A DNA stretch of 32,000 bases from Methylorubrum extorquens (GTDB lineage: Bacteria > Pseudomonadota > Alphaproteobacteria > Rhizobiales > Beijerinckiaceae), in NCBI GenBank assembly GCA_900234795.1, contig LT962688.1:1770001-1802000 (forward strand), written 5' to 3'. Each line of letters starts with the position of its first letter. Positions within the stretch are counted from its first letter, which is position 1. The position numbers and the translations under genes are program-made. The notes beneath the pieces are model-generated. The model ran no database searches and was not told where the DNA came from. It saw nothing but the letters and a program-made list of their open reading frames with translations. Positions 1-32,000 of this stretch are shown piece by piece.

Positions 1-991
1 CGATGTCGGAGGGGCGGTAGGCCGCACCGTCGGGCATGTTCTCGACGATGCCGATGGCGCCGATCACGTTCGCCTTGGCCTTGCGCGAGGCCAGGGCGTG
101 CAGGGTGCCGACGACCGCGGCCGAGCCGCCCATGTCGCCCTTCATGTCCTCCATGCCGCCGGCCGACTTGATCGAGACGCCGCCGGAATCGAACACCACG
201 CCCTTGCCGATCAGGGCCAGAGGCGGCTCCGCGGCGTCGTCCGCCCCGTTCCAGCGCATGATCACCACCCGCGGCTCGCGGGCCGAGCCCTGCGCCACCG
301 CGAGCAGGGCACCCATGCCGATCTCCTTCATCCGCGCCACGTCGAGGATCTCGACCTCGACGCCGAGCTGCGTCAGCTCGGAGACGCGCCGGGCATATTC
401 CTCGGGGTAGAGGACGTTCGGCGGCTCGTTGACGAGGTTGCGGGCGAGGATCACGCCCTCGGCCACCGCCTCGGCGCTCCGCGCGGCAGCCTCGACCGCG
501 GACGGGTCGACGACCCGCAGGGTCAGCGCGGCACCCGCCTCGTCCTCGTCCTTCTTCTTGGTCTTGTACTGGTCGAAGCGGTAGCTGCGCAGGCGTGCGC
601 CGAGGGTGAAGTCGGCGACATCGCGGGCGCTGGCGGCAAAACCGGGCCCGTCGATCACGACGCGGGCGCTGCGGGCCCCGACCTTGCCGGCGGTGAAGCC
701 GCCCAGCACGGTCCAGTCGATCTTGGCCCGGTCCTTCTCCGATCCCAGCCCGATCACCACGAGCCGGTCGGCCTCCACCCCCGCCGGGGCCGGGAGGACC
801 AGCGCGCTCTGCGCCTTGCCCTTGAAGCGCTCGCTCGCGGCGGCGCGGGCGACCAGCTCGGTGCCGGGCTGGCCGAGCGCCTCGGAGGCGGCACCGGTCA
901 GGGCGAGGTCGTCGCCCACGAACACCACGAGGTCGCCCCCCGTGCCGCGCGACGACAGCGGCTCAAAGGTGATTTCGATCCCACCGGCCAT
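1..991 (-). CDS. pepA: Leucyl aminopeptidase (M17 family), N-terminal ~330 codons; the C-terminus lies beyond the window start
   Basis: Reverse-strand translation from the ATG at 991 reads [28 protein letters not shown]... It stays open to base 1 through ...[44 protein letters not shown]..., the M17 catalytic region. It is absent from the ORF track because no stop lies in the window. It is divergent from lptFG, as in E. coli. Confidence 0.9.
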
Positions 992-1282
992 GATGCTCTT
1001 CGCTCTCAACCCGTCTTCCGCCGGCTCCTCCGCGTGCCCCGCGAAAACCGGCGAACCTGTGTACCCGCTGAAACGCAGAACGCAACGCGGGGACGGGGCG
1101 CAGGACCCGTGCCCGCTGGCCGCGTGCCTCGAGGGAGGTTGAACTCGCCGTTCTCCTTCCGGTCCTCCCCGCCGCGAAACGGCCTCATTCCAAGCGCCCG
1201 AAGCCGGCAGTATCGGCGCCTTGTCCCTTGCATGGGGTGCCGCTCGCGGTGAGTGAATGAAGGACCGGTTCGGGCGGCGCGG

Positions 1283-2452
1283 ATGACGCAGATCGAGCGC
1301 TACATATTCAGGATCGCGCTCGGGGCCTTCCTCACCTGCCTGATCGGCCTCACCGGCACGATCTGGGTGACGCAGGCCCTGCGCGAACTCGACCTCGTCA
1401 CGGCCAAGGGGCAGACGCTCCTCGTCTTCCTGTTCATCACCGCCCTGTCGCTGCCGACGCTGATCACGGTGATCGCCCCGGTCGCCCTGTTCATCGCCTG
1501 CGTCTACGCGCTGAACAAGCTCAACGGCGATTCCGAGCTGATCGTGATGTCGGCCGCCGGCATGCCGCCGCGCCAGTTGCTGCGCCCCTTCGCGACCCTG
1601 GCCTTCGCGATCAGCGTCGTGGTCGCCTTCCTGACGATCCAGGTGATGCCCTCCTCCTTCCAGGAGCTGCGCGACGTGCTGACCCGGGTGCGGGGGGATT
1701 TCGTCGCCAACGTCGTCAAGGAGGGCCAGTTCACGGCGCTCGACAACGGCATCACCTTCCATTTCCGCGAGCGCGGCGCCGACGGCTCGCTCCAGGGCCT
1801 GTTCATCCAGGACAAGCGCGAGGCCGGCAAGGCGGTGGTCTACCTCGCCGAGCGCGGGCGCGTCAGCGAGGTCGATGGGCAGACCTACCTCGTGCTGGAA
1901 AAGGGCAGCATCCATCGTCAGCAGAAGGACAGCCGCGATTCCTCGATCGTGAGTTACGAGCGCTACGCCGTCGATCTCGCCGCCTTCACGCCGCCGGATT
2001 CCGAGACGGTCTACAAGCCGCGCGAGCGCTCGACCATGGCGCTGCTCTTCCCCGATACGGGCGAGGGCTATTACCGCCTGCAGAAGGGCCGCTTCCGGGC
2101 CGAACTCCACGACCGGCTCTCCGCCTGGCTCTACCCGCTGGCGCTCGCCTTCATCGCCTTCGCCGCTCTGGGCGATCCGCGCACCACGCGCCAGGGCCGG
2201 GGCTTGGCCGTGGCCGGTGCGGTCGTGGGCGTGATCGCATTGCGCATCGCCGGCTTTGCCGCGAGCAGTGCGGCCGTGCGCAGCCCCGGCGCGGTGGTGG
2301 CGATCTACGCCGCGCCGCTCGGGGCGATCGCCCTCTCCTGCCTGCTGATCTTCGGCGGCGCCCGCACTCGCGCGATGAACGAGTGGTTCGGCCGGCTCGG
2401 TCGGAGGCTCGCTGGCAGCCTGCGGCGGCGCCCGCTCGCCGGACGGGCCTGA
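1283..2452 (+). CDS. lptF: LPS export ABC transporter permease LptF (YjgP/YjgQ family)
   Basis: The track ORF is 1253-2452. I prefer the ATG at 1283 ([16 protein letters not shown]...), which matches the typical LptF N-terminus. The protein has multi-pass TM segments flanking a periplasmic domain. It is followed by a paralogous permease and lptD. Confidence 0.85.
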
Positions 2453-2462
2453 GGGTGCCGGC

Positions 2463-3551
2463 ATGCTGATCGGAGCGACCCTCGGCCGCTACTTCGCGTG
2501 GCGCTTCGTGCGCACCATTCTCGGCGTGTTCCTCACCGTCTTCGCCCTGGTCTACACCCTCGACTTCGTCGAGCTGCTGCGTCGGGCGGGCGACGCGGAG
2601 GGCGCCTCGCCGGGACTGATGGCGCAGCTCGCGCTCTACCGCACGCCCGCTGTGGCCGAGAGCGTGCTGCCCTTCGCGGTGCTGTTCGGCTCCATGGCCG
2701 CCCTGCTCCAGCTCTCGCGCAAGCTCGAACTCGTGGTGGCGCGGGCCGCCGGCATCTCGGCGTGGCAGTTCCTCCAGCCCGGCGCCTTCGTGGCGCTGGC
2801 GATCGGTGCGCTCGCCATCGGCGCCTACAATCCCCTGTCCTCGGCGCTCAAGCAGCGCTCCAGCGAGATCGAGGCGAAGATCTTCGCCAAATCCACCAAG
2901 GCCGGCACCGGCAAGGACCTGTGGCTGCGCCAGCGCAGCATCGATGGGCAGGCGATCATTCGCGCCGAGACGGCGGTCGAGGGCACGACCACGCTGGCCG
3001 GGGTCACCGTCTTCCAGTTCGACGAGGCCGGCGCGTTCGCTGCACAGCTCGAGGCGGCGCGGGCGACCCTGCACGACGGCTGGTGGGAGTTGCGCGATGT
3101 GCGCGTTCTCACACGCGATGAACCGCCCGAGAGCCACGAGGTCTACCTCGTCGCCTCGACGCTCGATCCGAGCCAGATCCGCCAGCGCTTCACCCCTCCG
3201 GAATCTGTGCCCTTCTGGCAACTTCCGGAGACCATCGCACGCCACGAGCGGGCCGGGCTGGATGCCACGCGCTACCGGCTCCAGTACGATGTGCTGCTGG
3301 CAACGCCCCTGCTCTACCTCGCGATGGTCCTTGTGGCGGCAACGGTTTCCTTAAGGTTCTTCCGCTTTGGTGGTGTCGGAAAACTGGTGCTCGGCGGGGT
3401 GAGCGCGGGCTTCGTGCTCTACGTCGCGCGGCAGGTCATGGAGGGCCTCGGCGCGTCGGGGATGGTCGCGCCGACAGTGGCGGCATGGTTCCCGGCCGTG
3501 GTAGGAAGCTTGCTCGGTACGCTCACGCTTCTCTACCAGGAGGACGGCTGA
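2463..3551 (+). CDS. lptG: LPS export ABC transporter permease LptG
   Basis: A 362-aa ORF starting [18 protein letters not shown]..., with the same YjgP/YjgQ architecture as the upstream gene. It lies 10 nt after the lptF stop and directly upstream of lptD. Confidence 0.85.
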
Positions 3552-3584
3552 TGCACGGTTGTCCGGGTCGGGACGGGTTCGGTC

Positions 3585-6230
3585 GTGCAAGGGACTATCG
3601 TGATCGGCGTGCAGGGGGCTGCACAGGGTTCGAGGGACGCGTTGCGTAAGGTCGCCGACATCGCGATCACGGTCTCCATGGCCGCACTGCTGACGGCAGC
3701 CTACGGGCTCGCCGCGCCGCGCGCCCATGCCCAGGCCGGACTGGAGAAGCTCGCCGGCTCCAAGCCCGGCGAGAAGGGCCAGCGCCTGCTCGTCGAGGCC
3801 GACGAGCTGATCTACGACAACGACCGCAACACCGTGACCGCGCGCGGCAATGCCGAGCTGCATTACGGCGCGCGCACGCTCCAGGCCGACCGGGTGCGCT
3901 ACGACCGCGGCACGAGCCGCGTCTTCGCCGAGGGCAATGTCCGCCTCACCGACGAGACCGGGGCCCTGGTCACCGGCGAGCGGATGGAGCTGACCGACGA
4001 CTTCAAGAACGGCTTCGTCGAGGCCCTGCGCATCCAGCAGACCGTCGTGATGAAGGGCGAGACGGTGCGCACCCGCATCTCCGCCCCGCGTGCGGAGCGA
4101 ATCGCCGGCGAGCAATCGAGCTTCGACTACGCGACCTACACCGCCTGCGAGCCGTGCAAGGACCATCCGGAGACGCCGCCGCTCTGGCAGATCAAGGCGG
4201 CCAAGATCATCCACAACAATGAGACCCACACGATCAGTTACGAGGATTCGAGCCTCGAAATCGGTGGGATCCCGGTTGCTTACCTGCCCTATTTCGAGTC
4301 CGCCGACCCGACCGTGAAGCGCAAGACCGGCTTCCTGACCCCGCGCTTCATCACCTCGACCCCGCTCGGCAGCGGCGTCGCGACCCCGTACTTCATCAAC
4401 CTCGATCCGAGCTACGACCTGACGATCACGCCGGCCTTCGTCTCGCGCCAGGGCGTGCTGGGCCAAGCCGAGTTCCGCCAGCGCCTCGACAACGGCAGCT
4501 ACAATCTGCGCCTGTCGGGCATCTTCCAATCGACGCCCTCGGCCTTCCTGCCGGGGCCGCTGGGAGCCGCCGACCGCGAGTTCCGCGGCTCGGTCGAGAC
4601 GCGCGGGCGCTTCTTCATCAACGAGCACTGGCGCACGGGTTGGGACCTCGTCGGCGTGACCGACAAGTGGTTCCTCGACAACTACCGCATCCGCAACCAG
4701 AGCATCACCACCGACTATTTCCGCGAGGCGGTGTCGAGCGCCTACCTGATCGGCCAGGGCGACCGCTCGTGGTTCGAGGCGCGCGGCTACTACTTCAAGG
4801 CCCTGTCGAGCTTCGACTGGCAGAAGGAGCAGCCCGTCGTCCTGCCGGTGATCGACTACGACAAGCGCATCAATGGGCCGGGCAAGCTCGGCGGCGAGGT
4901 GCGGTTCGAGGCCAACGTCACGAGTCTCAGCCGCGAGGCGACCGACTTCCAGGGCATCCCGCGCACGGGCAGCTACCTGTTCGCCCCGAGCGTCAACGGG
5001 ATCAGCTATCCGCTCTACGAGACCTGCACCACCTTCGTGCGCGACCGCTGCATCGTGCGCGGTTTGGGCGGCGTCGACACGCGGCTCTCGGCCCAGGTCT
5101 CCTGGCGCCGCAGCTTCATCGACGATTTCGGCCAGGTCTTCACGCCGTTCACCTATCTGCGCACCGACGCCTTCTTCGTGAACCCGAGCCGCTCGGGCTT
5201 CCAGAACGCGCTGGTGAACAACATCACCACCGTCGATGACGGCTTCTCCGGCCGCGTCATGCCGGCGATCGGCCTCGACTACCGCTATCCCTTCGTCGCC
5301 GATTTCGGCGGGCTCGGCGTCCATACCCTGGAGCCGATCGCCCAGGTGATCGCCCGGCCCTCCGAGACCCGGATCGGCCGGCTGCCCAACGAGGACGCGC
5401 AGAGCCTCGTCTTCGACGACACCTCGCTGTTCGAATGGGACAAGTTCTCCGGCTACGACCGGGTCGAGGGTGGCGTGCGGGCCAATCTTGGCGCGCAGTA
5501 TTCCGTCGTGACCCCGTCGGGCTGGTACGCCAACCTGATGTTCGGCGAGTCGATCCAGATCGCGGGCGTGAACTCGTTCCGCCGCGGGGATCTGGCCAAT
5601 GTCGGCCTCGATTCCGGCCTGGAGAACCGCCGCTCGGATTTCGTGGGCCGCTTCCAGCTCTCGCCCAACCAGAACATCAGCTTCATCAGCCGCGCCCGCT
5701 TCGACCAGCGCGACTTCGCCGTGAACCGGTTCGAGACCGGCGTAACCGCGCGGTTCTCGCCGTTCCTGCCGCTCGAAACCTCGCTGTTCTACTCGTTCTA
5801 CGAGGCGCAGCCGGCGCTCGGCTTCGCCCATCGCCGCGAGGGCGTGACGGCCTCGGCCACCTACCGCATCACCCCGAACTGGTTCGTCACCGGCTCGGCG
5901 CTCGTCGACTTCACCCGCTACCTCGACACCCGCGACACCTTCGCCGACCTCTACACCGCCTATCTCACCAACCCGGTCGGCCTCGCCCCGGTCTACAGCA
6001 GCCCCGGCCTGACCTACCTCTCCGGTCTGAGCCTCGGCGGCGGCTATCAGGACGAGTGCACCACGGTCTCGCTGAACTACATCGTCTCGCCCATCGCCAC
6101 CGCGATCGGCGTGCGCGAGCGAAACCAGACCGTGCTGCTGCGCCTGGAATTGAAGACTTTGGGCGAGGCGGACCTGCGCCAGAACGTCAGCAGCTCGACC
6201 ACCGCCGACGGTATCGCCTCGGTGCGCTGA
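3585..6230 (+). CDS. lptD: LPS-assembly outer-membrane protein LptD (OstA/Imp)
   Basis: An 881-aa ORF with a signal-like segment (ITVSMAALLTAAYGLAAPRAHAQ). It has an OstA-type N-terminal domain (LLVEADELIYDNDRNTVTARGNAELHYG...RVFAEGNVRLTD) and a long beta-strand-rich C-terminal region. The exact start is uncertain: GTG 3585 or downstream starts. Confidence 0.9.
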   Translation: MQGTIVIGVQGAAQGSRDALRKVADIAITVSMAALLTAAYGLAAPRAHAQAGLEKLAGSKPGEKGQRLLVEADELIYDNDRNTVTARGNAELHYGARTLQADRVRYDRGTSRVFAEGNVRLTDETGALVTGERMELTDDFKNGFVEALRIQQTVVMKGETVRTRISAPRAERIAGEQSSFDYATYTACEPCKDHPETPPLWQIKAAKIIHNNETHTISYEDSSLEIGGIPVAYLPYFESADPTVKRKTGFLTPRFITSTPLGSGVATPYFINLDPSYDLTITPAFVSRQGVLGQAEFRQRLDNGSYNLRLSGIFQSTPSAFLPGPLGAADREFRGSVETRGRFFINEHWRTGWDLVGVTDKWFLDNYRIRNQSITTDYFREAVSSAYLIGQGDRSWFEARGYYFKALSSFDWQKEQPVVLPVIDYDKRINGPGKLGGEVRFEANVTSLSREATDFQGIPRTGSYLFAPSVNGISYPLYETCTTFVRDRCIVRGLGGVDTRLSAQVSWRRSFIDDFGQVFTPFTYLRTDAFFVNPSRSGFQNALVNNITTVDDGFSGRVMPAIGLDYRYPFVADFGGLGVHTLEPIAQVIARPSETRIGRLPNEDAQSLVFDDTSLFEWDKFSGYDRVEGGVRANLGAQYSVVTPSGWYANLMFGESIQIAGVNSFRRGDLANVGLDSGLENRRSDFVGRFQLSPNQNISFISRARFDQRDFAVNRFETGVTARFSPFLPLETSLFYSFYEAQPALGFAHRREGVTASATYRITPNWFVTGSALVDFTRYLDTRDTFADLYTAYLTNPVGLAPVYSSPGLTYLSGLSLGGGYQDECTTVSLNYIVSPIATAIGVRERNQTVLLRLELKTLGEADLRQNVSSSTTADGIASVR

Positions 6231-6257
6231 GATGGTCGTCTGCGCCGGGATACAAAG

Positions 6258-6986
6258 ATGCTGAAGGGGGCGGCCGATTCGCTGATCCGCGCCTACGGCG
6301 CCCTGGCCACGCTCCCGTTCAGGTTCCGCCGGGACCGCATCGCGCCGCCGAAGGACCTGGCGCACGGCGCCTGGATCGACACCCTGTCGGAGCGCTTCGA
6401 CAAGCCGGGCCTGCGCGTGCTGGAGGTGGGTTCGCGCAACGTCACCGGCGCCAACTTCCGCCACCGCTTCGCCCAGGCGGAGTATGTCGGCTTCGATCTC
6501 TACGCGGGCGAGAACGTCGATGTGGTCGGCGACGCCCACCGGCTTTCCCACTATTTCGGGGACGATGAGCGCTTCGACCTGATCTTCTCCTCGGCGGTGT
6601 TCGAGCATCTCGCCATGCCCTGGGTGGCGGCGGTCGAGATCGCCAAACTCCTGAAGGTCGGCGGCCACGTCTTCGTCGAGACGCACTTCTCGTTTCGCTC
6701 GCACGAGCGGCCGTGGAATTTCTTCCAGTTCTCGGACATGGGCCTGCGCGCCCTGTTCAACGACGCCCTCGGCTTCGAGCTGATCGACAAGGGCATGAGC
6801 AGCCCGATCGTCGGCTACTTCACCGACCGGGCCCGGCCGGGCCTGCGCTTCGCGCCGATCACCGAGATGTACGGTCACAGCGAAATCCTGTGCCGCAAGC
6901 GCGCCGAGCCGGCGGGCTTCGACTGGGCTCGCATCCCCCTCGACGCCATCGTGGACGGTACGCGCTACCCGGCCCCGAGCCGGTAA
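6258..6986 (+). CDS. Class I SAM-dependent methyltransferase
   Basis: A 242-aa ORF with LRVLEVGSRNV (motif I-like), FDLIFSSAVFEHL and LLKVGGHVFVETH segments, typical of Methyltransf_11/23-like proteins. Confidence 0.7.
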   Translation: MLKGAADSLIRAYGALATLPFRFRRDRIAPPKDLAHGAWIDTLSERFDKPGLRVLEVGSRNVTGANFRHRFAQAEYVGFDLYAGENVDVVGDAHRLSHYFGDDERFDLIFSSAVFEHLAMPWVAAVEIAKLLKVGGHVFVETHFSFRSHERPWNFFQFSDMGLRALFNDALGFELIDKGMSSPIVGYFTDRARPGLRFAPITEMYGHSEILCRKRAEPAGFDWARIPLDAIVDGTRYPAPSR

Positions 6987-7246
6987 GGCGGAAACGCCAT
7001 CGGGTTGGGGGGACCGGCGGCATCGTCCCACGGATTGTCCGCAAGGGCATCGGGAGCACAGCGACGAGCGCGATGCGCTCGCTTGCCATCCCCGTTCGCT
7101 TGCCATCCCACGCCGCGGCCGCACCCTGTGCAGCCGCACCACGGCGAGGCCGGAAATCCTGTGATGGGCGGGCTTCGGCGCGCTCCGTGCTTGACCCCGT
7201 CCCGCCCGGCACCGACGGTGGCGCGCAAAATCGGACGGGAACGGAC

Positions 7247-7723
7247 ATGGCCCTCCTTCAGCGGCTTCTCTCCTACGCCTCCTCGGCCTTCGGCCTGCCG
7301 GCCCCGGCCGAGACGGTGCCCGATGGCAGCGAGGAGCATCTCGCGGCGACCGCGCTGCTCGTCCACGTCGCCCGCGCCGACGGCGTGCTCGACCCGGCCG
7401 AGGGCGAGCGGCTGGTGCGCCTCGTGCGCCGCCGCTACGCCGCCAGCGACGCGGAAGCCGAGAGCCTGATCGAGCGCGCCGCCACCTTCGAGGCGCAGAC
7501 CCGCGACATGACGAGTTTGGTCGAGCTGATCGGCAGCGACGGCAGCAACTCGGAAGAGCGGGGGCGGCTGCTTGCCATGGCGTGGTCGGTGGCCGGCGCT
7601 GACGGCGATCTGCACGAGTTCGAGGAGGCCCTGGTCTGGCGCCTCGGCAAGCTGCTCGGCTTCGACGAGCCGGCGATCACGGCGGCCCGCGACCGCAGCT
7701 TCCGCGAGCCCGCCGGCGCGTGA
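7247..7723 (+). CDS. TerB-family (tellurite-resistance TerB-like) protein
   Basis: An internal ATG of track ORF 6713-7723. The sequence is MALLQRLLSY...EEHLAATALLVHVARADGVLDPAEGERL...RGRLLAMAWSVAGADGDLHEFEEALVWRLGKLLGF. The two ADG-containing helical repeats are characteristic of TerB-like domains. The upstream part of the track ORF is Arg/Pro-rich and looks like noise. Confidence 0.6.
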   Translation: MALLQRLLSYASSAFGLPAPAETVPDGSEEHLAATALLVHVARADGVLDPAEGERLVRLVRRRYAASDAEAESLIERAATFEAQTRDMTSLVELIGSDGSNSEERGRLLAMAWSVAGADGDLHEFEEALVWRLGKLLGFDEPAITAARDRSFREPAGA

Positions 7724-7739
7724 TGATGAATCCGGATTT

Positions 7740-7759
7740 CGAAAAGGCGAGCCTTTTCG
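7740..7759 (+). terminator. Hairpin after the TerB-like gene (8-bp stem cgaaaagg/ccttttcg, loop cgag)
   Basis: A perfect inverted repeat read directly from the sequence. There is no downstream T-run, so terminator function is uncertain. Confidence 0.3.
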
Positions 7760-7849
7760 CGGGTCCAGGGCAGAGCCTTGGGACAAGATCGCGGCGCCGC
7801 CCCGTGACCCCGCCAAAGGGATGATCCCCTTGGGATCCCGGACGTTTCG

Positions 7850-8236
7850 ATGATCGTCAGCCTGACCCTGATCCTGCTCGCCCAGCTTGTGGGCGAAGTC
7901 GCCGCCCGCGCCGCCGGCCTGCCGGTGCCGGGGCCGGTGATCGGCATGGCACTGCTCCTCATCTACCTGGTGCTGCGCGACCGGACGCAGCCGGCCTCGA
8001 ACCGCTGGCTGCCGCCGCCGCTGGTCGATGGCGGGCTGGAGGGCACCGCCAAGGGGATGCTCGCGCATCTCTCGATCCTGTTCGTGCCGGCCGGCGTCGG
8101 CATCGTCGGCAAGCTCGACGTGCTGGCGAGCCACGGGGTGGCGCTCGCCGTCGTGCTCACCCTCTCCGTGACCCTGACCCTGGCGGCGACGGTGCTCACC
8201 TTCGTCGCGGTCTCCAAGCTTCTGGACCGCCGATGA
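7850..8236 (+). CDS. CidA/LrgA family holin-like membrane protein
   Basis: A 128-aa protein with four predicted TM segments, starting MIVSLTLILLAQLVGEVAARAAGLPVPGPVIGMALLL. It is ATGA-coupled to the LrgB-like gene. Confidence 0.75.
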   Translation: MIVSLTLILLAQLVGEVAARAAGLPVPGPVIGMALLLIYLVLRDRTQPASNRWLPPPLVDGGLEGTAKGMLAHLSILFVPAGVGIVGKLDVLASHGVALAVVLTLSVTLTLAATVLTFVAVSKLLDRR

Positions 8237-8949
8237 CCGGCGAGTTCGCGCTCTGGGTCTATCTCAGCCACACGCCGCTGCTGTGGCTCACCGTGACGCT
8301 GCTGGCCTACGCGGTGGCCGACCGGCTGTTTCAGGCGGCCGGGCGCCACCCGATCGCCAACCCGGTGATCCACGCGATCTGGATGATCGGCCTCGTGCTG
8401 ACGCTGACCGGCACGCCCTACCGCGCTTATTTCGAGGGCGCGCAGTTCGTGCACTTCCTCCTCGGCCCGGCCACGGTGGCGCTCGCCGTGCCGCTCTACG
8501 AACGGCGGGCGACGGTGATGCGCGCGCTCCTGCCGATGCTCGCCGCCCTTCTGGTGGGCTGCGTCACGGCGATGACCTCGGCGCTGGTCTTCGCCAAGCT
8601 CGTCGGCATCCCCTACGACGTGCGCCTCGCCATGGCCCCGAAATCGGTGACCACGGGCGTGGCCATGGGCATCGTCGAGGCGCTCGGCGGCGACCCGACG
8701 CTGGCCGCCGTGCTGGTGATGCTGACCGGCATGGCCGGCGCGGTGATCGTCACGCCGCTGATGCGGACCCTGCGCATCGAGGACATGCGCGCCCGCGGCT
8801 TCGCGGCGGGGCTCGCCGCCCACGGGCTCGGCACCGCCCGCGCCTTCCAAGTCAGCGAAGTCGCCGGCACCTTCGCTGGCATCGCCATGGGGCTCAACGC
8901 GTTCCTGACGGCGGTTCTGGTGCCGGTGGCGGTGAGTTTCCTGCGCTGA
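8233..8949 (+). CDS. LrgB family membrane protein
   Basis: A 238-aa polytopic membrane protein. Its start overlaps the stop of the LrgA-like gene (ATGA at 8233-8236), which is the canonical lrgAB pairing. Confidence 0.8.
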   Translation: MTGEFALWVYLSHTPLLWLTVTLLAYAVADRLFQAAGRHPIANPVIHAIWMIGLVLTLTGTPYRAYFEGAQFVHFLLGPATVALAVPLYERRATVMRALLPMLAALLVGCVTAMTSALVFAKLVGIPYDVRLAMAPKSVTTGVAMGIVEALGGDPTLAAVLVMLTGMAGAVIVTPLMRTLRIEDMRARGFAAGLAAHGLGTARAFQVSEVAGTFAGIAMGLNAFLTAVLVPVAVSFLR

Positions 8950-9127
8950 ACCTCCCGCATTGCGCTGCGGCGCAGCACGCCGTAAAGCTCGCCGCAATCG
9001 CTCGGACCCGGTGCAAGCCCGGGTGGCTCTTCCGGCCGCCGATCCGCCGGACCACGCATTCGCGACGCTCACCTCCCTCCCCGCATTAGCCGGCGGAGCC
9101 TAGCGTCCCTCTGCGGAATCTTTTGCA

Positions 9128-10633
9128 ATGTCATCGACGGTTTCAACCGCCCGCGGGCGGTTCGGCTCGACTTGGTTCGCCAACTCGTTCGCCAATCCTT
9201 GGGCCGACATCCTCTCCGGCATCGTCGTCGCGCTGGCCCTGATCCCGGAGGCGATCGGCTTCTCGGTGATCGCCGGGGTCGATCCGAAGGTCGGGCTCTA
9301 CGCCTCGGTCGTGATCGCCTGCGTCATCGCCTTTGCCGGCGGGCGCCCGGCCATGATCTCGGCCGCCACCGCCGCCACGGCCGTGGTGATGGTCGATCTC
9401 GTGCGCGACCACGGCGTCCAGTATCTGTTCGCCGCCACCATCCTGATGGGCGTGTTCCAGATCCTGGCGGGGCTCGCCCGGCTCGGGCGGCTGATGCGCT
9501 TCGTCTCGCGCTCGGTGATGACCGGCTTCGTCAACGCGCTGGCGATCCTGATCTTTTTAGCGCAGCTGCCCGAACTCACCGGCGTGACCCCGGCCACCTA
9601 CGGGCTGATCGCGCTGGGGCTCGCCATCATCTACGGCTTCCCCAAGCTCACCCGCGTGGTGCCCTCGCCGCTCGTCGCCATCGCCGTGCTCACCGCGCTG
9701 ACCGCGTATCTCGGGCTCGACGTGCGCACCGTCGCCCATCTCGGCGCGCTGCCGACGGCCCTGCCGAGCTTTGCCCTACCGGACGTGCCGCTGACCTTCG
9801 AGACCCTGCGCATCATCCTGCCCTACTCCGCGACGCTCGCCGCGGTCGGCCTGTTGGAGAGCCTGCTCACGGCGCAGATCGTCGACGACATGACCGATAC
9901 TGGCAGCTCCAAGAACCGCGAATGCATGGGCCAGGGGCTCGCCAACATGAGTTCGGCCGTGTTCGGCGGCATGGGTGGCTGCGCGATGATCGGGCAATCG
10001 GTCATCAACGTGTCGTCCGGCGCCCGCGGCCGGCTTTCGACCCTGGTGGCCGGGAGCTTCCTCCTCGCGCTGCTGGTCCTGTTGCAGGATCTCCTGGCCA
10101 TCGTCCCGGTCGCGGCGCTGACGGCGGTGATGATCATGGTCTCGCTCAACACCTTCTCCTGGCGCTCGCTCCTGGCGCTTCGCAGCAACCCGCTGCCCTC
10201 CTCCCTGGTGATGCTCGCCACCGTCGCGGTGGTGGTCGCTACCCGCGATCTGGCCATCGGCGTGCTCGTCGGCGTTCTGCTCTCGGGCGTGTTCTTCGCC
10301 GGGAAGGTCGCGCGGATGAGCCGGATCACCGCCGAGCTGTCGCCGGACGGGCGCACCCGCACCTATCGGGTGGCGGGCCAGGTGTTCTTCGCCTCCGCCG
10401 GCAGCTTCGCCGAGGCGATCGATGTCCGCGAGCCGGTGGAGCGGCTCGTCATCGACGTGCACGCAGCGCATTTCTGGGACATCTCGGCGGTGGGCGCCCT
10501 CGACCGCGTGGTGATGAAGGCCCGCGCCGCCGGCCGAACCGTCGAGGTCGCGGGCCTCAACGAGGCCAGCGCCACCCTGGTCGAGCGCTTCGGCCAGCAC
10601 GACAAGGTGGAGGCGTCGCTGCCCGCCCATTGA
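9128..10633 (+). CDS. SulP family inorganic anion transporter with C-terminal STAS domain
   Basis: A 501-aa ORF with an N-terminal polytopic region ([19 protein letters not shown]..., [17 protein letters not shown]). The C-terminal soluble domain ([17 protein letters not shown]...[15 protein letters not shown]) is typical of STAS. Confidence 0.85.
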
Positions 10634-10798
10634 GGGGCCGGTCGCCGCCTCCCCGCTCCAGCCCTGGTTGTGCGCCGCGGTCAAACCTCGCTAGTGTCGG
10701 CGCGCGACCCTCCGGAGCGTCGCGATGCGGTGTCGCCCTGACGATGCTCAGGACGGCCCAATCTGAGGCCGAGCCGGCCCGTTGCCCTGCGAGGCGCC

Positions 10799-11950
10799 GT
10801 GTTTCCCTTTGACCCCTCCCGTCAGAGCCGGCGCCGCGCGAGCCGCAGCCTCACCCGCACGACGCGGCAAATGACAGGGCAACTCACGCGCTCCCTCGAG
10901 AGCGCCGCCAAATCTGTCACCAAGTCTGCCGCCAAATCTGTCACGAAGGCCGTGACCCGCTCGACCGAGCAGGCGATCCGGGAGACGCGCAAGGCGACGG
11001 TCCGATCGGTGAAGCGGACGGTCCGCGACACCGAAAAGGCGGTCGCGGCCGCCTTCACCGCGCAAGGGGCCGAGCAACGGGTCGAGGTCGCCCGCAAGCC
11101 GCCCGGCCAGTTCGTCACGGTCGATGGAATGCCGGTGCACGTCATCGTGCGCGGACGCGGCCAGCCGGTTGTGCTCGTCCACGGCAACGGCACCATGGCC
11201 GAGGATTTTGCGATCTGCGGCCTGATCGACCGGCTGGCGGCGCGCTACCGGGTCATCGCGATCGACCGGCCCGGCTTCGGCTACACGGGCCGCCCCCGCC
11301 ACCGCCTCTGGACCGCTCAGGCTCAGGCCGTGCTCCTGCACCGGGTGCTGGAACAGCTCGGCGTCGAGCGCCCGCTCCTCGTCGGGCATTCCTGGGGCAC
11401 GATCGTCGCCCTCGCCCTCGCCCTCGCGCTCGCGGCCGACGGGCGGCGCCCGTTGCGCGGACTCGTGCTGCTGTCGGGCTCCTACTTTCCGGGGCATCGC
11501 ACCGACGCGGCCCTGATCGCCCCCTTGGCCGTGCCGGGCCTCGGGGACGCGATGCGGGCCATGGTGCCGGCGAAGGTGAGCGCCTCGCTCACCGGGCAAT
11601 CGTTCCGGCAGGTGTTCTGGCCTCAACCCGTGCCGGCCCGCTTCACGGCGCGTTTCCCGATCGAGATCGCGGCGGCGGCAACGCAGTTGCGCGCGGTCTC
11701 GGAGGACGCCGCCTCAATGAACGCCGCCGTCACGGGGCTTCAGCGCCGTTACGCCGGCCTGACGCTGCCCGTCTCCATCCTGGCCGGGGACGCGGACGCG
11801 ATCGTCAAGGCCAGCGAGCACTCGGTGCGGCTGCACACGACGATCCCCGGCAGCACGCTCCGGCTCCTGCCCGGCCTCGGCCACATGATCCATTACGGCG
11901 CGCGGCTGAAGGTCGAGCGCGCGATCGACGATCTGATGAAGCTCAGATAA
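10799..11950 (+). CDS. Alpha/beta-fold hydrolase with a repeat-containing basic N-terminal extension
   Basis: The core contains VVLVHGNG, DRPGFGYT and the nucleophile elbow GHSWG, with GHMIH near the C-terminus. The start is uncertain: GTG 10799 or ATG 10871. Confidence 0.75.
   Translation: MFPFDPSRQSRRRASRSLTRTTRQMTGQLTRSLESAAKSVTKSAAKSVTKAVTRSTEQAIRETRKATVRSVKRTVRDTEKAVAAAFTAQGAEQRVEVARKPPGQFVTVDGMPVHVIVRGRGQPVVLVHGNGTMAEDFAICGLIDRLAARYRVIAIDRPGFGYTGRPRHRLWTAQAQAVLLHRVLEQLGVERPLLVGHSWGTIVALALALALAADGRRPLRGLVLLSGSYFPGHRTDAALIAPLAVPGLGDAMRAMVPAKVSASLTGQSFRQVFWPQPVPARFTARFPIEIAAAATQLRAVSEDAASMNAAVTGLQRRYAGLTLPVSILAGDADAIVKASEHSVRLHTTIPGSTLRLLPGLGHMIHYGARLKVERAIDDLMKLR
10904..10951 (+). repeat. 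24-bp tandem direct repeat x2 inside the hydrolase 5' region
   Basis: gccgccaaatctgtcac is identical at 10904-10920 and 10928-10944, and the units match at 21/24 overall. They encode AAKSVTKS / AAKSVTKA. Confidence 0.9.
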
Positions 11951-11978
11951 AGAAGGCGCAACATCTCTCGAAGCCCTT

Positions 11979-12160
11979 CAGCAGCTGAAGGTGAATTTGG
12001 CTGAGCTTTACCTCGTAAAAGAGAGCATTCCGATCTCCGAGGTTGCTTGGCTGCTAAGCGTCGAGGAAGCGCGTTCGTTCGCCCACGCCTGCAAGCGCTG
12101 GCCGGCATAACGCCACGCGAGCTGAGGTCTGTCGACGTAGAGTGTACTCAGGTGCCATGA
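11979..12160 (+). pseudogene. Decayed 3' remnant of an AraC/XylS-family regulator (second HTH)
   Basis: Translation gives QQLKVNLAELYLVKESIPISEVAWLLSVEEARSFAHACKRWPA*. Shifting one base at the stop (12108-12110) continues as GITPRELRS. Together this matches the AraC C-terminal signature (...sIsEvA..lGF.e.s.Fsr.FKRw.G.TP.e.R). There is no N-terminal part and no start codon. Confidence 0.45.
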
Positions 12161-12466
12161 GAGCAGGGTTGAGCTTGGAATGGTGCTGAGCCTGCAGACT
12201 GGGCCATGGTCGTGATCGATCACGGACTTACAAAAGTTGACCCACTCTCAGGACTCGAAGGCCCGGCAAGGTATGCTGCTCAGCTGCTGTCGCCAGAAGG
12301 TACGGTGAAGTTTCTGTAAGGCCCTATTGCTGAGCTTGCGCCGCCGACCGCCCACCCATATTCGCTTATCTAGAGTTTTTACCCCATACTGCCGGAGGGC
12401 ACGATTCTCTGAATAACTAAGCCGATGCGAATAACGCGAGCGACGACCAAACATTTGAGGTGATCG

Positions 12467-13736
12467 ATGTTCGCGATGCTGTATGTGATCGTTGATACGA
12501 ATTGGCTTTTGCTTGCTTTTTCCGCTCTTATGTTCGATCTGCCCCGCTACACATTTTCGCTCCTTTCCTGGTCATTGGTCGGCATATTCAGGAATTCGCG
12601 ACCCGGCGATAGGCGGGTCGAGGCGGCCGTGAGCGTGATCATCCCGACCTTCAATGGTGGTTCGGGGCTTGCTCCGACGATCGCCTCACTCCGCCAGCAA
12701 ACCTTGTCACCACTTGAGATTATCATCGTCGACGATGGCTCCACGGACGATACGCGTGCGGTCGCAAACCGAGCGCGCCAAGACGGCTTGGTGGACATGG
12801 TCATTTGCCACGGGACGCGCTGCGGCCGCAGTGCCGCGATCAACGCAGCAGCGAGGTTCGCGAGCGGCGATCTCCTTTTCACAATCGATGCCGATACAGT
12901 TCTTGAGCGCGACGCGATCGCACGGCTTGCTCATGCGTTCAACGATCCGCGCGTGGCCGGCGCCTGCGGCAACATCGCGATTCGCAACGAGAGCGCGTCG
13001 CTATGGACCGGGCTGCAGAGCGTCGAATATATGATGTCGATCAGCGCCGGAAAATCTATTCTCGATGTTGTCGGCGCGATTGCCTGCCTGTCCGGCGCCT
13101 GTTCGATGTACCGGCGCGATGTCTTCGCGCGGCAAGGCGGCCTTGATGTCGGCCCCGGCGAGGATCTCGAGTTCAGCCTGCGGTTACGGCGCCTCGGTTA
13201 TCGGGTCCGCTTTGTGCCAGATGCCTGGGCTGAAACGGACGGTCCGGTGGCAGCCGTCGGTCTTCTGCGCCAGCGCGCGCGCTGGGATCGCGACGCGTTG
13301 CGCATCCGCTCCATGATGTATGGAGAGCTTAGCTTCTTCCATCCACTGGAGCGACTTCCGGACACCCTCCAGCGCCTGGACTTCATCGTCTTCGATTTGA
13401 TCCCGACGATGAGCCTCCCGTTTTATTCCATGTACATTGTGATTTTGTGGACCGGCTCACGCCATCCTCTTTATTTGCGCAATATATTTTCTTTTGCTTT
13501 GGATTTCGCTTTTCAATATGGCGCTGGCGTTCGTTCTATTCAGCAGATCTCCCAGTTTTTTCAGCCTTGGAGCTGCATTTATATTCCCATTCTACCATGG
13601 AATTTACATGAAATGCGCCAGCTTATTTTCCTATTCCTCGGAAATCCTCTTCGCCACCTCGCGGTGTGATGACTACGTGCCGCCGCGCGTCCGCCGTGCG
13701 CTCTTCGCAGACGAGGTTGGAAAGGTGGTCTCATGA
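12467..13736 (+). CDS. Processive family-2 glycosyltransferase (PgaC/IcaA/NodC-like synthase); apparent +1 frameshift near 13443-13500
   Basis: A GAGGTG Shine-Dalgarno lies 5 nt before the ATG at 12467, and the N-terminus has TM helices. Motifs present: SVIIPTFNGG, IIIVDDGSTDDT, TIDADTVL (DxD), GNIAIRNESASLW...VEY, LSGACSMYRR, GPGEDLEFSLRL and QRARW (QxxRW). Track frame 12467-13669 ends in an implausible tail. The frame of track ORF 13494-13736 is open from 13443 and encodes TM-like sequence (LLLWISLFNMALAFVLFS...FIFPFYHGIY). Its TGA overlaps the ATG of the next gene. Confidence 0.8.
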
Positions 13737-14779
13737 ACGTTCGTATCAACCGCCTGGACCCGAATGTGCCGGATCCCGTCGAGAGCCGCCGGCGCGCCGC
13801 CGGGCGGGTCGTGCGCATTGCCTACGCCGTGGGCATCTTCGGCGTCCTTGGTTTCTTCGTCGTCTATTTCGGCGCACCCTTCGTCTTCCTCAGCGGTCCC
13901 GGAATCGTTTCCTCCCCGCGCCACGTGCTGTCGCTTCCCTTCACCGTGCAGGTCAGCCGCATGAACGTGAAGCCCGGCTCCACCGTGAAGGCCGGCGATG
14001 AAATCGGACAGGTGTACTCGCCCGAGCAGGAGACCATCGTCGCGGCCTACATGCGCGCGCTGTCGGATATCGCCGGCCGCAGCGCCGAACTGCGCGTCAA
14101 GGCGCGCGTAGCCGCGGAATCGCTCGAAGCGGCGCGGGCGTATCAGCGCGAAACCGAGACGGCTCTGGAACGCATCGCTGCGATGGCCAGCACGACGACG
14201 ACATTTCGCGTCCAAATTCTCCGTGAGCGCGCGCTCGCGAACAAGGACGTCATCTCGCAGCAGGCCGAGGCCGAGGAGGCCACGAAACAGCTTGTCTCTC
14301 TCGATGTGTTCAGCAAACAGATCCGCGAGCAGCTGGACGAGGTGAAGCAAAACTTCAGATCCGGTCGGGTATTCGCTCCCGTCGGTGGCATCATCTCGAC
14401 AGGACTGGCCCAGACCGGCCAGTCACTCGTCGCCGGCGCGCCGATCGCTGACATCCTCAACCCAAACGATGTCTATGTTGACTGGTATATCCCCAACGAA
14501 CGATTGATCGATCCTCGGATTGGAAATGATGTATTTGTGCTTTTCGGACACCGCCGCATTCCCGGAAAGATCACAGAGATTCTGCCCGTTTCTGCCGTAT
14601 TCGGAAGCTCACAGCAGCTCACCTTGCGGGATCGTCCGGCGACTCAAATTGCTCGCATACGTTTCACCTCTGATTCGGTAACGCCAGCCCTTAACTCTAC
14701 AGTATGCGTTCATATGCATTACAGCAAAATTTCAACAGATATCTCCCGCTCACTGATAAAGACTTGTGGCATAGATTGA
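13733..14779 (+). CDS. HlyD-family periplasmic adaptor (membrane fusion protein)
   Basis: A 348-aa ORF with an N-terminal TM anchor (IAYAVGIFGVLGFFVVYFGAPFVF) and a lipoyl-like hairpin (VKPGSTVKAGDEIGQVY). It also has a long coiled-coil segment and a beta-barrel segment (VFAPVGGIISTGLAQTGQSLVAGAPIADIL). It is ATGA-coupled to the GT2 gene. Confidence 0.75.
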   Translation: MNVRINRLDPNVPDPVESRRRAAGRVVRIAYAVGIFGVLGFFVVYFGAPFVFLSGPGIVSSPRHVLSLPFTVQVSRMNVKPGSTVKAGDEIGQVYSPEQETIVAAYMRALSDIAGRSAELRVKARVAAESLEAARAYQRETETALERIAAMASTTTTFRVQILRERALANKDVISQQAEAEEATKQLVSLDVFSKQIREQLDEVKQNFRSGRVFAPVGGIISTGLAQTGQSLVAGAPIADILNPNDVYVDWYIPNERLIDPRIGNDVFVLFGHRRIPGKITEILPVSAVFGSSQQLTLRDRPATQIARIRFTSDSVTPALNSTVCVHMHYSKISTDISRSLIKTCGID

Positions 14780-14811
14780 ATTATCTATTATATTCTCACC
14801 GAGATGTCCCA

Positions 14812-15060
14812 ATGAATATCGCGGCAGGACAATCATCGTGCCCGCTCTGTGGAGCAGAAAATTTAGAAATCACTCCAGTTCTACATCATATGATTTGCGC
14901 TTATATTGGACCGCAGTACGATTTTGCTGAATCGCCTGCCGGATACACATGCCCAAAATGCAGACGCAGTATCGTGTCGGACGACATGGCTTGCGAAATT
15001 GTTGGCGTCAGCGCGCGTTGCACGGCATGCGGCAAGGAGATGATCGTTTCGCCGTTATGA
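14812..15060 (+). CDS. Small cytoplasmic zinc-ribbon protein with three CxxC pairs (possibly TackOD1-like)
   Basis: An 82-aa protein: MNIAAGQSSCPLCGAENLEITPVLHHMICAYIGPQYDFAESPAGYTCPKCRRSIVSDDMACEIVGVSARCTACGKEMIVSPL. It contains CPLC, CPKC and CTAC plus two single Cys, with no signal peptide or TM segment. Track ORF 14704-15060 starts earlier but would overlap the adaptor gene by 76 nt. The RBS before 14812 is weak. Confidence 0.5.
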   Translation: MNIAAGQSSCPLCGAENLEITPVLHHMICAYIGPQYDFAESPAGYTCPKCRRSIVSDDMACEIVGVSARCTACGKEMIVSPL

Positions 15061-15386
15061 GAGCACGTCCCCTATTCCGGCGAACCTACGCCGAGGCGGA
15101 CCAGCCTCTCTCGGCCAGGAGCTGCCAAAGCCAACCCACCGTACGGCCTGGAAGCGGACCTTCCGGCCTTCTGCAATGGCTCGAAAGTTAGCATTTCCCG
15201 GTCGCGCTGAAGGCGCGATCAACGGTCAGGCATCACATTTATGGTTTTGCACCCACGGGGGCTTGGCTTCACAAGGACCGGCCCATGAGCGGGCCCTGCT
15301 GAAAGGCGAGCCCATAGGCGGTCGCGTCCATGCCAGAGGATGGCCGCCAACTCTGTCGCAAGACATCGCCCGGCCCGGAAGCTCGG

Positions 15387-16277
15387 TTACAGGGCGCTTT
15401 CACGCGATTGCCCCGCCTCCAGCGCCCGCGCCAGCGCCACGAACCCGGCGACCGGGATCTCCTCCGCCCGCGCCGTCTCCGGTAGACCAGCGGCAGTGAG
15501 CAGGCGGATGGGGTCGGGGGTGGCGGCCTTCAGGCTCTGGCGCAGCATCTTGCGGCGCTGGCCGAAGGCGGCGCGGGTCACCCGTTCGAGGTCGGCGATC
15601 CGGCAGGGCAGCGGCTCGGGCCGTGGGCGCAGGTGGACGACGCTGGAGGTGACCTTCGGCGGCGGCACGAAGGCGGAGGGGGCCACGTCAAACAGGATGG
15701 TCGCCTGCGTGCGCCAGCCGCACAGCACGCCGAGCCGGCCGTAATTGGCCCGGTCCGACTCGTCGGCGACGATGCGCTCGGCGACCTCGCGCTGGAACAT
15801 CAGCGTCGCCGACTCCCACCACGGCGGCCAAGCCTCGTCGCGCCTGTCCGCGCCGAGCCAGCCGGTGAGCAGTACGGTGGCGACGTTGTAGGGCAGGTTC
15901 GCCACGATCCGCACCGGCCCGTCGCCGACCAGCGGGCGCGGATCGAAGCCGACCGCGTCGGCATCGATCACGTCGAGCCGGCCGGGATAGTGTGCGGCGA
16001 TCTCGGCCAGAGCCGGCAGCGCGCGGGGATCGCGCTCGATCGCCACCACGCGCTTGGCACCCGCCGCCAGCAGCGCCCGCGTCAGCCCGCCGGGGCCGGG
16101 GCCGACCTCGACCACCGTCACGCCCTCGAGCGCCCCCGCCGAGCGGGCGATGCGGCCGGTCAGGTTGAGGTCAAACAGGAAATTCTGGCCGAGCGCCTTC
16201 TTCGGCTCCAGCCCGTGCCGCCGCACGACCTCGCACAGGGGCGGCAGGCCGTCGGTGCTCAACGCTTCGGTGCTCAT
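15387..16277 (-). CDS. rsmA: 16S rRNA (adenine1518/1519-N6)-dimethyltransferase
   Basis: A 296-aa ORF containing [23 protein letters not shown]...[16 protein letters not shown]...[11 protein letters not shown], the classic KsgA/RsmA motifs. It lies 8 nt downstream of pdxA. Confidence 0.92.
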
Positions 16278-16285
16278 CGATCGCT

Positions 16286-17335
16286 TCAGGCGCGGACGGG
16301 GAAAGGCAGGACGGTGTCCGCCGGGCGGTGCGCGAGGCGATGCGCCAGCCGCAGGGCGGCGATCAGGCTGTCTGGCTTGGCGAGGCCTTGGCCGGCGATG
16401 TCGAAGGCGGTGCCGTGGTCGGGCGAGGTGCGCACGAAGGGCAGCCCCAGCGTCACGTTCACGCCCTCGTCGAAGGCCAACGTCTTGACCGGGATCAGCG
16501 CCTGATCGTGGGTGGGGGTGAGCGCCACGTCGTAGGTCGCCCGCGCCCGCTCGTGGAACAGGGTGTCGGCCGGCAGCGGCCCGCGGATGTCGATGCCCTC
16601 GCTGCGCAAAACCGCCACGGCGGGCGCCAGCACGTCGCGATCCTCGGTGCCCATGGTGCCGGATTCGCCCGCATGCGGGTTGAGGCCCGACAGGACGAGG
16701 CGGGGATGTTCGAGGCCGAAGCGGGCACGCAGGTCGGAATGGACGATGCGCGCGGTGCGCTCGACCAAGTCTTGCGTCAGCAACTCGGGCACGCGGCGCA
16801 GGGCGACGTGGATCGTCACCGGCACCACCGCGAGGGTGTCGCTCCAGATCATCATCACCGGCAGCGGCGGCTCGCGCCCCTCTCGTGCGGCGAGTGCGGC
16901 CAGAAACTCGGTATGGCCCGGATGGGCGAAGCCGACCCGCGTCAGCACGAACTTCGCGATGGGGTTGGTCACCACGGCCGAGGCCGCGCCGGAGCGCACC
17001 AGATCGACGGCGGCGGTGATCGACTCGACGATGGCGCCGGCATTGGCCGAATCCGGCGCGCCGGGCGTGGCGATCACCTTGGCCCCGCTTGGCAGCGGCA
17101 GCACCGGCAGGGCGCGGGGAAACACCTCGCAGGCGTCGTCGGGCTCGACCTCGGCCACCGGCACCGACAGCCCGAGCCGGTAGGCGGTGGCTTCCAGGAA
17201 TTCGGGGTCGCCGATGAGCTGGAACGGCGGCACCCCCCGCTCACCCCGCAGCTGCCACGCGGCGAGCGCGATCTCCGGCCCGATCCCGGAGGGATCGCCG
17301 AGGGTGAGGGCGAGCGGTCTGTCGTCGGAGGCCAT
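16286..17335 (-). CDS. pdxA: 4-hydroxythreonine-4-phosphate dehydrogenase
   Basis: A 349-aa ORF containing [15 protein letters not shown]...GHTEFLA...GLNPHAGE...[15 protein letters not shown], which are PdxA signatures. Confidence 0.92.
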
Positions 17336-17359
17336 GGGGGGACCTATACAAGGTTTCGC

Positions 17360-18064
17360 CTACAATGCCTGCGCCCAGGCATGTCCGGGATGCAAGCGGT
17401 CGAGACCCTCTCGCAGCCAGCGCCGTTCTGCGTGGGTGAGATGCGGCAGGGCCCGCTCGAAATCGGCCGCGTCCTTGTCGCGCCGATGCTTCGCCTTGAA
17501 CAGCAGGACGGCGGCCGGCCTGAGATAGGGGATGCCATCGGGCGTCGACGCCACCATCTCCGCGCGAGGATGCCGGATGGCCGGGCAGCGCCGGCAGATC
17601 CAGACATCCCGCTCACCCGGCTCGATCATCAGATCGACCCGCCAGCGGGCGGCGCGGGCATCGAAGCACCAGATCTGGAGAATGGGAGGCGGCGGCTCTG
17701 CGCCTTCAGGCAGGATCTCGAAGCGACCGTCGGCCACCGTGTAGAGCGTCATGTCCGATAGGGCTTGGCGGAAGACCCCGACATCGTCGCGCAGCACCGT
17801 GAATTCGAGATCCTCGTGGTCGCGGGTCTGGTGCCCGTGCCACAGGTCGAGGGCCCAGCCGCCGACCACGCACCAGGGCCGCGCCACCCTTTCCAGCCGC
17901 CGCGCCAGTTCGCCCGGATGCCAGGGCGACCAGTCGTCCTCCGGCGGTGCGCTGGGGTTGCGTCTATCGGCGGTTCCGCTTGCGGCCACCAGGCCATCGC
18001 TGCCGTCTCGGGAGGGCCCCGAGCCGACATGGGCTGAACCCGGCGCGCCGGGCGGGGCGGTCAC
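17360..18064 (-). CDS. Nucleotidyltransferase-fold protein (aminoglycoside 2''-adenylyltransferase/AadB-like family)
   Basis: Contains RPWCVVGGWALDLWHGHQTRDHEDLEFTVLRDD, matching the GGWA.D...G..tR.H.D.. pattern of this NTase family. The low-complexity N-terminal ~40 aa and the GTG start at 18064 are uncertain. The stop lies 24 nt before the pdxA ATG. Confidence 0.6.
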   Translation of the reverse strand: MTAPPGAPGSAHVGSGPSRDGSDGLVAASGTADRRNPSAPPEDDWSPWHPGELARRLERVARPWCVVGGWALDLWHGHQTRDHEDLEFTVLRDDVGVFRQALSDMTLYTVADGRFEILPEGAEPPPPILQIWCFDARAARWRVDLMIEPGERDVWICRRCPAIRHPRAEMVASTPDGIPYLRPAAVLLFKAKHRRDKDAADFERALPHLTHAERRWLREGLDRLHPGHAWAQAL

Positions 18065-18195
18065 TTTGGCCCGCTCGGCAGCGGCAGACCGAGCCGGTCG
18101 GCGGCGGCTTCCGGGAATTCGGGCAGGAATTCGGGATCGCCGAGGGCGAGCGGTCGGTCGTCGGAAGCCATGGCGGGCTTATAGCGCGGTTTCAC
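18061..18195 (-). pseudogene. Collapsed duplicate of the pdxA leader and 5' coding region
   Basis: Three colinear blocks match the intact pdxA: 18061-18087 with 17075-17101, 18088-18123 with 17167-17207, and 18124-18195 with 17286-17360. It encodes the 36-aa peptide [36 protein letters not shown]. The intact pdxA begins [17 protein letters not shown]...[15 protein letters not shown]...PLPSGAK. The last block includes about 25 nt upstream of the ATG. Confidence 0.7.
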
Positions 18196-18631
18196 TGATC
18201 GCCGAGGTGCTTTGGGGGGGAGCGGCTGGGAGGTCGGCGTCGCTGTGCGATCCACCCATGGCGGCAGGGAACCGGGCGAAGAGACGATCGTCGCAAAAAT
18301 TGTCGTTGCCGCCGCTTCGCGCATTCTTAGAAAGTCGGAAGGGATGGTGAAGGGGGGCTGAGGATGAATACGCGCCAACAACGCTCGCTTCGCGAGCCGC
18401 GCGCCCGTCACGAGGCCTGGATCAATCGGCGCTCTCCCGCAACAGCCAAGGCTATTTTGTCGGCGCGAGAAAAGTCGGCGCAGCGCAATACAGAAGCCCA
18501 CCTTCCGGCTTTGAACGACAACCAGACGAAAACGGTCGAGTGACCCTCCGCATCGTCGTCGGTGCTCCGCTCAGCTTGGACGCGACGGGTTGCCCGGTTC
18601 CGATGGGCTGACCCGCGCCCCGGCGCTCCCC

Positions 18632-19726
18632 TCAAATCTCGATCCGCCCGCCCCCCGGCGCCTCGCCCGCATCGAGCGCCACGCTCTTCACGATGGCGAA
18701 GACCGGGCTCCCGACCGTGAGACCCAGGTCGCGGGCGGAGGCGCGGGTGAGGCGGGCGGCGAGCGTCGCCCCGCCGCAGGTGACCTCGACGAGGCAGGCC
18801 GTCCCCTCCTCCCGAAGGGCGGCGACACGGCCCGGCAGGACGTTGCGGGCGCTCAACGCTTCGGGCCGGGCGAGCGCCAGCAGCACGTCGCGGGCGGGCA
18901 CCCGCAGGTTGAGGCGGCGGCCTTGCGGAGCGTCGATCAGCGGCAGGTCGAGCGGGCCGGCCGGGCCGGTCAGGCGTGTCAGGCCGGCCTCCGGATCGTG
19001 GCGCTCGACCCGCATGGCAAGCACGCTGCCGGCCTCCGCGCCGTAGGGGATCAGGTCGGGCCGGCGCAGCACGGCATCGACCGGGCCGCTCGCCGCCACG
19101 CGGCCGGCCTCCAGCACCACCACGGTCGAGGCGAGGCGCGCCACCTCCGCCACGGAATGGCTGACATAGACGATGGGCAGGCCGGCCTCGTCGCGCAGGC
19201 GCTCGATATAGGGCAGGATCTCGCGCTTGCGGGCCTCGTCGAGGGCCGAGAGCGGCTCGTCCATCAGCAGCAGCCGCGGGCGCGCCAGCAGCGCCCGGCC
19301 GATCGCCACCCGCTGCCGCTCGCCCCCCGACAGGCCGGCCGGGCGCCGGTCCAGCAGCGGGCCGATGCCGAGTAGGTCCGCCACCGCGTCGAGGCTCGGG
19401 CCCCTTGCCCCGCGGGAGAAGAGGCGGCCGAAGCGCAGGTTCTGCCGCACGCTGAGATGCGGCATCAGCCGCGCCTCCTGGAACACGCAGCCGATCCGCC
19501 GCCGATGCACCGGCACGCGGATGCCGCGGGCGGTGTCGAGCAGCACCGTGCCGTCGATGGCGATGCGCCCGCGCTGCGGCTGGGCCAGCCCAGCGATCAG
19601 GTCGATCACCGTGGTCTTGCCCGAGCCCGAGCGCCCGAACAGGGCGGTGAGGCCGGCGCCCGCGCTGAAGGCGACATCGAGCGCGAAGCCGTCGCGGCGG
19701 AGCGAAACGTCGATGGCAATGGTCAT
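18632..19726 (-). CDS. modC: Molybdate ABC transporter ATP-binding protein with C-terminal TOBE/Mop domain
   Basis: Starts MTIAIDVSLRRDGFALDV. It has Walker A GRSGSGKT, the signature LSGGERQRVAIGRAL and Walker B LLLMDEP. The C-terminal region NVLPGRVAAL...VEVTCGGATLAARLT...SPVFAIVKSVAL is TOBE-like. The track ORF extends to 20512, but that upstream part is Arg/Gly-rich noise. Confidence 0.9.
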   Translation of the reverse strand: MTIAIDVSLRRDGFALDVAFSAGAGLTALFGRSGSGKTTVIDLIAGLAQPQRGRIAIDGTVLLDTARGIRVPVHRRRIGCVFQEARLMPHLSVRQNLRFGRLFSRGARGPSLDAVADLLGIGPLLDRRPAGLSGGERQRVAIGRALLARPRLLLMDEPLSALDEARKREILPYIERLRDEAGLPIVYVSHSVAEVARLASTVVVLEAGRVAASGPVDAVLRRPDLIPYGAEAGSVLAMRVERHDPEAGLTRLTGPAGPLDLPLIDAPQGRRLNLRVPARDVLLALARPEALSARNVLPGRVAALREEGTACLVEVTCGGATLAARLTRASARDLGLTVGSPVFAIVKSVALDAGEAPGGGRIEI

Positions 19727-19912
19727 GGCGCGATGGTCATGGGGCCTCGGCTCGCACGATGCTCTCGCCTTTTGTTTTGCATCATCTTTTTCCGAAAGCC
19801 GGTGCCCACCTTTCGGGACGATGCTTGAGCTTCCCAGAAAAACCGATGCGGCGACAAGGGGCCCGATGCGCGCGCTGCCGCGTTGTCGGCGCAGGATCGA
19901 AAAAGGCAGGCG

Positions 19913-20689
19913 ATGATCACCGTCCACCATCTGGAGAACAGCCGCTCGCAGCGGGTGCTGTGGCTGCTCGAAGAGCTGGGGCTCGACTACACCGTGAAGC
20001 GCTATGAGCGCGACCCCGCGACGATGCAGGCGCCGCGCGAACTCCGCGCCGTGCATCCGCTCGGCAAGTCGCCGGTGATCGCGGCGGACGGGCATGTGGT
20101 GGCGGAGACCGGCGCCATCGTCGAATTCCTGACCGCCCGCGCCAATGGCGCCCTGGTGCCGCCGGCCGGCACGCCGGAGCGCGCGCGCTACACCTACTTC
20201 TTGCACTACGCGGAAGGCTCGGCGATGCCGCCGCTGCTGTTGAAGCTGATTTTTTCCCGGCTCGCGCCCGGCAGCCCGGCCCTGCTGCGCCCGCTGGTTC
20301 GGGCGATCGCGGGGAAGGTCACCGGCGGGTTCGTCGATCCGGAGCTGCGCCGCCATGCCGCCTACTGGGAAGCGGAGCTGGCCGAGCGCGCGTATTTCTG
20401 CGGCGCGGACTTCACCGCCGCCGACATCATGATGAGTTTTCCCCTCGAAGCCTTTGCCGCCCGCGGGACCGGGGCGGGCCCGCGTCTGACGGACTGGCTC
20501 GCCCGCATCCACGCGCGGCCGGCCTATCGGCGGGCGCTGGAGCGGGGGTGGGCCTTACGCCTACGCGTGAGGCGGGCGACCCATCCGCTCGACGGCGCGA
20601 AGACAAACCTCACGGGATCAGCCGACGACACGAGACGAGCACTCAGAGCGGGTGGCCCAGGCGAAATCGTATGGGAAACATCAAGCTGA
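19913..20689 (+). CDS. Glutathione S-transferase family protein (the 3' end may really be at 20570)
   Basis: The ATG at 19913 follows aaaaggcagg. The sequence MITVHHLENSRSQRVLWLLEELGLDYTVKRYERD...HPLGKSPVI is a GST N-terminal thioredoxin-like fold. The tail after the G5 run at 20544-20548 has poor codon usage and overlaps the convergent gene. Confidence 0.8.
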   Translation: MITVHHLENSRSQRVLWLLEELGLDYTVKRYERDPATMQAPRELRAVHPLGKSPVIAADGHVVAETGAIVEFLTARANGALVPPAGTPERARYTYFLHYAEGSAMPPLLLKLIFSRLAPGSPALLRPLVRAIAGKVTGGFVDPELRRHAAYWEAELAERAYFCGADFTAADIMMSFPLEAFAARGTGAGPRLTDWLARIHARPAYRRALERGWALRLRVRRATHPLDGAKTNLTGSADDTRRALRAGGPGEIVWETSS

Positions 20690-21023
20690 TAAAATTGGGC
20701 TTGTAACAGGCCGGCAGCGGTGGAAGCTGCAGGCCGGCCGGGAACATACTGAGTAACTTTGCGTCAAACTGGGGTGATCCCGAGGATTTCGCAATTTCTG
20801 ATGACATCACGACACCATCTTTTCTGATCGACAGCGAGACGATGTTGATCCTCTCAATGGAGGCGTTGCTCCGCACCGATCTGACGCGTGCGGAGATCAT
20901 CGGCTGAAGCTTGTCCTTGTATTCCCGAAACGCGTTGCGTCCGCCTTCGCCGCAACCGGATTGCGCCTTGGCTTGAAAGGCAATCGTGGCCAGAAGGCAG
21001 GCCGCCGCCAGCTTCAGCTTCAT
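20643..21023 (-). CDS. Small exported protein, TonB C-terminal-domain-like
   Basis: Has a signal peptide (MKLKLAAACLLATIAFQAKAQ). The segment ERINIVSLSIRKDGVVMSSEIAKSSGSPQFDAKLLSMF...LPPLP resembles the TonB_C pattern (V.v.f.i..dG.v....i..SSG...lD.aa). It lies in a lower-GC patch: 30 of 60 G+C in line 20761-20820. Confidence 0.5.
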   Translation of the reverse strand: MKLKLAAACLLATIAFQAKAQSGCGEGGRNAFREYKDKLQPMISARVRSVRSNASIERINIVSLSIRKDGVVMSSEIAKSSGSPQFDAKLLSMFPAGLQLPPLPACYKPNFISLMFPIRFRLGHPL

Positions 21024-21246
21024 CGTTGGGTGGCTTTCGTCTCGCCCTTCGCATCCCGATCGATTCGGGCCGGCAGGCCATGAGTGTTGTTGCGGATAAG
21101 CCCGGCCCTTGGCCAGGCGGCGACCCGGCTGCCCGTCCGGTTGTGCGAAGTCAATCTTCTACTTCGGCTTGTCTCTGGGACGAGGGCAGGACCGTTCGGC
21201 CTGGGCTGCGCGAGGGGGGTAGCCGTGTCGCAGCGGGTGCCGAGCC

Positions 21247-21973
21247 CTACCGCCCCGCCCCGATCCGCCGGCTCATCCGCCGCGCCAGCCCCTCGGAGGC
21301 GACGAGCGCCAGCATCGAGACCGCGACCGAGATCAGGGTGAGGCGCAAAGCCCCCGCCTCCCCGCCCGGCACCTGGGTCAGTGTGTAGATCGCCGAGGGC
21401 AGGGTCTGGGTCTCGCCGGGGATGTTGGAGACGAAGGTGATGGTCGCGCCGAACTCGCCCATCGCCTTGGCGAAGGCGAGCACCGCGCCCGCGAGGATGC
21501 CGGGCAGGCTGAGCGGCAGGGTCACGCTCAGGAACACCAGCGGCGGCGCGGCGCCGAGCGTCGCCGCCGCCTGTTCCAACTTGCGGTCCACCGCTTCGAT
21601 CGACAGGCGCATCGCCCGCACCATCAGCGGCAGGCCCATCACCGCGCAGGCGAGCGCCGCACCGGTCCAACGGAACGAGAACACGATGCCGATCTCGGCG
21701 AGCCACGCGCCGAACACGCCGCGCCGGCCGAAGGCGAGCAGCAGCAGATAACCCGTCACCACCGGCGGCAGGATCAGCGGCAGGTGGACGAGCCCGTCGA
21801 GCAGGGCATGGCCGGGGGAAGCGCCGCCGCGCCAGCAGCCACGCCAGCAACAGGCCCAGCGGTAGGCTCGCCAGCGTCGCGACAAGGGCGACGCGCAGGG
21901 AGAGGAGGAGCGCCGTCGTCTCGTCGGGGCTGAGGCCAAGCCACGCCGAGGGCCAATCCGCCAGCCCGCTCAC
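21247..21973 (-). pseudogene. modB: Molybdate ABC transporter permease ModB, disrupted by a single-base insertion in a C5 run (plus-strand G5 at 21814-21818)
   Basis: One frame (track ORF 21020-21973) gives the N-terminus MSGLADWPSAWLGLSPDETTALLLSLRVALVATLASLPLGLLLAWLLARRRFP. Another frame (track ORF 21247-21939) gives the rest: GHALLDGLVHLPLILPPVVTGYLLL...EAVDRKLEQAAATLGA...GEFGATITFVSNIPGETQTLPSAIYT. Removing one C restores ...RRRFPGHALLDGLVHLP..., colinear with E. coli ModB (FPGKALLDSVLHLPLVLPPVV, recalled from memory). Confidence 0.85.
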
Positions 21974-22058
21974 GGCGCCGATCCCCGCGCGGCGGAGAAG
22001 CCGGGCGCGGTCATCCGCCGAGGCTCGCCCTCACGACCCTGTCCTCAAAGACTTGTCC

Positions 22059-22307
22059 TCAAAGACCTGCGGCGGCCTTGAGGGCGGCGTTGATGCGGTC
22101 CTGCCAGCCAGGGCCGTCCTTCTGGTAGTGCTCCAGCACGGCCCGGTCGATGCGCAGGGACACCGTCTCGCGCGTGCCGGGAATCAGCGGCGCCCTGGGC
22201 GGTGCCGGCGCGGCCTCATCGGGGGCTTTGCGCGTCGTCACCGCGCGGAAGGCGGCTTCGGCGGCTTGGCGCGGGTCGCTCGGGCGGCGGGTACGGTCGA
22301 TGGCCAT
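22059..22307 (-). CDS. BrnA-antitoxin-family (DUF4415-like) small protein
   Basis: An 82-aa protein whose C-terminus, ETVSLRIDRAVLEHYQKDGPGWQDRINAALKAA, matches the BrnA/DUF4415 signature (v.lRlD.dVl.wfK..G.GyQtRIN.aLR). Confidence 0.6.
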   Translation of the reverse strand: MAIDRTRRPSDPRQAAEAAFRAVTTRKAPDEAAPAPPRAPLIPGTRETVSLRIDRAVLEHYQKDGPGWQDRINAALKAAAGL

Positions 22308-22312
22308 GGGGG

Positions 22313-22546
22313 TCAGGCCGTCGCTTTCTTGCGGCCGCGCTTGGGCGCGGGCGGGTTGGCGGCGCGCTCCGCAGCCTCCTCCGCCTCCTTGGCGAGCCGC
22401 AGGGCCCGCAGGCGCACGGTGCGCTCGTCCACTGCTTTGACCGCGGCCAGATGCTCAGCCATGGCCTGCTGCCCTTCGCGGGCCATACGCTCGGCCCGTT
22501 CCGCGCGCTCGGCGGCGCGGGTCTTGGCGTCGATATCGTCGCTCAT
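22313..22546 (-). CDS. Small, highly charged helical protein of unknown function, co-oriented 5 nt upstream of the BrnA-like gene
   Basis: A 77-aa ORF: MSDDIDAKTRAAERAERAERMAREGQQAMAEHLAAVKAVDERTVRLRALRLAKEAEEAAERAANPPAPKRGRKKATA. It has high GC3 and a basic tail, with no recognisable enzymatic motif. Confidence 0.5.
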   Translation of the reverse strand: MSDDIDAKTRAAERAERAERMAREGQQAMAEHLAAVKAVDERTVRLRALRLAKEAEEAAERAANPPAPKRGRKKATA

Positions 22547-22787
22547 AAAAGATCTTTCGACGAGAACTCGCGCCGCGTGAAGTCCCGGCGGCGGCGCGCG
22601 GCGTCCCGACGCGGGAAAGGTCGGGCGCGGGACGGCAAAGAACCCCGAGCAGGACCATCGAGGATTTCTGCTCGAGACTTAGCACGAAAGCACACGCAAT
22701 GACCAATTCAGCCAGGGCAGGGCTGGTTTTCCCCCGCTCATCGCAACGTTTGTGAGAAACAGGCCGGCCGGCTCGATCCGGCTCCGA

Positions 22788-23006
22788 TCAATCCCGATCC
22801 GCGCGCCGCAGGGACCAGTGCAGGACGCCCTGCGCATCGACGAGCCACAGGGCGTTCGCCCGCTCGTCCTTGGTCGAGAGATCGTGCGCGTTGGCGAGCC
22901 GGACCGCTTCGCTCGGGCTGGCCGCCGTGATCGTCTCCTCGAACAGCAGCGGTCCGATCTGGCCGTCGGGGGCCCGGCAGGCGCCTCTGAGAACGAAAAC
23001 CGGCAT
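22788..23006 (-). CDS. Hypothetical 72-aa protein
   Basis: An internal ATG of track ORF 22788-23054, preceded by AGGAGGATGC (strong SD). The sequence starts MPVFVLRGACRAPDGQIGPLLFEETITAASPSEAVRLANAH... Third-position GC is high. I recognise no family. Confidence 0.4.
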   Translation of the reverse strand: MPVFVLRGACRAPDGQIGPLLFEETITAASPSEAVRLANAHDLSTKDERANALWLVDAQGVLHWSLRRADRD

Positions 23007-23066
23007 GCATCCTCCTGATCCACGCGGTTTATCCCCGAACGGGCGGCCGGTCACCCGTGCCGGCCC

Positions 23067-23585
23067 TCAGGGGATGGCCGGTTCGGCGCTCTGCGGCGCG
23101 CGCAGCCGGGCGAGAGCCACCGTGGCTTGGTGGGCCAGCGCTTCGAGGCGGGACACCGTCGTCGTGTCGAGCCAGACCATGGCGCACCAATAGGCGCCGA
23201 GTGCGGCCACCGGCTCGGGCGCACCGATCGGGACCATCACGAGGCTTCGGATCGCCTTGTAGGCATAGGCGGCGGCCGGGATGCGGGGGTCGCTGCCGAC
23301 ATCTAGTATAACGGCCGTCTCCCGGTTCTGCATCGCCCAGCCGGAAACGCAGATGTCGAGCGGGAAGCGGCACCCCTTCCACAGGGGCTCGATCGCATCC
23401 TCGGCGACATAGGCGCAGACGTCCTCCTCCCGCAGCACGACGGCGATACCGTCGGAGCCGGCGATCCGACGGGCCGTCTGCGCCAGGACGTCGACGACGT
23501 CCTCCAGGGACTGAGCCGCGGCCATGAGCTCGGCGGTCCGCATCAGATGCGGGTTGGCCTGGGAGCGCTCATCTAACATCGGCAT
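23067..23585 (-). CDS. GAF domain protein
   Basis: An internal start (MPMLDERSQANPHLM...) of track ORF 23067-23831. The sequence SLEDVVDVLAQTARRIAGSDGIAVVLREEDVCAYVAEDAI...FPLDICVSGWAMQNRETAVILDV..DPRIP...IRSLVMVPIG has stand-alone GAF layout. Confidence 0.6.
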   Translation of the reverse strand: MPMLDERSQANPHLMRTAELMAAAQSLEDVVDVLAQTARRIAGSDGIAVVLREEDVCAYVAEDAIEPLWKGCRFPLDICVSGWAMQNRETAVILDVGSDPRIPAAAYAYKAIRSLVMVPIGAPEPVAALGAYWCAMVWLDTTTVSRLEALAHQATVALARLRAPQSAEPAIP

Positions 23586-23952
23586 AAGGTAGGGCGCTTG
23601 GGCCGATTCGTACAGGCGGCCCGTCCGTGGAGCGACCCGCGGGAGGCAAAACCGGTCGCCAAAGCGATGGTTGTGGCCACCCCCGCGCCGAAAAATCCGC
23701 CGTTCAACACCAGGATTCGCGAGAAGATCCGCGAGCGGATCGCGCTGGCCGGCATTCCGGATCTGAGCGGTCGGATGAAGCGTGCGGATCGCTAAGATTT
23801 GCTTCGAGGCGGGCTCTTCGCTGTTATTCAAGGCCCGGCTGTGAATGCTTTTTGCAATAGAGCCGGTCGGCCGGGTGATCTAAGATCGTCTCCGCACATC
23901 TGGCGGATCGTTCGGCTGCAGGCGGCCTGGTCCGATGTCGTGCGGAGGGCGC

Positions 23953-24480
23953 ATGCCGAACCTGTTGGGCGGCTGTCTGTGTGGGGCTTTGCGTTACGAG
24001 GTCCGCTCGCCGCCGCTGCGGGTCACGCTCTGCCATTGCCGCTTCTGCCAGCGCACGACCGGATCGAGCCACCTCGTCGAGCCCTTGTTCGACCGCGCCG
24101 ACCTGCACGTTACCGCGGGCGTGCCGACCGTGTATCGCCACCGGTCCGAGGGCAGTGGCCGGCATCTCGACCTGCATTTCTGCCCCGTCTGCGGGACGAC
24201 GCTCTTCATGACGTTCGAGCGCTTTCCCGGCCTGTGCGGTGTCTATGCCGGAACCCTGGACGATCCGGCCGCGATCGAGGTGCGGCCCGACAACGCCAAG
24301 CAGGTCTTCGTCGCCTCGGCCCGGCCCGAGGCGGTGCTGCTGCCGGGCCTCGCGACTTTCGCCGGGCCGGCCATGGACGCGGCGGGTGTCCCGCACGCGC
24401 CGCGGGTGCACGACGCGCCCCAGATCGTCGGCCGCCGGGGCTGTGAACCGCTCCCCGGCGACGATGCGCAGCCCCACTGA
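23953..24480 (+). CDS. GFA/CENP-V family (glutathione-dependent formaldehyde-activating enzyme-like) zinc protein
   Basis: A GGAGGG SD precedes the ATG at 23953. The sequence is MPNLLGGCLCGALRYEV...LCHCRFCQRTTGS...FCPVCGTTLF, the characteristic Cys pattern of the family. Confidence 0.75.
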   Translation: MPNLLGGCLCGALRYEVRSPPLRVTLCHCRFCQRTTGSSHLVEPLFDRADLHVTAGVPTVYRHRSEGSGRHLDLHFCPVCGTTLFMTFERFPGLCGVYAGTLDDPAAIEVRPDNAKQVFVASARPEAVLLPGLATFAGPAMDAAGVPHAPRVHDAPQIVGRRGCEPLPGDDAQPH

Positions 24481-24498
24481 GACGGGCCGGCGCCCGCC

Positions 24499-25335
24499 TC
24501 AGCCGCGGATGAAGGCGAGGATGTCGGCGTTGAGTTGGTCCGCGTTGACCGTGAGCATGCCGTGCGGAAGGCCCGGATAGGTCTTCAGCGTGCCGTTGCG
24601 CAGGAGCGTGATCGATTTACGCGCCGCCGCGACGATCGGCACGATCTGGTCGTCCTCGCCGTGGAGCACCAGCGTCGGCACCGAGATCGCCCGCAGATCC
24701 TCGGTCTGGTCGGTTTCCGAGAACGCCTTGATGCCCTCGTAATGCGCCTTGGCCGAGCCCATCATGCCCTGCCGCCACCAGTTCCGGATCACGCCGTCTC
24801 GAACCGCCGCACCGTCGCGGTTGAAGCCGTAGAACGGGCCGGCGGCGACATCGAGGAAGAACTGGGCGCGGTTGTCGGCCAGCGCCTTGCGGAACCCGTC
24901 GAAGACCTCGATCGGCAGGCCCTCCGGGTTGGCCTCGGTCTTCAGCATCAGCGGCGGCACGGCGCTCACCAGCACCGCCTTGGCCACGCGGCCCTGCGGC
25001 TCGCCGTGCCGGGCGACGTAGCGCGCGGCCTCGCCGCCGCCGGTGGAATGGCCGATATGGACGGCGTTCCTGAGATCGAGATGCTGGGCGACCGCCGCGG
25101 CGTCGGCGGCGTAATGGTCCATGTCGTGGCCCTCGGAGACCTGCGCCGAGCGGCCATGGCCGCGCCGGTCATGCGCCACGACGCGAAAGCCTTGGTGCGC
25201 AAAGAACAGCATCTGCGCGTCCCAGTCGTCGGACGAGAGCGGCCAGCCGTGATGGAACATGATCGGCTGCGCGTCTTTCGGGCCCCAATCCTTGTAGAAG
25301 ATTTCGGTGCCGTCCCCGGTGGTGATCGTCGCCAT
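24499..25335 (-). CDS. Alpha/beta hydrolase of the non-haem chloroperoxidase / arylesterase (perhydrolase) type
   Basis: A 278-aa ORF: [45 protein letters not shown]...HDRRGHGRS...IGHSTGGGE...[12 protein letters not shown]... Confidence 0.85.
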
Positions 25336-25522
25336 GCTCGCCTCTCCTTACGGTGCGGTGGTCCGGAGCGGCCTTCGGCTCCGGGTGTGGCTTGACGGTA
25401 AGAGGATGGTCCCGGGGCGCGGTTTTGAAAATGGGAAACGACGGAAACCCATCGTTTCCGGAGGTGGTTTTTTGCGCGGGATCGCGATGTCCGCCGGTCG
25501 AGCCCGTGAGATCGGGACCAAC

Positions 25523-25552
25523 GAAAAAGCCCCGGCCCAGAGGGGCCGAGGC
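25523..25552 (-). terminator. Rho-independent terminator downstream of the fasciclin gene
   Basis: On the minus strand there is a GC-rich imperfect hairpin (plus strand gccccggccc agag gggccgaggc, 25529-25552). It is followed by UUUUUC (plus strand gaaaaa, 25523-25528). It lies 30 nt after the fasciclin stop. Confidence 0.5.
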
Positions 25553-25581
25553 TTCGCGCGTCAACGGATCTCAGCGGAGGA

Positions 25582-26154
25582 TCAGGGCTGAAGCACGCCG
25601 TTGATGACGTGGATCACGCCGTTCGACTGCATCACGTTGGCGATGGTGACGGTGGCGGTGTTGCCCTTGGCGTCCGTCACGAACACCTTCTTGCCCCGGG
25701 CCTGCACCGTGAGCGGCTCGCCCTGGGCGGTCTTCAGGCTGGCTTCCCCGCCGCCCCGCTTGGCCAGAGCCATCAGATCCTTGGCCGTGTAGGTGCCCGG
25801 CACGACGTGGTAGGTCAGGATCCCCGTGAGCGTCGCCTTGTTCTGCGGCTGCACCAGGGTGTCGACCGTGCCCGGCGGCAGCTTGGCGAAGGCGGCGTCG
25901 GTCGGCGCGAAGACAGTGAAGGGGCCGGGGCCGGAGAGCGTGTCGACGAGGCCCGCCGCCTTCACCGCCGCCACCAGCGTGGTGTGGTCCTTCGAGTTCA
26001 CCGCGTTCTCGACGATGGTCTTCGAGGCGTACATCGGCGCGCCGCCGACCATCGGGTTCTTGGCGAGCGCCGCCGTCGGCGCGGCGGCGAGGCTGAGGGC
26101 GAGCGCAGCGCCCAGGGTCAGCGATTTGGTAACCGAACTGCGGATACGGAACAT
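25582..26154 (-). CDS. Secreted fasciclin (FAS1) domain protein
   Basis: The ATG at 26154 is preceded by GGAGGA. It has a signal peptide (MFRIRSSVTKSLTLGAALALSLAAAPTAALA), then TIVENAVNSKDHTTLVAAVKAAGLVDTLSGPGPFTVFAPTDAAFAKLP...HVVPG...VIHVINGVL, the FAS1 H1/H2/YH pattern. The track ORF extends to 27123, which I consider spurious. Confidence 0.85.
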   Translation of the reverse strand: MFRIRSSVTKSLTLGAALALSLAAAPTAALAKNPMVGGAPMYASKTIVENAVNSKDHTTLVAAVKAAGLVDTLSGPGPFTVFAPTDAAFAKLPPGTVDTLVQPQNKATLTGILTYHVVPGTYTAKDLMALAKRGGGEASLKTAQGEPLTVQARGKKVFVTDAKGNTATVTIANVMQSNGVIHVINGVLQP

Positions 26155-26277
26155 GGTTTCCTCCTGTGCCCGTGCCCCGTCTTGTTCGGGGATCACGCCG
26201 CCCATTACGGAGCCCGCGCGCGATCGGTTTCGCGCGACCGGTCTTTTTTCGACTCGAAGCGTGAGGAGCGCCGCTCG

Positions 26278-27198
26278 ATGGCGAGACATCCCTGGACCGC
26301 CGCCGACATCCCCTCGCAGGCCGGTCGCCGCGCCGTGGTGACGGGGGCGAGCGCCGGGCTCGGGTTCGAGACGGCGCGGGCGCTGGCCGGGGCGGGGGCC
26401 GCGGTGGTTCTGGCGGTGCGCGATCTCGAGAAGGGGGAGCGCGCCGCGGCGGCGATCCGGCGGGAGCATCCCGCCGCCGCGCTGTCGCTGCGCCGGATCG
26501 ACACCGCCTCGCTCGCCTCCGTGCGCGCCTTCGCGGCGGAGTGGCCGGCGGAATGGGCGATCGACCGGCTCGTGCTCAATGCCGGCATCGCCGCGGTGCC
26601 CCGGCGCGAGGAGAGCGTGGACGGGTTCGAGCGGCAACTCGCCACGAACTATCTCGGGCATTTCGCGCTGACCGGGCTGCTGCGGCCGGCCCTGAGCCCC
26701 TCGGCGCGGGTGGTGTCGGTGTCGAGCGTCGCCCATCGCAGCGGACGAATCCGGTTCGACGACCTGCACTGGCGCGAGATCTACGGGGCGCAACGCGCCT
26801 ACCGGCAGAGCAAGCTCGCGCTGCTGATGTTCGCCCTCGAACTCGACCAGCGGCTGAAGGCGGCGGGATCGGGCATCGCCTCGCTCGCAGCGCATCCGGG
26901 GCTCGCCCGCACCGAGGTGTTCCGCCGGGGCGACCGGGCCGGCGCGTTCCAGCAGGGAGCGGGACGGGCGATCTTCTCGCTGATCGGCCAGCCTGCGGCG
27001 CAAGGCGCCCTGCCGATCCTCTACGCGGCCACCGCGCCGGAGGCGGAGCGCGGCGGCTATTACGGACCGGACGGCGTCTGGGAAGCCCGCGGCTACCCGA
27101 AGCCCGCCGCGATCGCGCCCCAAGCCCTCGACCGCGCGGCGGCCGGGCGGCTCTGGGCGGTCTCGGAGACCCTCACCGGCGTGCGGTTCGCGCTGTGA
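26278..27198 (+). CDS. Short-chain dehydrogenase/reductase (SDR) family oxidoreductase
   Basis: An internal ATG of track ORF 25609-27198. It has VVTGASAGLGFETARAL (TGxxxGxG), NAGI, SSVAH and YRQSK (YxxxK). Confidence 0.85.
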   Translation: MARHPWTAADIPSQAGRRAVVTGASAGLGFETARALAGAGAAVVLAVRDLEKGERAAAAIRREHPAAALSLRRIDTASLASVRAFAAEWPAEWAIDRLVLNAGIAAVPRREESVDGFERQLATNYLGHFALTGLLRPALSPSARVVSVSSVAHRSGRIRFDDLHWREIYGAQRAYRQSKLALLMFALELDQRLKAAGSGIASLAAHPGLARTEVFRRGDRAGAFQQGAGRAIFSLIGQPAAQGALPILYAATAPEAERGGYYGPDGVWEARGYPKPAAIAPQALDRAAAGRLWAVSETLTGVRFAL

Positions 27199-27306
27199 GA
27201 GACGCTTCGGTGTACCCCGAAGCCGACAAGCCGGTCCCGCAACCGATCGCTCTTCATTTCGGGATGTTCGCAGAACCGCACTGACGGAAACGGCTCCGCT
27301 TCGAGA

Positions 27307-27740
27307 CTATGCGGCGCGATGCTCGGCGTACCAGTCGCAATGCTTCGTCAGCGGGCAGTGTGCGCATTTCGGAGTTCGGGCGACACAGATCTTCATCCCA
27401 TGCTGGATGAGCCATTCATGCGCATGGCGCTTATGGCGCGCGGGGGTTTGCGCATTGATGAGATCGGCCGCTTGCTTGGCCGAAGTCGTGTCCACGACAC
27501 CGAGACGGTTCAGGACGCGAAGGACATGCGTATCGACCGCGATGCTGTCCTGCGAGAGGGTGAAGTTCATCAGGATATCGACGCATTTGCGGCCGACCCC
27601 TTGCAGCTTTATCAGGTCATCCCGGTTGTCGGGTATGCTTCCGCCGTAGTCTTCGATGATCTGGCGGGCCATTTCCTTCAGGTTTTTGGTCTTGCGGTTG
27701 TAATGCGCGACCGGCTTGATGTGTGCGTCGTCAGATGATT
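27307..27740 (-). pseudogene. Endonuclease III / HhH-GPD base-excision glycosylase, 5'-truncated at the IS end
   Basis: Only the C-terminal ~144 codons remain: ...HIKPVAHYNRKTKNLKEMARQII...LIKLQGVGRKCVDILM...IAVDTHVLRVLNRLG (HhH-GPD). They end with the 4Fe-4S loop CVARTPKCAHCPLTKHC. About 80 N-terminal codons expected from E. coli Nth are missing, and the reading frame runs straight into the IS terminus at 27741. GC is lower here: 31 of 60 in line 27601-27660. Confidence 0.75.
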
Positions 27741-27771
27741 TGAGACGGTTTGCGGTGCTCAGGAACGGAGG
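27741..27771. repeat. IS terminal inverted repeat (orfB-proximal end)
   Basis: tgagacggtttgcggtgctcaggaacggagg aligns with the reverse complement of 29179-29210 (tgagacagattgagggtcttcacgaacggagg) at about 24 of 32 aligned columns. That includes the first 6 nt and the last 9 nt. Confidence 0.75.
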
Positions 27772-27793
27772 CTCTGGTCCATCTGGGTGAGGG

Positions 27794-28774
27794 TTAGGCG
27801 GCCTGCGCGTGATGGCGCAAGCGGCGGTGCATGAGAGTCTGGCGCTTGATCTGCGCTCGATCGCGCAGGATGGCCTCGCCACGGCCGAAGTAGACGTCGG
27901 ACGGGGTGAGGTTGCCCAGGCTCTCATGAGCCCGGACATGGTTGTAGTGCTCGACGAAGGCGGCGACCCGCGCCTCCAGCTCGCCGGGCAGGTAGGCGTG
28001 TTCGAGCAGGATGCGGTTCTTGAGCGTCAAGTGCCAGCGCTCGATCTTGCCCTGTGTCTGCGGATGGCGGGGCGCCCCCCGGATGTGGGTCATGCCCCGG
28101 CTGCCGAGCCACGTGGCCAAGTCAGCCGCGACGTAGCTCGATCCGTTGTCGGTGAGCAGCCGTGGCCGGTGTGCCACCTGCACGGGGTCGAGGCCGGCAG
28201 CCGTAAGCGCCAAGTCGAGTGTGGCGGTGACGTCGCTGGCCTGCATCGTCGTGCACAGCTTCCAAGCTACGATGTAGCGCGAGAAGTCATCCAGCACCGT
28301 CGAGAGATAGTACCAGCCCCAGCCGACGACCTTCAGGTAGGTGAAGTCCGTCTGCCACAGCTGGTTGGGCGCGGTGGTCTTGTCGCGGAACTCATCGGCG
28401 GCGTTGGCGACGATATAGGCCGGGCTGGTGACCAGATCCTGAGCTTTGAGCAGGCGGTAGACGGTGGCTTCGGAGACGAAGTACCGCCGCTCGTCGGTGA
28501 AGCGTACCGCCAGCTCGCGCGGGCTGAGTTCCGGCTCTTCCAGCGCGAGCGCGACAATCTGCTCGCGAACCTCCATGGGCAGGCGGTTCCACACCCGGCT
28601 TGGTCGCGAGGGGCGATCGACCAGAGCCTCGGGGCCGCCGCGTTGGTAGGTGTCGTACCAACGGTAGAACGTGGCTCGGGCGACGCCGAGCTTGTCCAGG
28701 GTGGCGCGCACCGGCAGGTGGGACTGCTCGACCAGCCGGATGACCTCCAGCTTCTCGGGGGCCGGGTACCTCAT
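27794..28774 (-). CDS. IS transposase OrfB (DDE/rve integrase core with its own N-terminal HTH)
   Basis: A 326-aa ORF with PVRATLDKLGVARATFYRWY (HTH). Catalytic-triad regions are LWQTDFTY, LLTDNGSSY and HPQTQGKIERWH. Confidence 0.9.
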   Translation of the reverse strand: MRYPAPEKLEVIRLVEQSHLPVRATLDKLGVARATFYRWYDTYQRGGPEALVDRPSRPSRVWNRLPMEVREQIVALALEEPELSPRELAVRFTDERRYFVSEATVYRLLKAQDLVTSPAYIVANAADEFRDKTTAPNQLWQTDFTYLKVVGWGWYYLSTVLDDFSRYIVAWKLCTTMQASDVTATLDLALTAAGLDPVQVAHRPRLLTDNGSSYVAADLATWLGSRGMTHIRGAPRHPQTQGKIERWHLTLKNRILLEHAYLPGELEARVAAFVEHYNHVRAHESLGNLTPSDVYFGRGEAILRDRAQIKRQTLMHRRLRHHAQAA

Positions 28775-29145
28775 GCCTCGTCGCCCCCAGCCCCGCTCAT
28801 GCTTTTTTTGAGCAGGCGGTTCTCCAGGACGAGGTCGGCCACGACCTCCTTCAGCGCGCCCGCCTCGCGGCGCAGGTCCTTGACCTCATCGGCGGTGGCG
28901 GCACGGGCCGTGTCGCCGGCCAGCCGCTTCTTCCCGGCTTCCAGGAACTCCTTGGACCAGCCGTAGTACATCGAGCTGGCGATGCCTTCGCGCCGGCACA
29001 GCTCGGCGATGCTGTCCTCGCCGCGCAGGCCTTCCAGCACGATGCGGATCTTCTCTTCGGCCGAGAACTGCCGACGCGTAGCGCGGCGGATGTCCTTGAT
29101 CACGGCCTCCGCCGGCTTCCGTACCGGCCCGGATGACTGTTTCAT
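28771..29145 (-). CDS. IS transposase OrfA (HTH_Tnp_1 / IS3-IS911-type)
   Basis: A 124-aa ORF: RRQFSAEEKIRIVLEGLRGEDSIAELCRREGIASSMYYGWSKEFLEAGKKRL plus a leucine-zipper-like tail (LKEVVADLVLENRLLKKS). Its stop overlaps the orfB ATG (ATGA). Confidence 0.9.
   Translation of the reverse strand: MKQSSGPVRKPAEAVIKDIRRATRRQFSAEEKIRIVLEGLRGEDSIAELCRREGIASSMYYGWSKEFLEAGKKRLAGDTARAATADEVKDLRREAGALKEVVADLVLENRLLKKSMSGAGGDEA
28802..28809 (-). promoter_or_regulatory. Candidate programmed -1 ribosomal frameshift site (A7G)
   Basis: The minus strand reads CTC AAA AAA AGC in the orfA frame. Slipping -1 on the A-run gives AAG CAT GAG CGG GGC TGG GGG CGA CGA GGC ATG AGG TAC... This frame has no stop and runs directly into orfB (MRYPAPEK...), which would make an OrfAB fusion. 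Confidence 0.65.
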
Positions 29146-29178
29146 CTTCGCTCCTGGGGGCTACGATGAACCAGCCAT

Positions 29179-29210
29179 CCTCCGTTCGTGAAGACCCTCA
29201 ATCTGTCTCA
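29179..29210. repeat. IS terminal inverted repeat (orfA-proximal end)
   Basis: See the partner repeat at 27741-27771. Confidence 0.75.
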
Positions 29211-29579
29211 GGAGTGCTGACGGCGGACAACGGCGGCGTTCGTGGTCGCGGGTACGATGACGATGACGATGATGATGATCGGCCACGTGAACGCGGCCGC
29301 AGCTACGATAATGGCTACGGTAACGAGCGGCGTCGCCGATACGATGAAGATCAGGATCGCCAGCCCGGTCGCGGGTACGACACTGATGACCGGGAACGGA
29401 AGCGTCATCGCGGGTCCCAGGAGGAGCCTGAGGCTAAGTTCGACGAAGACGAGTACCTGCGTTGCAACCCGGATGTCGCCCGAGCCGTGGAACAAGGGCA
29501 AATGCGGTCTGGGAATACCCATTACAGGACATTCGGGCGCCGTGAGGGGCGCCGCCTCAGCTGCCCAATGAAGCTTTAA
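29211..29579 (+). pseudogene. 5'-truncated gene for a highly charged Asp/Arg-rich protein with a C-terminal NPDV-type motif
   Basis: Starting immediately at the IS end, it reads GVLTADNGGVRGRGYDDDDDDDDRPRERGRSYDNGYGNERRRRYDEDQDRQPGRGYDTDDRERKRH...FDEDEYLRCNPDVARAVEQGQMRSGNTHYRTFGRREGR. There is no native start. Track ORF 29133-29579 borrows its first 26 codons from inside the IS. Confidence 0.5.
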
Positions 29580-30085
29580 GTCCCCGTCGCACGCGCCGAC
29601 TTGCTGAAGCGCTGTCTCTTCTAAAGGTCCAAGTGGGTCCATTTCGCATTTGCGCGAACGGCTCCATTTCATCTTAACCGCGCTACGACCCAGATGCTGC
29701 GTTTTTGAATTCCAAGTAGCCTTTCCCGGCGAGTTTGAACGTCAGGTAAACCTTGGTTTTTTGGACATTTATGTTTGCACTGCGAGAGGCCCGCTTGGGG
29801 TCGAAAGCGGCGGCCGGCCGGCCGGAGTCCGAGAAGAGTTCGCCCGGAGCCGGTTCGAGGCAGGTATCCGGTGAGTCCTCTGCGCCCGATCCGAATGTGC
29901 GAGCACAAGCTCAGCCTCCAAGCCACCTGAGCGGTCGGTCCGACGGCACCGTTCGGCCGGGAGAGACGCGCCAATCGGCGCCGCGCCTCTGCGGGAACGC
30001 TCGTTCCTGGCCACCGGCGAGAAGCGCGCGAAGGAACGCCATCGCGCCGCCGTGGTTTCTTTCGCCACCACCTGGGAGGAACAGC

Positions 30086-30367
30086 ATGCGAATTCTTGCG
30101 ACGGCGTTGGCGCTGACGGTCATGACGGGGCTCGGCGCCGGGACCGCGGAAGCCAAGGGATGCATCAAGGGCGCGATCATCGGCGGTGTCGCCGGACATT
30201 ATCTGGCCGAGCGCGGCGTGGTCGGGGCCGTGGCCGGCTGTCTGGCCGGACGGGCCCTGGCGAACCGGCGCGCGCGGCGGGAGGTCGATTACGGCTCCCA
30301 GGTCCAGCCCCGCGGGGCCGGCTATGGCGGCGGGCAGGCCTATCCGGGCCGGAATTACCGGTATTGA
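30086..30367 (+). CDS. Small secreted glycine-zipper protein
   Basis: A GGGAGGA SD lies 5 nt before the ATG at 30086. It has a signal peptide (MRILATALALTVMTGLGAGTAEA), then GCIKGAIIGGVAGHYLAERGVVGAVAGCLAG (GxxxG repeats) and a Gly/Tyr-rich tail. The track ORF starts at 29753, which I consider unlikely. Confidence 0.65.
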   Translation: MRILATALALTVMTGLGAGTAEAKGCIKGAIIGGVAGHYLAERGVVGAVAGCLAGRALANRRARREVDYGSQVQPRGAGYGGGQAYPGRNYRY

Positions 30368-30371
30368 TGCA

Positions 30372-30399
30372 AGAAGGGGCGCCGTTCGGCGCCCCTTCT
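30372..30399. terminator. Bidirectional intrinsic terminator between the convergent glycine-zipper and MCP genes
   Basis: A perfect 12-bp stem (agaaggggcgcc / ggcgccccttct) with loop gttc, followed by cgtttct on the plus strand. Confidence 0.6.
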
Positions 30400-30468
30400 C
30401 GTTTCTGCAATTTCCGACACGGTCCGGGCCGCGCGAAATGTCCGGCGGCCGCTTCCTCGGAATGCGCC

Positions 30469-32000
30469 CTAGGCAGCGCGAATGGTCGCGAGGAAGCGAT
30501 TGACCTCGGCGGACAGGTGCTCGGACTGACGCGACAGCTCTGAAGCGGACATCAGCACCTGGCTCGCGGCAGCTCCCGTTTCCTCCGAGGCCTCGGCCAC
30601 TCCGCCGATGTTGGTCGTGACCTCGCTGGTTCCCACCGAAGCCTCGGCGACGTTGCGCACGATCTCCTGCGTCGCCGCGCCCTGCTGCTCGACCGCCGCC
30701 GCGATCGTCGCGGTCACCGTGTTGATCTCCCGGATCCGCGTGGTGATCGAGCCGATCGCACCCACCGCCTGTCCGGTCGCCCCCTGGATCTGGCCGATCT
30801 GGCCGGAAATTTCCTCGGTGGCGCGGGCGGTCTGGTTTGCCAGCTCCTTCACCTCGGCGGCGACGACGGCGAAGCCGCGACCGGCTTCGCCGGCCCGTGC
30901 GGCCTCGATGGTGGCGTTGAGGGCGAGCAGGTTGGTTTGGCTCGCGATGTTGGCAATGAGGTTCACCACGTCGCCGATCCGGGTCACGGCCCTGCTCAAC
31001 TCGGTGACGTGGGAACCGGTCTCGTCCGCCTCGGCCACCGCCTGCTGGGCGAGGTTGGCCGAACCGGAGACCTGCCGGCCGATTTCCTGCACCGATGCAC
31101 CGAGTTCCTCGGCGGCGGAGGCGACCGTGTTGACGTTCGCGGCCGCCTCCTCCGCGGCCGAGGCGACGGTGGTCGATCGGGTGGCGGTCCTCTGAGCCGT
31201 CGATGTCATCTGCTGGGCGGTGGCCTGCAGCTCGGTCGCCGAGGAGGAGACCATGCCGACGATGCCGCCGACCGCCCCCTCGAAGCCGTCGGCGAGCTCC
31301 ATCATCGTGCGCTTGCGCTCGGCCGCCGCGGCGGTCTCGGCGATCTGCCGTCGCTCGGCGTCCTCGGCCGCCTTCCGGGCCACCATCGTCTTGATGCCCT
31401 CGACCGCCCGTCCCACGGCGCCGATCTCATCGCCGCGCGCGGCTTGGCGAATCGTGGAGTCGATCTCGCCCTGAGCCATCCGATTCAGAACGGAGACGAG
31501 CTGCGAGAGCGGCCGGGTAATGCCGAACACGACGATCGCACCGGAGAGCACGGCGGCCAGAAGCAGGCCGACCGCCGCCATCACGATCAGCTGGGTGACG
31601 GCCGTTCCGACATCCCGCTCGAGTTGGCTTGCGCCGGCCTGCATCTCCTCGATGATCTTCTGCGTGCGCGCTTCCACCAGCTCGGTGAGCTTGGCCCGCG
31701 CGGGCTGCCCTTCCTCCTGCACGATCGTCATCGCGGCATCGGTCTCGTTCCTGCTGCCGAGAACGATGGTCCGGTCGATGACGGCGAAATAGGCTTCGGC
31801 GAGTTTGCGAACATCGTTGCCGAATTTGACGCGTGCCGGCGTGTCCGCCAGGGCGATCAGCCGATCGATGTTTTTGTAAACGCCGCTGACGGTGGCGTCG
31901 TATCGTGCCTTGTATCGGTCGATCTTTTCCTTTCTGGGGTCGATGATGAGGTTGCGGCTGAGCAGGGTCGCCTCCGCAACACCGGCCTGGGCCTTGAGAT
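30469..32000 (-). CDS. Methyl-accepting chemotaxis protein; the N-terminus lies beyond the window end
   Basis: The C-terminal signalling domain includes ...[41 protein letters not shown]..., the highly conserved MCP hairpin. A HAMP-like segment and a TM helix ([27 protein letters not shown]) lie upstream. The frame stays open upstream of the track start (31731) to base 32000 (...[31 protein letters not shown]...). Confidence 0.9.

Follow-up and report, generated by a model that had tools for sequence, protein, structure and literature searches.

A horizontally acquired GT2/HlyD/TackOD1 cassette in Methylorubrum extorquens: a proposed Mxd-type exopolysaccharide operon with a broken synthase gene

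A candidate synthase-dependent exopolysaccharide operon

We propose with moderate confidence that the island at positions 11951-15386 of the window (the whole 32,000-nucleotide stretch of M. extorquens DNA analysed here; Table 1) is a self-contained, three-gene operon for synthase-dependent exopolysaccharide production of the Mxd type. The cassette was acquired horizontally and carries a putative TackOD1 control part, its product would likely be exported through TolC, and it appears to be non-functional in this genome.

In the proposed machine, a minimal inner-membrane processive GT2 resembling MxdB would polymerize sugar from a UDP-sugar and pass the chain through a membrane channel that it forms itself, a feature attributed to it by family membership only because its AF2 model (pLDDT 48) is unusable. 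A single-pass HlyD-family adaptor resembling MxdC would carry the chain across the periplasm and most likely dock with an outer-membrane channel of the TolC family whose gene lies elsewhere, through which export would probably proceed. The 82 aa TackOD1 core may serve the synthase/adaptor pair in the cytoplasm as a subunit with a regulatory or accessory role, contacting the protein machine directly, and would occupy a slot that is filled in related operons by REC-TackOD1 or TackOD1-degenerate-GGDEF proteins. We infer that the product would be a polysaccharide, and likewise the sugar from which it would be built; to our knowledge, not even Mxd has a polysaccharide of established chemical structure.

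Table 1. Features of the island and its flanks (window coordinates).
Feature	Position	Strand	Basis or remark
Alpha/beta hydrolase	10799-11950	+	Left flank
AraC-type HTH remnant (C-terminal part)	11964..12133	+	Six-frame translation; two frames
Promoter-proximal leader of cassette	12290..12466	+	Similarity to M. aminovorans copy
MxdB-like processive GT2 synthase, pseudogene	12467..13736	+	PF00535; alignment to orthologues
GT2 ORF as encoded, 400 aa	12467..13669	+	Final ~73 residues are read out of frame
MxdC-like HlyD-family periplasmic adaptor, intact, 348 aa	13733..14779	+	HlyD_3, HlyD_D23
Mini-TackOD1 zinc-binding protein, intact, 82 aa	14812..15060	+	PF18551
Non-coding right edge of island	15061..15386	.	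Ends at rsmA stop
rsmA	15387-16277	-	Right flank, then pdxA

The small protein corresponds to the core of a TackOD1 domain

The last gene of the cassette had been described from its CxxC pairs as encoding a zinc-binding protein. Consistent with this description, the 82 aa protein matches positions 89-156 of the 188 in the TackOD1 profile PF18551 with 37.1 bits (cut-off 32) and carries the motifs CPLC, HMIC, CPKC and CTAC. It is cytoplasmic, without a TM segment, and its start at 14812 is backed by family members of 81-98 aa that open with MQIE. Residues C10, H25, H26, C29, C47, C50, C70 and C73 are invariant in this small-protein family, and C13 and C61 are nearly so. The AF2 model is all-beta (pLDDT 86.9), and a fold search with the protein gave no significant match, the top entry being a rubredoxin (E 0.38). 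A tblastn comparison matches it to the core of long TackOD1 proteins with E values of 1e-4 to 1e-12, and the motif HHxxCAYxGPxxDF...CPKC is common to both. Judged by sequence, the protein is the zinc-binding core of a TackOD1 domain and not an isolated oddity. It may behave unlike the long TackOD1 proteins, because only 68 of the 188 positions are covered and the REC- and GGDEF-like parts are absent.

Sister clusters on plasmids and metagenome contigs encode GT2 proteins that are 27-38% identical to that of the window over ~90% of the length. The gene preceding each of these GT2 genes, at -4 to +2 nt, encodes a full-length TackOD1 protein, a REC-TackOD1 regulator or a TackOD1-degenerate-GGDEF protein, the full-length forms scoring 134-208 bits with PF18551, and an HlyD gene follows in nearly every locus that reaches that far. 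When plasmids were searched starting from TackOD1, 15 bacterial records were recovered, with a GT2 gene adjacent in 14 of the 14 inspected. The cassette belongs to a wider, little-studied TackOD1/GT2 family, with TackOD1 beside the synthase at every bacterial locus checked, and sequence similarity indicates that all three cassette parts are homologous to those of the TackOD1/GT2/HlyD sister clusters.

Several features favour a subunit of the machine over a regulator of the operon. The zinc-protein gene is last in the operon and near-stoichiometrically spaced, the TackOD1 gene of sister clusters overlaps the GT2 start by 4 nt, as is typical of subunits, and no conserved operator or leader was seen. 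Moreover, the long proteins at the position of mxdA combine TackOD1 with degenerate GGDEF domains, and the mxdA product is reported to be a protein-binding c-di-GMP effector (PMC7666153). We therefore regard as unlikely, though still credible, that the small protein is a nucleic-acid-binding regulator of transcription or translation. That reading draws on the frequency of nucleic-acid binding among zinc ribbons, on the likening of the TackOD1 cysteine pattern to the PriA zinc insert (Galperin et al., PMC5847659), and on the status of TackOD1 as a response-regulator output domain, since many such outputs bind DNA.

A processive GT2 and its periplasmic adaptor

Profile searches confirmed the full GT2 motif set (D, DxD, ED and QxxRW) of the original prediction, here DDGS89, DAD141, GED231 and QRARW269, with 116 bits for PF00535 and 67 bits for Chitin_synth_2. 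A cellulose-synthase-type NCBIfam model gave just 29 bits. The protein lies below the cut-off of every curated equivalog model, the best partial matches being PgaC/IcaA (126 bits; cut-off 422) and NodC (113 bits; cut-off 550).

The second gene encodes an HlyD-type adaptor, as had been suggested: PF13437 (HlyD_3, 53.6 bits) and PF16576 (HlyD_D23, 49.8 bits) both exceed their cut-offs, and EmrA (4tko) is the best PDB sequence match. Conservation and hydropathy place a single TM segment at approximately residues 35-55, and the protein has a conserved cytoplasmic tail of ~30 residues. An AGGTGG-like ribosome-binding site of its own lies upstream of the adaptor ATG.

Given the NodC-like size and topology of the GT2 (415-423 aa), its partial matches to PgaC/IcaA and NodC and its chitin-synthase-type QxxEY and QxxRW motifs, the enzyme could make, in place of a long polymer, short oligosaccharides for secretion, for instance NodC-like chito-oligomers or a different signal, with the adaptor forming part of an efflux route. 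The frequency of the cassette in the legume symbionts Bradyrhizobium, Mesorhizobium and Sinorhizobium would fit such a role, but the cassette is also found in non-symbionts and many soil MAGs. This possibility seems to us quite doubtful, as both equivalog scores are far under their cut-offs, no nodA/nodB-type or deacetylase genes are linked, and the phenotype of the related mxd genes concerns the biofilm matrix (PMC3691769).

The synthase gene is disrupted in this genome

The synthase gene had been taken to be intact. Alignment to the orthologues L002 and DM4 reveals instead that the gene lacks 2 nt after position 13446 of the window relative to the intact 423 aa orthologue, and Logan assemblies from more than 20 sequencing runs share this deletion. 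The reading frame is correct for codons 1-326, after which the true C-terminus runs in another frame to 13736. The deletion replaces the conserved last ~95 residues, and with them a C-terminal motif that is conserved across the whole superfamily, while the out-of-frame remnant is altered at the family-invariant residues Q378, R386 and F387. The encoded ORF stops 63 nt short of the adaptor ATG, and the proposed overlap of this ATG with the synthase stop is found only in intact relatives. Here, the ATGA at 13733-13736 is part of the out-of-frame remnant (frame-0 ORF 13494-13736), and the earlier reading of the overlap must have crossed the frameshift.

Two more Methylorubrum lineages carry independent knock-outs of the gene, namely a nonsense codon (TAC>TAA) five codons upstream of the deletion site in M. 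extorquens DM4 and an IS insertion in M. aminovorans. The GT2 gene of the window is a pseudogene, and the copy in this genome most likely makes no product because the 2 nt deletion removes the conserved C-terminal membrane segment and tail of the synthase. Comparison of this strain with the intact lineage still gives low dN/dS values (0.14-0.37); the decay is therefore recent, and the adaptor and zinc protein may retain some function.

It is very improbable that the cassette still works here by means of an active truncated or recoded GT2, or of a +1 ribosomal frameshift that restores the frame. The catalytic GT-A domain and QxxRW do lie upstream of the break, which falls within a T-rich stretch, and the adaptor and zinc protein are intact with low dN/dS; however, the lost part contains the last membrane helices as well as the superfamily-conserved tail motif, three invariant residues have already changed in the remnant frame, the same gene has been hit in two other lineages, and there is no known frameshift signal at the break.

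Conservation of the unit and origin of the island

The three genes were expected to form a conserved unit, and a neighbourhood survey bears this out. Of the 45 genome loci that extend far enough downstream, 43 have the triad in the same order (mostly in Bradyrhizobium, Xanthobacteraceae and Mesorhizobium, and also on a conjugative plasmid of Sinorhizobium). In a metagenome search started from the zinc protein, HlyD was encoded directly upstream at 69 of 70 loci, and GT2 was present at 51 of 52. All genes are intact at the cleanly assembled loci (31/31; 415-423, 346-350 and 81-98 aa), where the GT2-HlyD junction ranges from a 4 nt overlap to ~+15 nt and the HlyD-zinc-protein junction from ~10 to 36 nt. 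Flanks vary, with no conserved neighbour besides the three genes, and the pairwise identities of the three proteins co-vary (Spearman 0.45-0.75). Four divergent small TackOD1 proteins (38-46% identical; contigs of 39-62% G+C) are also encoded downstream of an HlyD gene, one of them in a full GT2-HlyD-TackOD1 triad; at the divergent locus L067, a solute-binding-protein gene is inserted between HlyD and the small TackOD1. Chance juxtaposition of genes with no joint function in a decaying patch, which the pseudogenes beside and inside the island (AraC remnant, broken GT2) might bring to mind and which the original prediction had named as its own refutation, is decisively rejected by this strict co-occurrence despite variable flanks, extending to divergent lineages and to the permuted sister architecture.

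The foreign composition proposed for the patch is evident at several scales. Its G+C of 0.577 lies ~7 sd below that of 218 same-size windows elsewhere in the window (mean 0.689, sd 0.015, minimum 0.646), and GC3 is 0.71 for GT2, 0.71 for HlyD and 0.49 for the zinc protein, versus 0.90 and 0.92 for the flanking genes; three 60 nt counts given previously (21/60, 27/60 and 48/60) were exact on recount. The cassette is horizontally acquired, as judged from this low G+C and GC3, from its G+C of ~0.60 in Bradyrhizobium and Xanthobacteraceae, which is the same as that of the host there, and from its presence on a conjugative Sinorhizobium medicae megaplasmid.

The flanking hydrolase and rsmA genes lie where they had been placed, and the island contains no integrase, the absence of which had been noted, and no tRNA or flanking repeats. 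A decayed AraC remnant at the left edge is supported by a match to HTH_18 (E 1.3e-5, 25.8 bits), a score under the cut-off of 33.6 as expected of a fragment, but it recurs only at Methylorubrum orthologous loci and is outside the conserved cassette. Of the flanking stretches, only the leader resembles the M. aminovorans copy, which lies at a separate location (blastn identities of 78% across 67 nt and 69% across 99 nt); the leader has no Rfam match, and no sigma-70-like site was found upstream of GT2. The right edge holds no ORF with a family match, no similarity to other cassette loci and no terminator-like site. The usual PgaC/Bcs partners are indeed missing, in that neither the larger ORFs of the window nor the annotated orthologous regions include an OMF, PilZ, GGDEF, Wzx/Wzy or PgaABD-type gene.

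Comparison with known systems

Archaeal response regulators of the REC-TackOD1 type have been described, with a TackOD1 domain whose function was called obscure and whose occurrence in type IV pilus loci of thaumarchaea was noted (Galperin et al., 2018; PMC5847659). These regulators belong to the same zinc-binding family (PF18551) as the 82 aa protein but, unlike this core-only form, span the full 188 positions with five CxxC motifs and an HxxC. No GT2 gene was near haloarchaeal TackOD1 at the one locus inspected.

Unnamed TackOD1-GT2(-HlyD) clusters occur on alphaproteobacterial plasmids, from Methylocystis, Aminobacter, Phyllobacterium, Roseibium, Palleronia and Rhodobacterales, and on contigs of Sphingobacteriia (Bacteroidota). 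Compared with the window, their GT2 proteins are 31-38% and their HlyD proteins 21-28% identical, and the TackOD1 core matches with E values of 1e-8 to 1e-12. Their genes are tightly coupled, as in relatives of the window's cassette. In contrast to the window, their TackOD1 proteins are full length (417-626 aa), often REC-fused, have a degenerate C-terminal domain and are encoded upstream of GT2; some loci carry extra TolC, GalE or phosphorelay genes.

Among GT2/adaptor systems, alginate synthesis by Alg8/Alg44 likewise pairs a GT2 synthase with an MFP-like periplasmic protein, the cytoplasmic part of which bears a regulatory module, but there PilZ is fused to the adaptor, and the system also includes AlgE as its dedicated porin and a large scaffold in the periplasm. 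The Sinorhizobium meliloti bgsBA system for mixed-linkage beta-glucan resembles the window in having a GT2/MFP pair without a dedicated porin, and differs in its larger, c-di-GMP-activated BgsA, in having the MFP gene first and in lacking a TackOD1 protein.

The outer-membrane route, left open by the original prediction, can be narrowed to a degree. No TolC gene is in the window or next to ~45 loci of this cassette subfamily, but TolC-family genes are found inside two related clusters, in Aeromonas (plasmid; TackOD1-GGDEF, GT2, TolC, HlyD) and in Methylocystis (TackOD1, GT2, HlyD, hypothetical gene, TolC). In addition, the bgsBA glucan has a genetic requirement for tolC, and a tripartite assembly of GT2, MFP and TolC has been suggested for this system (PMC13438883). 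A tripartite route has also been proposed for the cyanobacterial XcsA-XcsB-TolC cellulose system (Maeda, 2018, as cited in PMC12430437), where a synthase, an HlyD-like adaptor and TolC are combined as suggested for the window, whereas XcsA is of BcsA type with a PilZ domain, an endoglucanase is a partner and a TackOD1 protein is absent.

The mxdB/mxdC genes of Shewanella, offered earlier as a lead, proved a good one. In clusters of Photobacterium, Plesiomonas and Aeromonas, the first gene encodes a full TackOD1 with a degenerate GGDEF domain and the GT2 is 27-31% identical to that of the window (E 1e-34 to 1e-39), and this order (TackOD1-GGDEF-like, GT2, HlyD) equals the published order of mxdABC. 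MxdA is reported to be a c-di-GMP effector that binds CheY3 and is the proposed activator of the machinery, and phosphorylated CheY3 is required for biofilm formation (PMC3691769, PMC7666153); the reported mxd phenotypes concern aggregation and three-dimensional biofilm structure (PMC3691769). The literature searched holds no description of a GT2/HlyD pair with this small protein. Nevertheless, the earlier statement that no characterised system completes such a pair with a protein of this kind is probably wrong for mxd, considering the TackOD1-degenerate-GGDEF proteins at the mxdA position of the sister clusters. Like the window, the S. oneidensis biofilm-matrix operon mxdABCD has a membrane GT2 (MxdB) followed by an adaptor of HlyD/MFP type (MxdC), together with a gene of its own for a cytoplasmic regulator; in the window, the putative regulator is cut to an 82 aa TackOD1 core without the GGDEF-like part, and its gene follows the adaptor rather than preceding the synthase. 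By this analogy, a TackOD1-type protein probably accompanies the GT2/MFP pair in mxd too.

Conservation and foreign origin of the three-gene cassette

The GT2 synthase, HlyD-type adaptor and zinc protein genes of the low-GC island at window 11951-15386 had been predicted to constitute a module, and gene-neighbourhood surveys reveal that this triad is indeed a conserved unit. A scan anchored on the GT2 gene, using one genome per species, yielded 47 close loci from many species of Bradyrhizobium, from MAGs of Xanthobacteraceae, and from Mesorhizobium, Ciceribacter, Phyllobacterium and Pseudolabrys. Among the 45 loci with enough downstream sequence, the triad is complete and in the same order in 43. 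All three genes are intact in each of the 31 cleanly assembled loci (products of 415-423, 346-350 and 81-98 aa), with a first junction between a 4-nt overlap and about +15 nt and a second of about 10 to 36 nt. When metagenome contigs were scanned starting from the zinc protein, HlyD was found directly upstream in 69 of 70 cases and GT2 in 51 of 52. No conserved fourth gene emerged when all flanking ORFs in 44 loci were clustered.

Four divergent short members, 38-46% identical to the window protein and carried on contigs of 39-62% G+C, all follow an HlyD gene, and one of them resides in a complete GT2-HlyD-TackOD1 triad. A metagenome contig of 40% G+C representing a divergent lineage (L067 604-1930) has a solute-binding-protein gene (SBP_bac_11, 355 aa) between HlyD and mini-TackOD1. 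Variant arrangements were also observed in a set of MAG loci (L028 8099-10780, L010 8124-8228, L012): an insertion of ~2.7 kb inside the adaptor gene in one, an adaptor gene joined to the zinc-protein gene by a deletion in another, and a GT2 gene with neither partner downstream in a third.

Features of the island and its surroundings (window coordinates)
Feature	Position	Strand	Remarks
lptF, lptG, lptD	1253-6230	plus	upstream of island
alpha/beta hydrolase	10799-11950		left flank of island
AraC remnant	11964-12133		two frames; HTH_18 E 1.3e-5
GT2 synthase	12467-13736	plus	encoded ORF 12467-13669, 400 aa
HlyD-type adaptor	13733-14779	plus
mini-TackOD1	14812-15060	plus	82 aa
rsmA	15387-16277	minus	right flank of island, then pdxA
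rsmA-pdxA	15387-17335	minus	downstream of island
IS-type transposase	27307-28774	minus	rve integrase core and HTH domains, 326 aa

The three G+C counts from which the original prediction judged the island to be compositionally foreign are exact on recount, and wider measurements bear out the judgement. The G+C content across the island is 0.577, versus a mean of 0.689 (s.d. 0.015, minimum 0.646) for 218 same-size windows elsewhere in the window. Third-position G+C is 0.71, 0.71 and 0.49 for the GT2, HlyD and zinc protein genes, respectively, versus 0.90 and 0.92 in the flanking hydrolase and rsmA. The cassette is ~0.60 G+C in Bradyrhizobium and Xanthobacteraceae, near the value of its own flanks, and stands out only in Methylorubrum; another copy is located on a conjugative Sinorhizobium medicae megaplasmid. 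We conclude that this is a self-contained mobile three-gene cassette, native to ~60%-G+C Hyphomicrobiales, that was acquired by Methylorubrum.

The island occupies an identical site in orthologous regions of several M. extorquens-group assemblies, including strain DM4, and its identity between these assemblies (~95-96%) is the same as that of the flanks. It had been described as lacking an integrase, and neither an integrase, a tRNA gene nor flanking repeats were found in or around it as marks of integration. Its borders could not be defined by way of an island-free relative because an exact look-up of RsmA returned only island-bearing contigs. The decayed AraC gene reported at the left edge is real; AraC was rejected as a conserved neighbour of the cassette because the remnant recurs only in Methylorubrum. 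Scans of the island gave no credible RNA (Rfam), no terminator-like site, and promoter-like sites at or below shuffled expectation, with none upstream of GT2. The proteobacterially common lptD...pdxA-rsmA neighbourhood is interrupted here because methyltransferase, TerB, LrgAB, SulP transporter and hydrolase genes, together with the island, lie between lptD and rsmA-pdxA. The transposase gene, with two small low-GC patches nearby (~27251 and ~29251), is separated from the island by ~12 kb and has no relation to it.

The small zinc protein carries a TackOD1 core

The third gene had been predicted to encode a small protein with three CxxC pairs, which can now be identified as the core of TackOD1 (PF18551; 37.1 bits versus a gathering cut-off of 32). 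An orthologue is named 'TackOD1 domain-containing metal-binding protein' at NCBI. A complete TackOD1 domain has 188 positions with five CxxC motifs and an HxxC, and its function has been described as obscure in the only paper on TackOD1 that we found (PMC5847659). The 82-aa protein matches only positions 89-156 of the 188 and carries three CxxC, one HxxC and one lone Cys. By this profile match, it represents a core fragment rather than the complete domain. Residues C10, H25, H26, C29, C47, C50, C70 and C73 are invariant, with C13 and C61 nearly so, and this set is compatible with two metal sites. A confident AF2 model (pLDDT 86.9) is all-beta, and a Foldseek comparison of this model with the PDB gave nothing significant (best match rubredoxin, E 0.38).

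A profile search with the zinc-protein alignment recovered close relatives only, among the matches listed. An exhaustive representative profile search returned ~54 clusters of short proteins and, after these, several hundred proteins 300-600 aa in length. Ten of these long proteins were scanned, and all contain TackOD1, full-length in nine, with REC or kinase domains in two. The window protein aligns to the core of long TackOD1 proteins with tblastn E values of 1e-4 to 1e-12, and shares with them the signature HHxxCAYxGPxxDF...CPKC.

The longest ORF for the zinc protein (window 14704-15060, 118 aa) overlaps the adaptor gene by 76 nt, and an M. extorquens orthologue is annotated by NCBI as 117 aa. 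This long form probably reflects a mis-annotated start, with the true start at 14812, because family members in other genera begin at the MQIE position. Synonymous divergence of the gene between the window (14812-15057) and L002, a Methylorubrum locus with an intact GT2 allele (10348-10593), is 0.32 (a small count, 14 synonymous changes), versus a several-fold lower 0.04-0.13 for neighbouring genes in the same strain pair. Local recombination at the zinc-protein gene is possible.

A recent frameshift disrupts the synthase gene in the window strain

The window GT2 protein has a GT-A domain (PF00535; 116 bits versus a cut-off of 23.3) and the D, DxD, ED and QxxRW motif set that had been claimed for it (DDGS89, DAD141, GED231 and QRARW269), as well as a chitin-synthase-like QxxEY. 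It falls short of the PgaC/IcaA PNAG synthase equivalog (TIGR03937; 125.8 bits versus 422.3, catalytic domain only), of the NodC equivalog (TIGR04242; 113.4 versus 550, with 26.5% identity to a plasmid nodC) and of the BcsA/CelA cellulose synthase model (TIGR03030; 29.2 versus 699), and has no PilZ match. The absence of the usual PgaC partners was also correctly noted, as pgaA, pgaB and pgaD were not found near the cassette. Sequence searches of the PDB with the cassette proteins gave distant GT2 and EmrA matches only. An AF2 model of the intact GT2 protein, built from a shallow alignment (12 sequences, 72-82% identity), has a pLDDT of 48, too low for use.

Intact GT2 orthologues are 423 aa long, and their stop codon overlaps the adaptor start codon as ATGA. 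The original prediction placed this overlap in the window, where it does not hold; the gene there carries a frameshift that had gone unnoticed. Because 2 nt are missing after position 13446, the ORF shifts frame there and stops at 13669, and the sequence for the original C-terminus persists as a remnant in another frame, up to 13736. Hydrophobic segments at 319-358 and additional predicted C-terminal helices of the intact orthologue are out of frame in the window copy. The lost segment contains the final membrane helices as well as a tail motif that is conserved superfamily-wide; the C-terminal tail of the GT2 reads DDfVPPRVRRAL. A one-off assembly error does not explain the deletion, since Logan assemblies from more than 20 sequencing runs give this 400-aa product too. 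Although the remnant is already changed at the family-invariant Q378, R386 and F387, dN/dS for the window strain relative to the intact lineage remains at 0.14-0.37, and therefore the knock-out is recent. Long-term decay of the island is unsupported by these values.

Independent lesions are found in related strains. M. extorquens DM4 carries a TAC>TAA knock-out five codons upstream of the deletion site, and the M. aminovorans copy (L057 3720-6674), at a different chromosomal site, has a truncated adaptor and a GT2 gene interrupted by an IS5-type element (with DUF4096 and DDE_Tnp_1). Just upstream of this copy is an NAD-dependent epimerase gene. These repeated knock-outs suggest that, once transferred into Methylorubrum, the cassette is dispensable or costly. 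Five metagenome GT2 homologues (P0009, P0010, P0014, P0019 and P0026) of 399-401 aa are 66-68% identical to the product of window 12467-13669. They switch frame at differing positions in the T-rich C-terminal region and all finish with the alternative-frame tail that the broken window gene also has, reflecting either recurrent real frameshifts or homopolymer sequencing errors.

The adaptor has a conserved cytoplasmic tail

Assignment of the second gene product as an HlyD-type adaptor agrees with two Pfam models (HlyD_3, 53.6 bits versus 22.2; HlyD_D23, 49.8 versus 30) and its best PDB sequence match is EmrA. It falls below the cut-off for the RND-type MFP subfamily (TIGR01730; 56.2 versus 94.9) and, as anticipated, the cassette has no linked gene for an RND or ABC pump. 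The protein has one TM segment and a cytoplasmic tail of ~30 residues (window 13733-13830; RLDPnvPDPvESRRrAAGRxVR) that is at least 90% identical across genera. Because the conservation of this tail far exceeds that of the periplasmic body in the HlyD alignment, it suggests a docking site.

Related clusters pair TackOD1 with GT2 and HlyD

A plasmid search with the intact GT2 protein uncovered a sister GT2 family with 32-38% identity across more than 90% of the length. In sister clusters a TackOD1 gene directly precedes GT2 (-4 to +2 nt) and an HlyD gene directly follows it, except on the Aeromonas plasmid, where the order is TackOD1-GGDEF, GT2 (across the record origin), TolC and HlyD.

TackOD1 architectures encoded upstream of GT2 in related clusters
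Hosts	TackOD1 form	Length (aa)	Extras
Methylocystis, Aminobacter, Phyllobacterium, two Rhodobacterales	full-length TackOD1	417-465	TolC nearby in Methylocystis; GalE in Rhodobacterales operons
Roseibium, Palleronia	REC-TackOD1	565-626	histidine-kinase and Hpt genes surrounding the cluster; also a cyclase gene in Roseibium
Photobacterium, Plesiomonas, Aeromonas	TackOD1-degenerate-GGDEF	451-460	TolC inside Aeromonas operon

The GT2 proteins of the gammaproteobacterial clusters are 27-31% identical to the window GT2 (E 1e-34 to 1e-39); the downstream HlyD is confirmed by Pfam in Photobacterium, and in Plesiomonas and Aeromonas the adaptor carries an HlyD-family annotation. Sphingobacteriia contigs carry TackOD1 followed by GT2, and one further contig carries REC-TackOD1 followed by GT2. 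A plasmid search starting from TackOD1 gave 15 bacterial records, with GT2 adjacent in all 14 that were inspected, and four haloarchaeal records, with no GT2 nearby in the one inspected. On two Rhodobacterales plasmids (L161 and L162 8022-9033), galE (UDP-glucose 4-epimerase) overlaps the HlyD end by 4 nt in the TackOD1-GT2-HlyD operon, and an AraC-family regulator is located ~3 kb upstream.

The combination had been taken for an orphan, and our literature search likewise found no paper combining a GT2, an HlyD protein and a zinc ribbon. The view of the cassette as a foreign unit stands, but its orphan status does not, given that homologous TackOD1/GT2/HlyD clusters exist. Judged by these homologies, the cassette is better regarded as a reduced and permuted representative of a broad TackOD1/GT2/HlyD (Mxd-type) family.

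A possible control module for synthase-dependent secretion

Exopolysaccharide systems of the synthase-dependent type play a central part in forming biofilms and in colonising roots and leaves. To our knowledge, each well-known system of this type has its own dedicated regulator in the cytoplasm (PilZ, PgaD or BcsE-type proteins, for example). In the mechanism we propose, GT2 would polymerise and translocate a glycan, and the adaptor would pass the chain towards a TolC-family channel encoded elsewhere. Mini-TackOD1 would act in the cytoplasm on the synthase/adaptor pair, filling the regulatory slot held elsewhere by PilZ, PgaD and MxdA-type proteins. The motifs and best partial matches are a weak hint that the synthase may belong to a HexNAc-polymerising clade. 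GalE in two sister operons and the epimerase beside the M. aminovorans copy hint, also weakly, at a 4-epimerised UDP-sugar. In the window strain the machine is most likely dead because its synthase is truncated.

A tentative reading, possible rather than probable, is that TackOD1 serves as a dedicated cytoplasmic control module of MxdB-type synthases across bacteria, with the 82-aa protein as its minimal synthase/adaptor-binding zinc core. If true, a synthase-dependent secretion machine could be gated without a PilZ or GGDEF-type c-di-GMP receptor, and the output domain of REC-TackOD1 response regulators would receive its first functional assignment. The significance is limited in that the local copy is a pseudogene and the role in this subfamily is a proposal drawn from sequence. 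Nevertheless, TackOD1 gains a consistent genomic partner, an MxdB-like GT2 with an HlyD adaptor, in at least four architectures (the mini form, the full-length form, and fusions to REC or to a GGDEF-like part). Its role becomes a testable hypothesis in tractable hosts (Bradyrhizobium, Sinorhizobium, Methylorubrum and Shewanella), with a prediction for what REC-TackOD1 regulators control.

No TolC-family gene was found in the window. The TolC genes in the Aeromonas cluster and in that of Methylocystis, where TolC is two genes downstream of HlyD, indirectly support a TolC outer-membrane step. So do the requirement of tolC for the product of the GT2/MFP pair bgsBA, for which a tripartite complex was proposed (PMC13438883), and the similar proposal for cyanobacterial XcsAB-TolC (PMC12430437). 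Our findings thus add genomic support to this recently proposed GT2-MFP-TolC export route.

The closest parallel is the Shewanella oneidensis mxd biofilm-matrix operon, whose mutants lose aggregation and three-dimensional biofilm structure (PMC3691769). The gammaproteobacterial clusters, with a GGDEF-like regulator, GT2 and HlyD, have the published order and content of mxdABC, and the window cassette has adjacent GT2 and MFP genes homologous to clusters of this layout. However, the Mxd-type layout has a regulator gene with a degenerate GGDEF domain (a c-di-GMP effector) upstream of GT2, whereas the window cassette contains no GGDEF-like sequence and has the TackOD1 part alone, downstream of HlyD. 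MxdA is reported to be a c-di-GMP-binding effector that interacts with CheY3 and has been proposed to activate the machinery, and phosphorylated CheY3 is required for biofilm formation (PMC7666153). By analogy, REC-TackOD1 fusions would be the fusion counterpart of the CheY3-MxdA contact, only if MxdA has TackOD1.
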